Positions 1-64,000 of a stretch of DNA of 64,000 nucleotides are shown in pieces (positions within the stretch are counted from its first letter, which is position 1; each line of letters starts with the position of its first letter). The notes beneath the pieces are model-generated. The model was not told where the DNA came from. It saw nothing but the letters and a program-made list of their open reading frames with translations, and searched no databases. Source of the DNA: Thermoproteota archaeon (lineage in GTDB: Archaea > Thermoproteota > Thermoprotei_A > EX4484-217-1); the NCBI GenBank assembly GCA_029258915.1, contig JAPDJU010000005.1, positions 201,797 through 265,796 on the forward strand, written 5' to 3'. The translations under genes were made by a program, and so were the position numbers.

Positions 1-1320
1 ATTTACCCATTCCTTTGGAGCATTTATTCTTTCAGCCCATTTATAAAGAAAAGCCTCCCAACGATTCCAAAGCTCGGGATGTGAGCTTTCTACTACTTCG
101 AATTCTGCTAATCTACCCGCTGGACACATAAAGCAACCTATTCTGTCAAAACCTATATAATATAAGGGATTTACTTTAAGTTTATACTTGTATATGTACA
201 ACCATATTGCAAGCTGGTTCCAATACTGAATAGGTGAAATACTTATTACTGTAGGTATCCACTTATTCCTCCATATTCTTGGACTTTTAGCCCTATTTAA
301 AGATTCATAAGCCCTTTGGCCTACAATATTAAGTATTCCACTGGGATACTTTTTTAGAATCTTTCTAGCCAATGGTACAAGTTTAGCTACTTTACAGCAC
401 CACCTATAATCTCTTGCCGGCGGTCCATAAAACTTAACAGATTTCCAAAAAGCATTTCCAGCGTTAGCTTCTTCAACATTTAAACAGTATTTGTCAGCAA
501 TTTCATAAACTGTTTTTATGGTTTCTGGAAGCTCTATTCCTGTGTTATTAAAAAGTAATGGACATTCTCCTAAGCTCCGTAATGTTAAGTGAAGAGAAAC
601 TAGGCTATCCTTGCCTCCGGAAAAGGAGACTACCGGTTTCTTAAAGATTTTAGTGTGCATTTTAAAAAGAAACTTCGTGGCTTCATTTTCCATGCGCCTT
701 AAGCGTTCTTCGTTACCCTTAACTACGTCTTGTATTGTAGCCGTATTTCTGCTAGTTTCGAAGTAGAATTTTTGCTTATACACTTTAATGACTCTTATTT
801 TCCCATTTGACACCGTCTTTCCTAGACCTTTAGGTTCTCCATTATTGTCTACTAATATAATGTATTTTCCTTTAACTAATCCCGCCTTTTTATATAATAA
901 TTGGTTCGTTTTTATCTTATCTTCAACGATACATGTTTCAATAGCATTTTTCTCAAGTAAATGTAAGGCTCCATAATATGATGGCCTGAATTCCCATTTT
1001 CTCTCAAAAGGATTGTATAGCATTATTCCAAAAATATTTCCATCGACTATAACTTCCTTAGCATCATCAATATGCGTTGTTTTATTTAGCAAAATAATTT
1101 TTCTACTTAGTTCATTAAGTAGAGATTGTTGTCTCTCTACATTTAGTGATTTTAAGATCTGGTTGAGATCGTGTCTAAATGCTGGCCTAACATCTCCTGG
1201 TTCTCTAAGCTTTAGTTCATAGCCTTCGCCGCCACATTTATGACAATAGCTACTTAAGAGAGGAATATTACATTCAGGGCACCAATATGTTTTCGAAGTT
1301 ACGGGCCAGCGTCTTTTCAT
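1..1320 (-). CDS. PAPS-reductase-like PP-loop protein with N-terminal zinc ribbon and PUA-like domain (partial; 3' end beyond window start)
   Basis: Minus-strand ORF with ATG at 1320, open to position 1. The track misses it because no stop lies in the window. N-terminal CxxC-x10-CxxC ribbon, PUA-like segment and SGGKDS PP-loop motif typical of the PAPS reductase/ATP-sulfurylase-like family. Confidence 0.7.
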   Translation of the reverse strand, partial: MKRRWPVTSKTYWCPECNIPLLSSYCHKCGGEGYELKLREPGDVRPAFRHDLNQILKSLNVERQQSLLNELSRKIILLNKTTHIDDAKEVIVDGNIFGIMLYNPFERKWEFRPSYYGALHLLEKNAIETCIVEDKIKTNQLLYKKAGLVKGKYIILVDNNGEPKGLGKTVSNGKIRVIKVYKQKFYFETSRNTATIQDVVKGNEERLRRMENEATKFLFKMHTKIFKKPVVSFSGGKDSLVSLHLTLRSLGECPLLFNNTGIELPETIKTVYEIADKYCLNVEEANAGNAFWKSVKFYGPPARDYRWCCKVAKLVPLARKILKKYPSGILNIVGQRAYESLNRAKSPRIWRNKWIPTVISISPIQYWNQLAIWLYIYKYKLKVNPLYYIGFDRIGCFMCPAGRLAEFEVVESSHPELWNRWEAFLYKWAERINAPKEWVN

Positions 1321-1326
1321 GACCAC

Positions 1327-2058
1327 TTACTCTTTCCTCTCATATTCTCTCTTTTTCCTCTCATAATTTTCTCTTTTATCTATTATTCTTGCTGGTACTC
1401 CTGCTACAACAGTGTTTTCGGGTACATCTTTTGCTACAACGGCTCCTGCAGCAACTACGGAGTTTTTACCTATTCTTATGCCAGCAATTAGTACAGCATT
1501 GGCACCTATGACGGCGTTATCCTCTATTTTCACTCCTAGAAGTCTTCTACTTGGAGGGTACTTGTCGTTGGTTATGATAACATTTGGACCTAAGAAAACA
1601 TTGTGACCTATTATGGTTAACGGTGGAATATATACGTTTGACTGTATACTGACATTATCACCTATTGTTACATGGCCATCCACTATGGTTAAAGTACCTA
1701 TTTTAGTGTTTTTCCCCACAGTTACATTTTCCCTTATAAGAACATTGTGGCCTGTTTCTACATTATCTCCGATGATGGTGTTTTCATAAATTATTGTGTT
1801 TGCTCTTATAATACACTTGCCCCCTATTCTTGCACCATCGCTTAATTTATCGTATACTTCAAAAAGTTTCCCAATCTTAGGTTTTTCAATAATGCTAATT
1901 ACTTTTTTTCTAATAGGATAACCTATTATGACATTATTTCCTATTATTGTATGGCTTCCGATATTTGTCTTACCTAAGATAATAGCATTACCCTCTAATA
2001 GTACACTATTTTCTAAAAAGGCCTTCTTTGAAACATAGAGCATTGCTTTTTGCCTCAT
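1327..2058 (-). CDS. hexapeptide-repeat (left-handed beta-helix) acyl/acetyltransferase
   Basis: 243 aa with many [LIV]-G-x-x-x-x hexapeptide repeats (IGNNVIIG, IGDNVETG, IGHNVFLG). The stop lies 9 bp before the start of the PAPS-reductase-like gene. Confidence 0.8.
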   Translation of the reverse strand: MRQKAMLYVSKKAFLENSVLLEGNAIILGKTNIGSHTIIGNNVIIGYPIRKKVISIIEKPKIGKLFEVYDKLSDGARIGGKCIIRANTIIYENTIIGDNVETGHNVLIRENVTVGKNTKIGTLTIVDGHVTIGDNVSIQSNVYIPPLTIIGHNVFLGPNVIITNDKYPPSRRLLGVKIEDNAVIGANAVLIAGIRIGKNSVVAAGAVVAKDVPENTVVAGVPARIIDKRENYERKKREYERKE

Positions 2059-2321
2059 ATAATTATAACATAGAAATAGTATGTTACAGTTTAGTTAAAT
2101 TGAGATACATATAAATAAGCCTAAACATTCTATCTTAATTATATATATGTTTAACCATAGGTATTACTGAAATATCTGATTAAAAAATAAAAAGCATATA
2201 CTCCTTCTATTTTTAATCAAGCAATATAATATTTTAAAGGGTATTACTTAGGGAGAGAAGGTATATATTTGAACTCCATAGAACCCAATTGTATAGCACT
2301 ACACTAGAGGTCTAAAATTCA

Positions 2322-2531
2322 ATGCCTGTTATATATTTATGCAGGAACTGTAGTTTTATCCTATACCGGTTTGAGAGAGTTGGTCAAGATTATTATGGAC
2401 TTCCTACGCCAAGTGAAATTATGAACTGGTATGGGGGTGTTTGCCCTAAGTGTAATTCACGGCTAAAGAAACCAACATTATCTAGTATAAAGGTAGACTA
2501 TAAGGGTAAAATAATTACCTTAAGGCAGTAA
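2322..2531 (+). CDS. small zinc-ribbon protein
   Basis: 69 aa with CRNC...CPKC (two CxxC pairs). Confidence 0.45.
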   Translation: MPVIYLCRNCSFILYRFERVGQDYYGLPTPSEIMNWYGGVCPKCNSRLKKPTLSSIKVDYKGKIITLRQ

Positions 2532-2727
2532 CTTCGAGTCTAACTCTCTTTATACTACTTTCTTTCTTCTCGCTATAATGATTTAATAATTCTACTATTG
2601 CTGCTCTAATTGCTTCACTTCTACTAGAAAAATAACCTTTCTTAACCAATTCATCTAATTCTTCAAGAATTTCTCTTCTCAATTTAAAAGTAACAACAAC
2701 AGTATCATCAAGCCATATAGTTGACAA
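2515..2727 (-). CDS. CopG/ribbon-helix-helix family DNA-binding protein
   Basis: 70 aa. The VTFKLRREILEELDELVKKGYFSSRSEAIRAAI segment is a typical RHH beta-strand plus helices. A paralog lies at 25867-26031. Confidence 0.6.
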   Translation of the reverse strand: MSTIWLDDTVVVTFKLRREILEELDELVKKGYFSSRSEAIRAAIVELLNHYSEKKESSIKRVRLEVTALR

Positions 2728-2813
2728 TTAAAATACCACCTAAAAGTAATACCGTAGTACATTATATAAAAGTATTTTCAGTATCATTCTTTTAGAGTAC
2801 TTTTTAAAGGTAA

Positions 2814-3095
2814 TTGATAGTTTCTTTTAAAACCCTTACTTTATTAGTATGGGTGAGACAGGTGGACGTAGATAGTTTGATTAGTGATTTAACTACAAGG
2901 ATTGTTATGGCAGCTTGGGCTCTCTTTATGCTCTCATGGGCTTTAGGATGGTTGTTGAAGGGGTCTCCTATACCTATTTATAGGGTTAAAAGATTTGGAC
3001 AGGATATGGTGGAAGATGCTATACTTGGAGCGTTTTGGCTAGCTGTTGGAACAAGTATATTTGCTTTAATTAAGTATTTAGCATCATCTGTTTAA
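2814..3095 (+). CDS. cedA1: small two-TM membrane protein, CedA1-like
   Basis: 93 aa with a TTG start and two hydrophobic helices. It is the first gene of the membrane/ATPase cluster. Confidence 0.5.
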   Translation: MIVSFKTLTLLVWVRQVDVDSLISDLTTRIVMAAWALFMLSWALGWLLKGSPIPIYRVKRFGQDMVEDAILGAFWLAVGTSIFALIKYLASSV

Positions 3096-3116
3096 AATAC
3101 GGAGAAGTGGAAAACT

Positions 3117-4568
3117 ATGGATCAATATCTTATTTTAGCTTACTCATTAGCTATACTCACCTATTACCTAGGTGTCCTCATATATGCTATACCTATACCA
3201 TGGTGGGGTATTAAAAAATGGGCTCCAACCTTAATATATGATGCCCTGGCAGCTTCTCTCTTAGTTCTTATGTTTTCAACAATAGTTGAACTAGTTAATT
3301 ATTTAGGTTCTTTATTAAATGTTGACTGGCAAGTATATTTTGAATGGCTTACCAGTAGAATAGCTATTATGGGCTCGTTTATCTCATTTCTTATAACGCT
3401 TTCCCTAATGTTATCGAGCGCTGGTGTAAAAGCTGTTTCAACGGCTGTTCTTGGACCTATAATAAGCTTAGCTACGTATACCTTAATAGTATTGGAAATA
3501 TTTTTCATATTGGGTCTTGTTTTTAATCAGTTCTTTGCCAAGATAATGATAATAGGTATTCTACTTTACTCAATACCCTTCAGAATAGCTAGAGGAGCTG
3601 GGGCAGCTCTTGTAGCTATGTCCATAGTTTTTACACTAGCTTTACCTCTACTACCAGTTTTTACACATGCTTTTACCGTTCAAGGAGCTGAAGAAAGAAT
3701 ACTTGAAATAACGGAGAAAATGGATAAGGTAAATGTTGAAGAATGGGGAATAGTGTTTGTTAAAGGACATGTAACAGATAGGAAGGGTAAGCCTGTAAAC
3801 AACATATTAACAAAATGGTTTGCATTGCTTAAACAAAGCGAAGTATATGTAGCATCATATATGACGTTAGAAGATGGATGGTTTGATGCTGGAAGACCTT
3901 ACGGAGGGTTACCATATAATGTTATGTTAAAGTTGAAAGCAGAGTATTGTGGTGTAGAATTAACCCCAGAACCTAGAATAATAGACCCACATGCAGATTT
4001 TACCTATAATCCTCTTAAAGATCCCAATGCAGACTACTTTGTCGAAATAAAAATAAAGGACATGATAATTATCAGTAAATACTTTTTCGTAAAGTCAAAT
4101 AGCAACGAAGTACTTGACGCATTGAAAATTATTAAAGGAGACGATTTAGCAAACTTAAAATTTACAATAAGTAAACCTGCAACGGTAACATTGGTTATTC
4201 ACGAAGATTATAATGTTGATAAAGTCATAGTTAACAGTACTAAAGCTATAAGATACAGCAAAGTAAAAAACTGGGGAGGCGTTAGCTTCCAAATATACGA
4301 AGTATCCTTAAATGAAGGTACATGGGTGTTAAGCGTAAGAGTTAACTTTCAACGTGACGTTAAGGACCCTGAGATCACTGGTAAGGGCTATCTTGAAACT
4401 ATATCTAAAAATATAGGTGATTTCGAAGAGCTTGGCAAGGTCATTGCTAACGCTGTATTTGAATGGATAGTATTGCCTGGAACATATTTGTCAATACTTA
4501 TTATGTCTACGTATTCTCTAGCATATGTCATAGGCGGTAGGAAAATAAGGTTACCTATAAAAACGTGA
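3117..4568 (+). CDS. cedA: polytopic membrane protein with large extracytoplasmic domain, CedA-like (VirB6-like role)
   Basis: 483 aa with about 6 N-terminal TM helices, a soluble domain of roughly 250 aa and a C-terminal TM helix. It sits between two small 2-TM genes and upstream of a VirB4-like ATPase. Confidence 0.55.
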   Translation: MDQYLILAYSLAILTYYLGVLIYAIPIPWWGIKKWAPTLIYDALAASLLVLMFSTIVELVNYLGSLLNVDWQVYFEWLTSRIAIMGSFISFLITLSLMLSSAGVKAVSTAVLGPIISLATYTLIVLEIFFILGLVFNQFFAKIMIIGILLYSIPFRIARGAGAALVAMSIVFTLALPLLPVFTHAFTVQGAEERILEITEKMDKVNVEEWGIVFVKGHVTDRKGKPVNNILTKWFALLKQSEVYVASYMTLEDGWFDAGRPYGGLPYNVMLKLKAEYCGVELTPEPRIIDPHADFTYNPLKDPNADYFVEIKIKDMIIISKYFFVKSNSNEVLDALKIIKGDDLANLKFTISKPATVTLVIHEDYNVDKVIVNSTKAIRYSKVKNWGGVSFQIYEVSLNEGTWVLSVRVNFQRDVKDPEITGKGYLETISKNIGDFEELGKVIANAVFEWIVLPGTYLSILIMSTYSLAYVIGGRKIRLPIKT

Positions 4569-4577
4569 GGTGGGTTT

Positions 4578-4772
4578 ATGGATCCCTTTAAAACCATGAT
4601 AATAATGTATGTTTTCACAGTAGTTTTCGTTTTTTACAATGTGTTTAGATACCTAGATAAGATAACCGTTTTGAACATAGCATTATTTGTAGTTTTGATA
4701 GTGTTTCCGTTTCTAGCTATCTTAACTTATTATAGGAATATTGTAAAAGGTGGTGATATACGTGGAAGGTAA
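4578..4772 (+). CDS. cedA2: small two-TM membrane protein, CedA2-like
   Basis: 64 aa with two hydrophobic helices. It overlaps the ATPase gene start by 23 nt. Confidence 0.5.
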   Translation: MDPFKTMIIMYVFTVVFVFYNVFRYLDKITVLNIALFVVLIVFPFLAILTYYRNIVKGGDIRGR

Positions 4773-6636
4773 TAAAGTAATACCTTATATCCTTATAGTT
4801 TCTGGATTCATGATTTTCATTTTTACTATGAATTCTGCAGCTTTAATGAATAATTTATACATGGTACCAGTATTAATATTAGCTCTAGTGTGTTTGGTTA
4901 TTATAATGTCTAATAAGGATGCTTTAAAGAAGTTTATTAGAAGATCCAAGGAATATTATTTAAAAAACATAGGAGAATTCCATGTTGAAGACAATTTTGT
5001 GGTTGTTGCAGGTAAAAATATGTATAAAGGTGCTATCGTATATGTCGTTGATGAAATACCGTATACTTTCGCTGATGTCTCACATAGCTTCCTATTACAA
5101 CAGTTAAGGGCATTCACCAATTTCATAGTAGCATCAGAAGATAATATCTCAGTACTTCTTATAAAGAAGAGCAGTGATGCAAGGAAATATATTAAAAACC
5201 TAGAACGCACTATAACAAACTATAGAGTATTACTTTCAGCAGATCCAGCTAATCCATATGTTCAGAGAAAACTACAGAAACTTGAAGCAATATTTAACAG
5301 AGTAAGCAAAGGAGAAACACCTATTAACGTAAAGATATACTTAATAGCCTTTGCTTACGAAGCCAATATGAGAAAACTTTATGAAAAATTAAAGAGAAAA
5401 GGCGAAGCACTAGTATCATCTTTCAAAGCAAGCATGGGGTTAGAGATTAAAAAAGCAACAGAGGATGAAGTGTTAGAGGCCATAACCCATGGGCTATTAG
5501 GTAAAAGCAAGCCTTTAACAGTCCTAGAGTCCGATATAAGCTTCTTAACACCTATAGGTTACGTTAAAAGACCTAAAGTTTCTGGCGAAGGTATATTCTT
5601 AGGTGAAGACATAGACTATGGGACGCTAGTCTTCTATGACTTTGAAAAATATTTAACTAGGCACATGGTTATAGTAGGTCCCACAGGAAGAGGTAAAACA
5701 ACACTCCTTTACACTATTGCAAAAAGAGTTATGGAACAATATGATATACCGATATGGATTTTGGATTTAAGAGGAGAGTTTGAAGTATTAAATAAAGCCA
5801 TGGGAATAACCATAGTTGACCCTGAAAAATCACCTGTCAATCTATTGTTACCATGGTTTACCAGCCCTAAACTACGTGCTAAGCAGGTAGTAGATTTAAT
5901 TAAAGCATTAGCGGAACTAGAGCCCACTGAAGAATATATTCTTTTCATGGCAATTTTAAAGTCTTATGAACGAGCTCAACATCCTGATTTAGAAACTTTG
6001 ATAAATGTAATTAAGGAGGAATATTTAAACAGAGAATTGCAGCTGAAGTCATATACCTTGCTTACTAAGATCGAACAGTTAAACAGTAAGGTTTTCCTGC
6101 AAAGTAACTTTAATGATATGATGATTATAGTGAAGAAACCAATAATATTTGCTCTTTATAAATTACCTGAAGAATATAGAAAGATATATGCATTAGCCAT
6201 TTTACAAATATTAACGAATTATATGCTTACTCTAACGCCGACAAATAAGTTAAGGCATTTAGTAATAATAGATGAAGCATGGAGGCTAACAGATACTAAA
6301 GCTGGATCCAGGATCATTAGAAGCTTGGTTAAAGAAGGAAGAGGATATGGTTTAGCTGTTGCTTTAGCTTCTCAGGACATATCGGATTTCCCAAAAGACA
6401 TACTTGACAATGCCGGGACAGTAATAGTTTTCGGCTCTAATAGCAAAGACTATGTAGAAACAGTAGCTAAATACATGAAGCTTAATGATGATGAAAAAGA
6501 GAGAATGACATGGCTAAAAATAGGTGAAGCTTTAATAAGGATAACTGGTGATCCGAGACCTGTTTGGGTTAAGATAGTTCCAGAAAACATGGAGTACCAA
6601 GAAAAACCTCATGTAAGCAAAATCAGTAAAACATAA
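4750..6636 (+). CDS. cedB: membrane-anchored VirB4/HerA-FtsK superfamily ATPase, CedB-like
   Basis: 628 aa with N-terminal TM helices. Walker A is VGPTGRGKTT and Walker B is VIIDEAWRL. DEAW is the VirB4/TrbE-type signature. GTG start overlapping the upstream gene. Confidence 0.65.
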   Translation: MVIYVEGNKVIPYILIVSGFMIFIFTMNSAALMNNLYMVPVLILALVCLVIIMSNKDALKKFIRRSKEYYLKNIGEFHVEDNFVVVAGKNMYKGAIVYVVDEIPYTFADVSHSFLLQQLRAFTNFIVASEDNISVLLIKKSSDARKYIKNLERTITNYRVLLSADPANPYVQRKLQKLEAIFNRVSKGETPINVKIYLIAFAYEANMRKLYEKLKRKGEALVSSFKASMGLEIKKATEDEVLEAITHGLLGKSKPLTVLESDISFLTPIGYVKRPKVSGEGIFLGEDIDYGTLVFYDFEKYLTRHMVIVGPTGRGKTTLLYTIAKRVMEQYDIPIWILDLRGEFEVLNKAMGITIVDPEKSPVNLLLPWFTSPKLRAKQVVDLIKALAELEPTEEYILFMAILKSYERAQHPDLETLINVIKEEYLNRELQLKSYTLLTKIEQLNSKVFLQSNFNDMMIIVKKPIIFALYKLPEEYRKIYALAILQILTNYMLTLTPTNKLRHLVIIDEAWRLTDTKAGSRIIRSLVKEGRGYGLAVALASQDISDFPKDILDNAGTVIVFGSNSKDYVETVAKYMKLNDDEKERMTWLKIGEALIRITGDPRPVWVKIVPENMEYQEKPHVSKISKT

Positions 6637-6654
6637 TAAAAACACAGTATTATT

Positions 6655-6735
6655 TTAAGAAATGATCCGTGCAATCTAACCCCGCAAGGGTAGAGATGAG
6701 CACGGAGGTTGCCCCTAGGCAACACCCATTACCTT
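6655..6735 (+). ncRNA. GC-rich structured element immediately 3' of cedB (candidate small RNA or terminator structure)
   Basis: GC-rich island in an AT-rich background. It contains nested hairpins (CCGUGC...GCACGG enclosing CCC-GCAA-GGG, and GUUGCC-CCUA-GGCAAC). It shares the ordered motifs AAUGAUCC, AGAUGAG and GUUGCCC with 26684-26740. Confidence 0.3.
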
Positions 6736-6761
6736 CTAATTTCTCTCTACCAAAAATCTAA

Positions 6762-7304
6762 GTGGTGATCTTTTTGCATGAAAGAAGCAATATTATCCCT
6801 GTTCATGCAGAATCTTACTTCATAGTAGAGCGTAATGGTAAATTCAACCAAATACTAAAATATCAATACTACGACCCTGAAGAGTACTATTACACGCTCA
6901 TTCATAGACCTAGAGAATATTATAAAGAAATAAAGAGATTATACTCTGTTATGAATGAAGTGCTTAAGGAAGAAAGAGTATTAATCAATGAAAAACAAGT
7001 AAAGCTAAACGTAAAACTAGTAAACATAGACTTTGCTGGATACGTAGATCAGCCTTACATCCTATATTATATAAAGTTTAAAGGGCCTTTAAGAAAAGGT
7101 GTTAATATATTTGAAGACTTCTATGAGGAAACAGTAGCGGAGTACGATTATGAAGTATATTGGTTCTTTCCCGAACGTACAAAAATATTAGAAGTATATG
7201 TTGACGGCGATTTTGACTTAGTAAATAGTAATAAGTTGTTTATTTGGGCTCGAAAAGGCGATAAAATATCGGGATATGAGAAAATAATCTTTATGCTTTC
7301 TTAA
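6762..7304 (+). CDS. hypothetical protein (Tyr/Glu-rich)
   Basis: 180-aa ORF with no recognisable motif. Confidence 0.4.
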   Translation: MVIFLHERSNIIPVHAESYFIVERNGKFNQILKYQYYDPEEYYYTLIHRPREYYKEIKRLYSVMNEVLKEERVLINEKQVKLNVKLVNIDFAGYVDQPYILYYIKFKGPLRKGVNIFEDFYEETVAEYDYEVYWFFPERTKILEVYVDGDFDLVNSNKLFIWARKGDKISGYEKIIFMLS

Positions 7305-8427
7305 GCCTTAAAACCTCCTTATAATACTTAACTAATGGGTTTTTAACATTACATTCTTCAACACATAAGCCTAGAGTTTTCATAGTGTTACAGTTGTATG
7401 GTTTGTATTTTTTTCTAGAACCTCTTAAGCCTGCAAGGTGTTCAACCTGGTATCGAGCTATGGTTTCGTTAAAATCAGGTGTTTTCCTGAAAATATTAAC
7501 AACAGCATTTACATCTAAACCTATATTAAGAAGGAACGTAGCTAAAGCAAATCTAGCATGATGCGAAATGTGTTTTCCTTCTACAACATCCTGGTAAAGC
7601 AGTTTTATGCATGGAGGAAAAGCTTCAGAAACCACTATACCTAAGCTTCTAAGTTCTTCAAAACGTTCTTTCATGCTTGCATAAAGCGCATAATGTACAT
7701 GCTTTTTCCTTATCTCATTTATTTCTGCTTCTAAACTATCTAATAGACTTCTTATTACATTAGGTACTTCATCTTTACCTAGAGGCTTAACTTGTTTTTC
7801 AATAGTATCTGCTATTATTTCAACAAGATATCTAACTGCCTTTTCCTTAGTTAAGTAGACATAGCCGTCAGAAACTAGTTGATTTACAAGCTTCCATGAA
7901 GGATCACTATGTAACCTTAACGATTTAAGATAGTCCTTAACATGAACCTTAAAAGAAAACTCTACAGTGAAAACCTTATCCTTACCGATAAAATAAGGTA
8001 CTTTCAGAGGTTTAGATTCTATATTGTCTAAGAATACGCCTAGTCTATTAGCTATCATAGATAATGTAGCGTTATCTTCATTGGCTAAATGTTTTCTTAT
8101 TCTTTCAGCTTCAAAGATAGCGTATCTTCGAGTAAGCCATTTATCACTAACAACAGATAAAACTACTATGCTTATATAATATGATATGATTTCCTCATCG
8201 TCAGAAATTCTTAATGCATCAGGTATTTTCCCTTTTATAGCGCCTAAAACTCTCTCTCTAACTCTGGTTCTAACATTACTTATATTCATGTTTTTTAAAA
8301 TGTCCATGAAGCTTAATTTTACACCGTACTTTAATTTAAAGTACTGCACAGGGTTAATTAAAAAAGGGTATTTTGCGTAGTCTAAATATATTTTAAACTT
8401 CATTATATTGGCATTTAGCTTTTTCAT
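7291..8427 (-). CDS. priL: DNA primase large subunit PriL
   Basis: 378 aa. The C-terminal region HISHHARFALATFLLNIGL...KYKPYNCNTMKTLGLC matches the PriL Fe-S cluster domain. Confidence 0.8.
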   Translation of the reverse strand: MKKLNANIMKFKIYLDYAKYPFLINPVQYFKLKYGVKLSFMDILKNMNISNVRTRVRERVLGAIKGKIPDALRISDDEEIISYYISIVVLSVVSDKWLTRRYAIFEAERIRKHLANEDNATLSMIANRLGVFLDNIESKPLKVPYFIGKDKVFTVEFSFKVHVKDYLKSLRLHSDPSWKLVNQLVSDGYVYLTKEKAVRYLVEIIADTIEKQVKPLGKDEVPNVIRSLLDSLEAEINEIRKKHVHYALYASMKERFEELRSLGIVVSEAFPPCIKLLYQDVVEGKHISHHARFALATFLLNIGLDVNAVVNIFRKTPDFNETIARYQVEHLAGLRGSRKKYKPYNCNTMKTLGLCVEECNVKNPLVKYYKEVLRLKKA

Positions 8428-8464
8428 GGTAAACAGCTTGTAACGGTAATATTGTAACGTATGT

Positions 8465-9007
8465 TTACTCTATTTTTATCTTAAATCCTTCCTCTGTTTC
8501 TTTTTCAGCTTTTTCCACCTTTACTTCTAAAACACCGTTTCTATAGCTTGCTTTTGCTGTTTCAGGTTTTACATCTGTTGGAAGTTCTACTTCCTTGTAG
8601 TATTTCCTATCACCGCTGGCAGCCGATATAATCAATGTTCTTCCTTTGATTTTTACATCGATATCTTCTTTACTTACTCCAGGTACTTCAGCAACTATGG
8701 TTATTGTATCTTTATCTTCTATGATGTCTACTAAAGGTTCTCTTTCTTCAGAAATCTTGGGCCTACCAGCAATACGTCTAACATTACCAAATTCCTTAAT
8801 TATAGGTTTACCATCAGGTCCTATGGTTATGCTAAAACCATAAACATATGGGCCGAAAACTCTTCTTTCGCCAAACTCTTCAGCTAGCTCTTCAAATCTT
8901 TCCATTCTCTTCATCCAGTCTCTAAATTCTCTATCGATGTCTTCAAATATGTCTTCAAAAAACTCGTCAAATACATCCCAGAAGCTTTTCCTTCTTCTCC
9001 TAGGCAT
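8465..9007 (-). CDS. small heat shock protein (Hsp20/alpha-crystallin family)
   Basis: 180 aa. The alpha-crystallin core is DIIEDKDTITIVAEVPGVSKEDIDVKI...LPTDVKPETAKASYRNGVLEV. Confidence 0.8.
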   Translation of the reverse strand: MPRRRRKSFWDVFDEFFEDIFEDIDREFRDWMKRMERFEELAEEFGERRVFGPYVYGFSITIGPDGKPIIKEFGNVRRIAGRPKISEEREPLVDIIEDKDTITIVAEVPGVSKEDIDVKIKGRTLIISAASGDRKYYKEVELPTDVKPETAKASYRNGVLEVKVEKAEKETEEGFKIKIE

Positions 9008-9090
9008 TTATATGCACCCTTCTCTCAAACCTTGTTACCAAGTATTTTTAAAATGATGCTAGGTATAAAAGCTTTCAATGCGCTTTAATG

Positions 9091-9489
9091 CTATTCTATC
9101 TTTACTTTTAGTCCATGAAATAAATGCTTAAACTTCATGTATGTATTCATGTCTATGATAACATCATTACCATCTTTTAGGTAAGCCAATCCCTCTAAAG
9201 GATATGGTGGCGGTTTAGGTATGTTTTTTGGTATTGATTTACCAAGGTATTTCCATTTTATTTTTCTCTTTTCTTTACCGCGCTCTAGCCTCCACCAATA
9301 TCGGCTATGGTAAACATATTTCTTACCCTTAACTACAACTATGTGTGAAGGTTTCAAGTATAAACCTAAGTTTTTAATGAGAACATTGTATTCTTTAAAC
9401 TCGCTTTTAAACTCTTTCCGTATATCTAAGATTCTCTTATATCCATCGATTACTCTAACCCTAACCACGATTAGAACACCAAGTAACAT
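9091..9489 (-). CDS. hypothetical basic protein
   Basis: 132-aa ORF. Its start codon overlaps a C/D-box-like element. Confidence 0.35.
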   Translation of the reverse strand: MLLGVLIVVRVRVIDGYKRILDIRKEFKSEFKEYNVLIKNLGLYLKPSHIVVVKGKKYVYHSRYWWRLERGKEKRKIKWKYLGKSIPKNIPKPPPYPLEGLAYLKDGNDVIIDMNTYMKFKHLFHGLKVKIE

Positions 9490-9626
9490 CAGCTGCGGCC
9501 ATTAATATCATCGGCCCTCCCTCATAGAGGGAAAGGCTCATCATACTCTAAACCAATTTATTATTATAAGAGAAATATTTAGCTTTTTAACACAATATAG
9601 TATATTAAACAAGTAAAGCCGAGGTG

Positions 9627-10473
9627 AGCTACGTTTAAGAAAAAAATAATTTCTGCAGCTACACCACAAACAGAAGAAGGTAAGCAGTACCATATACAAT
9701 GCGGCCCAGGGGAAGTTGCTCCTTATGTTCTTCTTCCAGGAGATCCCGGAAGAGTATATAGAATAGTCAAGTACTGGGAAGAAAAGAAGGAGATTGCTAA
9801 ACATAGAGAATACGTAACATACACCGGTAAGTACAAAGGAGTACCTATATCAGCAACAAGTACAGGAATAGGTGGGCCAGCCGCGGCAATAGCTGTTGAA
9901 GAGTTAATACGTATAGGAGCACATACGTTTATAAGAGTTGGTACGACAGGGGTCATTCAAGAACATATCAAGGTAGGAGACTTAGTAATTTCCATAGCTG
10001 CTGTAAGATTTGATGGGGCAAGTAAACAATATGTTTACACAGAATACCCTGCTGTTGCCAGTTATGAAGTAGTTTTAGCACTTATAGAAGCAGCAGAGAA
10101 CCTTGGAATAAAATACCATGTAGGTATTTCAGCATCTACAGACTCCTTCTATACAGGTCAAGGTAGACCGGGATTTAAGGGATACATGTTAAGCTGGATG
10201 AAAAACATAATCCCTGATCTCCAAAAAGCAAATGTCTTAAACTTTGAAATGGAATCTTCAACAATATTTACATTAGCTAACATATATGGTGCACGAGCAG
10301 GCAGCATATGTGCAGCCGTAGCTAATAGGGTTACAGACGAATTCTTGATGGATGCAGGTGTTGAAGATGCCATAAAAGTTGCTAATGAAGCCGTACGAAT
10401 ACTTTACAGATGGGATGATGAAAAGAAGAAGGCAGGGAAGAAATATTTCTACCCTTCATTACTTAAAAAATAA
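9627..10473 (+). CDS. nucleoside phosphorylase, PNP/UDP family (uridine/purine/MTA phosphorylase-like); no canonical start codon found
   Basis: The frame is open from 9627 and carries the family motifs LLPGDPGRV, STGIGGPAAAIAVEEL, RVGTTG and LNFEMES. The first in-frame ATG/GTG/TTG lies about 180 codons in. Confidence 0.7.
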
Positions 10474-10485
10474 TCATTAATTGAG

Positions 10486-11493
10486 TTGGACAATATGCCT
10501 TCTAAGGTTATAGTTTCAAAGCTGATACAGGATATTATATCTTGGAACATTAGAAGCTCAACAGAATTAGTGGAGAGAACTTTTGAAACATTAGAGACTT
10601 TAACTAAGAAGACTGCGTCAATAAATGATTTAGTATTAAATACTACCCATGTGATAAGTGAAGTGATTAAAGTTAGGCCGACATCAGCGATGCTTATTAA
10701 CTGCTCTCGAGACATACTAGCTGTCTTAAATAAGGTAGTTAGTGAAAGACTTAAGCTGGATGAATCTAAAACAGCTATTTTAAATAAGCTAATGGAGCTT
10801 AGGCAAAAAATAACAGATGATATAGAGAGAATAGCCACCATAGGTGCTAATAGAATAGTTTCTGGAGATAAAATAATGACCTCAGCTTATAGCAGAACAG
10901 TTATGAAAATTTTTGAAAAAGCATTAGAGCAGAATAAGAAATTTGAAGTATATATTACCGAGTCGAGACCAGGGGATGATGGGAAAATAGTAGCATCAGA
11001 ACTGGGTAAGTTAGGGTTAAAAGTAACATTAATCCTTGATTCTGCTATGAGATATTTTATGAAGTATGTGACAAAAGTGTTTCTAGGTGCAGAAGCTGTA
11101 GCAGCAAATGGGGCAGTAATAAGCAAAGTAGGCTCGTCACTAATGGCCTTAATAGCTCATGAAGCTAGGGTTAGAGTTTTCATAGCTGCCTCAACACTGA
11201 AATTTAATTATGAAACAGTTTTCGGAGAACTCGTTAAAATACCTCATGCACCGGAGGAAACAATACTACCTAAGGAAGTTAAGCAGAAAATAGGTGAATT
11301 AGTTAAAACAGAGATTCCAATATTAGACGTTATTCCCCCAGAATATGTGGATGCAATAATAACGGAATATGGTGTTATAGCACCTCAAGCAATACCACTT
11401 CTAATGAGAGATGTCCTTAAAGCATGGCCACTTCAGGCAACAGATGTTTATGTGGTAATAGATAGAATTTTGAAGGCGGTAAATAATGGTTAA
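10486..11493 (+). CDS. eIF-2B alpha/beta/delta family protein (aIF-2B subunit or MtnA / ribose-1,5-bisphosphate isomerase-like sugar-phosphate isomerase)
   Basis: 335 aa with the e2B-family Rossmann segment VILDSAMRYFMKYVTKVFLGAEAVAANGAV. Confidence 0.75.
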   Translation: MDNMPSKVIVSKLIQDIISWNIRSSTELVERTFETLETLTKKTASINDLVLNTTHVISEVIKVRPTSAMLINCSRDILAVLNKVVSERLKLDESKTAILNKLMELRQKITDDIERIATIGANRIVSGDKIMTSAYSRTVMKIFEKALEQNKKFEVYITESRPGDDGKIVASELGKLGLKVTLILDSAMRYFMKYVTKVFLGAEAVAANGAVISKVGSSLMALIAHEARVRVFIAASTLKFNYETVFGELVKIPHAPEETILPKEVKQKIGELVKTEIPILDVIPPEYVDAIITEYGVIAPQAIPLLMRDVLKAWPLQATDVYVVIDRILKAVNNG

Positions 11494-12481
11494 AATAAAA
11501 TGTCCTGTAGAGGTTCTTCAAATAGCTAATGACATAAAAACCATGAAGATACGAGGAGCTGGTAGAATAGCTAGAGCAGCAGCAAAAGCATTAAAAATTG
11601 CTGCTGAAAAATATGAAGGTCCAGACGATGTAGAAGTTTTCATAGCTTATATTGATCATGCTGCAAAAATACTTTTAGAAACCAGACCTACAGCTGTTTC
11701 CTTACCTAACGCAATAATGTATGTTACAACAAGGTTAAGAAGAAAAAGACCTATTAATATGGCTGAAGCAAAAGCCTTAGTAGCAAAATTATCTAATGAA
11801 TTTATAAAGTACTCTTTAACAGCAACAGAAAAAATAGGCATCATCGGCTCTAGAAGAATATTAAGTGGAGACGTAGTGTTAACACATTGCAACAGTACGG
11901 CAGCCCTTTCAGTAATAATACATGCACATAAACAAGAGAAAGATATTAAAGTTTATGCTACTGAAACTAGACCTAAATTTCAAGGACATATAACAGCAAG
12001 AATACTACTTTCTGAAGGAATAGATGTTACATTAATTCCGGACTCTGCTGTAAGATACATAATGAAGAAGGTGAATAAGGTAATTGTAGGTGCAGACACT
12101 GTAGCAGCCAATGGAGCAGTAGTTAATAAAATAGGTACATCAAACATAGCTTTAGCAGCACATGAAGCCAGAGTTAGAGTCTTTGTAGCTGCTGAGACAT
12201 ATAAGTTCAGCCCAGCTACAGTGATAGGGGAACTTGTTGAAATAGAGGAAAGAGATCCAAGAGAAATGGTTGACGAGAAATATTTGAAAGAAAATTCAAA
12301 TGTTACTGTTAGAAACCCCGCATTTGATATAACGCCTCCAGAATATATAGATGCAATAATAACCGAAGAAGGTCTCATACCGCCTCAAGCAGCATACCTT
12401 ATACTAATAGAAAAATTTGGCTGGATAATTCAAGATTACTTCATAAGTAAATATCCATCAAGAGGTGAAGATGAAGAATGA
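11486..12481 (+). CDS. eIF-2B alpha/beta/delta family protein, second tandem paralog
   Basis: 331 aa with TLIPDSAVRYIMKKVNKVIVGADTVAANGAV. The start overlaps the previous gene by 8 nt. Confidence 0.75.
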   Translation: MVKIKCPVEVLQIANDIKTMKIRGAGRIARAAAKALKIAAEKYEGPDDVEVFIAYIDHAAKILLETRPTAVSLPNAIMYVTTRLRRKRPINMAEAKALVAKLSNEFIKYSLTATEKIGIIGSRRILSGDVVLTHCNSTAALSVIIHAHKQEKDIKVYATETRPKFQGHITARILLSEGIDVTLIPDSAVRYIMKKVNKVIVGADTVAANGAVVNKIGTSNIALAAHEARVRVFVAAETYKFSPATVIGELVEIEERDPREMVDEKYLKENSNVTVRNPAFDITPPEYIDAIITEEGLIPPQAAYLILIEKFGWIIQDYFISKYPSRGEDEE

Positions 12482-13422
12482 CACCGGACGTTATAGCTGT
12501 AGGAAACGCAAACGTAGACATAATAATGTATGTTGACAAAATACCAGGCGAAGACGAAGCAATAGAGGCACGAGATGCAGTAATTTCTGCAGGAGGTTCA
12601 GCAGCAAACTATGCAGTGGCTCTATCCAGGTTAAATGTAAGAAGCGGTTTCATAGGGAGAATAGGTAAAGACAATTTTGGTGACTTTATCAAAAATGAGT
12701 TTATCAAAGAAAAAGTAGACATATCAAGGCTAAAAGTAGATAATAAGCACCCCACAGGTAAAGTATTCATCATAGTTACAAAGGATGGAAGTAGGAGGAT
12801 GATAGCCTATAGAGGAGCAAATGCATACGTTTCTAAAAACGACTTAGATGAGAACTATATTTCAAAAGCAAAAATACTGCATGCGGCAAGTATAAGGAAA
12901 AAACTAGCCGAAGATGTAGCTGAAATGATCCTAAAGTATAACGTAGCTTTTAGCTACGATCCTGGATCTGTAGTCTGCAAATATGGTTTAAAAGGATTCC
13001 TTAATATACTCAAACACGTTAAAATACTTTACTTAAACTTGAGAGAGTTAGAATGTCTAACAGGCTCCAAAGACCCTGAATCAGCTTTTCAGCTTTTAAA
13101 ATATGGGCCAAGAATAGTTGTAGTTAAAATGGGTTCTAAGGGTTCATATATAGTGTTTAGCGATGCAAGAATAAGAGTGCCGCCTTATAAACCTAAACAA
13201 GTTGTCGACACTACCGGAGCAGGAGACGTGTTTGCAGCTGCACTTACAGCATCTTTACTTAAAGGCTATAATTTATGGGACTCTGCGCTTTTTGCTAGCA
13301 TTGCTGCTGGGATAAAAGTTAGTAGGAAAGGTGCAAGAAACGGAATACCCTATGAGCATGAAATAGTAACAGTATTTAATAAATTACGTGAAAAACTAAG
13401 TAAGGGCCTTATACTAACTTAG
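12478..13422 (+). CDS. PfkB/ribokinase-family sugar (phosphate) kinase
   Basis: 314 aa with the C-terminal DTTGAGDVFAAAL PfkB signature. Its ATG overlaps the upstream stop (ATGA). Confidence 0.8.
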   Translation: MTPDVIAVGNANVDIIMYVDKIPGEDEAIEARDAVISAGGSAANYAVALSRLNVRSGFIGRIGKDNFGDFIKNEFIKEKVDISRLKVDNKHPTGKVFIIVTKDGSRRMIAYRGANAYVSKNDLDENYISKAKILHAASIRKKLAEDVAEMILKYNVAFSYDPGSVVCKYGLKGFLNILKHVKILYLNLRELECLTGSKDPESAFQLLKYGPRIVVVKMGSKGSYIVFSDARIRVPPYKPKQVVDTTGAGDVFAAALTASLLKGYNLWDSALFASIAAGIKVSRKGARNGIPYEHEIVTVFNKLREKLSKGLILT

Positions 13423-13423
13423 T

Positions 13424-13918
13424 TTAAACAATTTCAGCTACAAATGAAATTTTTATTTTCCTAAATATGCCCTCTAAAGATCTTTTTCCATAAGCATTAA
13501 ATAGATTATACCAGCCTTTAGAAAACCTATTATCTTTTAAAGTGACTCTTTTTTCAAACTCTTTCTCACTAAGATATGTTCTTCCATCAATATAAGATAT
13601 GAGGCCACATATGGTGTTCCATGGACTTATATAATATTTAACAAAAGGTAAGTGCTTACTTAGTTCTTCAAAATACTCTCTCTGCCCTAGTAATGTACCA
13701 TAACCTAAGTCTCCTTCAACTTCAACGTATCTATACTTAGGATAGTCATCATATCTATCAACTAATACAAAGAATTCTAGAACTTTACCTTTAGGTATAT
13801 CTTCATAACACATTAAACCTAATTTAAAAATGGAGTGCTCGGCTACTGTATATCCCAGTATCCTTTCTCTTAATCTAGGTTTCTGAATATTCTTCATGAT
13901 GAGTTTTATTTTAAACAA
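13424..13918 (-). CDS. hypothetical protein
   Basis: 164-aa ORF with no confident motif. Confidence 0.4.
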   Translation of the reverse strand: MFKIKLIMKNIQKPRLRERILGYTVAEHSIFKLGLMCYEDIPKGKVLEFFVLVDRYDDYPKYRYVEVEGDLGYGTLLGQREYFEELSKHLPFVKYYISPWNTICGLISYIDGRTYLSEKEFEKRVTLKDNRFSKGWYNLFNAYGKRSLEGIFRKIKISFVAEIV

Positions 13919-14003
13919 AAACTTACCTCTACAGCTTTAATTTTAAGAAAACTAAAACACTTAAAATATTTAAAAATACTATACTACAGTCGGTGATAGA
14001 GGC

Positions 14004-14522
14004 ATGGCTGAAGAAATACCCTTAAGACCTTTAGGTAAGCAGGATATTCACAAACTTGAAACAGCACTTTTAATAGCTACATTATTAAGACCTGATGTTA
14101 TAGAGGAAATAAGGAAGGCAGAAGAAAGACTGACATGGGTTGACAGTTTAGCTGTAGCTGCAGCAGCACTTGCCAGGTCTAAAGCAGGATACCCAGCATC
14201 AAAAATAGCTGACGAATTAGGCAGAAGCGAAGGAACAATTAGAAACCACTTAGCAGGAAAGACTAAGGCAGGAAAACTTATTCATGAAACATATCGGAGG
14301 TTCCTACGTGAAGGTGTAAGAATAGAAATACCCGAGGTAGTTGAAGAACAGTATAAGAGGGAAATAGAGAAATTACGAAAGGAAATAGAAGAACTAAATA
14401 ATGTCAAAGTAGAATTAGAAAATAAAGTAAAAAGTTTAGAAGAAAAAGTTAGAACACTTGAAGAAGCATCCAAGTATAAGCAAAAACTAGAGGAAATAAA
14501 GAGAATTATAGCTTCAATATAA
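14004..14522 (+). CDS. HTH (sigma70-region4/LuxR-like) DNA-binding protein with C-terminal coiled coil
   Basis: 172 aa. YPASKIADELGRSEGTIRNHL is the HTH segment. The C-terminal heptad-rich segment is EIEKLRKEIEELNNVKVELENKVKSLEEKVRTLEE. Confidence 0.55.
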   Translation: MAEEIPLRPLGKQDIHKLETALLIATLLRPDVIEEIRKAEERLTWVDSLAVAAAALARSKAGYPASKIADELGRSEGTIRNHLAGKTKAGKLIHETYRRFLREGVRIEIPEVVEEQYKREIEKLRKEIEELNNVKVELENKVKSLEEKVRTLEEASKYKQKLEEIKRIIASI

Positions 14523-14571
14523 TCCATATTCTTTACCAATACAACTTAAAATTTGTCTAGAAAGCCTTTGA

Positions 14572-15894
14572 GTGGTGAAAAGTTTGCCATCTATTCTTCT
14601 TTTTAACCCTACAATACTTACTATGTCTAGTGAAGGTGACATTATAGAGCAAGGTTACATTTACATAGATGAAGGAAAGATAGTTGGTGTAGGTAAAATT
14701 GATGAGCTACCTTACGAATTCAAGTACGCCGACCTGGTACTAAACCTTAAAGGCAGAATAGCATTACCGGGATTTATAAGTTACCATAACCATTTAGCTT
14801 TACATTTAATTCGCTTCATAGGAATAGGACTTACGTTAGACGAATGGATAGACCTAGTGGCTTGGCCTTACGAGAAATCGCTTACCCCGGAGGAATCATA
14901 CTATGCTGCAAAATTAGCAATATACAACTTGCTAAAAAGTGGTGTTGTAGGCGTAGCTGATATGCATTTTAACATGGACTCGGTAGCAAGAGCAGTTCAT
15001 GAAACCGGAATAATGGCTAACCTGTCAGTTGCAATAATGGATACTAAAATAAAGTCCTATGAGGAAACACTCAAAGAGAATTTAGATCTTTACAAGAAAT
15101 GGAACGGTGTAGATAATAATAGAATAACTGTTTCACTGGGGCCCTGCGGTATTAGGTTTCTAAAAACCAACCAGTTTCAAGAAATTTCAACAATAGCTAT
15201 GGAGGAAAACATGCCTATTCACATGCATCTATCGGAGATACAAGACGATGTAAAATATGCTAGGGAAGAATATGGTAAAAGACCTGTAGAAGTACTTCGT
15301 GATTTAGGCCTTTTAGGTGAAAGAACTCTATTGGCTCATGCTGTGTGGGTTTCAGAAAGAGAGATAGATATCTTAGCAAAAACATTAACAAATATTGCAC
15401 ATTGCCCTATATCAAATACTGTTCTCTTATCAGGCATAGCGCCGTTAATAAGTATGCTTCATAAAAAGGCGCGTGTAGGTTTCGGTGTGGATGTTAATCC
15501 TGAATGGGATGTACTAGCAGAAGCGAGAACAGCTATGTATATAACCAATAATTTATATGGCTCTCCTCCAAGGTTAAAATCTTTTGAAATATTAAAAATG
15601 GTTACAGGAGGTATAGCAAAGTTTCCAGGTATAGAAAAACATGGCTTAATTAAGCCTGGTTACGATGCAAATATAGTTGTTTTAAACACTAAAGATCCTG
15701 AAGGGTGGCCATATAAGGGATCATACTATTCTACAGTATTATTTTCTAAGGCAGAGGTTGAAACGGTTATTGTTAAAGGTGAGGTGCTTGTTGATGGAGG
15801 AGAAGTACTTACAATAAGCGATAAGGATGTTGAAAAAGCTAAAAACATTTTAATTAAAAAACTAGATGAGCTACCTATACTTAAACAAGCTTAA
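14572..15894 (+). CDS. amidohydrolase, MTA/SAH (5'-deoxyadenosine) deaminase / chlorohydrolase family
   Basis: 440 aa with the metal-binding segments HNHLALH, HMHLSE, LAHAVW and GVDVNP. GTG start at 14572, with an alternative ATG at 14623. Confidence 0.75.
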   Translation: MVKSLPSILLFNPTILTMSSEGDIIEQGYIYIDEGKIVGVGKIDELPYEFKYADLVLNLKGRIALPGFISYHNHLALHLIRFIGIGLTLDEWIDLVAWPYEKSLTPEESYYAAKLAIYNLLKSGVVGVADMHFNMDSVARAVHETGIMANLSVAIMDTKIKSYEETLKENLDLYKKWNGVDNNRITVSLGPCGIRFLKTNQFQEISTIAMEENMPIHMHLSEIQDDVKYAREEYGKRPVEVLRDLGLLGERTLLAHAVWVSEREIDILAKTLTNIAHCPISNTVLLSGIAPLISMLHKKARVGFGVDVNPEWDVLAEARTAMYITNNLYGSPPRLKSFEILKMVTGGIAKFPGIEKHGLIKPGYDANIVVLNTKDPEGWPYKGSYYSTVLFSKAEVETVIVKGEVLVDGGEVLTISDKDVEKAKNILIKKLDELPILKQA

Positions 15895-16328
15895 ACGAAA
15901 TATATAGTTAGAGCTCCTTTTAGCTCTTCAAAATATACTTCTTTGTTAGCTGAGGTTTCAATGAATACTTCATCATCGGATACTATCATGTAGTTGTAAA
16001 GGAAAGCGCCAGGAGTTATCACGGTCAAGTATCTTGAGAAATCAATGTCCGTGTATCTTAGTTCAAATCCTTCAATTATTCTTGGTTTTTGAATGTATTC
16101 TCCCCTCGTAGAAATAGGGTTAACGTTTTCACTAAGTTTAACGTAGATGTAGTGTTTTTTACCATGCTTTCTCTCTTCAAACTTTTCTACATTACTTGAT
16201 ATTCTTACCTCCCTAGGTAGAAGCATAAAAATAATGTTTTTAAACGCAATAACTAGTTCGTAAGGTTTAAACGTAGCTATTAAAGAACCTTTTTTAGGAA
16301 CCCATTCAATGTATAGCTTTTTAGCCAT
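15891..16328 (-). CDS. hypothetical protein
   Basis: 145-aa ORF. Confidence 0.4.
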   Translation of the reverse strand: MAKKLYIEWVPKKGSLIATFKPYELVIAFKNIIFMLLPREVRISSNVEKFEERKHGKKHYIYVKLSENVNPISTRGEYIQKPRIIEGFELRYTDIDFSRYLTVITPGAFLYNYMIVSDDEVFIETSANKEVYFEELKGALTIYFV

Positions 16329-16355
16329 GAGCTTACACTTCCCGTAGGTGATTAA

Positions 16356-17222
16356 TTGAGTTCAAACAGCGGTAATAAACTACTTCGTAGACTTGCCTGT
16401 AAAGTTTTAGGAGTTGAGAAAGCTAAAAAGATATGGTCGCGTATCGAAATAATCGGGGATATAGCGGTAATACGTAAATCTCCGAACATAAGCATGGCTG
16501 AAATAAGGAAGATAGCTGAAGAACTTGTTAATGAAATAACCTATGTGAAAAGTGTTTGGTGTGCTATTTCCGAAGTAAAGGGAACATTTAGGCTTCGTGA
16601 ATATGTGCATTTAGCGGGTCAGCGGAAAAGCGAAACAATATATGTTGAACATGGATGCAAATTTAAACTTGACATAACTAAGGTCTATATCTCGCCAGCC
16701 CTAAATTACGAGCATAAAAGAATAGCTAATACGGTAAAACCCGGTGAAACCATAGTAAACATGTTTGCTGGTATAGGTCTTTTCTCAATAATCATAGCTA
16801 AGACTGTTAAACATGTAAAAATATATTCCATAGACATAAACCCTTACGCTTACAAATACATGGTAGAAAATGTTATGTTAAATAAAGTGGAAAACTATGT
16901 AATTCCCATTTTAGGAGACGCTGCTGAAGTCATTACGGAAAAACTAGTAGGTGTAGCCGATAGAGTGCTTATGCCATTACCGGAGCTAGCAATAAGTTAT
17001 TTGAAATACGCGATTTTATCAATGAAAAATAAAGGTTTTCTACATGCATACCTTTTCATAAGATCTATTGGTAAGAGAGAAAGCTTAGAAGAGGCACATA
17101 AAATGTATGCTAAAGAACTAGAGAAATATGTTAAAGATTATGAGCTTATATTTTCTCGTGTTGTAAGATCTGTTGGACCAAGAAAATACCAAGTAGTTTT
17201 AGATTACTATGTTAAAAAGTAA
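16356..17222 (+). CDS. Trm5/Tyw2-family SAM-dependent tRNA methyltransferase (Trm5 or Taw2/Taw22)
   Basis: 288 aa with SAM motif I NMFAGIGLFSI and the catalytic DINPYA motif of Trm5/TYW2 (Met-10+ family). Confidence 0.7.
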   Translation: MSSNSGNKLLRRLACKVLGVEKAKKIWSRIEIIGDIAVIRKSPNISMAEIRKIAEELVNEITYVKSVWCAISEVKGTFRLREYVHLAGQRKSETIYVEHGCKFKLDITKVYISPALNYEHKRIANTVKPGETIVNMFAGIGLFSIIIAKTVKHVKIYSIDINPYAYKYMVENVMLNKVENYVIPILGDAAEVITEKLVGVADRVLMPLPELAISYLKYAILSMKNKGFLHAYLFIRSIGKRESLEEAHKMYAKELEKYVKDYELIFSRVVRSVGPRKYQVVLDYYVKK

Positions 17223-17239
17223 GCAAAATTCTGACTGAA

Positions 17240-18394
17240 CTATCTTCTTCTACGTCTTCTCGGCACTTCAACCTCTAATGCTCTAGCTCCTACTCCGACA
17301 AGCTTTCTCAATATAGAATCTAGGAATTTAACGTAGAATCCCTTTTGACCAACAAACGGGCCGAAATTGTCTCTATCAACCTTGAATAGCATGTACGGTC
17401 CTGCAAAATCGGCATCTATGATGTGCTTATGTATCCAACTAACGGGATGTACTGCTCTAACTAGTTCCTTAAAGTCCAGTGTTAGCTCTATTGCCCTTAT
17501 TCTTAGCCCGACTTCTTCTTCTATTTTATTTATTCTTTCTCCTCCTCTACCAACAAGTCTGCCTAAATGGTCTTCCTTTGTTATTATTAATGCGTCTGGT
17601 GTATGTTCACCTGAAATCCCATACTTTTTCTTTTCATTAACAAATTCTGCAGCAGTTATTACGTCTGCATCTGGAGCATATGTTCTTGCTGCTTCAAGAA
17701 TTTCTCTTTCAACATCATTGAGTTTTCTCTTTCTCATACGTACTTCTAATATTAGTCTTATACCTCTCCTAGCTCCAACCCTTACGACGTCTTTAAGCCC
17801 TAAGTCGATAACTATTGCTCTTTCTTCGCCTATTAGAGCTTCTCGAAGAAGCGTTGCACCATCTAAAACTATTTCTGGGTTTTTCTGGAAAACCGGATCT
17901 CCAGCTATAATCATTTTGCTATTATTACCCATTCTCATAAGAAGTTCTAGCGAGCTCTCTGGCGGTATGTTCTGGGCATCATCTAAAAACAGTATTGAAT
18001 TATCGAATGTTCTACCACGTAAGAAGTGTATATCAGCTAAAATGACTTTCTCCTTTTTAATAAGGTCCTCAATAATGTTCCAATATATGAAACTGGATAA
18101 TATATCTCTAATGTATGTTGAAATAATTTCATAATATAGGCTGCCTAGCTCTACAGCTGTTATTTCTTTTTCTAAAACTATGTCTATAAGAGGCCTTGCT
18201 ATGATAAATCTTTGGTACTTCTCCTTTAAAACTTCTGTAATACCATATGCTATTGATAGCAAGCTTTTACCTGTACCTGTAGGGCCAAAAACACTAACAA
18301 TGTCGTAGTCCTTACTATGGAGTGCTTTTAGGAATTCTTCTTGACCGGAGGTTAATGGTTTAATAACATCCAATGGTGTTTTAATCTTGGTCAT
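17240..18394 (-). CDS. PhoH-like ATPase with C-terminal KH domain
   Basis: 384 aa. Walker A is FGPTGTGKS. The KH-type segment is LVGRGGERINKIEEEVGLRI. Confidence 0.75.
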   Translation of the reverse strand: MTKIKTPLDVIKPLTSGQEEFLKALHSKDYDIVSVFGPTGTGKSLLSIAYGITEVLKEKYQRFIIARPLIDIVLEKEITAVELGSLYYEIISTYIRDILSSFIYWNIIEDLIKKEKVILADIHFLRGRTFDNSILFLDDAQNIPPESSLELLMRMGNNSKMIIAGDPVFQKNPEIVLDGATLLREALIGEERAIVIDLGLKDVVRVGARRGIRLILEVRMRKRKLNDVEREILEAARTYAPDADVITAAEFVNEKKKYGISGEHTPDALIITKEDHLGRLVGRGGERINKIEEEVGLRIRAIELTLDFKELVRAVHPVSWIHKHIIDADFAGPYMLFKVDRDNFGPFVGQKGFYVKFLDSILRKLVGVGARALEVEVPRRRRRR

Positions 18395-18400
18395 AATTTT

Positions 18401-19012
18401 TCACCTACCACTTTTCAACCAGTTTTTTCTGATTTCAGTTTCTAGTTTAAATATCTTCTTCTTAGAATCTAGAAGTAACTTATTGGCCCATTTAACTAAC
18501 GATTTTAAGCTACTTTTTCTGTATATGAATTTTCCATAAAGTCTTAAAGGAACTTCTAAATGTTCGTTACTTCTCAGCTCTACAACTATACCTGTTCTAG
18601 CAAAACTTATTATGCCACTATGTTTAAACCCTATGTTTCTAGCTATCTTTAAAAGCTCTTGAGCTCTTGTAGGGGTTAAACAAGATACATGAAATATAGG
18701 GGGCTGAAGAACAAACCATAGGTTTTTATCGTCGCTCACCTCTAATATTTTTTCCAAGTTTCCTACACTTATTGGATCATGGGATTTTAAGTATACTTTG
18801 ATAGATTTTCTATCCCAGGGTCTTTTAGAGGAAAATACCATAATTCTGCCTGAACAACTACTCGTAGTAAATACGTCATTAAACCCGTTCAACAAAAGAA
18901 TCAATGTTTCAAGTTCTTTATCAAAATATCCAGTTTCCATATCTTTTTTAAGCCTTCTAAGAAATGCCTTTTTTCTATTAAACCAAGCATTGTAATCTAC
19001 AGTCTCCTGCAT
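18401..19012 (-). CDS. taw3: tRNA wybutosine-synthesis protein Taw3 (TYW3 homolog)
   Basis: 203 aa with the TYW3 hallmark SSCSGRI motif. Confidence 0.7.
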   Translation of the reverse strand: MQETVDYNAWFNRKKAFLRRLKKDMETGYFDKELETLILLLNGFNDVFTTSSCSGRIMVFSSKRPWDRKSIKVYLKSHDPISVGNLEKILEVSDDKNLWFVLQPPIFHVSCLTPTRAQELLKIARNIGFKHSGIISFARTGIVVELRSNEHLEVPLRLYGKFIYRKSSLKSLVKWANKLLLDSKKKIFKLETEIRKNWLKSGR

Positions 19013-19099
19013 TTCTCACATAACCTCAACTACTAATACTAATTTATAGAGGAAATAAATAAGAGTAGTAATGCAGTATGAAGCAACAGTAGTTAACCG

Positions 19100-19450
19100 G
19101 TGTTAGAAATGCAGGAAAATTATATAACTATTGAAGATTTTTCAAAAATAGACTTAAGAGTAGGCATAGTTAAAGAGGTAAAGAAAATTCCAGGCACAAG
19201 AAAGCTCTTAAAACTAATTGTTGACCTTGGAGAATTAGGAGAAAGACAGCTTGTAGCCGGGCTTGGCGATGTCTATTCTCCTGAAGACCTTTTAGGTAAA
19301 AGAATAGTTGTTGTAGTAAATCTAAAACCTAAAGCCTTTAGGGGGTATTTAAGTCAGGGTATGCTTTTGGCTGCTGGTTGCGGTAAAGGCGAAGTTCCTA
19401 GAATATTAACTGTAGATGGCGATGTGAAACCTGGAAGTAAAGTTTGTTAA
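19100..19450 (+). CDS. tRNA-binding domain protein (CsaA/Trbp111/MetRS-C-terminal-like OB fold)
   Basis: 116 aa. IDLRVGIVKEV...LVAGL...VVVNLKP is typical of Myf-domain tRNA-binding proteins. Confidence 0.7.
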   Translation: MLEMQENYITIEDFSKIDLRVGIVKEVKKIPGTRKLLKLIVDLGELGERQLVAGLGDVYSPEDLLGKRIVVVVNLKPKAFRGYLSQGMLLAAGCGKGEVPRILTVDGDVKPGSKVC

Positions 19451-20013
19451 AGGATCTGGCCGATAATATATGTTAATACGGCTACAAGCATTCCTCCTCC
19501 TGTGTATAGAAATGCTATTTTTATTCTTTCCTTTTTTGATGTAACGAGACCTGTTAATGCTAAAGTAATAAGCGCCAATACTATTCCAGAAATAGCGTTT
19601 ATTGGATATGGTAGCATAAAGAAAAAAGATGCAGGCAATAAGCCTCCTAAGAGAGTTGAAGCACCAGCAGCAAGAACTCTGACACGTACTTTTAAAGCTG
19701 TCCTCTTAGATATAATAGTCCCTTTAAGACTTTTCAATAAATGTCTCTCAAGTACGTAAAGTTTAGCTTCTTCGAAAGAACGTTCAGCAAAATATGCTCC
19801 ATAAGAATTTGTTAGAGCTGCTGTTACGACGCCACCTATCCAAGCTTTTACGGCTTCTTGAGCTGCAAACTCTAATGTAACAAGCAGTATGCCTAACGCG
19901 AAGAGTACACCATCGCTCATACCTAAGATTATGTATCTTAGAACTTCGTGTTTAGCTCTATGTTCTAGCCTGAGGGGGTTGGGCAGATTCAATAATTTTT
20001 TCACCAACAACAA
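19447..20013 (-). CDS. VIT1/CCC1-family membrane protein
   Basis: 188 aa. GMSDGVLFALGI resembles the VIT-family GxxDGxxS motif. It has multiple TM helices and lies next to a DUF211-like gene. Confidence 0.55.
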   Translation of the reverse strand: MLLVKKLLNLPNPLRLEHRAKHEVLRYIILGMSDGVLFALGILLVTLEFAAQEAVKAWIGGVVTAALTNSYGAYFAERSFEEAKLYVLERHLLKSLKGTIISKRTALKVRVRVLAAGASTLLGGLLPASFFFMLPYPINAISGIVLALITLALTGLVTSKKERIKIAFLYTGGGMLVAVLTYIIGQIL

Positions 20014-20269
20014 CTTGGTCTACACTGTGTATGACAGCACCTACCCTAGTTAACTCTTTTTCAATATTATCGAAATTTATATCTTCACCCTCAATAGTAA
20101 TTATTAGACCCATTGTTTCAACATCAACCTCATTAACAGTAACATTTACTGCTGAGACGCCTTTGACTTTTGCTAACGCCTTAGCAACATCGACAACTGA
20201 AGGTTCTTTAAGAGGTTTTAAAACGTCAAGAACAAGCCTTCTTATTTTAACTCTACTTGCTTTGCTCAT
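19958..20269 (-). CDS. DUF211/COG1888-like small protein
   Basis: 103 aa. It is commonly found with VIT-family genes. It overlaps the start of the VIT ORF, so the VIT start may lie further downstream. Confidence 0.5.
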   Translation of the reverse strand: MSKASRVKIRRLVLDVLKPLKEPSVVDVAKALAKVKGVSAVNVTVNEVDVETMGLIITIEGEDINFDNIEKELTRVGAVIHSVDQVVVGEKIIESAQPPQART

Positions 20270-20388
20270 ATACTCCTAATTCACCCTCCGCTATAACTAC
20301 TATAGTCTACATTTTTACTTATAAACATTAATAAAAATAAGTATATGAAATATCTATGTAGTAAACATAATACTGCAGGAACGTGTAG

Positions 20389-20850
20389 GTGGTATGTTTT
20401 AAAATGCTTGATGAGCTCGATAAGAAAATACTGAATGTTCTCATAGAAAACCCTAGAATAACGTATAGAAAGTTAGCTAAAACTCTAGGTGTTTCCGTTG
20501 GCACGGTATATGCAAGAATTAAGAAGCTTATAGGCCGTGGCATTATAAAAGATTTTACAATTCAAGTTAATTTCGCAAAAATAGGATATGATGTAACAGC
20601 CCTAATACTAGTTAAAGTTGATGGTAAACATATAATAGATGTGGAAAGAGAGGTAGCTAAACATCCTAATGTATGTGCAGTTTACGATGTCACAGGAGAA
20701 TTTGATGTAATAGTTGTTGCAAAGTTTAGAAATATAAGTGAATTAAATAAGTTCATTAAGGCTATACTTGCAAAACCATATGTTATAAGTACAAATACAA
20801 GTATAGCACTAAATGTAGTAAAAGAAGATTTTAAGTTAAAAGTTCCTTGA
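20389..20850 (+). CDS. Lrp/AsnC-family transcriptional regulator
   Basis: 153 aa. The N-terminal HTH is LDKKILNVLIENPRITYRKLAKTLGVSVGTVYARIKKL, followed by a C-terminal RAM domain. Confidence 0.85.
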   Translation: MVCFKMLDELDKKILNVLIENPRITYRKLAKTLGVSVGTVYARIKKLIGRGIIKDFTIQVNFAKIGYDVTALILVKVDGKHIIDVEREVAKHPNVCAVYDVTGEFDVIVVAKFRNISELNKFIKAILAKPYVISTNTSIALNVVKEDFKLKVP

Positions 20851-20857
20851 AAAGTAA

Positions 20858-21109
20858 TTGAGGGTGTTTAGGTGTATGCCTACAAAAAAGTACAAGCCTA
20901 TAGTTAAAACTCCTAGATTAATAAGCAAGGGTAAAGTAACACCTAAACGTAGAAAAGGTAAAGGATTCAGTCTTCCGGAAATTAGAGAAGCGGGAATAAC
21001 TATAGATATAGCTAAAAAACTAGGGATATATATTGACATGAGGCGTAGATCAAAACACAAGGAAAACGTTGAATTACTGAAGAAAATACTTAAAGAGAAG
21101 CAAAATTAA
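20858..21109 (+). CDS. rpl13e: ribosomal protein L13e (archaeal)
   Basis: 83-aa basic protein with GFSLPEIREAGI...LGIYIDMRRR. Confidence 0.6.
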   Translation: MRVFRCMPTKKYKPIVKTPRLISKGKVTPKRRKGKGFSLPEIREAGITIDIAKKLGIYIDMRRRSKHKENVELLKKILKEKQN

Positions 21110-21117
21110 AACGCTAA

Positions 21118-21405
21118 TCACGTTCTACTTACATGTTTAGACTTATAATAGCAATTAAGACAAACATATCTAACAGTATCTAATTGTACAGAACATCGCT
21201 CGCAAATAATCTTACCGCAGTAGATACAGGTTTCTGTTGCAAGATACTCTCTGCATAATTCACATAAACTTTCATTACATACAACACATATTCCATTACT
21301 TAAGTTAAAATGGTCTAAGCATACGTTTCTTTTGCAAATTTTGCAAACGTATTCGGCGTAGTTTTCTTCACATATTTCACACTTAATTTTCTTTCTTAAA
21401 CCCAT
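21118..21405 (-). CDS. cysteine-rich multi-CxxC zinc-finger protein
   Basis: 95 aa with about 8 CxxC pairs. Confidence 0.5.
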   Translation of the reverse strand: MGLRKKIKCEICEENYAEYVCKICKRNVCLDHFNLSNGICVVCNESLCELCREYLATETCIYCGKIICERCSVQLDTVRYVCLNCYYKSKHVSRT

Positions 21406-21545
21406 AAGCTTCCACTACTTTACTTGCTAGGTATGTAACTATGTGATACCGCTTAGTAAACATAGACAAATAAAAATATTTCCTAAATCTATATATCCAT
21501 GACTGTCGTTTAGAGATACAAGTTATGATAAATTAGGGTGTTGGG

Positions 21546-22151
21546 ATGAGCGTTATAGAGCATAGTGTAAATATAGAACATGAACGTCTAGCTAAAGTCC
21601 TGCCAGTAATACTCATAGTTATATATTCGAGTACATTGCTTTTCGGAATCTCTGTTGCATCAACAAACCCTACTTATGCTCATGAAATATTAAGCCCTAT
21701 TGTTCAAGACATTGAAGAAAGTCTTTTAACCAAACTATGTCATGAAGCATCTAGTTTATGGTTTAATGAGAAGATTTTGGAAGCATTGTTGTTAATGGTT
21801 ATTATAGGGTTTCTTAGATTAACTTCAGAGGCTATAACAGCACTTATACCACCTTATGTTGCCTTCACATACTTCATAGAAGGTCTGTTTATAGGTACAT
21901 CAGAATATGTTGAGAGAATATTAGTAACGATGTATATTCCTATAACTGTAGGTGATTTATTATCTATATCTCTTATTGAGGGAGGGCTCTTCCAGCTTGT
22001 CCTTTCAAAGATAAAGAATAAACCATTAGGAAACTTTAGTATAATGCTTATAATTACTGGCTTTATAGGGCTAATTGTAACAAGTTACTTGGCAACATTT
22101 TCTTCATGCGTTATTGAAAGAATAGTTTTAAGCTATAAACCAGGTTTTTAG
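21546..22151 (+). CDS. membrane protein (hypothetical)
   Basis: 201 aa with several hydrophobic helices. Confidence 0.45.
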   Translation: MSVIEHSVNIEHERLAKVLPVILIVIYSSTLLFGISVASTNPTYAHEILSPIVQDIEESLLTKLCHEASSLWFNEKILEALLLMVIIGFLRLTSEAITALIPPYVAFTYFIEGLFIGTSEYVERILVTMYIPITVGDLLSISLIEGGLFQLVLSKIKNKPLGNFSIMLIITGFIGLIVTSYLATFSSCVIERIVLSYKPGF

Positions 22152-23307
22152 TTACAAATTGTGCTTTAGAAAATAGTCTGCAAATTAATTTAGGCTTGCC
22201 TATTATAGTACTTAGTAGTTTTTCGTGATGATCATAGTCGACTTCTTTCAATTCCCCTAAACCACCAATAGCTCTAAATATGTTTTCTTTCTCCTTCAAA
22301 GGCAGCTTGTGAAATGTTTTAGAGATAGCGCCTTGGACTTTTAATTTTAAACGTAATTCTCTGGTGAGTTTTTCATAAGTATTGAGAGCATTAATGAGTT
22401 CATTTCTTTTAAAACTAAGTGCTTCGGCTAATTTTTTTGCAAACATGCTATGTACGTATAGTCCTCCCCCAGTTATAGGTTTTACATGGAAACCTGCATC
22501 TCCAAGCATTACTACTCCTTGGTAGTGATCTTTCCAGAAAGGTGGTGTTCTAAGTATTGGTCCTCCAAAAACCTTAATCTTTTCCTTTACAAGAACAATG
22601 TTCCTGGAACTAACGAATTTTATAAAAGTATTTAATAAGTCCAAACTTACATTCTTTCCTCCTATACCTATTCTTACCTTATTACTGTTTAGAGGAACTA
22701 TCCATCCGAAAAACTCTTTTGCAAACCTATCGGAAAAGAAAACCGTAAACTCATCAACATTATCAACTTTTCCTTTACAATCCGCCTGCACACCATAGAT
22801 TTTAGCAAGCCCAACAGCTGTTTTCCCTAGGATCGACTTCCTAATTCTCTGAATAGCTCCTTCAGCGTTTACTATAATATTGCTGCAAACATTAGCTTTA
22901 CTACTAAGTTCAGTCTTCATTACATTATCCTTAACCTTTATGTTTTCAACCTTGGTAGCAAAGTAGAAGTCATATTTGTCCTTAACAGTATCAAATAGTT
23001 CTTTCACGTACCTTACTCTATCTAAAACGTAAACAGGCTTACTTGGTATTATCCTAAGCTCAATATTGTTTTCAGTTAAAATGCGTAATGAAGAAAACTT
23101 ATTTAGAATGCTTTTGAGAGCTGGTTTACCCACAGTATCTATTACCCTATGACTAACAATACCTGTACAATGCTCGATGACACCTACTTCACGTAACCTT
23201 TCAAAAACTGCTACATTAAATCTGTCGCTGAGAAATTTTAGAAAGACTAATGCAGCAGGACCTGCCCCTATAACAACGATGTCATAGTGTTTTCTCATAC
23301 CATTCAC
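22111..23307 (-). CDS. geranylgeranyl reductase-family FAD-dependent oxidoreductase
   Basis: 398 aa with the N-terminal FAD motif DIVVIGAGPAALVFL. Confidence 0.75.
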   Translation of the reverse strand: MNGMRKHYDIVVIGAGPAALVFLKFLSDRFNVAVFERLREVGVIEHCTGIVSHRVIDTVGKPALKSILNKFSSLRILTENNIELRIIPSKPVYVLDRVRYVKELFDTVKDKYDFYFATKVENIKVKDNVMKTELSSKANVCSNIIVNAEGAIQRIRKSILGKTAVGLAKIYGVQADCKGKVDNVDEFTVFFSDRFAKEFFGWIVPLNSNKVRIGIGGKNVSLDLLNTFIKFVSSRNIVLVKEKIKVFGGPILRTPPFWKDHYQGVVMLGDAGFHVKPITGGGLYVHSMFAKKLAEALSFKRNELINALNTYEKLTRELRLKLKVQGAISKTFHKLPLKEKENIFRAIGGLGELKEVDYDHHEKLLSTIIGKPKLICRLFSKAQFVTKNLVYSLKLFFQ

Positions 23308-23365
23308 ATATTTAGTTTAAATCTACGTTATGTTAATGAACTTTCCTTAGCTACTAATTATTTGG

Positions 23366-23806
23366 GTGCTAAATATGTTTAGAAACAATATGGTTTTCAG
23401 AAAATTAATTCACGTAAATGCTTGCTCACATGTAATAAGAAAGCTAAAGAGGATTCTCATATACGGTACGTGTTTGCGGGACGAATATCCAGAGGTTTTA
23501 AATGTGTTTTCTAAAGACTATGTACCTTTAGCGGTCTGTTTGGAAGAGGAACATATGAATATGGTGGGTTTTAAACTTGCTACAATAATGAATTCTTGCA
23601 AACCTATTGAGATAATTGTTCTTACCGTTGATGGCAGTCCACACTGCGTTCAACTGCATATGATGGTTGAAGAATGTCTAAAGCTTGTTCCGGGAATTAA
23701 CGTTAAACACTATGTCATATATAAAGGTAAAACAATCGAAATACCATCTAAAGCAATTAAGACAGCAAGGTATCTTGCAAAGGTTAAGAAGCTTCTAGGA
23801 GAATAA
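23366..23806 (+). CDS. hypothetical Cys-containing protein
   Basis: 146-aa ORF. Confidence 0.4.
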   Translation: MLNMFRNNMVFRKLIHVNACSHVIRKLKRILIYGTCLRDEYPEVLNVFSKDYVPLAVCLEEEHMNMVGFKLATIMNSCKPIEIIVLTVDGSPHCVQLHMMVEECLKLVPGINVKHYVIYKGKTIEIPSKAIKTARYLAKVKKLLGE

Positions 23807-23830
23807 CGTAAAAAATCTATTGTACTCATA

Positions 23831-23858
23831 GGGGATTGGCAAAGTAATCCTCATCCCC
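23831..23858. terminator. palindromic hairpin between convergent genes
   Basis: GGGGAUUGGCAAAGUAAUCCUCAUCCCC can form GGAUU/AAUCC and GGGGAU/AUCCCC stems. It lies at the 3' ends of 23366-23806(+) and 23851-24237(-). Confidence 0.3.
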
Positions 23859-24237
23859 GATAAGAACGATCCACATAACCTCTAATAATCTTCTTCGCCT
23901 TTAAGCTAGTAGCTATATAGCGAAAAGCTGCTTCAGGATCAGTATGTTCACCGCAGGAATAAACATCAACTGTTGCAAAGCTAAACTCAGGCCACGTATG
24001 TACAGCAATATGGCTTTCTAAAACAATAGCAACTATGCTTACACCATCACCTATTTTCCACGATCTCACATCTAGCAGCGTCATATTGCCTATCTTCGCT
24101 GCTTCAATAACTATGTTTTTTAGTACTCTTTTATTCCTTAAAAGCTTAGTATCGCAATCGTAAAGTTCACCATAAACGTGTTTACCAATAACCTTCGGTA
24201 TAGCAACCTCTCTTTGCAGAGCTACGAGTTCCGTCAT
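23851..24237 (-). CDS. AdoMetDC-fold pyruvoyl decarboxylase (S-adenosylmethionine decarboxylase or its crenarchaeal arginine-decarboxylase paralog)
   Basis: 128 aa. [13 protein letters not shown] (proenzyme cleavage Ser) and [10 protein letters not shown] are present. Confidence 0.8.
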
Positions 24238-24357
24238 CGCCCCCTAACACCCCCCTCTTGGGGGATTACCCCCCCATAGCATTTAAAGTTTACCCTTAAA
24301 GAAATGTAAGAATAGAATATAAACAATGTAAAAAGCAGTGTAGAAAATGGGATTCAT

Positions 24358-24834
24358 ATGGTTATCCCTGGGTTCCGTATTGTGAAGTACATAAGGAACA
24401 TTATGTTTAATGAGCAAGTACAACCAGCAGGAATAGACTTAACAGTATCTAAAGTGTTTAAATTTAAGTCTAAAGGGTACTTAGGAGTTAGGAAAAGAGA
24501 TCTCTCAGAAGTATATGAGGTTCCTAAGAGAAATGGTAAGTGGTTTCTAGCTAAAGGAGTGTATAAAGTATTGATTAACGAAATTATCCATGTACCTAAA
24601 GATGCTGTAGGCATTTGTTTTCCACGATCCTCTCTTTTAAGAATGGGAGTTGATGTACGATGTGCCCTTTGGGATCCAGGATATTATGGTAGAAGCGAAA
24701 TACTACTTGTTGTACATAATGATGAAGGTGTAGTTATTGAAGAAAATTCTAGAATTGCACAAATAGTTTTCATAAGGTTAACTGAAAAGCCGCATAAACT
24801 ATATTCAGGGAGATTTAGAGGAGAAAACATATGA
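24358..24834 (+). CDS. dCTP deaminase / dUTPase family protein
   Basis: 158 aa with the motifs GIDL, PRSSLLRMG and WDPGYYG. Confidence 0.75.
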   Translation: MVIPGFRIVKYIRNIMFNEQVQPAGIDLTVSKVFKFKSKGYLGVRKRDLSEVYEVPKRNGKWFLAKGVYKVLINEIIHVPKDAVGICFPRSSLLRMGVDVRCALWDPGYYGRSEILLVVHNDEGVVIEENSRIAQIVFIRLTEKPHKLYSGRFRGENI

Positions 24835-25793
24835 TAGAAATTAATGATAAAGCTATAGGGAATGTAAGTAAACACATTAAATATATTGAAATACCCTTAG
24901 ATAGCTTTACAAACCCCGAATATTACCCATCAACAGGCGATGTTGAAGATGTTATAAGGTATTTTCTCTTTATGGTAGCTATAGATCATAGAACAAGTTA
25001 TAGAGGAGTAAGCTATGAAGAATGGGTTAATGGAAAATTATATCATGGTGCAGATCTTCTTTACAGACTCGGCATGATGAAATACAATGAAGACCCAGAT
25101 TTTTTCTCACCTAGACATATGGCCAAAATTAAATTAAAAGATGTTATATCATGGCTAAACTATGGTAAGGCAAAAATATGGGATATTAATATAAGGGCCA
25201 TGCTACTTCGAGATCTAGGCCTTAAACTTCTAAAACTATACCATGGGAAGGCATGTAAGCTTATAGTTGATAGTAAGGGTTATTTAAAGAGAAAAGGAAA
25301 AGGTTTGATTGAGACATTAAAGGTGTTTAAAGCTTATGAAGACCCTGTTGAAAAGAAAGCATATTTACTAGTAAAGTTTCTTGAAAGAAGAGGAATAATT
25401 CGTATAAAGGACTTAGCTAATGTAGAAATTCCCGTAGACAATCATCTCACACGAATAGCTTTTAGACTAAACATAGTAACGCTAAATTCGAAATTATGGA
25501 AAGCTATAAGCACAGGTAAGCATTTAACGAGAGAAGAAGACGTAATTATAAGGTTAACTGTAAGAAAAGCATATAAAGAAATTTCTAGAAGAGCAGGCGT
25601 TTTACCGCTATACCTAGATGATTTTTTATGGATGCTAGGCAGAAGATGCTGTACAAAACCTTTGCCTAAGTGCAATAACTGTAAGGTACTAAAGTATAGT
25701 GAATGTCCTCTTAAAAATGCTTGCAAAGGTTATAGAGATCCCAATTATGCTAAATTAACAGAACACATGTACATAAGAACATGGTACTATTGA
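24831..25793 (+). CDS. divergent HhH-GPD/EndoIII-like DNA glycosylase candidate with C-terminal 4-Cys (Fe-S cluster loop-like) motif
   Basis: 320 aa. IPVDNHLTRIAFRLNIV resembles the EndoIII PVDTHVxRVxxRLG segment. The C-terminal Cys pattern is C-x6-C-x2-C-x7-C. Its start overlaps the dUTPase-like stop. Confidence 0.4.
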   Translation: MIEINDKAIGNVSKHIKYIEIPLDSFTNPEYYPSTGDVEDVIRYFLFMVAIDHRTSYRGVSYEEWVNGKLYHGADLLYRLGMMKYNEDPDFFSPRHMAKIKLKDVISWLNYGKAKIWDINIRAMLLRDLGLKLLKLYHGKACKLIVDSKGYLKRKGKGLIETLKVFKAYEDPVEKKAYLLVKFLERRGIIRIKDLANVEIPVDNHLTRIAFRLNIVTLNSKLWKAISTGKHLTREEDVIIRLTVRKAYKEISRRAGVLPLYLDDFLWMLGRRCCTKPLPKCNNCKVLKYSECPLKNACKGYRDPNYAKLTEHMYIRTWYY

Positions 25794-25866
25794 TAAGGGA
25801 ATAGTCTTTTATACTATGTGCAATACCGAAAATATATTCGAAATCCCTTTAGTGAGGCTATAAACT

Positions 25867-26031
25867 ATGGGAAGAGTTGTCGTCGTCTCAGTGAAAATGC
25901 CTAAGGAACTTCTCAAGGAACTGGATAAACTAGTAGAAGAAGGTATGTTTTCATCTAGAAGTGAGGCGATAAGGCGAGGAATAGCTCTACTAATACGTAA
26001 TTATTATAGACTTAAAATTAGAAGTAAATGA
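25867..26031 (+). CDS. CopG/ribbon-helix-helix family protein (55 aa, below the track threshold)
   Basis: MGRVVVVSVKMPKELLKELDKLVEEGMFSSRSEAIRRGIALLI. It is a paralog of 2515-2727. Confidence 0.5.
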   Translation: MGRVVVVSVKMPKELLKELDKLVEEGMFSSRSEAIRRGIALLIRNYYRLKIRSK

Positions 26032-26126
26032 AGGTTCATAAAAACCTATAAACTTAGCTTAAGCTAAGTTCTAACCGAACCCCTAGTAACTGATAACATA
26101 AAGTATTATGTGTAGAGGCCTTACCT

Positions 26127-26423
26127 ATGTATAGTAAAAAAGCATATTTTGACTACTTTTATAAAATTTTAAAATCTTTAAAAAGCAAGGAGATAAGTAA
26201 CGAAGAAGAAAAGAAAGTAACACTATATTTTATCAGAAATATTTCTGTTGGAGAAATATTGGCTTTAAGAGAATTAGAGATCTTAGGTGTTAAAAATCCC
26301 TCAAAAGTTATCAGGACACTTATTCTGAAAGGTGTTTTAGAAAAAGGTGAGGGATGTTACAATTTAGCTAAGGATATAAGAGAAGAACTATTTATGTTAA
26401 AACGTAAGGGCAGAGACATATAG
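26127..26423 (+). CDS. small winged-helix-like hypothetical protein
   Basis: 98-aa ORF. Confidence 0.4.
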   Translation: MYSKKAYFDYFYKILKSLKSKEISNEEEKKVTLYFIRNISVGEILALRELEILGVKNPSKVIRTLILKGVLEKGEGCYNLAKDIREELFMLKRKGRDI

Positions 26424-26489
26424 TGTTGTATTTGTAAGTTTTAAATGTTTTTGTTTCATTAGATGGAGTTGCATTGAAGCTTTAGAAAA

Positions 26490-26800
26490 GATGGATGTGC
26501 GAAGCCCCGTCCCCGCGAAAGCCCCCTAATGAAACCGAAGGGAGGAAGGTTTGCCATTACAAAAGCTACCAAATATTCCGAAAGTAGCAGCAAACTATAA
26601 CGGCTAATTAAAGTATAGGCTGTTACAAATTTTACGGTAAATTTAAACATTTCAGAATACTTCTAAACCATGAAACATTTCTTAATGATCCCCATTGCGG
26701 TGAGGAGCTTCAGATGAGAGGGCTGTGGCGTTGCCCTCGACAGAGCCCCATGAGGTGCGGGTGAAGCTAATGAACTCACACCAAGGGCTAACCCCCTCAC
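26490..26800 (+). ncRNA. about 300-bp non-coding island with GC-rich structured ends; candidate stable RNA gene(s) of unresolved identity
   Basis: It lies between convergent genes and has no convincing ORF. The GC-rich segments at 26495-26560 and 26684-26795 are unusual in a roughly 34% GC genome. It has multiple hairpins (UAAUG-AAACC[GAAGGGAGGAA]GGUUU..CAUUA, GGUUUGC...GCAAACU, GAGGGC...GCCCUC). The strand is uncertain. Confidence 0.35.
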
Positions 26801-26820
26801 AAAATTAAAAATAACTAAAA

Positions 26821-27771
26821 TTACCTAAAAGTACCGTGAGGGGAGAAACGCTTGTACTCTATTCCTTCTAAGTACTTAACATCACCATAACTTATCTCCC
26901 AAACTTTTCCCTTGCTATCTTCTATAACTAGTTTGCCTCTTGGTGAGATGTCTAGCACTGTGCCTTCAACTACTAAATGGTTTATTTTTACAGCTATTTT
27001 CCTACCTATTGTTAAGTTCATTCTTCTCCATAAATTAATAATATCTTCCGCACTTGTTTTCTCTAGTATCCTAGCTACTTCTAAGGCTATGGCTTTAAGT
27101 ATTACATTTCTCGGCATATTGAAGCCTAAAATTTCAGATAGCGATATAACTCCTTGTAGCCCTGAAAATTTCATTTTATTATTAACATTTAATCCTATAC
27201 CTATAATGCTAAGAACTTTATCATCTTTAAACATGTTCTCTATAAGTATTCCTCCTATTTTCTTTGCTAAAAACATTATGTCATTAGGCCATTTAAGTTT
27301 AAAATCTATTAACAGTAGTTTCTTAAGTGCATTTACTACAGCAACACCTACGGCTAGACTTAGAATCTCTAATAATTCTTTTCTTTCTACTTGCCATAGT
27401 ATTGATAACCATATGCCTCCTGGAGGTGATAACCATATCCTTCCGGCTCTACCTCTTCCCTTGGTCTGTACTTCTGAAAAAATTATTGCCCTACTATAGT
27501 TGTCTACGACTTTTTTTACATAGCTCATTGTTGAATCTATAGAGTAAAAGTACTTGATGAGCTGGAAACCTATACTTTTTAGAAGCGTATCATTCTCTAA
27601 TAATTTCATATTATCCGAAAAGTTTCCGCAAACACTGTCATTTTTAAACGTAATGGATTCAAGAGTTAATAAGTAATTTATAAGTTCATGAGGTAAACTG
27701 CTTCGTTGAATGCATTTATTATTGTAAAGATTTTTAATTGCACTTAACGTACTTGAACTTGAATTTGTCAA
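26821..27771 (-). CDS. birA: biotin--protein ligase BirA
   Basis: 316 aa with the biotin-ligase signature TKGRGRAGRIWLSPPGGIWLS. It is divergent from accC. Confidence 0.8.
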   Translation of the reverse strand: MTNSSSSTLSAIKNLYNNKCIQRSSLPHELINYLLTLESITFKNDSVCGNFSDNMKLLENDTLLKSIGFQLIKYFYSIDSTMSYVKKVVDNYSRAIIFSEVQTKGRGRAGRIWLSPPGGIWLSILWQVERKELLEILSLAVGVAVVNALKKLLLIDFKLKWPNDIMFLAKKIGGILIENMFKDDKVLSIIGIGLNVNNKMKFSGLQGVISLSEILGFNMPRNVILKAIALEVARILEKTSAEDIINLWRRMNLTIGRKIAVKINHLVVEGTVLDISPRGKLVIEDSKGKVWEISYGDVKYLEGIEYKRFSPHGTFR

Positions 27772-27870
27772 AAGTTACACACCTAGGAAGTTCGACATTT
27801 GTCTATGATAGATTTACTTAGAGTAACTATATATCAGCTTTCTACACTTACCATTCCGCAGTAATAGGTA

Positions 27871-27878
27871 TTAAATAT
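27871..27878 (+). promoter_or_regulatory. TATA-like box upstream of accC
   Basis: TTAAATAT lies about 41 nt upstream of the ATG at 27919. Confidence 0.25.
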
Positions 27879-27918
27879 ATGTTAAAGACATCAGCATGGT
27901 ATTGAGGCTTTTAGCTAA

Positions 27919-29454
27919 ATGTTTAATAAAATATTGGTGGCTAACAGAGGAGAAATAGCTGTAAGAGTAATTAGAGCTGCAAGGGAATTAAACATAAGAA
28001 CAGTTGCTGTTTATACAAAGTACGATATAGTAGCTTTACACGTTATATTAGCTGATGAAGCCTATAGAATAGATGATTACTTAAATGTTTCCAGTATTTT
28101 AAATATAGCTGAAAAGGCTAAGGTAGATGCCATACATCCAGGTTATGGTTTCTTATCTGAAAATCCTGATTTTGCAAGTTTAGTTGAGAAAAACGGATTT
28201 ACTTTCATAGGTCCTTCACCTAAAGCTATGAAACTTGCTGGAAATAAGGTTGAGGCGAGAAAAACAGCATTAAAAGCTGAAATACCTGTGATTCCTGGAA
28301 CTATAGAACCTGTCGAAGACTTTGAAAAAGCAAAGAAAGTTGCCGAAGAATTAGGCTATCCTGTTCTGTTAAAAGCTGGAGGCGGCGGAGGAGGAATAGG
28401 TATGAGAATAGCGAAAAACGAGGAAGAACTTGAAAACTATTTGAATCTTTCAAGAGTGGAAGCGGACAAGTCGTTTAAAATATCTGATATCTACATTGAG
28501 AAGTATTTAAGTAAACCTAGGCATATTGAAGTGCAAATTCTAGCAGACCATTACGGAAATATTATACACTTATTTGAAAGAGAATGTTCTATTCAGAGAA
28601 GATTTCAGAAGCTCATAGAAGAAGCTCCTTCTAAGGCGTTAATGTGGGATGAAAGATTAGCTATAACCAGAGATGCCGTTAAATTCATTGAAGAAGCAAA
28701 ATACACTAATGCAGGAACTGTAGAATTCCTTTACAAAGATGGTAGGTACTACTTTTTAGAAGTTAATGCCAGATTGCAAGTAGAGCATGGAGTAACTGAA
28801 ATGGTTACAGGCGTAGACATAGTTAAAGCGCAAATAAAAATAGCAGCAGACGAGCCGCTTAACATTTCTCAAGGTCAAATATCCATTAAGGGTTGGGCTA
28901 TGGAAGTAAGAATAAACGCTGAAGATCCTTTAAACGATTTCATGCCGTCACCAGGTAAAATAGTAAAATACCATGAACCAGGAGGTTTAGGGGTTAGAGT
29001 TGACAGTGGGGTTTACGAAGGATACACTGTTCCTCCAATGTACAATCCTCTCATGGCAAAGCTTATAGTATGGGGTGAAGACAGGGTAGAAGCTATTTCG
29101 AGACTTAGACGGGCTCTCTCAGAATACATAATTGAAGGTGTTAAGACTACTATACCTCTTTACAAAGAAATAGTCAATGATGAAGATTTTATTAAAGGAA
29201 ACATACACACAATGTATCTTCCAGAGAAACTCCCAAAGTTCATCAAAAAATTAGCTACTATTGAGAGGGAAAGAATAGTAGCTGCTGTTGTAGCCAGTGA
29301 AAAACTAAATAAGCGTCCAATAAGTGCTCAGCAGCATGGTACTTACGGCAGGTTAAGAAGCGTAAATAGGCTTTGGAGGAACATGTTATTAACAGGCCAT
29401 TATATGAGAACTTTGTGGTTTAGAAAAAGAAAAATCAGCCGGTTTAAACGTTGA
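27919..29454 (+). CDS. accC: acetyl-/propionyl-CoA carboxylase biotin carboxylase subunit
   Basis: 511 aa with the ATP-grasp glycine loop KAGGGGGGIGM and the biotin carboxylase motifs EVNARLQVEH. Confidence 0.9.
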   Translation: MFNKILVANRGEIAVRVIRAARELNIRTVAVYTKYDIVALHVILADEAYRIDDYLNVSSILNIAEKAKVDAIHPGYGFLSENPDFASLVEKNGFTFIGPSPKAMKLAGNKVEARKTALKAEIPVIPGTIEPVEDFEKAKKVAEELGYPVLLKAGGGGGGIGMRIAKNEEELENYLNLSRVEADKSFKISDIYIEKYLSKPRHIEVQILADHYGNIIHLFERECSIQRRFQKLIEEAPSKALMWDERLAITRDAVKFIEEAKYTNAGTVEFLYKDGRYYFLEVNARLQVEHGVTEMVTGVDIVKAQIKIAADEPLNISQGQISIKGWAMEVRINAEDPLNDFMPSPGKIVKYHEPGGLGVRVDSGVYEGYTVPPMYNPLMAKLIVWGEDRVEAISRLRRALSEYIIEGVKTTIPLYKEIVNDEDFIKGNIHTMYLPEKLPKFIKKLATIERERIVAAVVASEKLNKRPISAQQHGTYGRLRSVNRLWRNMLLTGHYMRTLWFRKRKISRFKR

Positions 29455-29966
29455 AAAGAAAAATCAGAGTTCAAACCGGTAGCAGCGATATAGACCTTGA
29501 ACTTGTTAGTAGAAATGAAAACACGTACCTTGTTAAAGACGAAGGACTAGGTACTTTAAGGGTTAAGATTTTAAGTGTTGAAGGAGACAAGGTAGAACTT
29601 GTAATTAACGATAGAAAGTATACAGTACTACTTGATAGAAGTTCTAGAATAACGTATGTTAATGGAATACCTATAAAGCTGCTTATAACGAAACCTCATA
29701 GGCACTTAACAGTGAAAAAAAGCGTGAGTGCTACTAAAGAATTTAGTTCTAAAGTCAAAGTAATATCAGCTCCTTTAAGTGGCCGTATAGTTTCCATAAA
29801 AGTTAGGGAAAATGATCGTATAAGAAAAGGCGATGTGGTCTTAGTTATAGAGTCCATGAAAATGCTTAATGAAATAAGGTCCCCACGTAGTGGTATAGTA
29901 TTAAAGATTAATGTCTCTGAGGGGGACATAGTTAAGAAGGGTCAAGAGCTTCTTATAATAAGGTAG
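29451..29966 (+). CDS. accB: biotin carboxyl carrier protein
   Basis: 171 aa with the biotinyl-lysine motif IESMKMLNEI. Its start overlaps the accC stop. Confidence 0.85.
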   Translation: MKRKIRVQTGSSDIDLELVSRNENTYLVKDEGLGTLRVKILSVEGDKVELVINDRKYTVLLDRSSRITYVNGIPIKLLITKPHRHLTVKKSVSATKEFSSKVKVISAPLSGRIVSIKVRENDRIRKGDVVLVIESMKMLNEIRSPRSGIVLKINVSEGDIVKKGQELLIIR

Positions 29967-29968
29967 GT

Positions 29969-31576
29969 TTAAAGAGGTATGTTACCATGTTTTCTTGGAT
30001 AATATTCTTCGCGCTTATTCTGAAGCATTTCAAGAGCTTTTATGAGCATAGGTCGTGTTTTCCTTGGTTCAATGACATCATCTATTAGCCCTAATTCTGC
30101 TGCTCTATAGGGATTAGCAAATAAAGCTCTATATTCTCTTAGTTTCTGCCTAAATAGCTCCTCAGGCTCTTTAGCTTTCGCCAGTTCTTTTTTAAATATT
30201 ATTCTGACAGCTCCTTCAGGTCCCATAACAGCTATTTCCGCTGTAGGCCATGCATAAACTATATCTGCTCCTAAGCTTTTAGATCCCATAGCTATATATG
30301 CTCCACCATATGCTTTTCTAAGAATAATAGTGATTTTTGGTACGGTTGCTTCAGTATAGGCATATACTAGTTTTGCTCCATGCTTAATTATACCTCCATG
30401 TTCCTGCTCAACGCCTGGCAAATAGCCTGGAACATCTACGAACATTATTATCGGTATGTTAAAGGAATCGCAGAATCTAATGAACCGGGCGGCTTTTACA
30501 GAACTATCTATATCTAATGCTCCTGCAAGATACCTTGGCTGACTAGCCACAATACCTACAGAATACCCGTTTAACCTAGCGAACCCCACGACAATATTCG
30601 GTGCATAGTTTTCATGTACCTCTAAGAATTCTCCATTATCGACGATTCTAAGAATAATATCTCTTACATCATAAGGAGTCATAGGATCTATAGGTACTAT
30701 GTTTTCTAACTCTTTATCCTCGCGATCCGGCGGATCACCTGTGCTAATGTAAGGTGGGTCTTCCGTATTATTTGATGGAATATAAGATAAGAGCTTCTTT
30801 ACAAGTGTGAAGGCTTCTTCCTCGTTATCCGCTATAAAATGTGCTACACCACTTTTTGAGGCATGTACCTCAGCGCCACCTAAGTCTTTAAAGCTAACAT
30901 CTTCACCTGTGACAGCCTTAACGACCTGAGGTCCTGTAATAAACATAAAGGAGATGTCTCTAGGCATTATTATGAAATCTGTAAGTGCTGGAGAATACGA
31001 TGCCCCACCAGCGCATGGTCCTAGTATGAGCGATATTTGCGGTATTATACCTGAAGCTTTTACGTTCATTCTAAATATTCTTCCGAAACCGTCTAACGAG
31101 GCAACACCCTCATGGATTCTAGCTCCACCTGAGTCATAAAGGCCTATAAGAGGTGTTCCGGTTTTTAAGGCCATAGATATTATAAACTCAATTTTCTTAG
31201 CATGCATCTCGCCTAGAGAACCGCCTATAACTGTGAAGTCTTGTGCAAATATGTGGACAGGTCTACCATCGATTTTACCGTAACCTATAACGACACCGTC
31301 ACCCAGATACTTTACCTTGTTTAAGCCAAAGTATGTGCTTCTATGAATAACAAACGGTTGTAATTCAACGAAAGTTTCAGGGTCAAGAAGCTTTTCAAGA
31401 CGTTCCCAAACCGTCAATTTACCCTTCATTTTTTGTCTTTTTACTCTTTCAGGACCTCCTCCCTCTTTAGCTTTCATCTTTAATTTCCTTAATTCTTCAA
31501 TTAATTCCTCCATGGTCTTTTCCTCGCTCAACCCAAAACACCTAAACTTGCTTAATTGTTTCATAGAGTAATACAA
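29969..31576 (-). CDS. pccB: acyl-CoA carboxyltransferase beta subunit (PccB/AccD)
   Basis: 535-aa carboxyltransferase with its N and C domains. Confidence 0.85.
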   Translation of the reverse strand: MYYSMKQLSKFRCFGLSEEKTMEELIEELRKLKMKAKEGGGPERVKRQKMKGKLTVWERLEKLLDPETFVELQPFVIHRSTYFGLNKVKYLGDGVVIGYGKIDGRPVHIFAQDFTVIGGSLGEMHAKKIEFIISMALKTGTPLIGLYDSGGARIHEGVASLDGFGRIFRMNVKASGIIPQISLILGPCAGGASYSPALTDFIIMPRDISFMFITGPQVVKAVTGEDVSFKDLGGAEVHASKSGVAHFIADNEEEAFTLVKKLLSYIPSNNTEDPPYISTGDPPDREDKELENIVPIDPMTPYDVRDIILRIVDNGEFLEVHENYAPNIVVGFARLNGYSVGIVASQPRYLAGALDIDSSVKAARFIRFCDSFNIPIIMFVDVPGYLPGVEQEHGGIIKHGAKLVYAYTEATVPKITIILRKAYGGAYIAMGSKSLGADIVYAWPTAEIAVMGPEGAVRIIFKKELAKAKEPEELFRQKLREYRALFANPYRAAELGLIDDVIEPRKTRPMLIKALEMLQNKREEYYPRKHGNIPL

Positions 31577-31618
31577 TATTTAAAACGTATTGCTTCAAGA
31601 AAATATATCAACAAAAGT

Positions 31619-32500
31619 TTAAAACCTAGGTTTTTGCGCAATAACCCCTATATCTACCTTGCGAATAATTATAAAACCAACCTTCATAAGTCTGTTAATG
31701 ACACCTTTGGTTATACTCTTCCTCCCAATGGCTTCTCCAGGTTTACCTACATAGTGGAAGAGTTTACCTTTAGGCTTAATTACTCTGAAAAGTTTATGGT
31801 AGAATTTTTCACTATAAAGTTCTCCAGCAAGAGAAAATCTAGGGGGATCATGTATTACTTTATCAAATATGTAGTCTTTAAAGTAGTCTATAGCATCAAA
31901 CGTGTTACCTAATAATATTATTATGTTTTCGTTTTCTAAAAATCTGGACCAAGGATTTAAACCAGAAATAGTTAAGACATTTTCATCTATCTCGATAGTG
32001 TAAACCTTACGAGCACCGAATCTTAAAGAAGCTATTGCAGTATAGCCTAATCCAGTACATGTGTCCAGGACTAAGTCACTTTTCCTAATGCCTAACATTT
32101 TAACTTTACTTGCCGCATCATCCCACGGACATATACCTTTTATTCTATGCATGTGTATACCATTGATCTCGAGAGTAGGGGCTTTACAATTCCTTACAGC
32201 CATAAGCCTGTAGTACTTACCATTGCTATAAAGTGATATTTCTTTCAACATACCATTCTCTATAATGTACACTGAATTCTCCTTAATCCTCATTTCTTTT
32301 AAATAATCTATTTTTAACACTTCATCATATTCTTCTAAGTAAATTTCACGCCCTGATATTAAAATAGGGCTTACTGAAAACCCTAGATCTAGAGTTATGT
32401 AGTATCTTCCTTGAGAGTAGTCAGTAATTAGTTCTTTAACCATGTAGCCAGCGATAACGGGTTTTAGCATAGGCTTAAACTGATATATTTCTATGCTCAT
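31619..32500 (-). CDS. SAM-dependent methyltransferase with DPPF-type motif IV (putative RNA/N-methyltransferase)
   Basis: 293 aa. Motif I is VLDTCTGLGYTAI and motif IV is IHDPPRF. Confidence 0.6.
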   Translation of the reverse strand: MSIEIYQFKPMLKPVIAGYMVKELITDYSQGRYYITLDLGFSVSPILISGREIYLEEYDEVLKIDYLKEMRIKENSVYIIENGMLKEISLYSNGKYYRLMAVRNCKAPTLEINGIHMHRIKGICPWDDAASKVKMLGIRKSDLVLDTCTGLGYTAIASLRFGARKVYTIEIDENVLTISGLNPWSRFLENENIIILLGNTFDAIDYFKDYIFDKVIHDPPRFSLAGELYSEKFYHKLFRVIKPKGKLFHYVGKPGEAIGRKSITKGVINRLMKVGFIIIRKVDIGVIAQKPRF

Positions 32501-33228
32501 GTTTTCTTACTTTCCCCAAATGCTATAGTTATTTTCTCTAGTCTTTCAAGTATGTTGTTCAACCTATTTTCAAACATAAACTTATATAGTAGTATCTTTG
32601 ATCTTCTTCTTATTTCACCGTAGCTTCTCGTTTTAGGTAAAATGCCTTTTCTTTTTAGCTTGTTTATTTTATTTAGTAAGTCTAGTAGGTCTATGTTTAG
32701 TGCTTTTGCAGCCTCAGTTATAGTAGGGTTTTCAGCTATTGCCTTTAATGTTTTTATTTCCTCTTTAGAAATTTCAGGAAATGGTGTTAATATTGATTCT
32801 AAATATTCGTCGAGAACATTTTCAACAGATTCTCTAACTATAACCTCTAGTTCTTCAGCATCTACTAAGAATTGATCACTTAATTCAATAACTTTTACGT
32901 TAAGTTCCTCAGCAGCAACCTTTGCTGCGTCATCCACGAAGCCTTTACAAACAACAAGAGGTTTCATAGAAAGAAGTTTTGCATTAGTATAAGCTTGTCT
33001 AACACCTGAAACATCAAGCCTACCAGCTTTAACTTCAACAGCATACTTTACACCATCACCATCTTCAGCAATAGCGTCAACCTCAGCGACTTCAATGCCC
33101 TTTACAACAACTTTCCTATGAATATCTATAATTTTATACCCTAAGTTTTCAAGAACTCTCAAAGCAATTCTCTCGCTACTTCTCCACCTAGACTTAGCAG
33201 AAACTATACTTCGAACACCTCTAAGCAC
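32497..33228 (-). CDS. PD-(D/E)xK nuclease-fold protein with C-terminal HTH
   Basis: 243 aa. The N-terminal core VDAIAEDGDGVKYAVEVKAG is restriction-endonuclease-like. The C-terminal HTH-like segment is TLKAIAENPTITEAAKALNI. Confidence 0.5.
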   Translation of the reverse strand: MLRGVRSIVSAKSRWRSSERIALRVLENLGYKIIDIHRKVVVKGIEVAEVDAIAEDGDGVKYAVEVKAGRLDVSGVRQAYTNAKLLSMKPLVVCKGFVDDAAKVAAEELNVKVIELSDQFLVDAEELEVIVRESVENVLDEYLESILTPFPEISKEEIKTLKAIAENPTITEAAKALNIDLLDLLNKINKLKRKGILPKTRSYGEIRRRSKILLYKFMFENRLNNILERLEKITIAFGESKKT

Positions 33229-33356
33229 TTCTCAATCTACACTAACCTCGTTTAAAATATTTAAGCTAAATGAAAACATCTAAAATACTAATAGTATCAT
33301 ATAACTATTCTAATAGTTAAGAATAATTTACGATAATATTACATGTGGTATAGTGA

Positions 33357-33899
33357 ATGGATTCAACCGATATGAACACTAAAATGCGGCATAGTGTTCC
33401 CATAAATGAGATTATAACTAAGTTAGGTACTCATCCCTTTAAAGGGTTAAAGAGCAGTATTGTTGATGATAAGATCAAAGAGTATGGGTTTAATGTTATT
33501 AGAGAGATCAAAAGAAGCATATTTATGATTTTTCTTGATCAGTTCAAGAGTTTTCTTGTTTTAATTTTAATTGTTGCCGCTATTTTCTCTCTTATTTTAG
33601 GTGGAGTTAAGGATGCTTCTGTTATTCTTGCTATTGTTTTACTAATGTCTATACTTAGTTTTATTCAAGAGTATAGAGCTGAGAAAACTATTACTAAACT
33701 AGGTGTATTGACTAATAGGGGTATGATTTATACGCTCATAGTAAGCGTTATTCTTCAATTATTGGCTATCTATTGCATACATTTAATGTTCGATGTTAAA
33801 CCATTATTGTTAGGTGATTTAGCTCTCATAGTAATTTTATCTCTAACCTTAATTCTAATAGATGAAGCAAGAAAAACATTGAAGGTGAAGATATATTGA
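33357..33899 (+). pseudogene. P-type ATPase remnant or mini-gene (N-terminal cation-ATPase domain fused to a few TM helices)
   Basis: 180 aa with the Cation_ATPase_N-like segment SVPINEIITKLGTHPFKGLKSSIVDDKIKEYGFNVI and QEYRAEKTITKL. The actuator, phosphorylation (DKTGT) and nucleotide-binding domains are absent. Confidence 0.5.
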
Positions 33900-34567
33900 G
33901 TTCTATATTAGAAAACATATTAAAATATGCTGAGAAAACATATGGCGAAAATGTTAATAAGTTCATAGACGAAATTAGAAAAAGAGAGTGTTTTGAACAT
34001 TTAGTTTTAACAATAATTTCTCAAAATACTAATTGGAGAAATGTAAGAAAAGCTGCTGAAAATTTAAAGAAAATTTTAGGTACAATAACCCCTTATACTG
34101 TTCTATCCGCTAACATTGTTGACTTAGAAAGAGCGCTTAAACCGGCTGGTCTTTATAGAGTTAAATCCAGATGGTTAAAGAACATAGCCTATACTGTAGT
34201 TAAAGAGTTCGGCGGAAGCCTTGATTGTCTTGAAGAACTTCCCCTAGATGAAGCTAGGGAAATATTGTTAAAAATACCTGGAATTGGATTTAAGACGGCA
34301 GATATAATTTTATGTTTCTGTTTTTCTAAGCCCATTCTTCCCGTAGATACACATATAAAGAGAATAGCTAGAAGAACAGGCATCTGTGTTTCTAAAAACT
34401 ATGACGAAATAAGAATAAAGCTAGAAAGGGAAATAAGGTCAGAAGCTAGACTAAAAGCACATTTACTATTAATCTTATTTGGACGAAACATATGCAGGGC
34501 GAGAAAACCTTTATGCAGAAAATGTCCTGTTAACGGTATTTGTCCTTCAAGCATTATCAGTAAGTGA
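33896..34567 (+). CDS. nth: endonuclease III (HhH-GPD, Fe-S)
   Basis: 223 aa with LKIPGIGFKTADIIL, PVDTHIKRIARRTGI and the C-terminal Cys cluster CRKCPVNGIC. Confidence 0.85.
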   Translation: MSSILENILKYAEKTYGENVNKFIDEIRKRECFEHLVLTIISQNTNWRNVRKAAENLKKILGTITPYTVLSANIVDLERALKPAGLYRVKSRWLKNIAYTVVKEFGGSLDCLEELPLDEAREILLKIPGIGFKTADIILCFCFSKPILPVDTHIKRIARRTGICVSKNYDEIRIKLEREIRSEARLKAHLLLILFGRNICRARKPLCRKCPVNGICPSSIISK

Positions 34568-35626
34568 AGTTGTTAACCTTGTTTCTTCGAAAAATGTTCT
34601 ACTTAGTTTAGTCCACACGGTTCTTAAGGATAATGAGTGCTTGCTTCTCAATTGTTTTTTAAATGGCATTTCTATTTCCTGTTCCTCTCCCGGCTTTAAA
34701 CAAGGAAGTTTTAATCTGTTAATAATAATCCCTGTATCTATAAGTAGTAACCATAACTTATCAGGTCGTGATTGCCCAACGTTAGCTATCTTTATTACTA
34801 ATCTAGGATTTCTATCGTCTGCAATTAGCTTTACATCCTTTATTCTAATACATGGCTTAATTATTTTAGTAGATGCTAGGATAAATGTTGATAAGTAAAT
34901 AGGCTTCTTAATAGCATTTTCCCTACGAATTTCATGTTTAACCTCTATTTCATTATTGTTTTTTACTTGAATATTTTCTACATGTATTTCCTCTAAATCA
35001 CTTAATCCACTTAGTGAGAATACTTTTTTATTATTAACGTAAATACTTGCCATAGAATGTCTTGACTTGGCTAGTGCAATAGCCTTTAGTTCTCCTGAAT
35101 ACTTATCGATAACATTTAAGGGTACACTAAATCTAAAGCTTTCATTAGGCGGAATTATTAAAGCACCTGAGAAGTAAGCATATGAAGATACAGCTTCTTT
35201 GGCTTCAAAAGCTAGGACAATGTTTGCATGATTTATTTCTATTTCTCCAGGACCATCATATTTTATTGCTAATTTTATCTCTTCACTTTCTCTAGCGTGT
35301 AGAATAGGTGTTATATCAAAGAGAACTTTATTAAAGTATTCTTCTTTAAGCTCAATGGTATTTTGCGGCTTAAATTCTCTTGTTAATGGGAAATTGTTAA
35401 CCCATAACCTCCACTTAACGTGTAAGGGATCGGTTGTTGTTGCCGCGATTTCAAGTGTTGCCTCCTTAAGTTTAGCGCTAAGGGGTTTAATGTATTCAAA
35501 CGTTAAACAGCCTGTTCTCGACCTATGTAATCCTCCAAGCCTTAACGGTCCCGATGTAAGTAAAGTTATTTCACCATTTATTGTTGCTATTTTAACTACT
35601 TGCAATGAGTTTATTACTTTGCTCAA
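34547..35626 (-). CDS. hypothetical protein (beta-rich, possibly secreted)
   Basis: 359-aa ORF. Confidence 0.4.
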   Translation of the reverse strand: MSKVINSLQVVKIATINGEITLLTSGPLRLGGLHRSRTGCLTFEYIKPLSAKLKEATLEIAATTTDPLHVKWRLWVNNFPLTREFKPQNTIELKEEYFNKVLFDITPILHARESEEIKLAIKYDGPGEIEINHANIVLAFEAKEAVSSYAYFSGALIIPPNESFRFSVPLNVIDKYSGELKAIALAKSRHSMASIYVNNKKVFSLSGLSDLEEIHVENIQVKNNNEIEVKHEIRRENAIKKPIYLSTFILASTKIIKPCIRIKDVKLIADDRNPRLVIKIANVGQSRPDKLWLLLIDTGIIINRLKLPCLKPGEEQEIEMPFKKQLRSKHSLSLRTVWTKLSRTFFEETRLTTSLTDNA

Positions 35627-35674
35627 TCGAAAAGACCTCCATGAGAATTTTTTAATTGCTCTCGAAGATGAATT

Positions 35675-36466
35675 TTATTCTATTTGGAATTTTTGGAACT
35701 TTTCTCTTATTAATTTTAATAAAATATCTGAAGCTTTTTCAATGTAATATTTCGCTTCTTCCATGTTTTTCCCGGAAGAAGTTATGTGAAGTTCTATTAC
35801 AGGTTTTACTCCTTCTGCTCCTCTTGGATGGCTTTTAATGTAAACCTTACTTACATTTTTCATTACTAAATCTAATACAGGAGCTAAAGATGATTCCGGA
35901 ATACCTTTTACAGTAATCGTCTTTTCGCTAAAACATAGATGCGGCCCTATGTTTTTTAACACTGGTTCCACGTGTTCTTTAAAAATAGCCTTCATCTCCT
36001 TGGGAACACCTGGTAGAGATATTATTAGACATTCTTTTTCCTTTATTAAAATTCCGGGAGCAGTACCGATAGAGTTTGGCAGCGGTCTTGATCCTTCAGG
36101 CATTTTCGCCATTTTAACTCTATGAGGAGTTAGTTTAAGACCCATTTTATAATACTTCTCCTTAACCATTTGAAGAGCTTCGAAATTGATAACCCAAGGT
36201 TTCCTTAGAGCTACAGCTAATGCCTCACTTGTCTTGTCATCGAATGTTGGACCTAGGCCTCCTGTAGTAATTATTACCTTTGCTTCTCTGCTGATGCTTT
36301 CTCTCAAAGCAGAAACTATATCTTCAATGATGTCTCCTACGGTAACTATTCTTTTTACGTTAAAACCTAGTAATGTAAGCTTTCTCGCAATCCATGTTGC
36401 ATTAGTATTTACCGTTTTTCCTATTAGAAGCTCGTTCCCTATGCTTATAATTTCTGCGTTATACAT
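35675..36466 (-). CDS. CinA N-terminal-like / MoCF-biosynthesis (MoaB/MogA-fold) domain protein
   Basis: 263 aa. IISIGNELLIGKTVNTNATWIARKL...TTGGLGPTFDD is diagnostic. Confidence 0.75.
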   Translation of the reverse strand: MYNAEIISIGNELLIGKTVNTNATWIARKLTLLGFNVKRIVTVGDIIEDIVSALRESISREAKVIITTGGLGPTFDDKTSEALAVALRKPWVINFEALQMVKEKYYKMGLKLTPHRVKMAKMPEGSRPLPNSIGTAPGILIKEKECLIISLPGVPKEMKAIFKEHVEPVLKNIGPHLCFSEKTITVKGIPESSLAPVLDLVMKNVSKVYIKSHPRGAEGVKPVIELHITSSGKNMEEAKYYIEKASDILLKLIREKFQKFQIE

Positions 36467-36712
36467 TGTAAGTCAGCTTCTACTGTAAATATTCCTAGTA
36501 TAAATGTATTTAGCTATTTTAAATTAAAACTTTACAGAATAAGCTGTGAATTATTGAGACTTTAAGACAAATAATATAAGAATTTCGTAACTTACAATGT
36601 TTTCATGAGCCGTTATGAATGTTAAAAATATTTTGATGCATTTTACCTAAGAAAACCTTTATAAATACCTAGCTTACTTGACTATTCGAGCATTAAAGCT
36701 AAGGGTTAATGT

Positions 36713-37069
36713 ATGGATAAAGTAACAGGTAAACATGTTTACGGTAACTTATACAATTGTAATGAGGAAGTAATATCTGATGAAGAAAAATTAAAAAACA
36801 TTGTAGCTGAAGCAGCTAAGAAAGCAAATGCTACGTTATGGGAGATTAAGTCTTGGATGTTTAAAGGAGAAAAGGGAGGAATAAGTATCATAGCTCTAGT
36901 TGTTGAAAGTCACATAGCATTGCACACATGGCCTAAGTTTAGATTTGCTACAGTTGATATTTACACGTGCGGTGAAGAAACAGATCCCTGGAAGGCTTTT
37001 GAGTTCATTATCTCACAGCTTAAACCTGGAAAATATACGGTAAACTATGTTGATAGGTCAAGTAGATAA
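36713..37069 (+). CDS. AdoMetDC-fold pyruvoyl decarboxylase, second paralog (SAM decarboxylase or arginine decarboxylase)
   Basis: 118 aa with VVESHIALHTWPK and ATVDIYTCGE. Confidence 0.8.
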   Translation: MDKVTGKHVYGNLYNCNEEVISDEEKLKNIVAEAAKKANATLWEIKSWMFKGEKGGISIIALVVESHIALHTWPKFRFATVDIYTCGEETDPWKAFEFIISQLKPGKYTVNYVDRSSR

Positions 37070-37139
37070 GTTAACTTTTAAACAAGCAATTCTTTTTAAC
37101 TCTCTTAGATAGCTTAACATTCAGTTTTGGTGCCTTATC

Positions 37140-37694
37140 ATGGTTAAGGTGTTAATTACCGGCGATACGCATATACCTACAAGGGCTAAAAACATACCGA
37201 ACATAATGAGAAAGGTTATAGAGGAAAATAAACCATATTATGCTGTTTTCTTTACGGGAGATTTAATCTCTGAAAACATATTAAGGTTCGTTAAAAGTCT
37301 TTCTAAGAGAGCATATATTGTCCAAGGAAATATGGACTACCTTAGTCTTCCTGAAGAAGTAGCTACAGAAATCGCTGATATTAAAATAGGAATGATACAT
37401 GGTCACCAAGTTTATCCTAGAGGTAATATTGAAAAATTAGCTAGAATAGCTGAAGAAATGAATGTTCAAATATTAATTAATGGACATACACACTATGCTA
37501 AAATAGTACAGCCCTACAATAAGGACATAATTCTTGTCAATCCAGGTTCCTTAACAGGTGTTTGGAGTGGTGGTTATGCCTCAATGAGACCTTCGTTAAT
37601 CATAGGGTTTTTTGAAACAGACCATGTAATCCTTAAACTTTACGAGCTTTATGGCAATAAGTTAGAAATCAAAGAATATAACTTCACTTTTTAG
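37140..37694 (+). CDS. metallophosphoesterase (MJ0936/YfcE family)
   Basis: 184 aa with VLITGDTHIP and NGHTH. Confidence 0.75.
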   Translation: MVKVLITGDTHIPTRAKNIPNIMRKVIEENKPYYAVFFTGDLISENILRFVKSLSKRAYIVQGNMDYLSLPEEVATEIADIKIGMIHGHQVYPRGNIEKLARIAEEMNVQILINGHTHYAKIVQPYNKDIILVNPGSLTGVWSGGYASMRPSLIIGFFETDHVILKLYELYGNKLEIKEYNFTF

Positions 37695-39012
37695 AAACTT
37701 TTTTAACTTTAAGCTTAGGCCCTACTTTTTCAACTACAATAATTTCCTCCCCTGCTTTTATTTCCTCATCCGAGAAAGCCATCCAATACTCACCTTCAAC
37801 CATAACAAATCCTTCTCTTCCTGGACCTAAATCATCTAATGCTTTGCCTTTTGAACCCGCAACACTCCATATGATAGGTTTAGCCTTTCTGGCCTTAATG
37901 ATCTTATAAAGTGCAAAAGCGAAAAACGCTGAACCTGCAATAGCAATTATTACACCTGCAACTACAAACCTAAAGTAAAACTCTGGAGTTACAAACCACG
38001 TTTGAGGAAGATATATAGGTAATAATAAGAATCCTAAGGCTAACATTACTACACCTGTTGTACCTATAATACCGAATCCAGGGGTAACCATTTCAATAAT
38101 CAGTAAAACTACACCTACAATTATAAGTAAGGTTGAAATGGTATTTATTGAAAACCCTAGCCCTAAAAGCCCTAGTATAAATAGTAAAGCCCCTATAGCA
38201 ACAACAGGATAATGTCCCGTAATTAAGCTTAATAGTAAAATGTAGAAACCTAACATAAGAAGTAGATTTGCTAATAAAGGATCGGCTAAAACATTTGTTA
38301 ACATGTCTCCAATACTCCATTCATATTTTACTATAGTAAACCCTTTAGTATCTATTCTTACCTTACCTACTGCGGTTTTAACCTCCATACCGTCGATTTT
38401 CATTAAAAGGTCACCTATGTTTTCCGCTATGAGGTCTACTACATTACTTCTAAGAGCTTCCTCATCATTTAGGGTTAAATTTCTCCTAACAAACAATCCT
38501 GCTGCTGTCTGATTTCTTCCTCTTTCCCTACTAACTGTTTCAGCCATTTCAACTATAGGATTTATTATCTTACTATAATTAAGAGGTTCAAAACCTGAAG
38601 GACCATAACCTATAGGTTGTGCCGCACCTATCATTGTTCCAGGAGACATTGCGGCAATATGGCAAGATAAGAGAATTAACGTTCCAGCACTCCATGCAGC
38701 AGCACCTTTAGGATAAACAAATCCTATGACAGGAACTTTGGAGTTAAGAAATGCTCTAATAATTTTCTCTGTGGCAGTAAGTTCTCCTCCTGGAGTATCA
38801 AGAACTAAAACAAGTAAAGCATTTTCTTTTTCTGCCATATTTAAGGCAGCAAGAATAGCTGAAGCTAGTCCTTCATTTATTGTCTTACCGTCAAAATAGA
38901 ATACGTAAGCTTTAGGACCTACTGTATGCTGGGCTCTGATAAGAGGAGAACATAAAGCTACAAGTAATAATACTAAAGCTAATATTGTAAAAAATTTATT
39001 TATTAGCCTCAT
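37684..39012 (-). CDS. NfeD-like membrane-bound ClpP-class serine protease
   Basis: 442 aa with an N-terminal ClpP-like domain, multiple TM helices and a C-terminal OB domain. It is immediately downstream of the stomatin gene. Confidence 0.75.
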   Translation of the reverse strand: MRLINKFFTILALVLLLVALCSPLIRAQHTVGPKAYVFYFDGKTINEGLASAILAALNMAEKENALLVLVLDTPGGELTATEKIIRAFLNSKVPVIGFVYPKGAAAWSAGTLILLSCHIAAMSPGTMIGAAQPIGYGPSGFEPLNYSKIINPIVEMAETVSRERGRNQTAAGLFVRRNLTLNDEEALRSNVVDLIAENIGDLLMKIDGMEVKTAVGKVRIDTKGFTIVKYEWSIGDMLTNVLADPLLANLLLMLGFYILLLSLITGHYPVVAIGALLFILGLLGLGFSINTISTLLIIVGVVLLIIEMVTPGFGIIGTTGVVMLALGFLLLPIYLPQTWFVTPEFYFRFVVAGVIIAIAGSAFFAFALYKIIKARKAKPIIWSVAGSKGKALDDLGPGREGFVMVEGEYWMAFSDEEIKAGEEIIVVEKVGPKLKVKKVSKK

Positions 39013-39019
39013 TTGTCTA

Positions 39020-39805
39020 CTACTTCCCCTCCTTCAATCCCTTAACCAACCCAACTACTGGACCTAAACCAGCAGTAGTTTCTGTAATAACTACTAGGTT
39101 TTTCTCTCTAGCGACCTCTACCATGGTCTGTAATTCTCTAAGTCTCAATGCTGCTGGATGCTTCTCGTAGAAAGCTGCTGCTTCACTCATAATTTTAGCT
39201 GCTTGTCTTTCACCTTCAGCCTCAATAATTCTTGCTCTTCTCCACCTTTCGGCTTCAGCTTGCTTAGCCATAGCTCTTAGCATTGTTTCTGGCAGTTTTA
39301 CTTCTTTCATTGTTACTGCTGTAACCTTAATACCCCATGGATCTGTGGCAACATCTAATATGCTTGTTAGTCTTTTGTTCAATTCCTCTCTTCTAGTAAG
39401 TAGATCATCAAGTTCTACTTGACCTAAAACATCTCTTAATGTTGTCTGAGACAGAAGTAAGACTGCGTATGAGTAGTTTTCAACAGCTATAACGGCTTTA
39501 ACCGGGTCGAACACCTTATAGTAAACTACAGCATCAACACCTACTGTTACGTTATCTTTAGTTATGATTCTTTGCTCAGGGACATCAACGGAAACTATTC
39601 GTAAATCTACTTTTCTTACTGAATCAACCCATGGTATTATAAAGAATAATCCTGGGCCCTTAGCTCCAATAAGTCTTCCAAGCCTGAAAATTACTGCTCT
39701 TTCATATTCCTTAACTATTTTAATGCTTCTCGAGAGAATTATTAAGATTACTATTAAAGGTATTCCTACATATATTATGAAATCTATTAAAGACAAACTG
39801 CACAC
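39020..39805 (-). CDS. stomatin/prohibitin (SPFH, band 7) protein
   Basis: 261 aa with an N-terminal TM helix and an SPFH core (RIVSVDVPEQRIITKDNVTVGVDAVVYYKV). Confidence 0.85.
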   Translation of the reverse strand: MCSLSLIDFIIYVGIPLIVILIILSRSIKIVKEYERAVIFRLGRLIGAKGPGLFFIIPWVDSVRKVDLRIVSVDVPEQRIITKDNVTVGVDAVVYYKVFDPVKAVIAVENYSYAVLLLSQTTLRDVLGQVELDDLLTRREELNKRLTSILDVATDPWGIKVTAVTMKEVKLPETMLRAMAKQAEAERWRRARIIEAEGERQAAKIMSEAAAFYEKHPAALRLRELQTMVEVAREKNLVVITETTAGLGPVVGLVKGLKEGK

Positions 39806-40125
39806 CTAAGTTTTTCCTACTGTTACCAATTCTTATAATAGTCAGTAATAAACTCTCTGTAAAACATAAAAAACTAAGCATTTTCCTTACCTAGAATTTT
39901 CTTTCATAATCTCTACTTTCTATCTTCTTAAAATCAGACAAACATAGTATCCTAGTTTATTCTATAGAAATACATTAAATAAGGCCATATTCAATAGGAT
40001 GTTATTTATTAATAGACGCAATTATCTGCGAGTGCTATCTTATGGAACTGTGAAACAATAAACTTGTCCTTAAATTCTCTTAAAAGTTAAGAATAAGTTT
40101 ATACATAAAAATCTTTAGTAGCTAA

Positions 40126-40602
40126 GTGATGCTTATGAGTAGCAAACGTAGATTAGGTTTTTCAAGAGAACGAGAACTTGTTAGACTTTTTTGGAAGAAA
40201 GGATTTGCATGTATTAGAGGTCCTGCAAGCGGTGCAAAAACCAGGAGGATAATATACCCGGATCTCATAGCTTTGAAAAATGGGGTAATTTTTATTATCG
40301 AAGTAAAGACTAGAGAATCTAAAGAACCAATATATATCGACCGTGAAAAGATAATACGGCTCAAAGAGTTTGCTAGAAGAGCTAAAGGCTTACCTCTTAT
40401 TGCAATTAAGTTTATAGGTCAAACTAGATGGCGTTTTCTACATGTAAATGACCTCATAGAAACAGCGAAGGGAAACTTTAAAGTCGACCTTGAAGTTTTA
40501 GCTAAGAAGGGGTTAACTATTGAAGCTTTAGAAGCTCTAGCTTCAAAAACTACTAAGCTTAATAGATTTCTATTCCACTCTAACTCTAATAGTTATTCCT
40601 AG
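40126..40602 (+). CDS. hjc: Holliday junction resolvase Hjc/Hje
   Basis: RERELVRLFWKKGFACIRGPASG...PDLIALKNGVIFIIEVKT matches the Hjc catalytic core. The likely start is 40135. Confidence 0.75.
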   Translation: MMLMSSKRRLGFSRERELVRLFWKKGFACIRGPASGAKTRRIIYPDLIALKNGVIFIIEVKTRESKEPIYIDREKIIRLKEFARRAKGLPLIAIKFIGQTRWRFLHVNDLIETAKGNFKVDLEVLAKKGLTIEALEALASKTTKLNRFLFHSNSNSYS

Positions 40603-42138
40603 TTTTTCTTCTAATCGTCTAAGCCTTCTAGCTTTCTTCACAAGTATTCTTGCTTGGTTCCTAGGAACAATAACGGTTACTGTTGACCCTTGAATTTCTA
40701 TTGATGCGTTTGGAATTAGCCTTTCTATTTCTCTAACTATTCTTCTTTCAAAACCTCTAGCTAAAACTCTTCTAACCGGAATAACAACGGTAGCTTCGCC
40801 AAATTTATACATTTCATATTCTAACTCTCCTGTTAAGTAGTCCCTAACTTCAACAACAGGTCTAGCAAGATCTGCTTCCCTAAGCCCAGTAGGCAATTTA
40901 ACGGAAATTGAGACTTCATAAACCTTCTTTACTTCGCCATTTTCTATGAAAATCACAGTATCTAAAATGCTAGGTATCATTCCAAGTTCTACTCTACCTA
41001 TAAACCTTTGAATGGCATCTATAGGTGATGTTGCGTGAACTACTCCTACCATGCCTATTCCTGCAAGTCTCAAGTCGGTATATAGTTTGAAGTCTTCGTC
41101 ATTTCTCATTTCATCAAAGAAAGTGTAATCAGGTCTGCTTAAAAGAAGAATGTCATGGAGCTCGCCGCTGGAAGCATGTGTTTTAGAATATTGTGTAACT
41201 AGATCAGGTAAATGCATGTCTCTTGGAGATTCTATAGTTTTAACTATTTTACCTTTTCTTGAATAATATTCTGCAAGTGCTTGTGCAAATGTCGTTTTAC
41301 CCATTCCGGGGGCTCCAGCTATAAGTATTCCTTCAGCTCTTTCTTCAAGTCTTCTAAGAAGCTTTTTAGGTAAATTGTAATCTTCAAGTCTTAGTTTAAC
41401 TAAAGGCCGTACAGCGGTAATTTCCCATCCATCTGAAAGCGGGGGCCTTGCTATAATTATTCTATAGAGGCCAAGTTGAACTATTGTGGAACCTGCTCTA
41501 TCAACTTCTATAAATCCGTTTCCTCTAAGTTTAGCGGCTTCGATTATTTCTTTTGCTATCTCCTCTATCTCCTCTCTTGTTAAAGGCTCCTTTTTTAAAA
41601 CAGTAATTCTCCAAGACCCTGGCTTACCTTTCTTGGCAAGTGGAGGTACGCCTTCCTTTAGATGTATGCTCATAGTTTCTGTATCAAAGAAGGCTTCTAG
41701 CTTTACTTTATGTTCTTTCTTGGGTTTAACATATAATACCTTGATACCTAATGCCTTAGCTACCTCTGCCTGAACTCTGTCTCCGGTAATTAGTATTGCA
41801 TCAAGTTCCCATGCTAGCTCCCTAATCATAGCGTCTATTGCTCCTGTCCAAGCCATTCTAATATCTACTGGTTTAGGTCTTTCACCAGCAATTTCCAGCT
41901 TAATCTTACCCTTATGAGCTAATTCTCTAAGTCTCTTGACTTCCTCTAACCCTGCAAAACCAACAGCCTTACCCTGATTAGCTTGATTCTCAAGCTCCGA
42001 AATTACTGCTCTATGGATTATTATTTTCCCTTTAATAGCATCCTCTTCAACAAGCTTAGACACCACACCTTCAACAATAACGCTGGTGTCAGGTACATAA
42101 ATCTCCTCTTCAACCACCGGATATGTTATCTCATTCAT
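40570..42138 (-). CDS. PIN-domain / PilT-like ATPase / KH-domain protein (COG1855-type)
   Basis: 522 aa with an N-terminal PIN-like domain, Walker A GAPGMGKTT and a C-terminal KH-like segment. Confidence 0.7.
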   Translation of the reverse strand: MNEITYPVVEEEIYVPDTSVIVEGVVSKLVEEDAIKGKIIIHRAVISELENQANQGKAVGFAGLEEVKRLRELAHKGKIKLEIAGERPKPVDIRMAWTGAIDAMIRELAWELDAILITGDRVQAEVAKALGIKVLYVKPKKEHKVKLEAFFDTETMSIHLKEGVPPLAKKGKPGSWRITVLKKEPLTREEIEEIAKEIIEAAKLRGNGFIEVDRAGSTIVQLGLYRIIIARPPLSDGWEITAVRPLVKLRLEDYNLPKKLLRRLEERAEGILIAGAPGMGKTTFAQALAEYYSRKGKIVKTIESPRDMHLPDLVTQYSKTHASSGELHDILLLSRPDYTFFDEMRNDEDFKLYTDLRLAGIGMVGVVHATSPIDAIQRFIGRVELGMIPSILDTVIFIENGEVKKVYEVSISVKLPTGLREADLARPVVEVRDYLTGELEYEMYKFGEATVVIPVRRVLARGFERRIVREIERLIPNASIEIQGSTVTVIVPRNQARILVKKARRLRRLEEKLGITIRVRVE

Positions 42139-42273
42139 TCAACTATGCCTCTTATCTATCCACACTGATATAGTTACAACTACTTAAACTTAGGTATTTT
42201 TAAATGTTTTTAGCATAAATTATTTTTATAATGGTGTATCATAAAAACTAGTATTAAGACAAGAGGTTAAACT

Positions 42274-42486
42274 ATGGGGGCCAAGGAAAGAAAATGCAGT
42301 GTTGAAGGATGCGGGAAAGTTTCAGTACATTCTTTAAGCTATGTTGAAGCCCGAGTCTTAGAAAATCAGGGTTTAAAGCTTACACCATATTTAGGTAGAG
42401 TTTATCTTTGTGAAAAACACTATAAGCTCTATAAGAAAATTAGAAAGAAGGAGAAAAGACTGGAAAAGTGGAGGTTTAGGGGTTAA
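42274..42486 (+). CDS. small zinc-finger protein (CxxC...C-x2-H)
   Basis: 70 aa. It ends 2 nt before the leuS ATG. Confidence 0.45.
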   Translation: MGAKERKCSVEGCGKVSVHSLSYVEARVLENQGLKLTPYLGRVYLCEKHYKLYKKIRKKEKRLEKWRFRG

Positions 42487-42487
42487 T

Positions 42488-45394
42488 ATGGAAGCAGAGC
42501 CTATAAATGACTTTGCTAAGTTCCTTAACGAAATATCTGATAAATGGTCTAAAGAGTGGATTAAAAATAACGTTTTTGAAGCAGATCCCGATCCCAATAA
42601 ACCTAAGTTCTTTATCACAGCTGCTTTCCCTTATCCAAATTCTCCAATGCATATAGGCCATTGTAGAACATACACTATAACAGATATTTATGCCAGGTTT
42701 AAGAGAATGCAAGGGTTTAACGTACTATTCCCCATGGGATTCCATTACACTGGAACGCCTATCTTGGCTATGGCAGAAGCTGTTGCTAAAGGAGACAAGG
42801 AACTTATAGACTTGTTCATAAATGTCTACTACATACCTAAACAGGACATAGAAATATTGAAGACACCGCTAAGTATGGCTAAGTATTTTCATAAAGATTT
42901 CAAAGAGTCCATGATTAAAATAGGCTATAGTATTGATTGGAGAAGAGAATTCACAAGTATAACGCCTCAATTCAGCCAGTTCATAAAATGGCAATTTACT
43001 AAGCTGAAAGAGAAAGGCTACCTTACCCAAGGAACGCATCCTGTAGGCTGGTGTCCAGCACATCAAAACCCTGTAGGTCAACATGACACTAAGGGCGATG
43101 TAGAACCAGAAATAGGCGAGTATACGTTAATACTTTTTGAAGGACCTAATGGTGAAAAATATCCATGCGCAACCCTAAGGCCTGAAACAGTATTCGGAGT
43201 TACAAATATTTGGATAAACCCTGAAGCAGTATATGTTCACGCTAAAGTTAATGAAGACATATGGGTCATAAGCGAGCAGGCAGCATTTAAACTGGCGTTT
43301 CAAAACAGAGAAGTTAAAGTATTAAAGAAGTTTAGAGGCGAAAAAATTCTAGGACTAAGAGTTAAAAATCCTGCAACAAATAAGGAAGTCCCCATACTCC
43401 CGGGGCACTTCGTCGACCCGGGTAATGCAAGCGGAGTTGTTATGTCTGTTCCGGCGCATGCACCATATGATTACGCAGCACTTATAGAATTATTACTTAA
43501 CAGGGAATTACTTGAAAAGTTCGATATACAACCCGAAGAATTCAAACCTATACCGATAATTAGTGTGCCAGGATATTCTGAATACCCAGCTAAAGATGTA
43601 GTAGAGAAGATGAATATAAAGTCTCAAAGAGATCCGAAGCTTGAAGATGCTACTAAAGAAATCTACTCCGTAGAATACCACAAAGGTGTGATGAAAGAAA
43701 ATACTGGAAAATATGCTGGAAAACCTGTAAAAATAGCTAAGGAAGAGGTTAAAAATGATCTTCTCTTGAACGGTAAGGCAGATACAATGTATGAAATTCT
43801 TAACAAACCTGTCTATTGTAGGTGCGGAACAGAGGTTGTTGTAAAGATTCTTGAAAACCAGTGGTTCATAGACTATTCCAGAGAAGATTGGAAAGAACTT
43901 GCCAGAAAAGCGCTAAGTAAGATGCGTATAATACCTAAGGAGGCAAGAAAAGACTTTGAATACACTATAGAATGGCTTAAAGAAAAAGCATGCGCTAGAC
44001 AAAGAGGATTAGGCACAGAACTTCCATGGAGTCCCGGATGGATTATAGAATCTCTTAGTGACTCAACAATATACATGGCTTATTACACTATAGCAAAGCA
44101 TGTGAATAAGTATAATATAAAGTCTGAACAATTAACTGATGAAGTGTTTGATTACGTATTCTTAGGTATAGGTGATGTTAAAGAAGTTTCTAAAAAGTCT
44201 AAGATACCTGAGGAGATACTTAAGGAAATGAGAGAAGAATTTCTCTACTGGTACCCCGTTGACAGTCGTCATAGTGCCAAAGAACTTATACCTAACCATT
44301 TGACATTCTACATATTTAACCATGTAGCAATATTTCCTGAGAAACACTGGCCTAAACAAATAGTTGCTAACGGTTTTGTACTTTACGAAGGAAAGAAAAT
44401 GTCTAAGTCTTTAAGAAACATTATACCACTTAGGATTGCAAGTAAAGTTTACGGCCCTGATACTGTAAGGCTAACATTAGCTGTTTCTGCTGAGACGCCT
44501 CAAGATGCTGATTTTAGCGCTAAACTTGCTCTATCTATTCTTGAAAGACTTAGGAGAATGTATGACCTCGCATATAAGGTAGCTAGATTAGAGAAAGATG
44601 AAGCTAAAGAAACACATATTGATAAATGGTTTTTAAGCATAATTCAAAACAGAATAATCAAAGTAACTAATGCGCTTGAAGAGTTAAAGATAAGAGAAGC
44701 AGCAAATACAGTGCTCTATACGATGGAGCAAGATCTTAAATGGTATATGGAAAATTGTGAAAAACCTTCAGGTAAAATACTTAAATACTTCTTTAACACA
44801 TGGACTAAGCTATTAGCTCCTTTTGCACCATTTATAGCAGAAGAAATATGGAATATACTTGGTAACGAAGGATTTGTCTCTACAGCTTCATGGCCTAAAG
44901 TTAAAAGTGAATATGTTGGTAGAGAAGCAGAGTTGAAAGAAGAATACTTTAAGAAATTAATAGCAGATATTAAGGAAATACTTAAGGTTACTAAGGTAAA
45001 GAAACCTAAGAAAATAATAATCTACACTGCAGCTTCATGGAAGAAAAAGGTTGGAGAAATAGTAGCGGCTAACATGGATGGAAGCGATGTCGAAGTGTTT
45101 AGAAAGTCTATTAAACAAGTAATGAGTATGCGTGAAATAAGAAAGCGCGGTAAAGAAGCAGTAGACGTTGTGAAAAACATTATAGAGGTTTTCAGAGAGG
45201 TCCCAGAACAACTAAGAGAAGAAATAGCTAAAATAGACGAATATAAAGTTCTCGAAGAATTTAAAAAGAGAATAATGAAAACCACTAACAGTTCAGAAGT
45301 AGTTATAATGAGCGAAGAGAAAGCAACATATGACCCACTTAGAAAAGCAAAGTATGCGTTACCCCTTAAGCCAGCAATATATGTTGAAAGCTAA
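42488..45394 (+). CDS. leuS: leucyl-tRNA synthetase
   Basis: Class I aaRS with the HIGH motif PMHIGH and the KMSKS motif. ATG at 42488 is preferred over the track's GTG at 42410, which overlaps the upstream gene. Confidence 0.9.
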   Translation: MEAEPINDFAKFLNEISDKWSKEWIKNNVFEADPDPNKPKFFITAAFPYPNSPMHIGHCRTYTITDIYARFKRMQGFNVLFPMGFHYTGTPILAMAEAVAKGDKELIDLFINVYYIPKQDIEILKTPLSMAKYFHKDFKESMIKIGYSIDWRREFTSITPQFSQFIKWQFTKLKEKGYLTQGTHPVGWCPAHQNPVGQHDTKGDVEPEIGEYTLILFEGPNGEKYPCATLRPETVFGVTNIWINPEAVYVHAKVNEDIWVISEQAAFKLAFQNREVKVLKKFRGEKILGLRVKNPATNKEVPILPGHFVDPGNASGVVMSVPAHAPYDYAALIELLLNRELLEKFDIQPEEFKPIPIISVPGYSEYPAKDVVEKMNIKSQRDPKLEDATKEIYSVEYHKGVMKENTGKYAGKPVKIAKEEVKNDLLLNGKADTMYEILNKPVYCRCGTEVVVKILENQWFIDYSREDWKELARKALSKMRIIPKEARKDFEYTIEWLKEKACARQRGLGTELPWSPGWIIESLSDSTIYMAYYTIAKHVNKYNIKSEQLTDEVFDYVFLGIGDVKEVSKKSKIPEEILKEMREEFLYWYPVDSRHSAKELIPNHLTFYIFNHVAIFPEKHWPKQIVANGFVLYEGKKMSKSLRNIIPLRIASKVYGPDTVRLTLAVSAETPQDADFSAKLALSILERLRRMYDLAYKVARLEKDEAKETHIDKWFLSIIQNRIIKVTNALEELKIREAANTVLYTMEQDLKWYMENCEKPSGKILKYFFNTWTKLLAPFAPFIAEEIWNILGNEGFVSTASWPKVKSEYVGREAELKEEYFKKLIADIKEILKVTKVKKPKKIIIYTAASWKKKVGEIVAANMDGSDVEVFRKSIKQVMSMREIRKRGKEAVDVVKNIIEVFREVPEQLREEIAKIDEYKVLEEFKKRIMKTTNSSEVVIMSEEKATYDPLRKAKYALPLKPAIYVES

Positions 45395-45460
45395 CTCCTA
45401 TGCTCTTTATGATAAAAAATGAACTGAACGTTTCAATGACATCCACGTAAACCATATTAT

Positions 45461-45676
45461 TTAATCCTTCATAAGTTCTTTAAAACTAGGTATAGATATA
45501 ATCATTGATAGCAAAATTAGCACTAATCCAAAAATATGTAAGCTAGATTGTGGAAGATACACTGCTATTAAAATCCCCAAACCCGCACCAAACATGAACT
45601 TGCCTAGTACATGCATAAACATGAGATGAGATGGTAGTTTTCTAAATTTTTCAGCTTTTCTAGCAAAGAAACCCAT
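45461..45676 (-). CDS. small membrane protein (hypothetical)
   Basis: 71 aa with two hydrophobic helices. Confidence 0.35.
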   Translation of the reverse strand: MGFFARKAEKFRKLPSHLMFMHVLGKFMFGAGLGILIAVYLPQSSLHIFGLVLILLSMIISIPSFKELMKD

Positions 45677-45749
45677 GCTCTACTCACTGCTAATGTGTTG
45701 TTATGTTTCTCAATATAAGTTTTAATGACCATGTTTACATGTAAAATAT

Positions 45750-46475
45750 CTAAATAACGATGATGTTTTTCTCTACCTTGATAGCACCATACTTAATAAG
45801 TTTAATCAGTATCTTATGTGCAACATTTCTTTTTACTCCAATACTATGTGATATTATAGTAACAGCATCGCTAACAGTTAATGGCCCGTATTCTACGGAA
45901 GCTTCCTGTAAAAGCCCTAGAATTTTCCTTAATCCTTCAGGTAAAACACTATAGATATCACGTATTCCCCTCGATGAAACTTCTAACATGGCTTTATCCA
46001 AAATAGTTTTAAACATGAAAACGTTTTGGGAAACCCTACTACAAAACACTTTAAGTAGTCCTCTTACTTGATGCAATACTCTTGAAGACTTATTATCAGT
46101 TATTATAGTAAACAAACTGCTTACCTTAAATATGTTCTTTCTGAAGTCATGTACTGTTTCCTCATTGGCTGAAGGATTATGAATATGCAAGCTTACTTTA
46201 CTGCTTACATTAAACTTTAAACTATTAGAAATGAGAATGTTCTCCATAATACTAGCATCGTATTCTTTTTCCACATTTTCCAATACCTCAGGAAGAAACG
46301 TTTTAGAATAGTCTATAAGGATAATTTTTATGTTACCTATTTCACTAAGTATTTTAGCCATCATAACTGCTTGTATTATCTGCTTAACCCATTCAATATC
46401 ACTTAGAAAAGCTATTCTCCTGTTCCGAGGCCATGAGATTAGTTTTTCAAGAGAACGTATATTCAGTTTTTCCAA
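45750..46475 (-). CDS. hypothetical protein
   Basis: 241-aa ORF. Confidence 0.4.
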   Translation of the reverse strand: MEKLNIRSLEKLISWPRNRRIAFLSDIEWVKQIIQAVMMAKILSEIGNIKIILIDYSKTFLPEVLENVEKEYDASIMENILISNSLKFNVSSKVSLHIHNPSANEETVHDFRKNIFKVSSLFTIITDNKSSRVLHQVRGLLKVFCSRVSQNVFMFKTILDKAMLEVSSRGIRDIYSVLPEGLRKILGLLQEASVEYGPLTVSDAVTIISHSIGVKRNVAHKILIKLIKYGAIKVEKNIIVI

Positions 46476-46535
46476 GCAAATCCCCTATCAAGATAAAAAT
46501 GTTTAACTACTTAGAAATGTTTAACTCAGAACAGA

Positions 46536-46596
46536 AATAGATGATGTGAACATTAGCCCTCTGATAGATGAGGAAACGCAGGCCTGACTGATTAAT
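46536..46596 (+). ncRNA. candidate C/D-box sRNA
   Basis: C box AUGAUGU at 46541-46547. A 13-nt guide is followed by D' CUGA at 46561-46564. C'-like AUGAGGA at 46568-46574. A 13-nt guide is followed by D CUGA at 46588-46591. A short terminal stem is AUAG/UUAU. It is intergenic between 45750-46475(-) and 46603-46938(-). Confidence 0.45.
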
Positions 46597-46602
46597 ATTA
46601 AT

Positions 46603-46938
46603 TTAGCTTTCCTCCTCCTTAAGCGCTTCAATCATTCTTTTATATCTTTCTTCCATTAGTTTTTCAAGTTCTGGAGGTATACCAAAACCTACAATATTAA
46701 CTTTAACATTCTTTACTCCTTCAACTTCTCTAGTTCTTTCTTCAATAGACGCTACTATTATGTGTGCTATGGGACAAAACGGTGTTGTTAGCATTAAGTC
46801 TACTTCAACGTTCCCTTCATCATCTACTTTTATACCTCTAATAAAACCGATATCAACAACGTTTAAACCTATTTCAGGATCTATTACTTTTTTAAGGTTC
46901 TCTCTAATTTTCTCTACTATTTCTTCCTTACTCACCAT
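46603..46938 (-). CDS. DUF59/MIP18-family Fe-S assembly protein (SufT/PaaD-like)
   Basis: 111 aa. VIDPEIGLNVVDIGFI...TTPFCP is the family signature. Confidence 0.75.
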   Translation of the reverse strand: MVSKEEIVEKIRENLKKVIDPEIGLNVVDIGFIRGIKVDDEGNVEVDLMLTTPFCPIAHIIVASIEERTREVEGVKNVKVNIVGFGIPPELEKLMEERYKRMIEALKEEES

Positions 46939-47040
46939 AGGGCAACACCAAGTGCTTATGTAGTTTAAGGGATTGTCTCAAATATTAGTTTTGCTAAAGC
47001 TGCAAGATTAAAATAGCAGTATAGAAAAATTGGTAGCGAG

Positions 47041-48477
47041 ATGAAATCAGTGAAGAAAGCCGCTGTATTAGGGCTTGACGGTTTATCATGGGACTACCTA
47101 AACAAGCTTATAAGACATGGAATTTTAACTTACACTAAACATTTAATCAGTAATAAAAACACATATGCCTTTGATTTAGAATGTTTTCCACCATCAACAC
47201 CTCCTTCATGGACCAGTATTATGACTGGTGTTAACCCCGGGAAGCATGGCATATTTGCGTTTGACTTTATAGACTATGCTACTTTAGAACATAGATTATT
47301 TAATGCTATGCATCTTGAACATCCTAGAATACATGAAATGCTGTCAATGCTTAAAATACCCTCAATAGTTATTAATCCTATTCCAGGATATCCACTAATT
47401 CCTGCAAAATCATCTAAAATAATAAGCTATACAATAATAGTTCCTAAAACCCAGTACTATCCAAGAAACGAAATCATGAAGAAATACGCTGAGAAAATAA
47501 ATTCCGCATTAGAGTTAAAACATAGGAAAACAGATGAATGTAAAAGAACACTATTAGCTTCAGTAAACCTTGTCGAGGCGGTATTTGAAATAGTAGAGGA
47601 TATTGTAAATTTATATGAATGGAACTTGTTATGGATAAATTTACAAATACCCGATATAATATTACACAAATGCAATTTCCAAATATTTACAAAAGTATTA
47701 AATATTGAGCATAGGCTATTTAAGCGCATAGATAACCTTGCTAGAATGCTTAATGAATTATCAGATATATTCGTTATAGTTTCTGATCACGGTTTCTCAA
47801 CGTACAATAGGCTCGTAAGGATAAATGATATTTTGGCAAAGAAAAGCTATGTAAAAACAACTAAAAAACCCACAGCTAGAGCTCTGAAAGAGTATAAGGA
47901 AATTAAACTCGAAATACTAGGTAAAAGCATAAAGGAAGAAAGCTATAACCAATACGGATACGTTGATAAGGAAAAATCCATAGCATTTTACATTTCTAAA
48001 TGGAATTTAGGTATCTATGTTAAAGCCATAGAAGCTATAGCTAAAATACGTAAAATTCTAAGCAGCACTGAAGGAATTAAATGGGTTAAACCAAGAGAAG
48101 AAGTTTATTTAGGACCCTATGTTAAAAGAGCACCACATTTAATTATTCGTCCAGATTACGAGGGAGGATTTCTACAATCAGATAATAAAGTAATAGGCAA
48201 AATGTATGAAGAAGGAGAGTTCAAAGATCATCATCCTTCAGGCGTTTTAATAGTAAAAACTAAGGACTTAAGGCTAAAAGATAAAATAAAAATTCCAAAC
48301 TACACTGTAACTCCCTTAATAATGTTAACCCTAAATTTACCCTTACCGAAAACAACAGATGCCACAAAAGAGTTAATGAACATAATCAGTGGAGAACAAG
48401 TAAAGATAAAGTTTAAAAACTATTTACCTAAATGGAAGATAATGAAGTCTATGATAAAATACTTGAGGTATAGGTAA
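47041..48477 (+). CDS. alkaline-phosphatase-superfamily type I phosphodiesterase / nucleotide pyrophosphatase-like
   Basis: 478 aa. AVLGLDGLSW...PPSTPPSWTSIMTGVNPGKHGI is the metal-binding core. Confidence 0.65.
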   Translation: MKSVKKAAVLGLDGLSWDYLNKLIRHGILTYTKHLISNKNTYAFDLECFPPSTPPSWTSIMTGVNPGKHGIFAFDFIDYATLEHRLFNAMHLEHPRIHEMLSMLKIPSIVINPIPGYPLIPAKSSKIISYTIIVPKTQYYPRNEIMKKYAEKINSALELKHRKTDECKRTLLASVNLVEAVFEIVEDIVNLYEWNLLWINLQIPDIILHKCNFQIFTKVLNIEHRLFKRIDNLARMLNELSDIFVIVSDHGFSTYNRLVRINDILAKKSYVKTTKKPTARALKEYKEIKLEILGKSIKEESYNQYGYVDKEKSIAFYISKWNLGIYVKAIEAIAKIRKILSSTEGIKWVKPREEVYLGPYVKRAPHLIIRPDYEGGFLQSDNKVIGKMYEEGEFKDHHPSGVLIVKTKDLRLKDKIKIPNYTVTPLIMLTLNLPLPKTTDATKELMNIISGEQVKIKFKNYLPKWKIMKSMIKYLRYR

Positions 48478-48506
48478 AAGCTAACTACATAATAGTTTGT
48501 GAAACT

Positions 48507-49583
48507 ATGAGTAAATGGAAGGTTCTCTTCCTTTCAGCTAAATGGGATAAAATTAGAGTTCCAATATATGAGGCCTCAGCTAAAGGTAAACGCATACCTA
48601 TACTTAAAACTCTACTTACTAACTCATGTATTCACGAATGTAAATACTGCATGTTTAGAAGAGGCTACAACATTGAGAGGAGAACATGGAAGAAGGAAGA
48701 GTTAGTTAAAGTAACATTGCACCTTTGGAGAAAAGGCATCATTAAAGGTTTATTTCTCAGCAGCGGGGTAATGGGAGACCCCGAAACAACTTCTGAAAAA
48801 CAGGTAGAAGTAGCTGAAGAACTAAGAAAGAAAGGGTTTACAGGATACATACACCTAAGACTTATGCCCGGTACTTCTAAAGACCATGTTTGGAGGGCTT
48901 CTGTTGTAGCTGATAGAGTAGGTGTAAACCTTGAAACAACATCTGAAGATTACTTTAGCGAAATAGCTCCAGATAAAGGAGATTACGTTAATGATGTGCT
49001 AAAAAGATTAGAATGGCTTTCTAGAGCTCAAAAAATACTTTCAAGACAGAGGAAAAGTTTACACATAAACGTAGGTTATTTAAGATCAGGAATAGACAGC
49101 CAAGTTATGGTAGGTATAGTTAACGAAAACGACTTAGAACATTTAACACTTGTAGAAAAACTTTATAGAGAATGCAATTTGACACGAGTTTATTTCAGCC
49201 CTTTTGAGCCAATCATTAATACACCGTTTGAAAATAAAGCTCCGTGCTCCCTACATAGAGTTAAGAGGTTGTACCAAGCATCGTTCTTAATAAGGGACTA
49301 CGGATTTACAGTAAAAGAAATCAAGAGCATACTTAACAGTAGAAACATGCTGCCGGATCTTGATCCTAAAGTAGCATATGCTGAGGCAAACAAACATCTA
49401 TATCCTATAAATTTAAACTCTGCATCATTATCTGAAATTATTAGAGTTCCAGGAATAGGTTTGGTAACAGCTAATAAAATATTGGAAATAAGAAATACTA
49501 AAGGCAAAATAACAGTAAGCGATTTAACCAGGCTATTAGGTGCCTTACGGATGAAGCGTGTTTTAAAATATGTTTTATTTTAA
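48507..49583 (+). CDS. radical SAM protein with C-terminal helix-hairpin-helix (putative DNA repair/modification radical SAM)
   Basis: 358 aa. CIHECKYC (CxxxCxxC). The C-terminal HhH-like segment is LSEIIRVPGIGLVTANKILEIR. Confidence 0.7.
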   Translation: MSKWKVLFLSAKWDKIRVPIYEASAKGKRIPILKTLLTNSCIHECKYCMFRRGYNIERRTWKKEELVKVTLHLWRKGIIKGLFLSSGVMGDPETTSEKQVEVAEELRKKGFTGYIHLRLMPGTSKDHVWRASVVADRVGVNLETTSEDYFSEIAPDKGDYVNDVLKRLEWLSRAQKILSRQRKSLHINVGYLRSGIDSQVMVGIVNENDLEHLTLVEKLYRECNLTRVYFSPFEPIINTPFENKAPCSLHRVKRLYQASFLIRDYGFTVKEIKSILNSRNMLPDLDPKVAYAEANKHLYPINLNSASLSEIIRVPGIGLVTANKILEIRNTKGKITVSDLTRLLGALRMKRVLKYVLF

Positions 49584-49668
49584 TATTAATTACTATATAA
49601 AACCATGATTCTAAATACCAGTACTCTTAAAACTTAGTATAGTCTATACCGCAAATACGGGGTATTAA

Positions 49669-50277
49669 GTGTCAGTATTTAAGAAGTCGATGAAAGAAAT
49701 AGCCACATTCATAAGGAACTCTATAAAGTTAATTGATGATAAAGAAGTGGAGGGTATGTTGAAAGTACTTATTGAAGCATATAGAACTACAGATAAAAGA
49801 AAAATCCTTGTTATGGGTGCTGGACGTTCCGGACTTATTGGAAGGGCTTTTGCAATGAGGCTTATGCATTTAGGATATAACGCTTTTGTTCTTGGGGACA
49901 CTATTGTTCCTAGAATAGGAAAAGAAGATATTGTCATCGCTATCTCAGGTTCTGGAAGAACAAAGCTCATAATTACCGCAGCTGAAGCAGCTAAAGCTGT
50001 GGGTGCAACGTTAATAGCTTTAACGACTTACCCTGATTCGCCATTAGGAAAGCTTGCAGATGTTGTGGTAAGAATACCTGGAAGAACAAAAATAGCTAAA
50101 GAAGAAGATTATTTTGCAAGACAAATTCTCGGAATACATGAACCTCTAGCTCCTTTAGGAACGCTCTTTGAAGATACATGTATGGTGTTTCTTGATGCAT
50201 TAATTGTAGAACTTATGCATAGACTAGGTAAAAGAGAAGAAGAGATTAGGCTACGCCATGCGAATATTGAAATATGA
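49669..50277 (+). CDS. SIS-domain 6-phospho-3-hexuloisomerase-like
   Basis: 202 aa with [17 protein letters not shown] and IAISGSGRT. Confidence 0.7.
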
Positions 50278-51188
50278 GAGAACAAGGAATGTACGTTTTA
50301 AGAGAATTTGACCCTTGGAAAAATCCCTTATGCACATGCCCCCCTAAATACTCTCTACATCCATATACAGGTTGCAGTTTTAAGTGCATTTACTGTTATA
50401 CAACATCTTATATTAAAGCATCCCAAAGCACTCCTAAAAGAAATTTCATTAACAGGTTAATTAGAGACTTAAGAAAAGCTAATCCACAATATCCTATAAC
50501 AATAAGTAATAGCAGTGACCCTTATCCTCCAATAGAGTTAACATTAAAACTTACAAGAAGAACCCTTGAATTACTATTGCCAAGAGGATATAAAGTTCAA
50601 ATAATTACTAAGAGTATTCTCGTAGCAAGAGATGCCGACATTCTTTCAAAAAACAATGCTGCCGTAAGCCTAACCATAACAACATTAAAGGATAGTATAG
50701 CTAAAATTATAGAGCCCTATGCTCCTCTACCGCGCTTAAGGTTAAGGGCTATAGAGAAGCTTGTTAAAAATAAAATACCAGTAGCTGTAAGAGTTGATCC
50801 TTTAATTCCATACGTTAATGATGATCCATACGATATCTCTAAGTTAATTAAATTCTTAGCTAACTTGGGTGTTCAACATATTATTACATCAACATATAAG
50901 GTTAAACCGGACAATTTTAAAAGAGTATGCTCAGCATTACCAAATATTAGAGATAAGTTAAGAGAGCTTTACTATATGTGTGGAGAATATAAACATGGCT
51001 ATCGATATTTACCTAAAAAATTAAGGAGAGAGTTACTGAAGATTGTTATTGATGAAGCTAAAATCTATGGACTAACATGTTCAACATGTAGAGAGGGGTT
51101 CCCTGAATTCCAAAATGCTCCTACATGTGATGGAACACATTTAATCCCTGAAAGAATAAACACAAGCCTTGCAGGTGTTACTTTATGA
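50274..51188 (+). CDS. radical SAM protein, SplB-like (COG1533)
   Basis: 304 aa with CSFKCIYC (CxxxCxxC). Confidence 0.65.
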
Positions 51189-51769
51189 TCAGAGTACTTG
51201 TAGGTACTAAAAATCCTTCGAAAATTAAAGGCGTAAGAAAAGCTTTCGAGAAAATGTTTAAAATAAAAGTAGCTATAGACTACATGCCTGTAATAACAAC
51301 AGTTCACCCGCAACCTATAGGCCTTAAAAATGTATTAAGAGGTGCTATTGAGAGAGCGGTAAGGGTTAAAGAAAAGGCTAAAGAAAAATACCATTACTAT
51401 GTGGGCGTAGAAGCTGGAATAGTACCAATACCGTGGACATCAACAGGTTATATGGACTTCCAGGTAGCAGCAATAGTTGATAATAAGGATACATTGTCTC
51501 TAGGGTTCGGCCCCGGGTTTGAGTTTCCAAGGGAAGTAGTGGAATATGTTGCTAGAGGACTGGGTGAAGCTGAAGATGTTATGGAGAAAATTTCAGGGAT
51601 AGAACATATAGGAGATAAGATGGGCGCCATAGGGTTCTTAACGCAAAACATAATTACACGAGATCTGCTATCAGAACTGGCTGTAATTATGGCATTAATA
51701 CCCAGGTTAAATATAGGACTATACGGTAAATTACCTAAAGTATATGAAGTCCTCAAAGAACTTAATTAG
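51185..51769 (+). CDS. inosine/xanthosine triphosphatase (YjjX/DUF84 family)
   Basis: 194 aa. The N-terminal VLVGTKNPSKIKGVRKAF matches the YjjX N-terminus. It overlaps the upstream stop. Confidence 0.65.
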   Translation: MIRVLVGTKNPSKIKGVRKAFEKMFKIKVAIDYMPVITTVHPQPIGLKNVLRGAIERAVRVKEKAKEKYHYYVGVEAGIVPIPWTSTGYMDFQVAAIVDNKDTLSLGFGPGFEFPREVVEYVARGLGEAEDVMEKISGIEHIGDKMGAIGFLTQNIITRDLLSELAVIMALIPRLNIGLYGKLPKVYEVLKELN

Positions 51770-51829
51770 TGAGAATGATTAATATTTAATTACAATATTA
51801 ATCATGATATTTTAGATCACGGTGTAACT

Positions 51830-52837
51830 ATGGAATTTAAAATCATGGACGGTGATGTTGTAAAACTCATAGATGATTCTCTATGGTTAGTATCATGGAA
51901 TATTCACGACATACCGTACAGTATTATAGCATTACCCTACTACGTAATCCGTAATGGTAAGAAAATAATAATAGAATCTATGCTAGATGCTTTAGAATAT
52001 GCTAAAGAAAAATACCCCTATTTAATGGAAGTTATTGAGTCATATGATAGAATTTTACCTAAAATACGTAGGAATATTGTTAAAAAGGTGTTTAGTGCGA
52101 GCAAGTACTTAACCGAAACACTACTAAGCAGTGACGAAGTAAGTAGGCTAATTAAGGAATTCGTCTTTATGATAGCTTCTGAAGCAGGAATAAGTGTTGA
52201 TTCTTTAGGCATAACTTTCATACCTGAAGAGTTAAAGTTTTTCAAACCTAAAGTTTACCTTATTGTTTATGATGAAAGCATAGGTTTAAAAGTTTATAAT
52301 GCTTTGAGAAGACTATTTTTCACTACAATGTTTTTTGAACATTTAAAAGGAGACTATGTACATTCAAAACTTAAAAACTATGGTATCTACGTTAAGGTTT
52401 TAACTAACACATTAAACTATTTATATTCTAGAAAGGTTCTTAGCGGAATATTTTATGGAAAACTAGAATACCATGTTAAGATTTTAAGAAATATTACCTA
52501 TAGTTTTGCAGAGTTTAAAGTGCAGAATCTAGGTAGAGTCGTTGTATTAGCTAAGGTCTTGAATGATAAGTATTCGCTGTTCACACCAGCAGAGTATGAT
52601 ATACAAGTTATAGATGTTGCTGAAGGGGATTTTAGAGCTAGGTTTGCAAGTAAGGTTGTAGCTTACAATGAAGGTTATAAGGAGCATTTATGGAAGGGGG
52701 CTTCTGTTCTAATTCAAGGTAGGCTTGAAAAAGTACAGAACATAGCTGAAGATGAAGAATATTACAGGATAACTGTCGGTTTTTCTAAAGACATACTTTT
52801 ACCCACTAGAAGGCTTTACACACCTTTAGAACCTTAA
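51830..52837 (+). CDS. hypothetical protein
   Basis: 335-aa ORF. Confidence 0.45.
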   Translation: MEFKIMDGDVVKLIDDSLWLVSWNIHDIPYSIIALPYYVIRNGKKIIIESMLDALEYAKEKYPYLMEVIESYDRILPKIRRNIVKKVFSASKYLTETLLSSDEVSRLIKEFVFMIASEAGISVDSLGITFIPEELKFFKPKVYLIVYDESIGLKVYNALRRLFFTTMFFEHLKGDYVHSKLKNYGIYVKVLTNTLNYLYSRKVLSGIFYGKLEYHVKILRNITYSFAEFKVQNLGRVVVLAKVLNDKYSLFTPAEYDIQVIDVAEGDFRARFASKVVAYNEGYKEHLWKGASVLIQGRLEKVQNIAEDEEYYRITVGFSKDILLPTRRLYTPLEP

Positions 52838-52923
52838 CCATTGTAGTGTTCTTTCTTAGTGCGTATTATATAGTATTCTTAAGAACACATATATAATCAA
52901 GCTTTTCCTAGCTAGTCCCGGGT

Positions 52924-54177
52924 ATGCATATGGCAGAGAATCCTTATGAAATGGCAATTAAACAGTTGAAAAAAGCTATAGATATTCTTGGATACGATGA
53001 AACAGTATTAGATATTCTTAAAGTTCCTCAAAGAATTCTTGAAGTTAGTATTCCAGTGCGTATGGACGATGGCAAGGTTAAAGTATTCAAGGGATATAGA
53101 GTTCAACATAATAACGCCTTAGGACCGTATAAGGGTGGTGTAAGGTATCATCCAGATGTTACTAAAGACGAAGTTATAGCTTTAGCTATGTGGATGACTT
53201 GGAAATGTAGTGTTGCAGGTTTACCTTACGGTGGAGCTAAAGGAGGTGTTATAGTTGATCCTAGAAAGCTCTCTCTAAGGGAATTAGAGGAACTTTCTAG
53301 GGGCTATATTAGAGCTATAGCGCCAATAATAGGCCCTTATAAAGACATTCCGGCACCTGATGTTTACACTAACCCTCAGGTCATGGCTTGGTACATGGAC
53401 GAGTACAGTAAGTTGAGGGGATATAATGTCCCAGGAGTTGTCACAGCTAAACCCGTAGAACTATGGGGTTCTCATGGTAGAGAAGAAGCAACAGGATACG
53501 GTGTTGCAATAGCCGCTAGGGTAGCTTCTAGAAAATATGGCTTACCATTCGAAGGAGCAAGAGTAGCTATACAGGGATATGGTAATGTAGGCTACTCTTC
53601 CGCACTATTCATACACCGGTGGGGGGCTAAAGTTGTTGCAGTAAGTGATAGTAAAGGCGGAATATACAATCCTCAAGGATTAGACCCTATAAAAGTAAAG
53701 GAATTTAAGAATAGAACAGGTACTGTTGTAGGCTATCCTGATGCGAAAAAAGATATCTCCAATGAACAATTACTAACACTTGAAGATATAGATATTCTTA
53801 TACCAGCAGCTATAGAGAACGTAATAACCTCTGAAAACGCAGCTAAAGTTCATGCAAAAATAGTAATTGAAGGAGCTAATGGTCCTGTTACCCCCGAAGC
53901 TGACGAAATATTATTTAAGAAGGGTATAATTGTAGTACCCGATATTATAGCTAATGCTGGCGGTGTAATAGTTTCATATTATGAATGGGTTCAAAACCTT
54001 CAAGGAATACAATGGGATCTTGAGAAAGTACATAAAATGCTTGAGGACAAGATGATTCCAGCATTAGACAGAATATATAAGAAACACTATAGTTTAAACG
54101 TAGATTTAAGAACAGCAGCCTATGCTTTAGCTGTAGAAAGAGTAGTTAGAGCAATGAAGCTTAGAGGTTGGTTATAA
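52924..54177 (+). CDS. gdhA: glutamate dehydrogenase
   Basis: 417 aa with the GDH active-site region [11 protein letters not shown] and GGAKGG. Confidence 0.9.
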
Positions 54178-54180
54178 TAC

Positions 54181-54594
54181 ATGAAATTCTATGTTAAAGA
54201 AATAACTTTAAGAACTACTTCAAAATATCAGCTAATAGACGTAACATCTAGTGTTGAAGGTATTGTAAGAGAAAGCGGGATAAGAAACGGTTTATGCTTA
54301 GTTTTCGCTCCTCATGCTACCGCAGCTATTATAGCTAATGAGCATGAATACGGGCTCATGAATGACATAGTTAATAAAATTAAAAGTGATTTCCCTGAGA
54401 ATGGAAAGTGGCAACATAACCTAATAGACAATAATGCACATGCACATTTGGCTTCAGCTTTTATAGGCGCTAGTAGGGTATTTCCGGTAATTAATGGAAA
54501 ACTTATTAGAGGTACATGGCAGAACATTTTCCTCGTAGAAATGGATGGCCCTAGAAGCTATCGCAGAATATTAGTTGAGGTATTAGGAGAATAA
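54181..54594 (+). CDS. YjbQ/UPF0047 family protein
   Basis: 137 aa with GLCLVFAPHATAAI...NAHAHL. Confidence 0.7.
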   Translation: MKFYVKEITLRTTSKYQLIDVTSSVEGIVRESGIRNGLCLVFAPHATAAIIANEHEYGLMNDIVNKIKSDFPENGKWQHNLIDNNAHAHLASAFIGASRVFPVINGKLIRGTWQNIFLVEMDGPRSYRRILVEVLGE

Positions 54595-54698
54595 AGAATA
54601 TAATTTATTTCACTAAGGAAGCTTTAGATCTAGGTATTTTTGTAGGTGTAGGTATAGTTGAGAGTGTTATTGTTAAGAAACATTCTGCGGAAGTAAAA

Positions 54699-55268
54699 GT
54701 GCTAGTAAAGCAGATATGTGATATAATAAAGAGAAAGTATGTTTTAGAGACGTTAAGAGAGAACCCCATAATTAAAGCTTATAGAAGATTCTTTTGGAAA
54801 ATAGGCATAGATCCTACAAAAACTAGACCTAGCAGTGAAGCCCTTATACGAAGAGTTCTTAGAGGCAAAAATATTCCATCAATAAGCAACGTTGTTGATG
54901 TAAGTAATGCTGTAAGCATGGAGTCTCTAATCTCCATAGGCATATATGACATAGACAAAGTAAAGGGTAAGATAACATTTAGACTAAGCTTTAAAGGTGA
55001 GATTTTTAAACCTATAGGAGGACACGTAGAAGTTTTGAAAGAAGGAATACCTGTTCTAGCAGATGAAGAAAAAATACTGCATCTTTACCCGCATAGAGAT
55101 AGTATAGATACCATGGTTACTGAAAACACTAAAAACGTTCTTGTGATATCTGCTGGTGTTCCCGGAATTTCAAAAGAGAGAGTATGTTATGCGGTTAAGA
55201 GGACGTGTGAATTACTAAGTAAATATGCTGACGGCTGTGTTAAAGTTTTAAATATACTGCCATCATAG
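54699..55268 (+). CDS. B3/B4 tRNA-binding-domain protein (COG3382-like)
   Basis: 189 aa. The region around AYRRFFWKIGIDPTKTRPSSEALIRRVLRGK resembles the B3/4 domain. Confidence 0.5.
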   Translation: MLVKQICDIIKRKYVLETLRENPIIKAYRRFFWKIGIDPTKTRPSSEALIRRVLRGKNIPSISNVVDVSNAVSMESLISIGIYDIDKVKGKITFRLSFKGEIFKPIGGHVEVLKEGIPVLADEEKILHLYPHRDSIDTMVTENTKNVLVISAGVPGISKERVCYAVKRTCELLSKYADGCVKVLNILPS

Positions 55269-55272
55269 TTAA

Positions 55273-56328
55273 GTGTATAATAACGGTTTATTAGACATGA
55301 AAACTATACAGGGTAGGTTCTTAATTAGAGTAGGTGTCGATATAGATGTACCTCTTGTAGGCTCTATAGCCTTCGGCTTAATAGATAGAGGAACCAATGT
55401 TATACAGGTAAGACCGGTAAGTTTTTGCAATCTATGCTGCATAATGTGCTCCACAGATGCTGGTCCTTGTTCTAAATGGAGGCAAGCAGAATATTGGATA
55501 GACTTAGACCTTATTGTAGAGTGGTTTAAGGGTATTGTTAAGTTTAAGGGAAGCAAGCATATAGAAGCACACATAGATACTGTTGGAGAACCCACACTTT
55601 ATTCTAGGCTTATAGACCTTATTCAAGAGCTGAAGAGTATTAGCGGGGTAGAGGTTGTAAGCGTGCAAACTCATGGTCAAAACCTGTCAGTAGATAAGGT
55701 GGAGGAGCTTGAGGATGCTGGTCTTGATAGAATAAACTTAAGTGTGGACGCATTAAACCCGGAACTAGCTCACTATATTCAAGGAGCAAAATGGTATAAT
55801 GTTGAGAAGGTTATTAGCGTTGCAGAGTACTTGGTTCAGAATACTAAAATAGATCTACATATAGCACCAATACTGTTGAAAGGTATAAATGATGAAGAAA
55901 TACCTAAAATAATTAAGTGGGCTTTAAAAATAGGTGCAGGGAAAAGGTGGCCTCCTCTCGGAATACAAAAGTATGTTCCTCATAAGCATGGGCGTAAACC
56001 TAAGAATATAAAGGTTATGAACTGGAGTGAATTTTGGGCATATTTGAAAAACTTAGAAAGAAGATTTAACATAAAGCTTATTCCATCAATGGAAGACTTC
56101 GGCATTAAGAGGATGAACATTTTACCTGCGCCATTTAAGGTAGGAGAGAAAGTTAAGGTTAAGGTTGTAGCTCCAGGGTGGTTAAAGTCTGAGAAATTAG
56201 CTGTTGATATGAAGTGTTTAAGAACAATAACCATTATCAGAGCTGACCATATTCCACTAGGCAGCAAGGTTAATGTAAGGATAATTAGGAACAAACATAA
56301 TATCTATATCGCTGAACCTTTAGTTTAA
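55273..56328 (+). CDS. radical SAM protein with C-terminal TRAM-like beta domain
   Basis: 351 aa with CNLCCIMC (C-x3-C-x2-C). Confidence 0.65.
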   Translation: MYNNGLLDMKTIQGRFLIRVGVDIDVPLVGSIAFGLIDRGTNVIQVRPVSFCNLCCIMCSTDAGPCSKWRQAEYWIDLDLIVEWFKGIVKFKGSKHIEAHIDTVGEPTLYSRLIDLIQELKSISGVEVVSVQTHGQNLSVDKVEELEDAGLDRINLSVDALNPELAHYIQGAKWYNVEKVISVAEYLVQNTKIDLHIAPILLKGINDEEIPKIIKWALKIGAGKRWPPLGIQKYVPHKHGRKPKNIKVMNWSEFWAYLKNLERRFNIKLIPSMEDFGIKRMNILPAPFKVGEKVKVKVVAPGWLKSEKLAVDMKCLRTITIIRADHIPLGSKVNVRIIRNKHNIYIAEPLV

Positions 56329-56537
56329 GCTAAAGCAGCTTCCTTAAACACAGGGCTTCTCTTTATAGGGTTAAGGAAGTCAATTATGGGGTCTATCGTT
56401 ATTAAGCTCTCGTTAATATGTTCTTTAGAGCTAATTTTCTCTTTCAACCTAAACACCATAGTTACTACTTCAGCAAAGAATTCTTTAAAAACGTATTCTC
56501 TTAGTATCACTTATGAAATTAGGGGTTATTAGAGAAT

Positions 56538-56975
56538 ATGAGGTTAAGTAAAGTATCTAATGGAACAGTAGTCGTAGCGGATTTAGATAAGTTTGAAAAA
56601 ATAACTGAAGAGAAAGGTTTTGATAGATATAAACCTAACGTAATTACAGGAACGCTAACGCAGCTTATAGAGAACTTTACCAGAAAATGGCAAGCACATG
56701 TTCTTTACGGACTTGACTATGAAAGAGGAACAGAGGAAACAGTTATACTGATACCAATGGTGAAACCTGAGGAAGTTATTGAAGATCTTGAAAATATAAG
56801 GAGAAATATAGAAAAACTAGGTGCTACATTAAGCATAGGAGTATCATATGGTCCCTTAGACGTTATTAAAGCTAGAAATAGAAGAGAAGCATATTCTGGG
56901 TTAACTGTTAAAAGAGCTTTGAAAGCACTAAGAGAGGCAAAGAGAAAAGGAGGAAATAAGATAATTATAATGTAA
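56538..56975 (+). CDS. minimal GGDEF-like (nucleotidyl-cyclase palm) domain protein with degenerate GTEET signature
   Basis: 145 aa. ADLDKFEKITEEKGFD aligns with GGDEF DIDxFKxINDxxGH. YERGTEETVILIP aligns with RYGGEEFVVIMP. TLSIGVS and AKRKGGNKII align with the GGDEF C-terminal ISIGVS and AKxxGRNxV. Confidence 0.55.
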   Translation: MRLSKVSNGTVVVADLDKFEKITEEKGFDRYKPNVITGTLTQLIENFTRKWQAHVLYGLDYERGTEETVILIPMVKPEEVIEDLENIRRNIEKLGATLSIGVSYGPLDVIKARNRREAYSGLTVKRALKALREAKRKGGNKIIIM

Positions 56976-56985
56976 GTGGTATTCT

Positions 56986-57624
56986 ATGGCTGAGCTCTCA
57001 GAAATAATAGGCTATGCTGTAAAACCGAGAAAAGGAGTCTTACCGTCATTTAAACCACACCACGTATTAAAAGCTCTTATTATGCTATACAATAAAGGAC
57101 CCTTAGGTAGGAAGGCTTTATCTAGAGAACTAAAGATAGGTGAAGCAAGCATCAGAACCCTGATTTCAAGGTTAAAGGAGAAGAAGCTTGTAGATGTAAG
57201 TTTAGCAGGGGGCGCTTATCTTACAGAACATGGCTTAAGTATTATGAGAAACATTGTGAAAAAGCTTGTTTACCTAAAGCCTATTAACACGAAGGAACTT
57301 AGTTTCCTTAAACTTGCACAATACGCCCACATAGCTCTTATTAGGGGGGGATGCAAGGTTAAACCTAGAGTTGTTAAGCTTAGAGATAAATTAGTAAGGT
57401 ATGGTGCTGAAGCAGCACTCATTATGTGTGTTGAAGATGGTAAACTAGTATTAGAACCGAGTAGGGCTGGGAGAATATATGAAAACATTTCCTCAGAGCT
57501 AAAGGTTATAGAGAAAAACCTAGCAAACATGCAAAACAACGACTTAGTAATTATTTCATACAGCAATACGCCGGAATTATGTGAGCAATCATTACTAATG
57601 TTTATAATAGACTTTTTAGGGTAG
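56986..57624 (+). CDS. winged-helix (MarR-like) protein with uncharacterised C-terminal domain
   Basis: 212 aa. VLKALIMLYNKGPLGRKALSRELKIGEASIRTLISRLKEKKLVD is a wHTH. Confidence 0.5.
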   Translation: MAELSEIIGYAVKPRKGVLPSFKPHHVLKALIMLYNKGPLGRKALSRELKIGEASIRTLISRLKEKKLVDVSLAGGAYLTEHGLSIMRNIVKKLVYLKPINTKELSFLKLAQYAHIALIRGGCKVKPRVVKLRDKLVRYGAEAALIMCVEDGKLVLEPSRAGRIYENISSELKVIEKNLANMQNNDLVIISYSNTPELCEQSLLMFIIDFLG

Positions 57625-57630
57625 TACTTC

Positions 57631-58449
57631 ATGGTGCTCATTTATAGAAGAGAATTAACGGTAACATATCATGGGGGGTTCATGAGCTATAAAATACCTA
57701 TAATAGAAGTTTATGGCAAGGAAAAACCATGTATACTTATAGCATTAAATCTTTCAAAAGTGTACGGTAAACCAACCATCATAGAAGACCTATGGTACAT
57801 TATCAGAAAACTAAGAAGCGAGGAAATAGCTGGAAAAATAACATTCGCATATATAACAAGGAAATTTAAACAACATACACTGGATAACGTGCTAAACTTT
57901 AGTAACTACGATGCTATAGTAGAGGTTTTATTTCTTGGAAGATCATACCCTTACTTGATAAGTTTCACATATGGTGAAAAGCGCAACTTCGGAATATCTA
58001 AACTATGGATAAGCAGGGAATCCGAAGAATTTCTAAAGAAAACATCGATACTTGCCAGTAAGGATAATATAACACACATAGTCTATGTGGCTTCCTCATC
58101 TATTAAAGTGGATGAGAAAAACAGCGGCGAGCTTAATTATAATGCACTTATGAATATATTTAAAGCTTATAACCTAATACCAGGAAGTTTAGATAATCTC
58201 AAGCTTATCGATGAAAGATTTAGAGAGGTAAAGATATTGACTTCAAGTTCTAAGGGTGGAATACTACTGCTTAAAAACAATGTAGGGCAAAAAATAAACA
58301 AAGGTGCTTTAATATATGAGATAAAAAATGTTTTCGGTGAATTAGTGGATTCCATGGTGTTTAGCGGGAAGGGAGGAATTATTATTTCCTGTACAGAAAA
58401 AATGTTTGTGAAACCTTATGACTATGTAGTATCCATAGCCACCGTTTAA
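57631..58449 (+). CDS. hypothetical protein
   Basis: 272-aa ORF. It is the third gene of a tightly spaced operon. Confidence 0.45.
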   Translation: MVLIYRRELTVTYHGGFMSYKIPIIEVYGKEKPCILIALNLSKVYGKPTIIEDLWYIIRKLRSEEIAGKITFAYITRKFKQHTLDNVLNFSNYDAIVEVLFLGRSYPYLISFTYGEKRNFGISKLWISRESEEFLKKTSILASKDNITHIVYVASSSIKVDEKNSGELNYNALMNIFKAYNLIPGSLDNLKLIDERFREVKILTSSSKGGILLLKNNVGQKINKGALIYEIKNVFGELVDSMVFSGKGGIIISCTEKMFVKPYDYVVSIATV

Positions 58450-58455
58450 CTGAGG

Positions 58456-58992
58456 CTAAATGGTTTTCTGTTTCTTAAATCTTTCAATAGCTTCAACTAT
58501 TTTCCTTTTAGCTTCATCAGGTCCTTTCCATTCCCTAATTTTAACCCATTTTCCAGGCTCTAGTTCTTTATAATGTTCAAAGAAGTGCTTTATCTTATTC
58601 TTCAACGCATCTGGTAAGTCTTGGATAGAATTTATGTTCTCCCATCTTGGGTCGATTTTTGTCTTAGGTACGGCAATAACCTTGCTATCCGGGCCTTCTT
58701 CGTCTTCCATTATTAGAAGACCTATAGGCTTAGCTGGAATTATTGTTCCTGGATGAACAGGTTCATACCCTAGAACCAACACGTCCACAGGATCTCCATC
58801 CTCTTCTAAAGTAGATGGTATGAAACCGTAGTTAAACGGGTAAACCATTGATGTATAAAGTATTCTATCTATAAATATCATGCCTGTTTCTTTGTCTATC
58901 TCATATTTTATATTAGAGTTCATGGGTATTTCTACAACAACATATATGTCCTCTGGAGGATTTTTACCGGGAGGAATTTTCTTAAGTGACAT
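58456..58992 (-). CDS. ppa: inorganic pyrophosphatase
   Basis: 178 aa with the family I PPase motifs ([22 protein letters not shown]). Confidence 0.9.
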
Positions 58993-59081
58993 GTCCCCTT
59001 ACCAGATATTAGTTTAAATACTGGTTTCTTTAAATTATTCGTTAGCTAAATCACAGTAGTGCACCATTATGGATGTTCTAA

Positions 59082-59354
59082 ATGTTAAAATTTGAAGTAA
59101 TAGTTGATTGGGATAAATGTAGAGCTTCAAAAGTTTGCGTTAACTTATGCCCAACTTACGTATTCTCGCTAAGAAAAATTCGCTGGAAGAACTCAGAGAA
59201 AACAGTTAGCGTTGTTGTTAACCCTAATAACTGCATAGGATGCATGGGCTGTGTCAGCTTATGTTCATCAAATGCTATTACAGTGAAACCGAAGAATTTG
59301 GAAATAGTTAGGGTTATTAAACAGAGCAAGGCAATTACTGAATTCTTTTCCTAG
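59082..59354 (+). CDS. 4Fe-4S ferredoxin-domain protein
   Basis: 90 aa with C-x5-C-x3-CP and CIGCMGCVSLC (CxxCxxCxxxC). Confidence 0.6.
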   Translation: MLKFEVIVDWDKCRASKVCVNLCPTYVFSLRKIRWKNSEKTVSVVVNPNNCIGCMGCVSLCSSNAITVKPKNLEIVRVIKQSKAITEFFS

Positions 59355-60591
59355 TAGGAGTGATAAGCATTCTTTCGCCAGTAAACAGTTTTGCACCTAG
59401 AATCAAAAGCATCATGGTATAGAATACTAGTATTAGTAAATGTTTTACAGAGTAAAGTAATCCGTACTTTACGTACGTTGTTAATGCTAGTACACTATGA
59501 GTATAAGGTACTAAGTACAATATAGGCAGTAGTGTTGATGCTATTTTCTCAATATCTCCATAAAGACTTGCAAAAAGAACTAGCGCTAGCGCTGTAACCA
59601 CAGCTACAGAATTACTATGAGCTACTCTAATACTTCTAGACATAACAGATATAATTAATGTTATAGCAACGGTTACAGTAATCGTTAGGAAAACCGTTAC
59701 AGCGTATATGCTGATAAGACCTATACCTCCGGCAATGGTTATGGGGATCCCGGCTAGACCGCTAAATAGCATAAAATACATGAGAAAAACGCCTATAGTG
59801 TTCATTGCAGCTGCTGTTCCACTTAGCGTTAAACTTGCAACAAGTTTTCCAGTAAGGATCTCTAGTCTCGAAGCAGGAGTGACAAGTAATGCTTCCAATG
59901 TTCTTCTCTCCTTTTCGCCTGTGATGCTGTCTGCTACAAAAGATATTGCAGGGTGCATGCTGAAGTATAGTCCTAAAACCAAGATCATTAAGGTTAAGTA
60001 GAGGAATCTTTCTTCAGGTCTAGCTTTCCTACCTCCAGGACCAACCAATTCTAACCTGCTCTCTATAGGATTTAAGAACGATTCAATGTCTATGTTCGGT
60101 GCAAACCTTCTCACACGTTCCTTTACAATTAATGTCGAAAGAGCGTGTAAAGCACTACTTACAAAGTTTAATGCTTCACCAGATTTAGTAGAAGCTACAT
60201 TGAATTTCAGGATAACGGTACTTACTCCTTCTAAGCTACTGGAAATGTTATTACCAAAGCCTTTAGGTATAATGATAACAATGTCGATATTTAGGTTAGT
60301 TAATGCTTCTGCAGGATGAGTGTAGTTAGAAAATACATGATAGTTTCCGAAGTTTGATGCATTTTTCTTCAGTATGTCAAGTAGTTTCTTAGAATATTGG
60401 GAACGGTCTTGGTCTATGTACGCAATGTATACTGGCTGTGCGCGGAAAACATGGCCTATAAGCCCGCCTAAAGCAGGGTAAAATATTATGGGCATAATTA
60501 TTGTAGCTAATACTGTTCTTCTATCACGGATAAGATCCAGTAATTCCTTCCATAGGATGTTTTTGAATCTTCTAAAGTTCATGCTGAACAA
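59335..60591 (-). CDS. ABC-2 type transporter permease
   Basis: 418 aa with an N-terminal TM helix, a large loop and about 5 C-terminal TM helices. It overlaps the ATPase gene. Confidence 0.7.
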   Translation of the reverse strand: MFSMNFRRFKNILWKELLDLIRDRRTVLATIIMPIIFYPALGGLIGHVFRAQPVYIAYIDQDRSQYSKKLLDILKKNASNFGNYHVFSNYTHPAEALTNLNIDIVIIIPKGFGNNISSSLEGVSTVILKFNVASTKSGEALNFVSSALHALSTLIVKERVRRFAPNIDIESFLNPIESRLELVGPGGRKARPEERFLYLTLMILVLGLYFSMHPAISFVADSITGEKERRTLEALLVTPASRLEILTGKLVASLTLSGTAAAMNTIGVFLMYFMLFSGLAGIPITIAGGIGLISIYAVTVFLTITVTVAITLIISVMSRSIRVAHSNSVAVVTALALVLFASLYGDIEKIASTLLPILYLVPYTHSVLALTTYVKYGLLYSVKHLLILVFYTMMLLILGAKLFTGERMLITPTRKRIQ

Positions 60592-61315
60592 CTCTTATAA
60601 ATGCTTCTTCAAGGTTCTTAGCATTATATTTCTTCTTTAATGCATTAGGGCTTCCTTTGTCTAGAATCCTTCCTTTGCATATGAAAACAACTCTGCCACA
60701 TAAATATTCAACTTCAAGCATGTTATGTGAAGATAAAAATACAGTGCTTCCGGTTTCTTTTGCAAACATTTTAATTGCGTTTCTCACCTTAACTGAAGCA
60801 TATACGTCTAATCCCGCAGTTGGTTCGTCTAAAATGGCCAATTTCGGTTTAACCATTAAGGTACGGGCTAAAGCCAGTCTTCTTCTCATACCTTTGCTAA
60901 ACGTTTCAGCTTTATCATATATCCTATCTCCTAACCCTGAAAGCTTAATTCCAAACTTAACCATTTCCTCTACTTCCTTTTTCTCAGAAGAGTACATTCT
61001 TGCAAAAAACATCAAGTTCTCGTAGCCTGTAAGCCTCCTGTAAAGATCAGCTTCTTCAGGTAGGTAGCTTATAAGTTCTCTAACCTTATTAGCCTCCTTA
61101 ACTACGTTTAAGCCAAATACTCTTACATCTCCATAGCTAGGTTTAAGTATTGTAGCTAGGATTCTAAGGGTCGTAGTTTTACCACTACCATTAGGCCCTA
61201 TTAACCCGAAAATTTCTCCTTCTTTAACTGTAAAGGATATTCCTTTTAACGCTTCAAATGTTCCATAAAATTTTCCAAGATTAGTAACTTTTATCGCTTG
61301 CAGTTTCTCTCCCTC
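60572..61315 (-). CDS. ABC transporter ATP-binding protein (N-terminal start ambiguous or frameshifted)
   Basis: The frame is open up to the stop at 61316-61318. It carries Walker A GPNGSGKTT, the signature LSGGM-like FSKGMRRRL, Walker B LAILDEPT and an H-loop. The only upstream ATG (61323) is in another frame and stops after 10 codons. Confidence 0.8.
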   Translation of the reverse strand, partial: EGEKLQAIKVTNLGKFYGTFEALKGISFTVKEGEIFGLIGPNGSGKTTTLRILATILKPSYGDVRVFGLNVVKEANKVRELISYLPEEADLYRRLTGYENLMFFARMYSSEKKEVEEMVKFGIKLSGLGDRIYDKAETFSKGMRRRLALARTLMVKPKLAILDEPTAGLDVYASVKVRNAIKMFAKETGSTVFLSSHNMLEVEYLCGRVVFICKGRILDKGSPNALKKKYNAKNLEEAFIRVVQHEL

Positions 61316-61470
61316 TTAACCATAAAAATAGTTCCTTAGGGATATTTAAATGGTTGTCGAAAAATCGCAATAAGTATGGTTATGCAATGTAAAATTATGT
61401 TTATTAGGTGATTTAATATACATAAAATATTTATATGCCATGAATGTACTTTACCTTAGAGAGTGAGAAC

Positions 61471-64000
61471 ATGAGGAAAACATCATTTAAATTGCTGATT
61501 CCCGTTCTACTAGCTATGTTAGCAATAAGCTGCTTAGCTACCCTATCGCATACCGTAATAGTAGCTCAGGAAGTACCTAGAGGTCCTTGGGTTGATGAAG
61601 TAGTTTTCATAGAGGAAGGAGATCCTGACAAAATATTAGAAATGCTGAAGAACAATGAAATACAAATATACTTTGATGAAATAACGGATCCAGAGAAATA
61701 CCAGAGAATGTTAGACTATGGTTTAAAAGTATGGTTCTCGTATGCTCTATACTATGAACTAACATTTAACCCCGTAGGCCCAGTATTTAACACCACCGGT
61801 AAACTTAACCCATTTGCAGTTCCAAGAATAAGAGAAGCTATGAATTACCTTGTTGATAGAAACTACATAGCTAGCGAAATATTGGGAGGCTTAGCGATAC
61901 CTAGGTACGTAGCTATAACACCAAGCTTTCCTGACTATGCTAAGTATTACGATATAATCTATGAGATTGAAGAGGAATATAAATACAACTTTGATAAAGC
62001 TAAAGCAATAATATTCGAGGAAATGACTAAACTAGGTGCAGAGTATCGTGCAGCTGAAGGGAAATGGTATTACAATGGAGAACCTGTCGAAATAATATTT
62101 CTAATTAGAACAGAGGATGCAAGAAAACAGATTGGAGAGTATGTTGCTGAACAGCTAGAAAAACTAGGCTTTACTGTTGTACGTAAATATGGAACTAGCC
62201 GAGAATTAGCACCCTACTGGATATATGGAGACCCAGCAGAAGGTACATGGCACATATATACCGGCGGCTGGATAACAACAGTTGTATCTAGAGATGAAGC
62301 CGATAACTTTGGGTTCTTCTATACTAAACTAGGACTACCCGTGCCATTATGGCAATCATATGTTAATGCTCCAGAGTTCTACACTGCAGCTGAAAGATTA
62401 TGGACCAAAGCATTCACTACAATAGAAGAAAGAGACGAATTAATGAAGAAAGCTCTACGTCTCTCAATGAAGGAGTCTCAGAGAATATGGTTAGTAAACC
62501 TGATTGCACCATGGCCAAGAAGGCCTGAAATGGGGATCGCCGGTGACCTAGCTGGAGGCTATTCTGGATCATGGTTATGGTCTTGGACTTTAAGATATGA
62601 GGGGCAAGTTGGGGGAACGGTAAAAATTGCCATGCCCACAGTTATTGTAGAGCCATGGAACCCTGTTGGAGGTAGTGACTGGATATATGACATGACCGTA
62701 ATACGTGCGACAGGAGAAATACCTGCTATGCCTGATCCATATACTGGCCTATACTGGCCACACAGAATTAAGAAAGCTGAGGTCTATGTTGTTGAAGGAC
62801 TACCTGTTAAGAAGACGCTGGACTGGGTTGATTTAAATTTCGTATCTGAAATAACAGTGCCTCCTGATGCTTGGTATCGGTGGAACGCTGCAACTAAGAA
62901 AATAGAAACCGTTGGTGAAGAATTTCCAGAAGGAGTTAAAGCATTAGTTAAAGTTGTCGTATATTACGATGAAAAAATATTCACCGGCGAATACAAGTGG
63001 CATGATGGAAGCCCATTTGACATAGCTGACATAGTGTTTGACTTCATACTTACTCACGACAGAGCACAGCCAGAAAGCCCAGTATACGATGAATCATGGG
63101 TTCCTGAATATGAAGCATTTATGAAAACATTTAAAGGCTACAAGATAGTTAGCGAAGACCCATTAATAATTGAATATTACACGGACCTATGGTATATAGA
63201 TGCTGAATGGATAGCAGCAGGCGCAGCGGATACTTTCTGGCCATTCTACGCTTTCGGTGTAGCTCCATGGCATATGGTGGCTATTGGTTGGTTAGCTGAA
63301 GCTGAAGGTAAATTAGCTTTCACAGCGGACAAAGCTGACGCCATGAAGGTTGAAAGGACAAACTACATTGCAGGCCCATCATTAGACATACTTGCTGAAA
63401 TGCTTGGTAAAGCTATAGATGAAAAGTTTATACCATATAAGGAAGTTCTTGGAAAATACATTACCGAGGATGAAGCTTTAGAAAGATATAACAACCTTAA
63501 GAAATGGTGTGAGGAGAAAGGACACTTCTGGGTTGGTAATGGTCCATTCTATTTAGATAAAGTAGACGTCGTAGCCAAGCAACTAGTACTAAAAGCGTTT
63601 AGAGAACACATTGACACAGCCGATAAGTGGTTAATATTCTCAGAACCGCTAATACCTGAAGCAACTATTGAACCTATCGAGGTGGTTACACAAGGTTTAC
63701 CATCAGAATTCACTATAACAATAACACACAAAGGTGAGCCTTATAAGGTAGCCAATATGGAATATGTTAAATACATACTTGTCCATCCAGGAGGAAAAAT
63801 TATAGGTGAAGCAACTCCTGTAGCCGATGGGAAATGGAAGATTAGCTTATCTGAAGAAGAAACAGCAACATTATCGCCAGGTGCCGGCAAATTAATAGTA
63901 ATTGCTGTATCAAAGCTTGTTGGTAAACCCACAGTTACTGAGACAGCATTTACTATACGAAGCGTCGTAGGGTATGTAGGTGAAGAATTAGCTGCTGCTA
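61471..64000 (+). CDS. ABC transporter substrate-binding protein, family 5 (oligo/dipeptide-type), partial (3' end beyond window)
   Basis: ATG at 61471. It has an N-terminal signal/TM segment (LLIPVLLAMLAISCLA). The ORF of more than 840 aa is open to the window end. Confidence 0.7.
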   Translation, partial: MRKTSFKLLIPVLLAMLAISCLATLSHTVIVAQEVPRGPWVDEVVFIEEGDPDKILEMLKNNEIQIYFDEITDPEKYQRMLDYGLKVWFSYALYYELTFNPVGPVFNTTGKLNPFAVPRIREAMNYLVDRNYIASEILGGLAIPRYVAITPSFPDYAKYYDIIYEIEEEYKYNFDKAKAIIFEEMTKLGAEYRAAEGKWYYNGEPVEIIFLIRTEDARKQIGEYVAEQLEKLGFTVVRKYGTSRELAPYWIYGDPAEGTWHIYTGGWITTVVSRDEADNFGFFYTKLGLPVPLWQSYVNAPEFYTAAERLWTKAFTTIEERDELMKKALRLSMKESQRIWLVNLIAPWPRRPEMGIAGDLAGGYSGSWLWSWTLRYEGQVGGTVKIAMPTVIVEPWNPVGGSDWIYDMTVIRATGEIPAMPDPYTGLYWPHRIKKAEVYVVEGLPVKKTLDWVDLNFVSEITVPPDAWYRWNAATKKIETVGEEFPEGVKALVKVVVYYDEKIFTGEYKWHDGSPFDIADIVFDFILTHDRAQPESPVYDESWVPEYEAFMKTFKGYKIVSEDPLIIEYYTDLWYIDAEWIAAGAADTFWPFYAFGVAPWHMVAIGWLAEAEGKLAFTADKADAMKVERTNYIAGPSLDILAEMLGKAIDEKFIPYKEVLGKYITEDEALERYNNLKKWCEEKGHFWVGNGPFYLDKVDVVAKQLVLKAFREHIDTADKWLIFSEPLIPEATIEPIEVVTQGLPSEFTITITHKGEPYKVANMEYVKYILVHPGGKIIGEATPVADGKWKISLSEEETATLSPGAGKLIVIAVSKLVGKPTVTETAFTIRSVVGYVGEELAAA

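Follow-up and report, generated by a model that had tools for sequence, protein, structure and literature searches.

The 64-kb window (the whole stretch of DNA that was analysed) carries four co-oriented open reading frames on the plus strand, at 2814-3095 (93 aa), 3117-4568 (483 aa), 4578-4772 (64 aa) and 4750-6636 (628 aa), all of them found where the initial annotation had placed them, with two starts subsequently revised. The genes, described there as translationally coupled, are tightly spaced (the first two gaps measure 21 nt and 9 nt, and the last two genes overlap), SD-like GGTG/GAGGTG motifs precede their starts, and the GC content of the cluster (0.33) is that of its flanks. With the revised starts, the features of the locus are the following:

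2734..2810, plus strand: conserved putative promoter region of the operon, common to a divergent RHH gene, with columns invariant in 8 loci
2862..3095, plus strand: cedA1, VirB2-like Ced pilin of 77 aa, a two-helix hairpin (NF041797 and 8DFU matches, start conservation)
3117..4568, plus strand: cedA, VirB6-like polytopic channel/platform protein of 483 aa, in its long (Desulfurococcales-type) form
3705..4436, plus strand: insertion within cedA that encodes a predicted extracytoplasmic tandem beta-sandwich domain
4578..4772, plus strand: small membrane protein of 64 aa in the CedA2 position, with two TM segments and a strong SD
4762..6636, plus strand: cedB, membrane-anchored ATPase of the VirB4/HerA superfamily, 624 aa (628 aa from the GTG at 4750), assigned by the CedB profile
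6656..6732, plus strand: GC-rich, conserved and structured RNA element that follows directly on cedB (folding energy, covariance model)

The starts given earlier for the 483-aa and 64-aa frames were kept, whereas those of cedA1 and cedB were moved. The most likely start of cedA1 is the GTG at 2862 (77 aa) and not the TTG at 2814 (93 aa): this GTG is invariant across the 8 aligned relatives, the stretch 2814-2862 contains frame-breaking indels, and the TTG at 2877 shows no conservation among them. The cedB gene most likely starts from the GTG at 4762, giving 624 aa and an 11-nt overlap with the 64-aa gene; the equivalent residue is an ATG in the orthologues of loci L003 and L019 and a GTG start in L004, and the gene called in L039, a 95%-identical 37-kb contig that extends further upstream than the window, also encodes 624 aa.

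The 77-aa product of cedA1 is a small two-helix VirB2-like pilin that scores above the cut-off of the CedA1 equivalog family (NCBIfam NF041797, 119.4 bits, cut-off 100) and is matched over its whole length by the CedA1 pilus subunit of Aeropyrum pernix (PDB 8DFU, 84 aa, E 4.7e-23), the two pilins being in register, with residue 2 against residue 3. Hydropathy gives it two TM segments, the 64-aa protein two as well and the ATPase two at its N-terminus, in line with the two 2-TM proteins and the membrane-anchored ATPase proposed at first. The ATPase consists of these two TM helices, a CedB-type N-terminal domain, and the Walker A (GPTGRGKTT) and Walker B (VIIDEAW, read as VIIDEAWRL in the initial annotation) motifs, both present in the sequence as described. 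Its best NCBIfam match is CedB, at 264.3 bits with an alignment that spans positions 13-586 of the 590 in the model, although the curated cut-off is 700; CedD reaches 87.9 bits, VirB4 49.5 and HerA 43. The N-terminal domain of the ATPase alone gives 112.8 bits with CedB against 11.4 with CedD.

Pfam assigns AAA_10 and DUF87 to the ATPase. DUF87 is the central domain of HerA, and HerA_antiphage and HerA also match weakly, for which reason the protein could be read as a repair helicase of the HerA/NurA type, or as a HerA with anti-phage function, next to unrelated membrane proteins. The profile scores refute such a helicase: no HerA model exceeds 43 bits, where CedB reaches 264, and the N-terminal 290 residues match CedB only. 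There is also no adjacent NurA, Mre11 or Rad50 gene, the protein has two TM helices, and its gene is translationally coupled to the CedA1 and CedA homologues; this reading is extremely improbable. The grouping of the ATPase with CedB, and not with HerA or plasmid TrbE/VirB4, and the homology of the membrane proteins with CedA1 and CedA, on which the initial annotation had made its assignment depend, are both borne out by the profiles and, for the latter, by the 8DFU match. By the curated NCBI cut-offs, CedA1 alone is formally a member of its family, and CedA and CedB fall short; the NCBI models of these two appear to be based on Sulfolobales sequences. The partner ATPase CedD, reported to co-occur with CedB in genomes, is absent from the 64-kb window. 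In the contig L039, a polytopic membrane protein of 606 aa with a DUF87 ATPase domain is encoded upstream of cedA1, at a distance of about 6.4 kb; its best NCBIfam match is CedD, a weak one (67.5 bits, cut-off 600).

The best profile match of the 483-aa protein is CedA, at 154.7 bits and below the NCBIfam cut-off of 330. Its N-terminus is homologous to CedA1, and a VirB6-like helical bundle occupies residues 1-190, with about 6 hydrophobic helices by hydropathy at 4-188. The AF2 model adds a beta-rich region at 213-410 and a C-terminal TM helix at 436-472, which suits a CedA-like polytopic protein of 6-7 TM helices. As delimited here, the two beta-sandwich ectodomains occupy residues 197-440 or thereabouts, and the C-terminal TM helix, with a basic tail, residues 441-475. 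The ectodomain is modelled as two generic cell-surface beta-sandwiches, modules of a kind common in adhesins, Gram-positive pilins and S-layer anchors, and the most conserved motif of the insertion, A-G-R-P-x-G-G-L-P, sits in the first sandwich. By the positive-inside rule and the type of fold, the ectodomain would face outward. In comparison with the 260-aa CedA of Sulfolobales, it is an insertion of about 240-245 aa, which had been described as an unusually large and perhaps lineage-specific soluble domain. That description does not hold: the same architecture is present in about 110 of the 150 top representatives of the CedA family, the long proteins including those of Aeropyrum, Thermogladius, Staphylothermus and Ignicoccus, and the short 260-aa Sulfolobales form being in the minority. 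By this comparison of sequences, the ectodomain-bearing CedA is the standard form outside Sulfolobales; no discussion of it was found in the Ced literature searched.

The 64-aa gene follows with a strong SD (GAGGTGG) that overlaps the cedA stop. Sequence homologues of its product were found, among the loci compared, only in L001, L002, L004, L005 and L039, and most other loci have a 2-TM frame of 50-65 aa in the same position. The protein has no match in NCBIfam, only DUF6684 below the cut-off in Pfam, and no similarity to CedA1 by hhalign. The earlier label of cedA2 therefore stands for size, topology and position only, as sequence homology to a named protein could not be demonstrated; according to the literature, CedA2 itself lacks conservation outside Sulfolobales (PMC9905601, PMC11868833).

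The gene order cedA1-cedA-(small 2-TM gene)-cedB recurs at 38 genome loci of Desulfurococcales, Acidilobaceae and Pyrodictiaceae, such as those of Thermogladius sp. KZ2Tp1, Staphylothermus, Aeropyrum and Ignicoccus. The genes for a hexapeptide acetyltransferase, a Zn-ribbon protein, the RHH protein, orf180 and PriL are kept as neighbours in relatives of 42-94% CedA identity; downstream of the cluster are Hsp20, the UBP nucleoid protein, eIF2B-like genes, Taw21, TYW3, acyl-CoA carboxylase, LeuRS and GDH, and upstream of it, in L039, are PCNA, Rpo13 and Lhr. The descent of the proteins from conjugation machinery (VirB2, VirB6, VirB4) and weak P-loop matches to TraC, TrbE, VirB4 and TraG would also suit a cluster that belongs to an ICE or to a conjugative plasmid integrated in the chromosome, with a T4SS that exports the DNA of the element itself. 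However, no integrase, relaxase, replication or partition gene was found among the frames scanned in the 64-kb window and in the upstream 7 kb of L039, nor was a linked coupling protein in the window and L039; the window has no tRNA gene, its GC content is uniform, and the housekeeping neighbours are unchanged in genomes down to 42% CedA identity. In 72,556 plasmids CedA has zero matches and CedB has P-loop-domain matches only, at about 25% identity, none above 58% coverage or 27% identity. The flanks, gene content and plasmid searches thus largely refute an integrated conjugative element, which is left as very improbable. The locus is a chromosomal and vertically inherited one, and the core proposal of the initial annotation, a chromosomal Ced cluster without integrase, relaxase or plasmid genes rather than an integrated element, agrees with the profiles, with the CedA1 and CedA homology and with the flanks in both the window and L039.

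The region 2734..2810 is a putative promoter, with a TATA-like TATAAAAGTATTTT at 2765-2778 and CTTTTTAAA at 2800-2808, and its columns are invariant in 8 loci despite a CedA identity of only 42-94%. Upstream of the TATA-like element, at 2745-2761, there is a tandem aCcr1-box-like motif AGTAATACC-GTAGTACA, a putative operator that agrees with the published aCcr1-box consensus (PMC9976878) and the 16-mer of which occurs once in the window. At the other end of the cluster, the RNA element folds with an MFE of -30 kcal/mol (z -5.2). A covariance model places it 19-43 nt past cedB in 12 further loci (13 with the window) and 860 nt past cedB in one more; the pairing is 92.6%, with compensatory changes in 8 of 14 pairs, and none of 500 shuffles reaches the observed values. 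It has no family match in Rfam. It may be a 3'-UTR, a terminator, a small RNA or an element for processing, with an unproven link to Ced function, and it could act on the operon after transcription, as a control or processing signal of a kind not yet described.

The cluster is very probably the chromosomal Ced (crenarchaeal exchange of DNA) operon of an uncultured low-GC marine hydrothermal archaeon of the Desulfurococcales lineage, a domesticated minimal T4SS-like machine. The analysis shows the CedA1, CedA and CedB assignments with their homology, a gene order that is kept among relatives, a chromosomal setting and the arrangement of the domains; the formation of a pilus is suggested by analogy with the A. 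pernix cryo-EM, and the import of DNA and its direction by analogy with Sulfolobus genetics. The four genes would be transcribed as one unit and their translation coupled. CedA1, as a VirB2-like pilin, would polymerise with membrane lipid into a hollow pilus growing from CedA, the VirB6-like platform or channel through which DNA would pass, and the beta-sandwich ectodomains, flanked in the chain by the helix bundle and the C-terminal anchor, would project from the membrane on its outer side. The 64-aa protein would be an accessory membrane subunit, while CedB, as a VirB4-like hexameric ATPase held by two TM anchors, would drive pilus assembly and/or DNA translocation, together with the CedD-like second membrane ATPase if the Sulfolobales analogy applies. 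The expected function would be the import of chromosomal DNA of neighbour cells as a template for recombinational repair.

Ced-mediated import of chromosomal DNA and its induction by DNA damage have been demonstrated in Sulfolobales only (PMC11823120, PMC11868833), whereas for Desulfurococcales, an order that is not genetically tractable, DNA movement was never shown genetically (PMC9905601). Thus, the pilus and the CedA ectodomain might act mainly in cell-cell or surface adhesion and biofilm formation, or the exchange might be bidirectional and include export, as CedA1 and CedE of Sulfolobales also contribute to export (PMC11868833). The adhesin-, pilin- and S-layer-anchor-type modules of the ectodomain would suit the former, as would the abundant CedA1 pili of A. 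pernix, for which UV induction was not reported (PMC9905601). However, the cluster keeps the full VirB2/VirB6/VirB4 triad by which a T4SS conducts DNA, the DNA helicase Lhr and a CedD-like ATPase are encoded nearby in the closest relative, the authors of the A. pernix structure considered that DNA could pass through the pilus (PMC9905601), and DNA transfer and adhesion are not mutually exclusive; a main role other than one-way import for repair is considered improbable.

Within the Ced assignment, a further and only tentative proposal, rather doubtful as a whole, is that the tandem beta-sandwich ectodomain belongs to a true Ced pilus and marks lineages with a contact pilus of their own, the RNA at the 3' end of cedB being a control or processing signal. 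Outside the cell, the ectodomain may serve such a pilus as its base, stalk or adhesin, and could take the role of VirB5 and periplasmic VirB6 or bridge the space below the S-layer. Desulfurococcales and Acidilobales, which have the ectodomain, may then be lineages that form a Ced contact pilus, as A. pernix does, and the absence of the ectodomain in Sulfolobales, where contact is by Ups and Ced pili were never observed, would fit.

The cluster is a genuine copy of Ced, with its pilin, membrane channel, small membrane protein and motor ATPase, and an ordinary find in kind, because a Ced operon in hydrothermal Desulfurococcales was to be expected from the literature. It extends the Ced range by one more uncultured lineage and confirms that hydrothermal Desulfurococcales have the operon complete with pilin, channel and ATPase, at a chromosomal site that is stable. 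CedA occurs in two architectures, of which the ectodomain-bearing one is the commoner, and Sulfolobus-based structural models of Ced therefore miss a module of 240 residues that is predicted to be extracellular. The membrane anchoring of CedB also varies, in a pattern which suggests that a 2-TM anchor is split off in some lineages and fused in others, much as in VirB3-VirB4, and a conserved structured RNA is tied to cedB in one clade. The ectodomain, the anchor variation and the 3' RNA are targets for cryo-EM and transcriptomics in such cultured relatives as Thermogladius and Aeropyrum.

Among the known systems, the Ced of Aeropyrum pernix (CedA1 pilus 8DFU; Beltran et al. 2023, PMC9905601) is likewise chromosomal, with a pilin homologous over its whole length, and a locus of an Aeropyrum sp. 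MAG (L034) has cedA1, a long cedA of 455 aa and cedB in the order found here. The identity with Aeropyrum CedA is about 27%. Loci of the Aeropyrum type (L034, Acidilobaceae, Ignicoccus) differ in that cedB follows cedA without an intervening small 2-TM gene, and their CedB is of 465-489 aa with one N-terminal TM helix, as against 624 aa and two helices here; the RNA element was not detected by the covariance model in L034. A. pernix lacks Ups, as does its order according to the literature, and its extracellular pilus is formed by CedA1 itself (PMC9905601). The UV-induced, pili-mediated aggregation named in the initial annotation depends on Ups and is particular to Sulfolobales; for the mechanism of the present cluster, Aeropyrum is the better model.

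The Ced of Sulfolobus acidocaldarius and Saccharolobus islandicus shares with the cluster the CedA1, CedA and CedB families, the membrane-anchored CedB, a small 2-TM gene on both sides of cedA and the homology of the CedA N-terminus with CedA1; its CedA, of about 260 aa, is without the beta-sandwich ectodomain. In S. acidocaldarius, cedA1-cedA-cedA2 are saci_0567-0569 and cedB is saci_0748, which going by the locus tags in the initial annotation lies elsewhere in the genome, whereas cedB is here coupled in translation to the cluster. The Sulfolobales system comprises cedA1-cedA-cedA2 and cedB, plus CedD and CedE (van Wolferen 2016; PMC11823120; PMC11868833), and contact there is made by UV-induced Ups pili, Ced pili having never been seen (PMC11823120). 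The inner-membrane core and pilus of bacterial conjugative T4SS (VirB2, VirB6/TrwI and VirB4; R388 structure 7O3V/7O41) are also among the closest known systems. The Ted system of Thermoproteales (TedC, TedA, TedB) follows the same VirB2/VirB6/VirB4 logic and is chromosomal and domesticated as well, but its components have no recognisable sequence similarity to those of Ced, and the signal peptide of TedC is cleaved (PMC9905601). The proteins of the cluster match the Ced models directly, and it is therefore assigned to Ced and not to Ted.

The initial annotation had read this cluster as a chromosomal Ced (crenarchaeal exchange of DNA) system, and that reading proved correct: the family matches of CedA1, CedA and CedB, together with the genomic context, place it among the known Ced systems, as one of Desulfurococcales type. 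The four co-oriented ORFs of 93, 483, 64 and 628 aa were found exactly where they had been placed, with both GPTGRGKTT and VIIDEAWRL present in the ATPase, and hydropathy reproduced the two TM segments claimed for each small protein, located the hydrophobic bundle of the 483-aa protein at residues 4-188, and added two TM segments at the N-terminus of the ATPase. The genes are separated by 21 nt, then by 9 nt, and then overlap, with SD-like motifs ahead of the starts and a GC content (0.33) the same as that of the flanks. With the starts as revised here, the cluster comprises:

2862-3095, + strand: cedA1, 77 aa
3117-4568, + strand: cedA, 483 aa
4578-4772, + strand: gene of the 64-aa membrane protein
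4762-6636, + strand: cedB, with its likely start

On the alignments with relatives, two of the starts first proposed, those of cedA1 and cedB, need revision. In the upstream regions of eight relatives, GTG 2862 is invariant and preceded by a conserved GGGTGA/GGGGGA, while the stretch 2814-2861 contains 2-nt indels and TTG 2877 shows no conservation; the resulting 77-aa CedA1 and the unprocessed A. pernix pilin of 84 aa align in register. For cedB, the orthologues have a start codon at the equivalent of window residue 5 (ATG in the related loci L003 and L019, GTG in L004), and the gene call in L039, a 95%-identical JGI contig, is of 624 aa, so that GTG 4762 is likely the start.

The first protein is a CedA1 equivalog by NCBIfam (119.4 against a cut-off of 100) and matches PDB 8DFU (E 4.7e-23), in which the CedA1 pilus of A. 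pernix was solved by cryo-EM (Beltran et al., PMC9905601). The 483-aa protein has CedA as its top family (154.7 bits), followed by CedE (106), so that the proposed homology of the membrane proteins holds for both; the CedA1 model also matches the 483-aa protein at its N-terminus, and so recovers the homology already published between CedA1 and the N-terminus of CedA (PMC9905601). The ATPase groups best with CedB (264.3 bits, model positions 13-586 of 590), as had been predicted, rather than with CedD (87.9), VirB4 (49.5) or HerA (43), and its N-terminal 293 residues alone, the region which discriminates CedB (Wu et al., PMC11868833), score 112.8 bits with CedB and with essentially no other family. 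The CedA and CedB scores lie under the NCBI curated cut-offs (330 and 700), a formal caveat on identity; the shortfall is attributed to distance from the Sulfolobales sequences on which the models rest and, for CedA, also to a large insertion.

Like the homology and the gene order of the cluster, its context is shown by the data, and consists of the following neighbours:

Upstream: hexapeptide acetyltransferase, Zn-ribbon protein and divergent aCcr1/CdrS-like ribbon-helix-helix (RHH) regulator
Further upstream, seen in L039: PCNA, Rpo13, Lhr helicase and a 606-aa polytopic-membrane DUF87 ATPase
Downstream: orf180, PriL, Hsp20, UBP nucleoid protein and two eIF2B-like genes
Downstream: PfkB-family kinase homologue (annotated only in L039), Taw21 and TYW3
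Downstream: acyl-CoA carboxylase subunits, LeuRS and glutamate dehydrogenase

In L001-L005, L019 and L039 (42-94% CedA identity), one flank carries the acetyltransferase, Zn-ribbon and RHH genes; the other carries orf180 with PriL in L001-L004, L019 and L039, the L005 contig stopping just past cedB. Among the window ORFs scanned, none was recognized as an integrase, relaxase or replication gene, and a tblastn search of 72,556 plasmids gave no match to CedA and, for CedB, only P-loop-domain matches of about 25% identity over 58% or less of the protein. On these grounds, with the housekeeping flanks conserved, an integrated conjugative element was rejected, in agreement with the initial annotation. 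The window contains no tRNA or Rfam genes and, therefore, no integration target or taxonomic marker of such kind.

Some of the other window genes deserve a separate description. The 180-aa orf180 (6762-7304, + strand), without a Pfam or NCBIfam family, is conserved at 49-98% identity beside PriL in relatives and overlaps PriL convergently at its 3' end; it appears to move with PriL rather than with ced, because in L006 it adjoins PriL at about 1 kb from cedB. The archaeal Hsp20 (8465-9007, - strand) and the UBP-family nucleoid-associated protein (9091-9489, - strand; 82.9 bits, slightly under the cut-off of 90) are ordinary chromosomal neighbours downstream of PriL. A 522-aa protein with an N-terminal PIN domain and a T2SSE/PilT-like P-loop ATPase is encoded at 40570-42138 (- strand), not adjacent to the ced cluster.

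The N-terminal 195 residues of the window CedA correspond to positions 6-200 of the 259-position CedA model, and the last 42 residues to 215-256; thus, residues about 197-440 are inserted after the helical bundle and ahead of the last TM helix. As a word-index query, the TM-only residues 1-200 gave no matches, though the full-length query gave 18 relatives sharing this region; this is probably filter bias, and such negatives for purely hydrophobic queries are untrustworthy. Instead, 1.84 billion representative proteins were searched exhaustively with a profile, which returned a CedA family of 240 members. The window CedA itself had no exact match in the assembly index; P0001, 94% identical to it, led to contig L039. 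Among the best 150 of the 240, about 110 are 400-550 aa long and match end to end, and about 26, of 246-300 aa, match in two stretches. The short forms are of the Sulfolobales type, including P0109 (261 aa), which at 367 bits exceeds the CedA cut-off, and the CedE-like P0142; in a MAFFT alignment of long and short forms common motifs flank a clean gap on both sides. CedA is 450-528 aa long in all 38 recovered genome loci, which come from Desulfurococcales, Desulfurococcaceae, Pyrodictiaceae and Acidilobaceae MAGs, Thermogladius sp. KZ2Tp1, a Staphylothermus MAG, an Aeropyrum MAG and Ignicoccus pacificus. The long architecture is thus that of the majority, and the ectodomain a feature at the level of the order; its description as unusually large and as a possible lineage-specific elaboration is not borne out. 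The same exhaustive search found no ectodomain-only proteins save gene fragments, so that the ectodomain is confined to CedA; neither it nor its two halves had a significant match in Pfam or NCBIfam.

The 64-aa protein has two TM helices, and the SD of its gene, an excellent one, overlaps the cedA stop. Its sequence is conserved in L001, L002, L004, L005 and L039, and most other loci have a 50-65-aa 2-TM ORF in the same slot between cedA and cedB. Its position and topology fit the cedA2 label; in sequence, hhalign gave a probability of 3% or less with CedA1, with the Staphylothermus-/Thermogladius-type small ORFs and with the CedB TM hairpin. The gene is, therefore, named cedA2 by position and topology only. 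Comparison of the loci with a small cedA-cedB ORF (L015, L017, L022-L024, L026, L028-L030, L033, L036, L037) with L020, L027, L031, L032, L034 and L038 distinguished three arrangements among the Desulfurococcales:

Window clade: small 2-TM ORF and CedB with two fused TM helices
Staphylothermus-/Thermogladius-type loci: small 2-TM ORF and CedB without a TM helix
Aeropyrum, Acidilobaceae, Ignicoccus: no small ORF and a shorter CedB with one TM helix

The third arrangement agrees with the published absence of CedA2 in A. pernix (PMC11868833). The small ORF of the genomes with TM-less CedB resembles the fused TM hairpin of the window-clade CedB weakly (hhalign, 33%, E 4.5e-4), which may point to an anchor, split or fused, of the VirB3-VirB4 kind; TM composition alone could also explain this signal.

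In the window's clade, the cedB stop is followed by a further conserved feature:

6656-6732, + strand: GC-rich (0.5-0.7) structured RNA-like element, 77 nt

It consists of a long three-helix hairpin and an invariant CCCCUAGGC tail and folds far better than its shuffles (z -5.2). With a covariance model, it was found at 19-43 nt from the end of cedB in twelve further loci, at 860 nt in one more, and in none of the ced loci of Staphylothermus, Thermogladius, Aeropyrum and Ignicoccus. Copies lie at:

L039, 13540-13616
L001, 11546-11622
L003, 11512-11594
L011, 11262-11342
L012, 11465-11545
L006, 11535-11615
L014, 11367-11446
L008, 11458-11541
L010, 7418-7502

Compensatory changes occur in 8 of the 14 pairs, with 92.6% pairing, values attained by none of 500 shuffles, and the G-U pairs indicate the strand of cedB. 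Copies from two species had no Rfam match at gathering or permissive thresholds; K-turn, C/D-box, H/ACA and tRNA-fragment readings were compared with the sequence by eye, and none fitted.

The region upstream of cedA1 contains:

2515-2727, - strand: aCcr1/CdrS-like RHH gene
2745-2761, between the RHH gene and cedA1: tandem aCcr1-box-like motif AGTAATACC-GTAGTACA

The motif is invariant in eight related loci, its 16-mer occurs once in the 64-kb window, and it fits the aCcr1-box consensus, which is that of Sulfolobales (PMC9976878). Since the RHH start codon is on one side of it and the shared AT-rich promoter on the other, autoregulation of the RHH gene is the simplest reading, and the motif is probably an autoregulatory operator that could affect the divergent ced promoter too. 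The RHH gene and ced are neighbours in the close clade alone (L001-L005, L019, L039), which makes local synteny with autoregulation more likely than a functional tie.

Close to its ced operon, this lineage encodes a candidate CedD partner:

L039, 1524-3344, - strand: 606-aa ATPase, adjoining the Lhr-type helicase

By the L039 contig, its gene would sit about 3.5 kb past the 5' end of the window. In this ATPase, a polytopic membrane domain takes up about 200 aa at the N-terminus; the P-loop is DUF87/VirB4-like, with the Walker B IVIDEAH, and its best NCBIfam family, weakly, is CedD (67.5 bits); similar weak CedB-like matches occur upstream in L001-L005, L011, L012, L014, L017, L019, L021 and L035.

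Following the work on A. pernix and Sulfolobales, CedA1 would be a lipid-binding VirB2-like pilin, CedA a VirB6-like protein that serves as assembly platform and as DNA channel and bears a beta-sandwich module outside the cell, the 64-aa protein an accessory membrane subunit, and CedB a membrane-anchored VirB4-like motor, probably paired with the CedD-like ATPase encoded nearby. That the window's Ced forms a pilus, imports DNA and is induced by damage is inferred by analogy, as is the direction of DNA movement. What makes the locus of interest is chiefly the CedA ectodomain, which is under-described, and the RNA element linked to cedB. The UV/Ups framing of the initial annotation is Sulfolobales-specific: A. 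pernix, likewise of a long-CedA lineage, displays CedA1 pili without Ups (PMC9905601). The correlation of an ectodomain-bearing CedA with CedA1 pili and no Ups, as in A. pernix, suggests that the ectodomain may act at the base of the pilus or in contact. In Sulfolobus, Ced pili have never been seen (PMC11823120) and CedA is short, whereas the window has the long, ectodomain-bearing form.

Follow-up and report, generated by a model that had tools for sequence, protein, structure and literature searches.

The window analysed here, by which we mean the whole stretch of 64,000 nucleotides, has a GC content of 35%. Close to one end it carries cedB, followed on the same strand by a conserved ORF of 176 amino acids and, convergent with and overlapping this ORF, priL. 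Between cedB and the ORF lies a conspicuously GC-rich stretch, referred to as island 1 in the following. An earlier, sequence-only reading had put it at about 55% GC over some 80 nt; this figure is right for 6661-6725 (55.4%), whereas 6655-6735 comes to 50.6%. The same reading had assumed a Sulfolobales context, but the nearest named relatives, as judged by CedB, are uncultured Desulfurococcales MAGs. The features of the locus are as follows.

6633-6641, + strand: A/T-rich box ATAATAAAA over the cedB stop codons, a candidate TATA box
6664-6750 (ends approximate), + strand: island 1, conserved structured RNA element (covariance model match, orthologues)
6667-6705, + strand: three-part hairpin (MFE fold, covariation over 12 sequences)
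6667-6672/6700-6705, + strand: P1, CCGUGC/GCACGG
6674-6677/6694-6697, + strand: P1b, a short AUCU/AGAU helix
6679-6682/6688-6691, + strand: P2, a CCC/GGG hairpin
6691-6699, + strand: 3' strand of the internal loop, UAGAGAUGA, with the box-C'-like GAGAUGA
6673-6679, + strand: the strand facing it, AAUCUAA, with the box-D'-like CUAA at 6676-6679
6708-6723, + strand: GUUGCC-CCUA-GGCAAC hairpin, specific to the window lineage
6710-6720, + strand: conserved single-stranded tail (UG)CCCCUAGGC, CACC(C/U)CUAGGC in orthologues
6732-6752, + strand: pyrimidine/U-rich tract 3' of the element, present in all orthologues
6764-6770, + strand: SD GGUGAUC (GAGGAUGAU in the other clade)
6774-7304, + strand: conserved 176-aa ORF with a UUG start at 6774
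7291-8427, - strand: priL, convergent and overlapping with the 176-aa ORF

The gene order cedA-cedB-[element]-ORF-priL, with priL on the opposite strand, is kept across contigs (designated by L numbers) in which CedB is 96% to 50% identical. Island 1 itself is represented by 12 distinct sequences from uncultured Desulfurococcales, every one of them located between the cedB stop and the 176-aa ORF and on the same strand. Scored with a covariance model, the orthologues reach 70-93 bits in this slot, the exceptions being L001, which is rearranged (47.5 bits), and L029, which is interrupted. A strict pattern scan over one genome per species returned five Desulfurococcales MAGs, with one match each, and three chance bacterial matches. 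In lineages that have the ORF-priL pair and no cedB, the element is missing too. The L001 locus (5830-6211; CedB 89% identical) has a block of about 220 extra nucleotides at the 3' end of cedB, and its element diverges past GGAGGUCGCC and continues as GUUCACCUCAG, with the contig end close by; this may represent another rearrangement or insertion.

The flanks are conserved as well. Boxes equivalent to that over the cedB stop codons (AAATATAAG, AAATAAAAAAG, ATATAATAAAAC) lie about 30 nt 5' of the conserved block in all orthologues, which corresponds to the usual archaeal distance between TATA box and transcription start, so that the box would be a plausible promoter element. The tract that follows the element includes T5 runs in L005 and L019, and T3-T4 only in the window, L002 and L004. 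The 20-50 nt that separate the element from the SD showed no better promoter. The SD and the UUG start of the ORF are found at the equivalent place in all orthologues (GUG in L035, by eye). Pfam contains no domain that matches homologs of the ORF product. AF2 confidently models the protein as a beta-sandwich (pLDDT 94), for which Foldseek searches against the PDB gave generic beta-sandwich matches only (TM ≤ 0.48), none of them informative. The ORF adjoins priL even in lineages without cedB, and its product may be a primase-associated protein.

The fold that had been proposed for island 1, in which CCGUGC/GCACGG encloses the CCC/GGG hairpin and is followed by GUUGCC/GGCAAC, is also the MFE fold. 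For 6655-6745 on the + strand, it has an energy of -31.6 kcal/mol (z -4.7), and 0 of 200 shuffled sequences were as stable. The minus strand fares slightly worse against its shuffles (z -3.4), and U-G pairs would become A-C mismatches there; an RNA from this strand was therefore rejected, and the G-U pairs found in orthologues likewise favour the + strand. Over the 12 distinct sequences, the hairpin is paired in 94.6% of cells, compared with at most 58% in slid controls, and its covariation score is equalled by 0 of 500 shuffles. Compensatory changes are seen at three pairs of the hairpin, namely 6666/6706 (U-A/C-G), 6672/6700 (C-G/U-A) and 6675/6696 (U-A/C-G). In the internal loop, G6693, U6697, G6698 and A6699 are invariant on the 3' strand, as are A6674, C6676 and A6679 on the opposite one. 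Similarly, in the 9-nt tail block CCCCUAGGC (6712-6720), C6712, C6713 and CUAGGC at 6715-6720 are invariant, and position 6714 is either C or U. The GUUGCC/GGCAAC hairpin forms with 6/6 bp in the window, 5/6 in L025 and at most 4/6 in L002, L003 and others when counted by eye, and it is not among the RNAalifold predictions. In several orthologues, inspection suggests a helix GGAGGU/ACCUUC that closes around the tail, but this helix overlaps P1, and the alignment of the 3' region is too poor for counting it. Island 1 is a real, conserved, single-copy structured RNA element, restricted to one Desulfurococcales lineage. As had been suggested, it is also unannotated: a search of Rfam gave 0 matches at gathering score in the 64-kb window, and only chance-level matches were obtained in E-value mode for this island, for the second island described below and for orthologues. 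No tRNA or tmRNA was found in the window either.

The sequence-only reading had gone further and treated island 1 and a second GC-rich stretch, island 2 (26684-26740), as two copies of one small-RNA family, defined by AAUGAUCC, AGAUGAG and GUUGCCC in this order. On recount, the motifs are exactly where they had been placed: AATGATCC at 6661-6668 and 26684-26691, AGATGAG at 6694-6700 and 26712-26718, and GTTGCCC at 6708-6714 and 26730-26736. None of the three is over-represented in the window by itself. The chain had been considered unlikely by chance, and it is indeed rare for this island pair alone (2 of 20,000 shuffles); corrected for the approximately 380 island pairs and orientations among 20 GC-rich islands, however, the value is a borderline 0.04 or so, and 388 locus pairs within the window have three ordered 7-mers in common at similar spacing. 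Several further results speak against a common family. A gapped local alignment of the two islands reaches a score of 16, which 441 of 2000 shuffles match or exceed (z 0.6). The covariance model CM R1, built on six island-1 orthologues and run over the whole window with filters off, finds 6660-6750 as its sole match (94.5 bits) and nothing at 26684-26740 at E ≤ 10. Moreover, two of the three motifs are peculiar to the window lineage: in the orthologues of island 1, AAUGAUCC is replaced by AAAUGAAACC, AAAUAGAACC or unrelated sequence, and GUUGCCC by UCACC(C/U)C. AGAUGAG is the only motif that is partly kept, being conserved in its (A/G)(A/G)UGA part. The structural positions also differ: in island 1, a hairpin has GUUGCC as its 5' arm, whereas in island 2 this motif makes up a 3' arm. 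The latter (26678-26805) folds with a z of -0.56, neither strand being better than shuffles. Since it is, in addition, part of an unrelated recent insertion, the islands are not copies of one small-RNA family, and we regard the two-copy interpretation as exceedingly improbable. The case is a worked caution that ordered exact k-mers common to two GC-rich islands are weak evidence for homology in an AT-rich window of 64 kb.

Island 2 lies inside two adjacent recent, lineage-specific insertions at the ends of birA and PBP2, which are unrelated to island 1:

~26411-26601, + strand: insert B, which replaces the last PBP2 codons
26602-26620: remnant of the ancestral birA/PBP2 overlap, GGCTAATTAAAGTATAGGC, a 19-nt exact match to L010 and L011
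~26621-26849, + strand: insert A, which replaces the last birA codons and holds island 2 (26684-26740)

The empty site is seen in L010 and L011 (BirA 90% identical) as well as in L012-L015 (61%), where the convergent birA and PBP2 overlap by 11 nt; in L009 (BirA 100% identical), the contig breaks inside insert A. The C-terminus of PBP2 in the window (26397-26423) reads ..KRKGRDI instead of ..KRKGLIKV, and BirA (26821-26860) is 316 rather than 310 residues long, with the insert-derived end ..KRFSPHGTFR. We found no further copy of the inserts in the window, no terminal inverted repeats at the ends of either insert, no target-site duplication (the junctions are ambiguous by 1-2 nt only) and no target motif common to the junction sequences; an IS200/IS605 (PATE- or omega-RNA-like) origin of the inserts was considered in this connection. 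Insert B contains a perfect 10-nt inverted repeat, GTTTCATTAG/CTAATGAAAC (26453-26462 and 26526-26535); CTAATGAA (26526-26533) recurs in insert A (26767-26774), next to a similar ..AGCCCC block, which hints that A and B are diverged copies of one element. ORFs inside island 2 are spurious and were not found in the protein collection. A hammerhead reading of CAGAUGAG...GACAG in insert A was discarded as well, as it fails the general hammerhead core consensus by inspection and has no Rfam match. Elsewhere in the window (24238-24290), a short intergenic stretch with C runs and a CCCCCCUCUUGGGGG hairpin reaches 58% GC over 50 nt, likewise with no Rfam match.

Comparable insertions are found in the relatives. 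In L029 (2316-2560), a non-coding insertion of about 245 nt splits the island-1 orthologue, separating its hairpin (..GCACGGGAGACU) from its tail (UCACCCCUAGGC), and ends in GCACGGGCAACCACU, a mimic of the displaced sequence. L031 has a related insertion of about 290 nt (~7566-7855, - strand) between GTGTAGAG and CGTATATTGC, a site that is empty in L028 and L030, and a related element in L024 (4086-4260, - strand) lies just downstream of cedB. These three copies have the end GTGGTTGCCCGTGC in common. A clear relationship exists between the inserts of L029 and L031 (z 12; nhmmer 4e-7), and for both of them a relative shows the empty site. The window inserts resemble each other and the L029 insert weakly, though above shuffle level (z 3.4-4.4; for insert A, 3.7 to B and 3.4 to L029). 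A profile was built on the three clearer copies, and it recovers insert A with no better than E 0.11, so that the membership of this insert in the family is tentative. The inserts follow a shared layout, with an AT-rich 5' part, a GC-rich core (RAUGAU...GGUGA...AGAUG) and a 3' hairpin, whose stem differs from copy to copy (CCCGUGCAUGG/CCAUGCACGGG, CCCGCGC/GCACGGG, CCCCUCAC/GUGAGGGG, GUUUGC/GCAAAC) and whose loop is A-rich and 35-45 nt long. Scans of viral contigs with two insertion-element patterns gave 0 matches.

Two known systems invite comparison with these elements. Like the MITE-like sRNA elements of Pyrobaculum calidifontis (PMC6009581), island 2 belongs to short, non-coding, lineage-specific insertions at gene ends or in intergenic regions, with sRNA-like GC-rich cores and several diverged copies; unlike them, inserts A and B have neither terminal inverted repeats nor canonical C/D boxes, and the similarity between copies is weak (z 3.4-4.4). 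The L031 element matches Sso133 (Sulfolobus sRNA133, Rfam RF02814) with 21.2 bits (E 0.07), well short of the gathering threshold of 44 bits. The matching part is a GC-rich hairpin that can be read as k-turn-like, CGAGGGGAG...CUCCCGUAGGCGG. The window islands show no such match, and a literature search on Sso133 found no paper.

For island 1, the sequence-only reading had considered a non-canonical box C/C'-like (k-turn) RNA. The internal loop indeed presents C'/D'-like boxes, GAGAUGA opposite CUAA (CUGA in L002), although island 1 does not qualify as a canonical box C/D RNA. The D'-like box is CUAA in most sequences, CUGA in L002, CUCA in L005 and L017, and C-AA in L004, and the C'-like box is GAUGA, GGUGA, AAUGA or AGUGA. 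Read as a k-turn in the C'/D' register, position 1b.1n is G.A in 10 of the 12 sequences; 2b.2n is the canonical A.G only in L002, A.A in six and G.A or G.C in another four; the only G.A of L031 is at 2b.2n. A canonical CUGA/GAUGA k-turn is accordingly confined to L002, and the covariation at 6675/6696 (U-A, C-G) favours a plain Watson-Crick helix over the k-turn register. We also rejected an H/ACA sRNA, since AGG, GGG or GAG follows the stem in place of an ACA box, and the upper stem has 3-5 bp with a plain loop and no k-turn.

The closest functional parallel is offered by archaeal 5' leaders in which L7Ae-bound k-turn hairpins regulate translation (Daume et al. 2017, PMC5539422; Huang, Ashraf and Lilley 2019, PMC6298567). 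Island 1 resembles them in being a short hairpin in what would be an SD-led leader and in its GA-rich internal-loop strands, with GAUGA opposite CUGA or CUAA, and a switch between an open and a protein-stabilised state has been proposed for them as we propose it here. The differences are equally clear: the known leaders have a 3-nt bulge followed by tandem G.A/A.G pairs, which are canonical only in L002 for island 1; their SD lies inside or beside the hairpin rather than some 45-60 nt away; the hairpin of island 1 is intrinsically stable; and the gene downstream of it is not l7ae. As a structured RNA motif, island 1 is new and confined to its clade, though familiar in its general kind.

Because an SD precedes the UUG start of the ORF (GUG in L035) in all orthologues, the ORF needs RNA upstream of it, and if island 1 is on this transcript, it is a 5' leader or an intercistronic element. 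We tentatively favour this reading, to which we give a little less than an even chance, with the hairpin as a binding platform that possibly toggles with the tail. From the arrangement of the conserved parts, we infer where transcription begins and ends, what binds and what is regulated as follows. The transcript would either be started from the A/T box that overlaps the stop codon of cedB or arise by read-through from cedB. The three-part hairpin, with its purine-rich internal loops (GAGAUGA facing CUAA, or CUGA in L002), would offer a protein such as L7Ae a platform to bind. The 3' loop strand could, in most orthologues, swap its partner for the invariant tail CCCCUAGGC: a stabilised hairpin would leave the tail free, and an opened one would allow it to be sequestered. 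The output may be a change in whether the U-rich tract is read through or in how accessible the SD is.

The alternative helix rests on the complementarity of the loop strand UAG(A/G)G(A/G)UG (6691-6698) to the tail sequence CACC(C/U)CUA. It can form with 8/8 pairs in L005, L017, L019 and L030 and with 7/8 in L002, L021, L003, L007 and L031, that is, in 9 of the 12 sequences; overall, 86.5% of its cells are paired, with one compensatory pair, and 57 of 500 shuffles equal its score, so that it is statistically no more than suggestive. L002 and L021 carry a matched double change from G to A and from C to U, which turns a G-C pair into A-U. The helix excludes P1b and places the 3' strand of P1 in its loop. 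Energetically, it equals the hairpin in L002, L021 and L003; the hairpin has an advantage of 9-12 kcal/mol in the L005 clade, and the helix is poor in the window itself and in L004 (-9.9 versus -30.0 kcal/mol). In the MFE fold of L002 and L021, and of those two only, the linker and the tail are paired with the SD. Further points against a leader are that lineages which have ORF-priL and lack cedB have no element, and that the T5 runs after the element in some orthologues would suit a separate short sRNA equally well.

Such a stand-alone sRNA of about 80 nt, perhaps a degenerate descendant of a box C/D sRNA that has retained no more than an internal C'/D' k-turn module with its closing stem, is ranked directly behind the leader reading; we consider it possible, though doubtful. 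It could be cut from the cedB-ORF transcript in the manner of C/D sRNAs, and it could act in trans through its invariant tail CCCCUAGGC, a single-stranded 9-mer that resembles a seed, or simply as an L7Ae-bound RNP. The A/T box some 30 nt 5' and the U-rich runs 3' (T5 in L005 and L019) would fit an independent transcript, and the C'/D'-like GAGAUGA/CUAA (CUGA in L002) would fit its descent. In addition, three more distant relatives carry a canonical C/D box sRNA in the very slot between cedB and the ORF (L035: 1219-1279; L034: ~2780-2850; L024: ~4030-4085), with the boxes AUGAUGA...UUGA...AUGAGA...GGUGGCGGCUGU-CUGA. The cedB stop codon comes from the box C of this sRNA, an arrangement described for archaeal box C/D sRNAs of Pyrobaculum (Lui et al. 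2018, PMC6009581), and the L035 copy matches seven Rfam C/D families below threshold. Island 1 shares with such sRNAs its position directly 3' of a stop codon on the same strand and its C'/D'-like boxes around a small hairpin. It differs from them in several respects. Box D is missing, as there is no CUGA between 6700 and 6760; the box-C-like AUGAUCC matches 5/7 of RUGAUGA and is not conserved; the spacing is 8 nt from the box-C-like to the D'-like box and more than 30 nt after C', with no D box within 12 nt, where 12 nt are expected; the two would-be guide regions pair with each other to form P1; and at E ≤ 10, neither the window nor L005 yields an Rfam C/D family that coincides with the element. 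For these reasons, a canonical box C/D sRNA was rejected, and so was homology to the L035, L034 and L024 sRNAs, with which island 1 has no significant similarity (z ≤ 1.5). Likewise, no target was identified, the rRNA genes lying outside the window, and the ORF would still require a promoter of its own or read-through. Of the three relatives, L024 has its insertion element abutting the 3' guide of the sRNA. L069 has ORF-priL but no cedB; in the intergenic DNA upstream (2880-2940, - strand), the opposite strand bears what can be read as a canonical C/D box sRNA, with GUGACGA-12 nt-CUGA-AAAC-UGAUGA-12 nt-CUGA.

Lastly, island 1 could matter mainly as DNA, being either left over from the small insertion elements of this clade or preferentially targeted by them, in which case its RNA-like structure would be incidental. 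The element of about 245 nt sits between hairpin and tail in L029, and another copy lies just downstream of cedB in L024. Furthermore, the 3' hairpin of the elements in L029, L031 and L024 uses the P1 stem of that clade, CCCG(U/C)GC...GCACGGG, and is followed by CAACCAC, compared with AGACUCCAC in island 1. Against this, the similarity between island 1 and the inserts is confined to the 7-nt stem (z ≤ 0.6, except for 2.3 with L031), the L031 copy resides at an unrelated site, and the compensatory changes together with single-copy conservation down to 50% CedB identity argue for selection on the RNA fold. We therefore judge this explanation to be very unlikely.

Descriptions of cis-acting or structured regulatory RNAs are, to our knowledge, scarce for Crenarchaeota and scarcer still for uncultured Desulfurococcales. 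Two broader interpretations deserve mention in this light, and it is rather unlikely, though far from negligible, that at least one of them applies. In the one, island 1 would be a new class of archaeal cis-regulatory RNA, in which a hairpin stabilised by a protein or ligand competes with an alternative helix that involves the invariant, anti-SD-like tail (UCACCUC/UCACCCC), and the gene under its control would be the conserved but uncharacterised partner of the primase large subunit gene. In the other, the clade would possess an undescribed family of non-coding insertion elements of 200-300 nt without terminal inverted repeats, built from a structured, GC-rich RNA core and a 3' hairpin with an A-rich loop. 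Its members would insert themselves at the ends of genes and into sRNA genes, one of these being an island-1 orthologue. Island 1 is directly accessible to experimental tests, since its fold and its neighbouring gene are defined and twelve natural variants are available. Finally, the slot that a canonical C/D sRNA occupies in some lineages is taken by the island-1 hairpin in others, and this exchange, together with the small structured insertions, bears on how small-RNA genes move and are replaced in archaea.

Follow-up and report, generated by a model that had tools for sequence, protein, structure and literature searches.

The window, by which we mean the whole 64,000-nucleotide stretch of archaeal DNA that was analysed, carries two convergent genes, one encoding a PBP2-like protein of 98 aa and the other, birA, encoding a biotin-protein ligase. 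The spacer between their stop codons has 397 bp and contains two G+C-rich blocks separated by an A+T-rich stretch (Table 1). Measured over 60 nt the G+C content reaches 0.62 at 26490-26549 and 0.63 at 26700-26759, the mean of the window being 0.351, and the open reading frames listed in the spacer are all short and implausible. A first-pass annotation had rightly drawn attention to these two blocks, to the A+T-rich stretch between them, to the lack of a credible reading frame and to the convergent neighbours. It had also described multiple stable hairpins in the island, placed at 26490-26800, and had proposed that it may represent one or two novel or divergent non-coding RNAs.

Table 1. Features of the birA locus in the window. 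Assignments to mini elements, scaffold, helices and guide are predictions.
Feature	Position	Strand	Basis
98-aa PBP2-like gene	26127-26423	+	ORF list; Pfam PF22511; alignment with L003, L007 and L008
Insertion A, probable mini element without genes, from a second and related family	26411-26603	+	absent in relatives; homology to L069/L070
A+T-rich left end of A	26411-26470	+	80% identity over 30 nt to L069 1617-1646
Right end of A, degenerate omega-RNA-like scaffold (predicted); first G+C-rich block	26489-26603	+	homology to L069
Relic of the ancestral gene-end overlap, GGCTAATTAAAGTATAGGC	26602-26620	.	identical 19 nt in L003; ends in AGGC
Insertion B, probable miniature, without genes, of an IS607-family insertion sequence	26621-26851	+	homology to full-length elements and to L027
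Left end of B, starting TGTT	26621-26684	+	left-end alignment; nhmmer left-end profile, E 5.6e-11 (the profile includes the window copy itself)
Internal tnpB piece ATGATCCCCATTGCGGTGAG and junction	26685-26709	+	90% identity over 20 nt to L017 6306-6325 and L038
Right-end core of B, predicted omega RNA scaffold and relic of the last 30 tnpB codons	26710-26851	+	
Helix 1	26718-26723/26733-26738	+	RNAalifold
Helix 2	26744-26748/26785-26789	+	RNAalifold
Helix 3	26754-26762/26774-26782	+	RNAalifold
Helix 4	26792-26802/26834-26845	+	RNAalifold
Right-end tail AAACGC	26846-26851	+	
Predicted guide portion TTGTACTCTATTCCTTCTAA	26852-26871	+	flank that immediately follows the right end; antisense to the 3' end of birA
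birA, biotin-protein ligase	26821-27771	-	ORF list; PF03099; sequence comparison

A stable RNA of the host, whether a divergent SRP RNA, a divergent RNase P RNA or another one, would agree with G+C-rich islands in the A+T-rich genome of a likely thermophile. It would also agree with the conserved helices of the 3' block that are described below, and with the minimum-energy fold of the island, in which 26501-26518 in the first block pairs with 26698-26713 at the start of the second through an imperfect complementarity of 15 bp. Nevertheless no Rfam family was found at gathering thresholds in the entire 64 kb, and even at E<=10 the region 26300-26950 returned only noise, with neither SRP RNA nor RNase P RNA, so that these two candidate identities must be given up. 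The fold of the whole island is not significantly better than those of dinucleotide shuffles (z -1.25 on the + strand and -1.8 on the - strand), and each block alone folds about as well as its shuffles on both strands (z -0.8 to +1.0), which does not bear out the multiple stable hairpins. The conserved helices of the 3' block emerge only through comparison with relatives. ARAGORN reported no tRNA gene in the 64-kb window, and a search of the window for internal repeats found none. Readings as C/D-box, H/ACA, tRNA or split-tRNA genes were dropped by eye, the box motifs, the ACA spacing and the T-arm being absent.

Two other compositional features of the window were recorded. The first is a G+C-rich intergenic stretch at 6655-6745 (+), between the ORFs 4750-6636 and 6762-7304, whose fold has -31.6 kcal/mol against -17.6 +- 3.0 kcal/mol for its shuffles (z -4.7) and which has no match in Rfam; it is a better candidate than the island for a genuine small structured RNA. 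The second consists of runs of C and G, CCCCCTAACACCCCCCTCTTGGGGGATTACCCCCCC, at 24235-24297 between the divergent genes 23851-24237 (-) and 24358-24834 (+), and the spacer around it has an equal length in the relative L003.

A first genome scan with BirA peptides returned no relative. BirA homologues place the organism of the window among uncultured Thermoprotei or Desulfurococcales-like archaea, and the birA neighbourhoods of relatives were compared as loci L003-L012. In L003-L006 and L010, whose BirA is about 90% identical, the stops of birA and of the PBP2-like gene overlap by at least 11 nt and the spacer is absent; the same arrangement is found in L008, L009, L011 and L012 (BirA 57-61%). 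The only relative with a spacer is L007 (BirA 85%), where it has 165 bp. Since the two genes overlap at their stops in the relatives, the spacer of the window is inserted DNA. The closest relatives are 94-96% identical to the window at the nucleotide level in accC and in the 320-aa gene at 24831-25793, and yet they are empty at this locus. Conservation in relatives, which had been put forward as a way to check for a host RNA, is thus lacking, as the DNA of the island is absent at the birA locus of the closest ones.

When the window was aligned with L003, two gaps in the latter were found to bracket the 19-nt stretch GGCTAATTAAAGTATAGGC, which in the relatives is the overlapped end of both genes and in L003 is contiguous with both gene bodies. 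The two gaps indicate that the window carries two insertions, A at approximately 26411-26603 and B at 26621-26851, with one G+C-rich block in each. What had been described as a single island is therefore a pair of separate insertions with a relic of the ancestral overlap between them, and its two blocks, each in an insertion of its own, are not the ends of one RNA. The inserted DNA spans 26411-26851 and so extends beyond the boundaries first given to the island. Nor is it purely intergenic, because the inserts supply the last codons of both flanking genes. The 98-aa protein takes its last four codons and its stop from insertion A (..KRKG-RDI* in place of the ..KRKGLIKV* of the relatives). In BirA the last nine residues and the stop are read from the right end of B (..EYK-RFSPHGTFR* against ..EYRPIL*), and the C-terminus of the window protein is ..EYKRFSPHGTFR, replacing ..EYRPIL. 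Insertions of the IS607 type can in this way un-overlap convergent genes and rewrite their C-terminal codons.

The island is hence not one transcript-shaped unit, since its A+T-rich middle holds the gene-end relic, and the 15-bp complementarity between the blocks is treated as a chance event on account of the separate insertions and the non-significant fold. Moreover, each block is homologous to the ends of mobile elements at unrelated loci, as described in the following paragraphs. Against this evidence we attach hardly any probability to a host non-coding RNA gene at this locus.

For insertion B, a motif common to the window and L007, TCAGATGNGNNNGNTNTGGCGTT, was used as the query of a scan with one genome per species. 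It gave 47 matches, about as many as chance alone would produce. Desulfurococcales-type MAGs account for four of them, namely L017 (Staphylothermus sp.), L021 and L027 (a Desulfurococcaceae MAG) and L038 (a Thermoprotei MAG), and the alignment of each of these with B extends over about 170 nt and breaks off sharply at a shared end, ..GAAACGC. In L017, L021 and L038 the aligned region is the 3' end of an ORF of 429-452 aa, which is preceded by an ORF of 206 aa. The shorter product of L017 (4679-5299) is a TnpA that matches NF033518 (IS607 transposase) with 186 bits against a cut-off of 110, and it contains the Pfam domains Resolvase (3e-20) and HTH_17, as in a serine recombinase with an N-terminal HTH. 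The longer product is a TnpB that matches TIGR01766 with 45 bits against a cut-off of 32, and its match to PF07282 is weak. The same layout, with tnpA upstream of tnpB, is present in L021 and in three further full-length copies that share the B-type ends (L064, L066 and L068). B is homologous to six full-length copies, these three together with L017, L021 and L038, and to one mini copy, L027. The TnpB family of L017 has 727 homologues, some of which are annotated as IS605 OrfB or as ISC1913-like. Proteins of its clade have the Pfam domain PF27234 ('MJ0013') and fall below the cut-off of PF07282, the usual zinc-ribbon model of TnpB. Among cultured relatives the family is present in, for example, Thermogladius calderae and Aeropyrum pernix.

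Homology to the full-length elements shows that B is composed of a left end, a 20-nt internal piece of tnpB and the last 142 nt, in other words of the left end joined to the final ~165 nt. Its left 65 nt are homologous to full-length left ends, with further left ends read in L066 and L068, and the TATA-like ATTTAAAC at 26641-26648 occupies the position of the tnpA promoter of the full-length copies. These left 65 nt include a TATA-like ATTTAAAT, a motif that in the full-length elements stands some 30 nt before the start codon of tnpA. The internal piece is kept in both mini copies (the window and L027), and in the full-length copies about 115 nt of coding sequence separate it from the right-end core. 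This core, which holds most of the second G+C-rich block (26684-26795), has 83-89% identity over 142 nt to the full-length elements. With tblastn, residues 413-442 of the L017 TnpB matched 26707-26796 with 83% identity (E 5e-11); this relic of 30 codons is the only match of the protein in the 64-kb window, and no tnpA or tnpB was found elsewhere within it. The window contains one copy each of A and B. The same gene-less architecture as that of B is present in L027 at an unrelated locus of another MAG. BLAST against phages and plasmids gave only chance A+T-rich matches, and scans of viral contigs with four patterns gave nothing or chance matches only.

The junctions of B have the dinucleotide GC on both sides (26619-26620 and 26850-26851), that is, the same core dinucleotide at both junctions and no target-site duplication. 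The motif AGGC, in which the relic of the gene overlap ends, precedes every B-type left end and was present in all six left flanks read (window, L007, L017, L027, L066 and L068). The copies with both junctions read (window, L007, L017, L027 and L066/L068) start as ..AG(GC)/TGTT.. and end as ..AAAC(GC)/, where the brackets enclose the core and the slash marks the boundary. Terminal inverted repeats were not seen in B by eye, and the sole mirrored motif is internal: ACGGTA at 26634-26639 is inverted with respect to TACCGT at 26832-26837, the two being located 13 and 14 nt inside the ends of B. Other B-type copies have ACGATA/TACCGT in place of ACGGTA/TACCGT, and such pairs could be candidate binding sites for TnpA. 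The IS607 elements described in the literature have a serine TnpA, a core dinucleotide and scarless excision, with no duplication or inverted repeats (PMC10690162), and this published mechanism fits the junctions seen at B.

The right end of B was folded by RNAalifold together with its homologues, and the alignment of eight sequences yielded four helices. Across the eight copies 93.7% of the cells in the 32 pairs of these helices are paired. Compensatory changes affect 13 of the 32 pairs, against 6.2+-1.5 in shuffles, with none of 500 shuffles reaching 13, and slide controls gave 0-3 compensatory pairs. Model R2, a covariance model trained on the other seven copies with the window left out, recognised window B with 146.1 bits (E 1.2e-35). 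Conservation among the eight copies halts right after ..GAAACGC and the sequences downstream are unrelated; in L017 the TnpB ORF ends 23 nt before this boundary. As G-U and A-C cells occur at about the same frequency in the helices, the assignment of the transcribed strand rests on the orientation of tnpB and not on the pairs. Part of the conservation of the right end must also be ascribed to protein constraint, since the same segment is coding in the full-length copies. Among proteins of 62-100% identity (P0121-P0240; L017 6444-6563) the last ~40 residues of TnpB (SDG..STEPHEVRVKLMNPHQGLTPLTELK) are near-invariant, which fits a double constraint by the protein and by the RNA helices.

Because this right end is the 3' end of an IS607 element and overlaps the end of tnpB, it can be read as the omega RNA scaffold of a transposon, retained in a gene-less mini element. 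Its location, its covarying structure and the sharp stop of conservation all match the anatomy of TnpB omega RNAs, by analogy with the systems already characterised. The proposal of a stable RNA has therefore survived in part: with four covarying helices and 146 bits from a model of seven homologues that excluded the window, the 3' block at 26710-26851 is a conserved structured RNA-like module, and the part that fell is its assignment to a stable-RNA gene of the host. The flank that follows the right end is predicted to act as the guide, on the model of the TnpB literature (PMC10690162, PMC10055086), and AGGC is the candidate TAM suggested by the six left flanks.

The first G+C-rich block was likewise taken for a host RNA, and its homology places it instead in a second mini element as a decayed copy of a related module. 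Insertion A is absent from L003, L007, L008 and L010-L012. It has GG at both junctions (26409-26410 and 26602-26603), each boundary being uncertain by 1-2 nt owing to a G run, and a TATA-like TTTTAAAT at 26441-26448 in its left end. A peptide word search with the reading frame of A gave no match, and a degenerate pattern for A in metagenomes gave four chance matches. A full HMMER search with its 40-aa frame led to a spurious ORF of 69 aa (P0242) and, through it, to the contigs L069 and L070 from another metagenome. These carry an ORF-less element with flanks unrelated to those of A and with GG at both junctions, and the homology to A begins with a GGGC that both have immediately ahead of the left end and continues to ..AACGG. 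The right end of A (26489-26603) and L069 1769-1885 share 86% identity over 117 nt (E 7e-35). The right end of L069 in turn matches model R2 over its whole length with 27 bits (E 7e-5 over 132 kb and 1e-6 on the locus). It retains helices 1, 2 and 4 as well as the ..GAACGG tail but lacks helix 3. Window A gives the same alignment to R2 as L069 does, with helix 3 absent and helix 4 broken, and scores only 4.2 bits because of the broken helix 4.

It may be argued that A is unrelated filler or captured DNA and that only B is a mini insertion sequence. In agreement with this, the profile HMMs of the B-type ends (nhmmer, left and right) and covariance model R1 did not detect A, R2 gives it the low score just mentioned, local alignments of A with B stay at the level of shuffles, and a full-length parent of A was not found by shallow searches with the peptide words, the metagenome pattern and the viral scans. 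On the other hand a second copy with both ends conserved exists in another organism between unrelated flanks (L069/L070), and this copy matches the right-end model of B at full length. Moreover, the global alignment of A with B has a z of 3.4-4.4 against about 2 for the reverse-complement control. The family link between A and B consists of this global alignment and the L069 bridge, and we find it improbable that A is filler or captured DNA. To judge from its sequence, A is a decayed member of a sister mini-element family with a layout like that of B, and the window copy looks inert. An origin of A from IS607 is suggested by one bridging sequence, L069. Its core dinucleotide is probably GG. 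A point against this picture is that, with a 2-bp core at the junctions of A, the target should have one G less than is seen in the empty sites of the relatives.

The AGGC site downstream of birA appears to have been occupied in more than one lineage. The insert of L007 (3900-4094) lies at the same AGGC site as window B, and L007 has an insert at the position of B only, with similar ends; it is degenerate and scores 28.7 bits with R2. The two inserts are 54% identical, against 76-81% identity at third codon positions of the flanks. Identities at third codon positions give the tree ((window, L003, L010), L007), (L008, L011), and L003 and L010, which are nearer to the window than L007 is, are empty at the AGGC site. 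This can be explained either by two family members that inserted independently at the same AGGC site or by one old insertion that was scarlessly excised in the lineage of L003 and L010 and decayed in another. In the Logan assembly of the same sample the contigs (L002 and L001) break off at 26494 and resume at 26781, within the conserved right ends of the two insertions. Such breaks would be expected of A/B sequence that is multi-copy or polymorphic in the sample, and are suggestive only.

Two diverged members at one AGGC site, with the nearer relatives empty, might also be explained if B were a free-standing guide-RNA gene maintained by the host or by the transposon population, with its guide antisense to the 3' end of birA. 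B would then act in trans with TnpB from other copies and police the AGGC site; alternatively it would regulate birA with a nuclease-dead TnpB-like partner. We give this idea very little credence.

A more serious objection is that both insertions are dead transposon debris, B being a tnpB pseudogene fragment with TnpA-binding ends, and that neither block gives rise to a functional RNA. The 3' block does translate to the C-terminus of TnpB, the 64-kb window has no TnpA or TnpB, A is visibly decayed, the site of B is occupied in L007 by a degenerate copy (28.7 bits), and the folds of single sequences are no better than those of shuffles. Compensatory changes are nevertheless seen in all four helices among the eight copies, which indicates selection on pairing and not on the protein alone. 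Two independent gene-less copies (the window and L027) have kept the scaffold and the promoter-bearing left end although the coding sequence was lost, and window B still obtains 146 bits from a model that excludes it. We think the debris reading rather unlikely.

The explanation that we consider likely is that the spacer consists of two tandem gene-less mini derivatives of the IS607 family, on the same strand, inserted where birA and the 98-aa gene overlapped at their 3' ends. The compositional anomaly is real and its kind is ordinary: two tandem IS607-derived mini elements, the scaffold of one intact and that of the other degraded. By analogy with characterised IS607 and IS605 elements, the serine-recombinase TnpA would move the element as a double-stranded circle. 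The crossover would take place at the 2-bp core, GC for B, beside AGGC, with no inverted repeats and no duplication. Excision would be scarless and would join ..GTATAGGC directly to TTGTACTC.. at the emptied site. The right end would be transcribed as an omega RNA with a 3' extension into the flank from 26852 onward, in the mini elements presumably from the tnpA promoter of the left end. The flank-derived guide would then direct TnpB to cut the emptied site of AGGC plus flank, as IS607 TnpB is known to cut the regenerated TAM and target (PMC10690162), and the cut would allow the element to be restored by recombination. As B has no genes, it would need both TnpA and TnpB in trans.

The full-length relatives of B resemble the IS607 elements already known (CboIStron/IS607, PMC10690162, and the ISC1913-like elements of Sulfolobales and Desulfurococcales) in encoding an NF033518 TnpA together with a TnpB. 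Elements of the B type also lack terminal inverted repeats and target duplication, carry the same dinucleotide at their two junctions and are preceded, 5' of the left end, by a short conserved motif, and their right end overlaps the 3' end of tnpB. Unlike those elements the window copies are gene-less. The B type apparently has a GC core with an AGGC flank, whereas the Clostridium element has GG and TGGG (PMC10690162), and in contrast to the IS607 elements studied so far the L017-type TnpB belongs to a divergent archaeal clade (PF27234, with PF07282 below cut-off).

The predicted B-type scaffold is comparable to the TnpB omega RNA (reRNA): it occupies the 3' end of tnpB and extends as far as the boundary of the transposon, its structure is conserved and covarying, and conservation stops where the guide would begin. 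However, it matches no family of Rfam 15, and in the mini elements it would use the left-end tnpA promoter and need TnpB in trans. Among IS605 elements some are known that have no genes and yet encode an omega RNA (Meers et al., PMC10055086). Like those PATE-like IS200/IS605 elements, B would be non-autonomous, with a left end and a scaffold-bearing right end, and dependent on the TnpA and TnpB of other copies (PMC10055086). It differs in its parent, which is an IS607 element with a serine recombinase acting on double-stranded DNA, whereas IS605 has a Y1 transposase and single-stranded hairpin ends, and in its host, which is an archaeon and probably a hyperthermophile. A TnpB characterised in a thermophilic archaeon, SisTnpB1 of Sulfolobus islandicus, is of the IS200/IS605 type with the A+T-rich TAM TTTAA (PMC10640517). 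It shares with the B type an archaeal thermophilic TnpB, an omega RNA at the 3' end of tnpB and a TAM given by the left-end flank. It belongs to another family with another TAM, and no sequence relationship between it and the B type was found.

These results remove a false lead, as the island is not the missing gene for SRP RNA or RNase P RNA and does not represent a new RNA of the host. They document, at the strength set out above, gene-less guide-RNA-bearing derivatives of the IS607 type in an uncultured Thermoprotei archaeon that is probably a hyperthermophile; gene-less guide-RNA elements have so far been described mainly for bacterial IS605. For an archaeal clade of TnpB with 727 homologues they lead to specific predictions, namely a four-helix scaffold of ~165 nt, a 3' boundary at ..GAAACGC and AGGC as candidate TAM. 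The predicted scaffold, boundary and TAM can be tested for thermostable genome editors.

What the first reader, a model, noticed from the sequence alone, without database searches (positions are those of the whole stretch)
56538..58449. Minimal GGDEF-like domain protein with degenerate GTEET motif in a three-gene operon with a wHTH protein
The 145-aa protein aligns across the whole GGDEF palm domain. DLDKFEKITEEKGFD matches DIDxFKxINDxxGHD. YERGTEETVILIP matches RYGGEEFVVIMP. TLSIGVS matches ISIGVS. LREAKRKGGNKII matches YxAKxxGRNxV. The GG(D/E)EF signature is changed to GTEET, with both acidic residues retained. Bona fide GGDEF/c-di-GMP signalling is considered essentially absent from archaea. 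A stand-alone minimal palm of this type in a Sulfolobales-like genome is therefore unusual. It may be a divergent nucleotidyl cyclase or signal-nucleotide synthase, in the manner of mCpol/CD-NTase/Pycsar-like minimal cyclases. It is tightly followed by a wHTH protein with an unknown C-terminal domain (56986-57624) and a 272-aa unknown protein (57631-58449), with 10-nt and 6-nt gaps. This could be a small signalling or defence-like module.
Basis: partly seen in the sequence, partly recalled or inferred. Interest (0 to 1): 0.6.

Follow-up and report, generated by a model that had tools for sequence, protein, structure and literature searches.

The report
Archaeal stand-alone GGDEF-like palm enzyme
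The 145-residue protein is a real but divergent relative of bacterial diguanylate cyclases. It belongs to a small archaeal family first noted in 2005-2010 whose function is still unknown, and its gene neighbours point to routine RNA/tRNA metabolism, not to defence.

Summary
The three ORFs exist as described, with 10- and 6-nt gaps. The 145-aa protein is homologous to the GGDEF palm: hhalign 97.6%, AF2 pLDDT 91, best folds GGDEF domains and class III cyclases.

It fails the curated GGDEF cut-offs. It lacks the N-terminal ~30 residues, the guanine-binding Asn/Asp, the I-site and any sensor domain.

It belongs to a compact archaeal family: 47 clusters at 50% identity among 1.84 billion proteins. 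The family occurs in Desulfurococcales (including Pyrolobus, Pyrodictium, Staphylothermus), Nezha-, Bathy- and Asgard archaea. DxD, N34, T37, GTEE and K135 are invariant, so it is probably an active two-metal NTP-using enzyme. Galperin (2005) and Anantharaman et al. (2010) very likely described this family (APE1864, MK0296).

The window is from a Desulfurococcales MAG, not Sulfolobales. The trio with the PH0730-type wHTH protein and the 272-aa protein occurs only in the window's own clade (19 of 156 loci). Elsewhere the gene sits beside TBP or a radical-SAM gene. In Asgard-type lineages it lies in overlapping operons with ArcTGT (tgtA) and a PHP phosphoesterase.

There are no defence-model hits and no viral copies. 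Verdict: a new member of a known, uncharacterised family. Its product is unknown.

The parts
56538..56975 (+). Gene for the 145-aa stand-alone GGDEF-like palm protein (GTEE family)
   Evidence: ORF. hhalign to a canonical GGDEF: 97.6%. AF2 pLDDT 90.7 with the GGDEF core order of strands and helices. Foldseek top hits are GGDEF domains and class III cyclases. 244 archaeal relatives at 90% clustering.
56580..56588 (+). DLD motif at the end of strand 1 (D15, D17): predicted metal-binding aspartates
   Evidence: Invariant in alignments A1 and A2. Aligns with DLDHF of a canonical GGDEF. Coordinates checked.
56628..56651 (+). YKPNVITG: family-specific segment spanning the 6-residue insertion, replacing the GHxxGD guanine-binding segment of GGDEF
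   Evidence: N34 and T37 invariant, Y31 and P33 at least 90% conserved. hhalign places a 6-residue gap here in the canonical GGDEF.
56724..56738 (+). RGTEE hairpin, the counterpart of GGEEF
   Evidence: G64, T65, E66 and E67 are invariant in 36 divergent members. Aligned with YGGEEF.
56937..56957 (+). AKRKGGN, the counterpart of the AKxxGRN phosphate-binding motif
   Evidence: K135 is invariant. The Arg of GRN is replaced by Gly.
56511..56519 (+). TTATGAAAT, a TATA-like element about 23 nt upstream of the ATG; a possible promoter for a leaderless transcript
   Evidence: Read directly from the sequence. Inference only; no archaeal promoter model was run.
56986..57624 (+). 212-aa PH0730-family protein: N-terminal winged HTH plus C-terminal DUF4443
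   Evidence: Pfam PH0730-like_N 41.9 bits and DUF4443 40.8 bits, both above cut-off. Near-full-length match to PDB 2p8t (residues 9-202 of 212), E = 1.4e-13. Adjacent to the palm gene in 19 loci, all in one clade.
57631..58449 (+). 272-aa fast-evolving protein of unknown fold, the third gene of the clade-specific operon
   Evidence: No Pfam, NCBIfam, PADLOC or PDB hit. Only 4 database relatives. The AF2 model is unusable, pLDDT 35. There are weak barrel-sandwich (Biotin_lipoyl, 4e-4) hits in the C-terminus of distant positional homologues.
55273..56328 (+). 351-aa MoaA-like radical SAM protein, a recurrent neighbour of the palm gene in Desulfurococcales
   Evidence: Pfam Radical_SAM 3.3e-22. 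Lies within two genes of the palm gene in 31 of 156 loci, in several orientations. The Staphylothermus hellenicus orthologue is 42% identical.
56325..56510 (-). Small conserved ORF (61 aa here, 88-90 aa in relatives), divergent from the palm gene
   Evidence: Cluster C29 is adjacent to the palm gene in 10 loci. No Pfam match.
58456..58992 (-). Inorganic pyrophosphatase, convergent; marks the 3' boundary of the trio
   Evidence: Pfam Pyrophosphatase 2.2e-63. Same position in the window-clade loci.

Best explanation
The 145-aa protein is a member of a small archaeal sister family of the GGDEF domain, the 'GTEE' stand-alone palm proteins. This is very probably the MK0296/APE1864 family of the literature.

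It most likely works as an active two-metal-ion enzyme that uses NTPs. D15 and D17 on strand 1, and E66 and E67 in the hairpin, would hold Mg2+/Mn2+. K135 would bind the triphosphate. A 3'-OH would attack the alpha-phosphate and release pyrophosphate.

Its nucleotide-base pocket has been rebuilt: a YxPNxxTG insertion replaces the guanine-reading Asn/Asp of diguanylate cyclases. Its substrate or acceptor therefore need not be GTP plus GTP.

The gene belongs to the core genome and acts in a housekeeping context linked to RNA/tRNA. It is not part of c-di-GMP signalling or defence. In the window's clade it heads an operon with a PH0730-type wHTH protein, a probable local regulator, and a lineage-specific 272-aa protein.

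Shown: homology, fold, motif conservation, family size, gene contexts. Inferred: catalysis, metal ligands, RNA-linked role, regulator role.
For: Homology and fold:
- hhalign 97.6%.
- PDB sequence hits are GGDEF proteins only.
- Foldseek finds GGDEF domains and class III cyclases at TM 0.6-0.7 on a pLDDT-91 model.

Selection on the catalytic set:
- D15, D17, N34, T37, G58, G64, T65, E66, E67 and K135 are invariant across 36 members that share as little as 32% identity.

A compact, separate family:
- 47 clusters at E<1e-3 in 1.84e9 representatives. Canonical GGDEF proteins appear only at E > 1e-9.

Core-genome character:
- One copy on the 1.4-2.0 Mb chromosomes of Pyrolobus, Pyrodictium and Staphylothermus.
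- Sequence clusters follow lineages.
- No viral copies. No PADLOC hit.

RNA/tRNA-type neighbours:
- tgtA (ArcTGT, TIGR00432, 555-571 bits) overlaps the palm gene's start in 10 loci. Nine of these fall in 4 palm clusters at 60% identity. The tenth, L163, was not clustered.
- A PHP phosphoesterase lies immediately downstream in 16 loci, giving fully overlapping tgtA-palm-PHP operons in L163, L097 and L105.
- An RsmB-type methyltransferase and a TRAM protein flank it in Nezha-like loci.
- TrpRS is nearby in the Heimdall group.
- One protein is a Toprim-palm fusion.

Literature: Anantharaman et al. 2010 (PMC2904730) predicted that this kind of protein is active and not a signalling protein.
Against: - There is no biochemical result for any member.
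- The contexts are heterogeneous, and no partner is universal.
- TBP adjacency (42 loci) and radical-SAM proximity may only reflect inherited gene order within Desulfurococcales.
- One lineage has a histidine kinase overlapping the palm gene's start (L164). The window clade has a wHTH protein with a putative ligand-binding domain. A PHP hydrolase could be a messenger phosphodiesterase. All three would fit a signalling role equally well.
- A single palm domain with no obvious dimerisation module may need a partner to be active.
- I could not confirm by sequence that MK0296 and APE1864 belong to this family.
Confidence: 0.5

Rival explanations
1. It is a second-messenger synthase. The palm protein would make a cyclic or linear di- or oligonucleotide, either c-di-GMP-like or with a different base. 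The DUF4443 domain of the downstream wHTH protein would sense this product in the window clade. The PHP phosphoesterase would degrade it in Asgard-type lineages.
For: - GGDEF is the closest relative by sequence and fold.
- The catalytic residues are invariant.
- The palm gene is tightly coupled to a wHTH protein that has a small C-terminal domain.
- The palm-PHP pair recurs in 16 loci, and PHP enzymes hydrolyse short phosphodiesters.
- A histidine kinase overlaps the palm gene in L164.
Against: - The guanine-binding Asn/Asp, the Arg of GRN, the I-site and the N-terminal helix are missing.
- No sensor or dimerisation domain is present in any of the members whose sequences were read, apart from one Toprim fusion.
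- The wHTH partner is restricted to one clade.
- No c-di-GMP has been detected in the archaea examined, and EAL/PilZ domains are essentially absent from archaea (PMC10249747).
- Co-transcription with tgtA is not what one expects of a signalling enzyme.
Confidence: 0.2
2. It is a GTP-processing enzyme, not a transferase. In the manner of GTP cyclohydrolase III, which also has a cyclase-like palm, it would feed GTP-derived pterin or 7-deazaguanine (preQ0/archaeosine) pathways.
For: - It forms operons with ArcTGT.
- A TGT-like protein lies nearby in Pyrodictiaceae.
- A MoaA-like radical SAM gene is a neighbour in Desulfurococcales.
- From established knowledge: GTP cyclohydrolase III uses a cyclase-like fold with acidic metal ligands.
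Against: - No PDB sequence other than GGDEF proteins matches the family profile, so GCH III (2qv6) is not recovered at E<10. It is also not among the 50 best Foldseek hits shown.
- Pfam GCH_III gives no hit at E<1.
- The guanine-reading residues of GGDEF are lost.
- The radical SAM protein does not match any curated MoaA, QueE or RaSEA model above its threshold.
Confidence: 0.07
3. It is an anti-virus signalling module like CBASS, Pycsar or mCpol. The palm would be the cyclase, and the wHTH and 272-aa proteins would be sensor and effector.
For: It is a small stand-alone cyclase-like protein followed by two poorly conserved genes, the last of which evolves fast.
Against: - PADLOC gives no hit for the palm or the 272-aa protein.
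- The flanking genes are housekeeping ones: glutamate dehydrogenase, YjbQ, pyrophosphatase and an ABC transporter.
- The family is single-copy and its distribution follows lineages.
- It is absent from viral contigs.
- The 272-aa protein has no recognisable effector domain such as a nuclease, TIR, transmembrane segment or protease.
- The trio is limited to one clade.
Confidence: 0.03
4. It is a catalytically dead palm used as a binding or scaffold module, as some degenerate GGDEF domains bind RNA or nucleotides.
For: - The GGDEF signature is altered to GTEE[T/A].
- The domain is truncated, as Galperin 2005 noted.
- Median pI is about 9.
Against: All three acidic metal ligands and the phosphate-binding Lys are invariant over divergence down to about 32% identity. 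This is not expected of a degenerate domain.
Confidence: 0.07

Closest known systems
Archaeal 'truncated GGDEF' proteins MK0296 (Methanopyrus kandleri) and APE1864 (Aeropyrum pernix), as described by Galperin 2005 (PMC1183210) and Anantharaman, Iyer & Aravind 2010 (PMC2904730)
   Same: - Stand-alone and archaeal.
- Lacks the N-terminal part of GGDEF.
- Keeps the three acidic catalytic residues.
- Has no signalling domains.
- Aeropyrum is a Desulfurococcales genus, as is the source of the window, and the family is present in Acidilobaceae MAGs (L036, L041).
   Different: Nothing known. I could not compare the sequences of MK0296 and APE1864 directly, so membership is inferred at about 85%. Those papers gave no function and no gene-context analysis.
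Bacterial GGDEF diguanylate cyclases (Pfam PF00990; PleD, WspR, DosC)
   Same: - The palm fold and its order of secondary-structure elements.
- The DxD on strand 1.
- The acidic pair in the beta-hairpin.
- The SIG(V/I) strand.
- The AKxxG(x)N helix with the phosphate-binding Lys.
   Different: - Scores below the curated thresholds.
- The second Gly of GG(D/E)EF is an invariant Thr, and Phe is replaced by a small residue.
- About 30 N-terminal profile positions are missing.
- A 6-residue insertion replaces GHxxGD.
- The guanine-binding Asn and Asp, the Arg of GRN and the RxxD I-site are all absent.
- It is fused to a sensor or receiver domain in none of the members examined.
Class III nucleotidyl cyclases, including the Pycsar cyclases
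   Same: Comparable structural similarity: TM 0.6-0.7 to the Rv1900c and Ma1120 cyclase domains. Both are minimal palm domains.
   Different: No sequence similarity is detectable. [quoted passage not shown] There is no PADLOC Pycsar hit.
PH0730 of Pyrococcus horikoshii (PDB 2p8t), for the second gene
   Same: Near-full-length homology (residues 9-202 of 212 matched) with the same wHTH plus DUF4443 architecture.
   Different: PH0730 has no known function. The link to a palm gene is specific to the window's clade.

Membership tests
GGDEF diguanylate cyclase (PF00990 / TIGR00254) | Score at or above the curated family threshold | tested here: not met
   Pfam 18.9 bits against a cut-off of 23.8. 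TIGR00254 24.5 bits against 37.4. Only 1 of the 40 close homologues carries a precomputed PF00990 hit.
GGDEF diguanylate cyclase (PF00990 / TIGR00254) | Palm fold with a metal-binding Asp on strand 1 and an acidic pair in the hairpin | tested here: met
   AF2 model and Foldseek. D15, D17, E66 and E67 are invariant and aligned to the DLD and EE of a canonical GGDEF.
GGDEF diguanylate cyclase (PF00990 / TIGR00254) | GG(D/E)EF signature | tested here: not met
   The motif is G-T-E-E-[T/A/V/S/C/F], and the Thr is invariant.
GGDEF diguanylate cyclase (PF00990 / TIGR00254) | Guanine-specifying Asn (in xIND) and Asp (in GHxxGD), and the Arg of GRN | tested here: not met
   The Asn position is T23, which varies within the family. 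The GHxxGD segment is replaced by a 6-residue insertion, YxPNxxTG. Arg is replaced by G139. The residue roles come from established PleD literature.
GGDEF diguanylate cyclase (PF00990 / TIGR00254) | Complete domain including the N-terminal helix and turn, and an attached sensor or dimerisation module | tested here: not met
   The Pfam match starts at profile position 31 of 161. Listed members are 133-197 aa with nothing attached, apart from one 292-aa Toprim fusion.
GGDEF diguanylate cyclase (PF00990 / TIGR00254) | Makes c-di-GMP from 2 GTP | not testable with these tools
   Needs an enzyme assay.
Archaeal stand-alone GGDEF-like family (MK0296/APE1864 type) | Archaeal, single-domain, N-terminally truncated relative of GGDEF that retains three acidic residues and has no signalling domains | tested here: met
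   compared with the descriptions in PMC1183210 and PMC2904730.
Archaeal stand-alone GGDEF-like family (MK0296/APE1864 type) | Direct sequence relationship to MK0296 / APE1864 | not tested
   These sequences were not obtainable.
mCpol / Cas10-type minimal CRISPR polymerase | Cas10-like palm (GGDD hairpin) linked to CARF or effector genes, in a defence context | tested here: not met
   The hairpin is GTEE. No Cas10 structure appears among the PDB sequence hits. PADLOC gives no hit. No CARF or effector gene lies nearby.
CD-NTase (CBASS) | Pol-beta-type nucleotidyltransferase fold | tested here: not met
   The fold is the RRM-like palm of GGDEF domains and cyclases. PADLOC gives no hit.
Pycsar / class III nucleotide cyclase | Cyclase homology domain recognisable by sequence, with a defence effector alongside | tested here: not met
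   The resemblance is at fold level only. There are no sequence hits and no effector gene.
GTP cyclohydrolase III (PF05165) | Match to the GCH_III family | tested here: not met
   No Pfam hit at E<1. No PDB sequence hit.
PH0730-like wHTH / DUF4443 (second gene) | Both Pfam domains above threshold, and homology to 2p8t | tested here: met
   The L005 homologue gives the same result.

The most novel reading that the evidence does not exclude
[quoted passage not shown] This could be a di- or oligonucleotide messenger, or a nucleotide added to tRNA/RNA, and it would be tied to ArcTGT/G15 tRNA metabolism. The co-transcribed PHP phosphoesterase would be its hydrolase. In the window's clade the PH0730-type wHTH/DUF4443 protein would be its receptor. 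This would give Thermoproteota and Asgard archaea their own GGDEF-derived nucleotide system.
Probability: 0.15. Interest if true: 0.8.

Novelty: new member of a known kind. Interest (0 to 1): 0.42.

Why it matters
Canonical GGDEF/c-di-GMP signalling is regarded as absent from archaea. This family is the closest archaeal relative of the diguanylate cyclase, and its catalytic centre is fully conserved. It has gone unstudied since it was first noted in 2005-2010.

Cultured hyperthermophiles carry the gene: Staphylothermus hellenicus, Pyrolobus fumarii and Pyrodictium delaneyi. A direct NTP-turnover assay is therefore feasible.

The contexts found here have, to my knowledge, not been reported. They are the overlapping tgtA-palm-PHP operons in Asgard-type lineages, a Toprim-palm fusion, and the clade-specific wHTH partner. 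They turn 'function unknown' into a few testable alternatives and bear on how the GGDEF, Thg1 and Cas10 palm enzymes diverged.

Tried and rejected
- Structure of the 272-aa protein. AF2 on 5 sequences gave pLDDT 35, so no fold search was attempted. A profile of positional homologues gave only weak barrel-sandwich hits against PDB and Pfam.
- My guess that the 272-aa protein is a degenerate AstE/AspA-type deacylase. It rests only on an E = 0.69 hit and is not claimed.
- Radical SAM neighbour as RaSEA, the partner of ArcS. Rejected: NCBIfam gives only sub-threshold MoaA-like hits, and the closest PDB sequence is MoaA at 36 bits.
- Radical SAM neighbour as related to the 597-aa Zn_ribbon_HMPTM radical SAM next to the Pyrolobus palm gene. 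Only the generic radical SAM core is similar.
- The metagenome scan with the broad alignment A2 failed for lack of a conserved stretch. It was repeated with A4.
- The window contains no TBP, tgtA, PHP, TRAM or RsmB homologue, no tRNA and no Rfam match.
- Family pI (median about 9) is uninformative.
- The supplement of PMC2904730 does not contain the MK0296 sequence.
- No paper characterising the family was found.
Full report
**1. What is there**

The three ORFs exist as described: 56538-56975 (145 aa), 56986-57624 (212 aa) and 57631-58449 (272 aa). All are on the + strand, separated by 10 and 6 nt. A convergent inorganic pyrophosphatase gene (58456-58992, Pfam 2.2e-63) closes the unit.

Upstream lies a 209-nt spacer. 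It holds a small conserved antisense ORF (56325-56510) and a TATA-like TTATGAAAT about 23 nt before the ATG. The trio is therefore plausibly a single transcription unit.

The window comes from a Desulfurococcales archaeon, not a Sulfolobales-like one. Locus L001, from an uncultured Desulfurococcales MAG, has the same gene order, and its palm protein is 96% identical.

**2. Is the GGDEF resemblance real?**

Yes.

- As a single sequence the protein is below the curated cut-offs. Pfam GGDEF gives 18.9 bits against 23.8, E = 1.4e-3, but covers profile positions 31-161. TIGR00254 gives 24.5 bits against 37.4.
- A profile of 36 family members aligns to a canonical RYGGEEF protein with hhalign probability 97.6% and E = 2.9e-12.
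- The same profile searched against all PDB sequences has only GGDEF diguanylate cyclases among its meaningful matches, best E = 3.7e-5.
- An AlphaFold2 model (pLDDT 90.7, pTM 0.86) shows the GGDEF core order of strands and helices.
- Foldseek against the PDB gives GGDEF domains first (WspR 3i5b, E = 1.8e-7, TM 0.69). Class III adenylyl cyclases score similar TM values.

**3. How it differs from a diguanylate cyclase**

- The match begins at profile position 31, so the N-terminal helix and turn of GGDEF are absent.
- The hairpin reads G-T-E-E. Thr is invariant where GGDEF has its second Gly, and a small residue replaces Phe.
- A six-residue insertion, YxPNxxTG, replaces the GHxxGD segment. N34 and T37 in it are invariant.
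- By the established PleD residue assignments, the guanine-reading Asn and Asp are therefore gone, and the Asn position (T23) varies within the family.
- The Arg of GRN is a Gly. There is no RxxD I-site.
- Listed members are 133-197 aa with no sensor, receiver or coiled-coil module.
- D15, D17, E66, E67 and K135 are invariant in sequences that share as little as 32% identity. That argues for a working two-metal nucleotidyl-transfer site and against a degenerate domain.

**4. The family**

- An exhaustive HMM search of 1.84 billion representative proteins finds only 47 clusters at E<1e-3 and 39 at E<1e-10. Ordinary multidomain GGDEF proteins appear only above E about 1e-9. This is a compact, separate clade.
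- The word-indexed search finds 244 clusters at 90% identity. All named ones are archaeal: Desulfurococcales (including Pyrolobus fumarii Pyrfu_0834, Pyrodictium delaneyi Pyrde_1599 and Staphylothermus hellenicus), Fervidicoccaceae, Nezhaarchaeota, Odin-, Jord- and other Asgard archaea. They are annotated 'hypothetical' or 'GGDEF domain-containing'.
- Genome and metagenome scans add Heimdall-, Hod- and Bathyarchaeia, Pyrodictiaceae, Acidilobaceae and Culexmicrobium.
- No relative occurs in 2.9 million viral contigs.

**5. Prior knowledge**

- Galperin (2005, PMC1183210) excluded 'the truncated sequences in MK0296 and Aeropyrum pernix APE1864' from his census of GGDEF proteins.
[quoted passage not shown] They predicted these to be active and judged them unlikely to be signalling proteins.
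- The description and the taxa fit the present family. I could not obtain those two sequences, so the identity is inferred.
- Later reviews still state that GGDEF/c-di-GMP is absent from archaea.
- I found no functional study of the family.

**6. Is the trio a module?**

Only locally. I called and clustered ORFs in 156 loci that carry the palm gene.

- The PH0730-type wHTH gene follows the palm gene in 19 loci, and the third gene follows in 16.
- All of these loci belong to one clade, in which the palm is at least 65% identical to the window protein. The nearest loci without the trio are at most 58% identical.
- Within that clade the arrangement survives considerable divergence: the wHTH protein drops to 31-33% identity, and the third protein to about 20%.
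- The second protein matches the solved but uncharacterised PH0730 (2p8t) over nearly its whole length (E = 1.4e-13). It has a CggR/SorC-like wHTH followed by DUF4443. A local transcription regulator is the obvious reading.
- The third protein has no detectable family. Its AF2 model failed (pLDDT 35), and only a weak barrel-sandwich signal appears at the C-terminus.

**7. Contexts elsewhere**

In Desulfurococcales:

- The palm gene is next to the TBP gene in 42 loci.
- It is within two genes of the same MoaA-like radical SAM gene in 31 loci, in several orientations. In the window this is 55273-56328.
- Other common neighbours are an SbcD-related metallophosphoesterase, glutamate dehydrogenase, FeoB, an M48 protease and DUF2070.

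Outside that order the partners change, and the genes are tightly coupled:

- tgtA overlaps the palm gene's start in 10 loci. It is the archaeosine tRNA-guanine transglycosylase (TIGR00432, 555-571 bits against a cut-off of 350). Nine of these loci represent four different palm clusters at 60% identity. The tenth, L163, was fetched later and not clustered.
- A PHP-family phosphoesterase follows immediately in 16 loci.
- L163, L097 and L105 carry tgtA-palm-PHP with every junction overlapping.
- Nezha-like loci have a divergent RsmB-type RNA methyltransferase and a convergent TRAM protein.
- Heimdall-type loci have TrpRS beside the PHP gene.
- One protein (P0079) fuses a Toprim domain to the palm and is again followed by a PHP gene.
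- One lineage has a histidine kinase overlapping the palm gene (L164).
- PADLOC finds nothing for the palm or the 272-aa protein.

**8. Interpretation**

The safest statement is this. The gene encodes a catalytically competent NTP-using palm enzyme of an archaeal sister family of GGDEF. It is inherited as part of the core genome, and its nucleotide-base pocket has been rebuilt.

The neighbours with an RNA/tRNA flavour favour a housekeeping nucleotidyl-transfer role on, or near, RNA. These are ArcTGT, TRAM, RsmB, TrpRS and Toprim, along with enzymes that handle PPi and phosphodiesters (PHP, pyrophosphatases). This agrees with the 2010 prediction.

A messenger-synthase role remains possible. In that case PHP would be the hydrolase, the wHTH/DUF4443 protein a receptor, and the histidine kinase in L164 an input. 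This is the most interesting reading.

A GTP-cyclohydrolase-III-like role has only contextual support. A defence role is effectively excluded.

None of this can be settled without an enzyme assay.

**9. Verdict**

This is a new member of a known but uncharacterised family. It is of moderate interest, mainly because of the newly seen tgtA-palm-PHP operons and because cultured hosts make the biochemistry feasible.

Noticed in passing
window 54699-55268 (+) and 55273-56328 (+): A stand-alone B3/4-domain protein ends 4 nt before the MoaA-like radical SAM gene. B3/4 is the tRNA-binding/editing-type domain of PheRS beta (Pfam 1.2e-35). The pair recurs in the window clade. In other Desulfurococcales the same radical SAM gene is instead preceded by a SAM-dependent methyltransferase, often overlapping it. 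This may be an uncharacterised RNA or protein modification pair.
   Followed up: partly
window 56325-56510 (-): A small ORF lies between the radical SAM and palm genes, divergent from the palm gene. It is 61 aa here and 88-90 aa in relatives, is conserved in 10 related loci, and matches no Pfam family.
   Followed up: partly
L163:2427-5052; also L097, L105: tgtA (ArcTGT), the palm gene and a PHP phosphoesterase form a three-gene operon in which every junction overlaps. This occurs in Asgard-type or related lineages.
   Followed up: partly
L073:4782-5660 (protein P0079): A 292-aa fusion of a Toprim domain with the GTEE-type palm (here RGTEQ). A DUF167/YggU gene precedes it and a PHP gene follows, overlapping.
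   Followed up: partly
L164:2883-4462: A histidine kinase (HisKA plus HATPase_c) overlaps the palm gene's start by 4 nt, with a PAS protein and a second HATPase protein nearby. This is the only signalling-type context seen.
   Followed up: no
L016:6511-7647 (-) and 8 further Pyrodictiaceae loci: An uncharacterised TGT-superfamily protein of about 380 aa with a DSGGY motif lies one or two genes from the palm gene. It matches TgtA at only 39 bits and has no Pfam hit.
   Followed up: partly
window 61444-64000 (+): A large ORF of more than 850 aa with an N-terminal signal/anchor-like segment runs off the window end. By eye it looks like an ABC-transporter substrate-binding protein. It coincides with the rise in GC to 0.41.
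   Followed up: no
window 58456-58992 (-); Nezha-like loci L098-L103, L113, L141: Pyrophosphate-hydrolysing enzymes recur near the palm gene: soluble PPase in the window clade and some Pyrodictiaceae, and membrane H+-PPase in Nezha-like loci. This may be coincidence, or it may fit a reaction that releases PPi.
   Followed up: no
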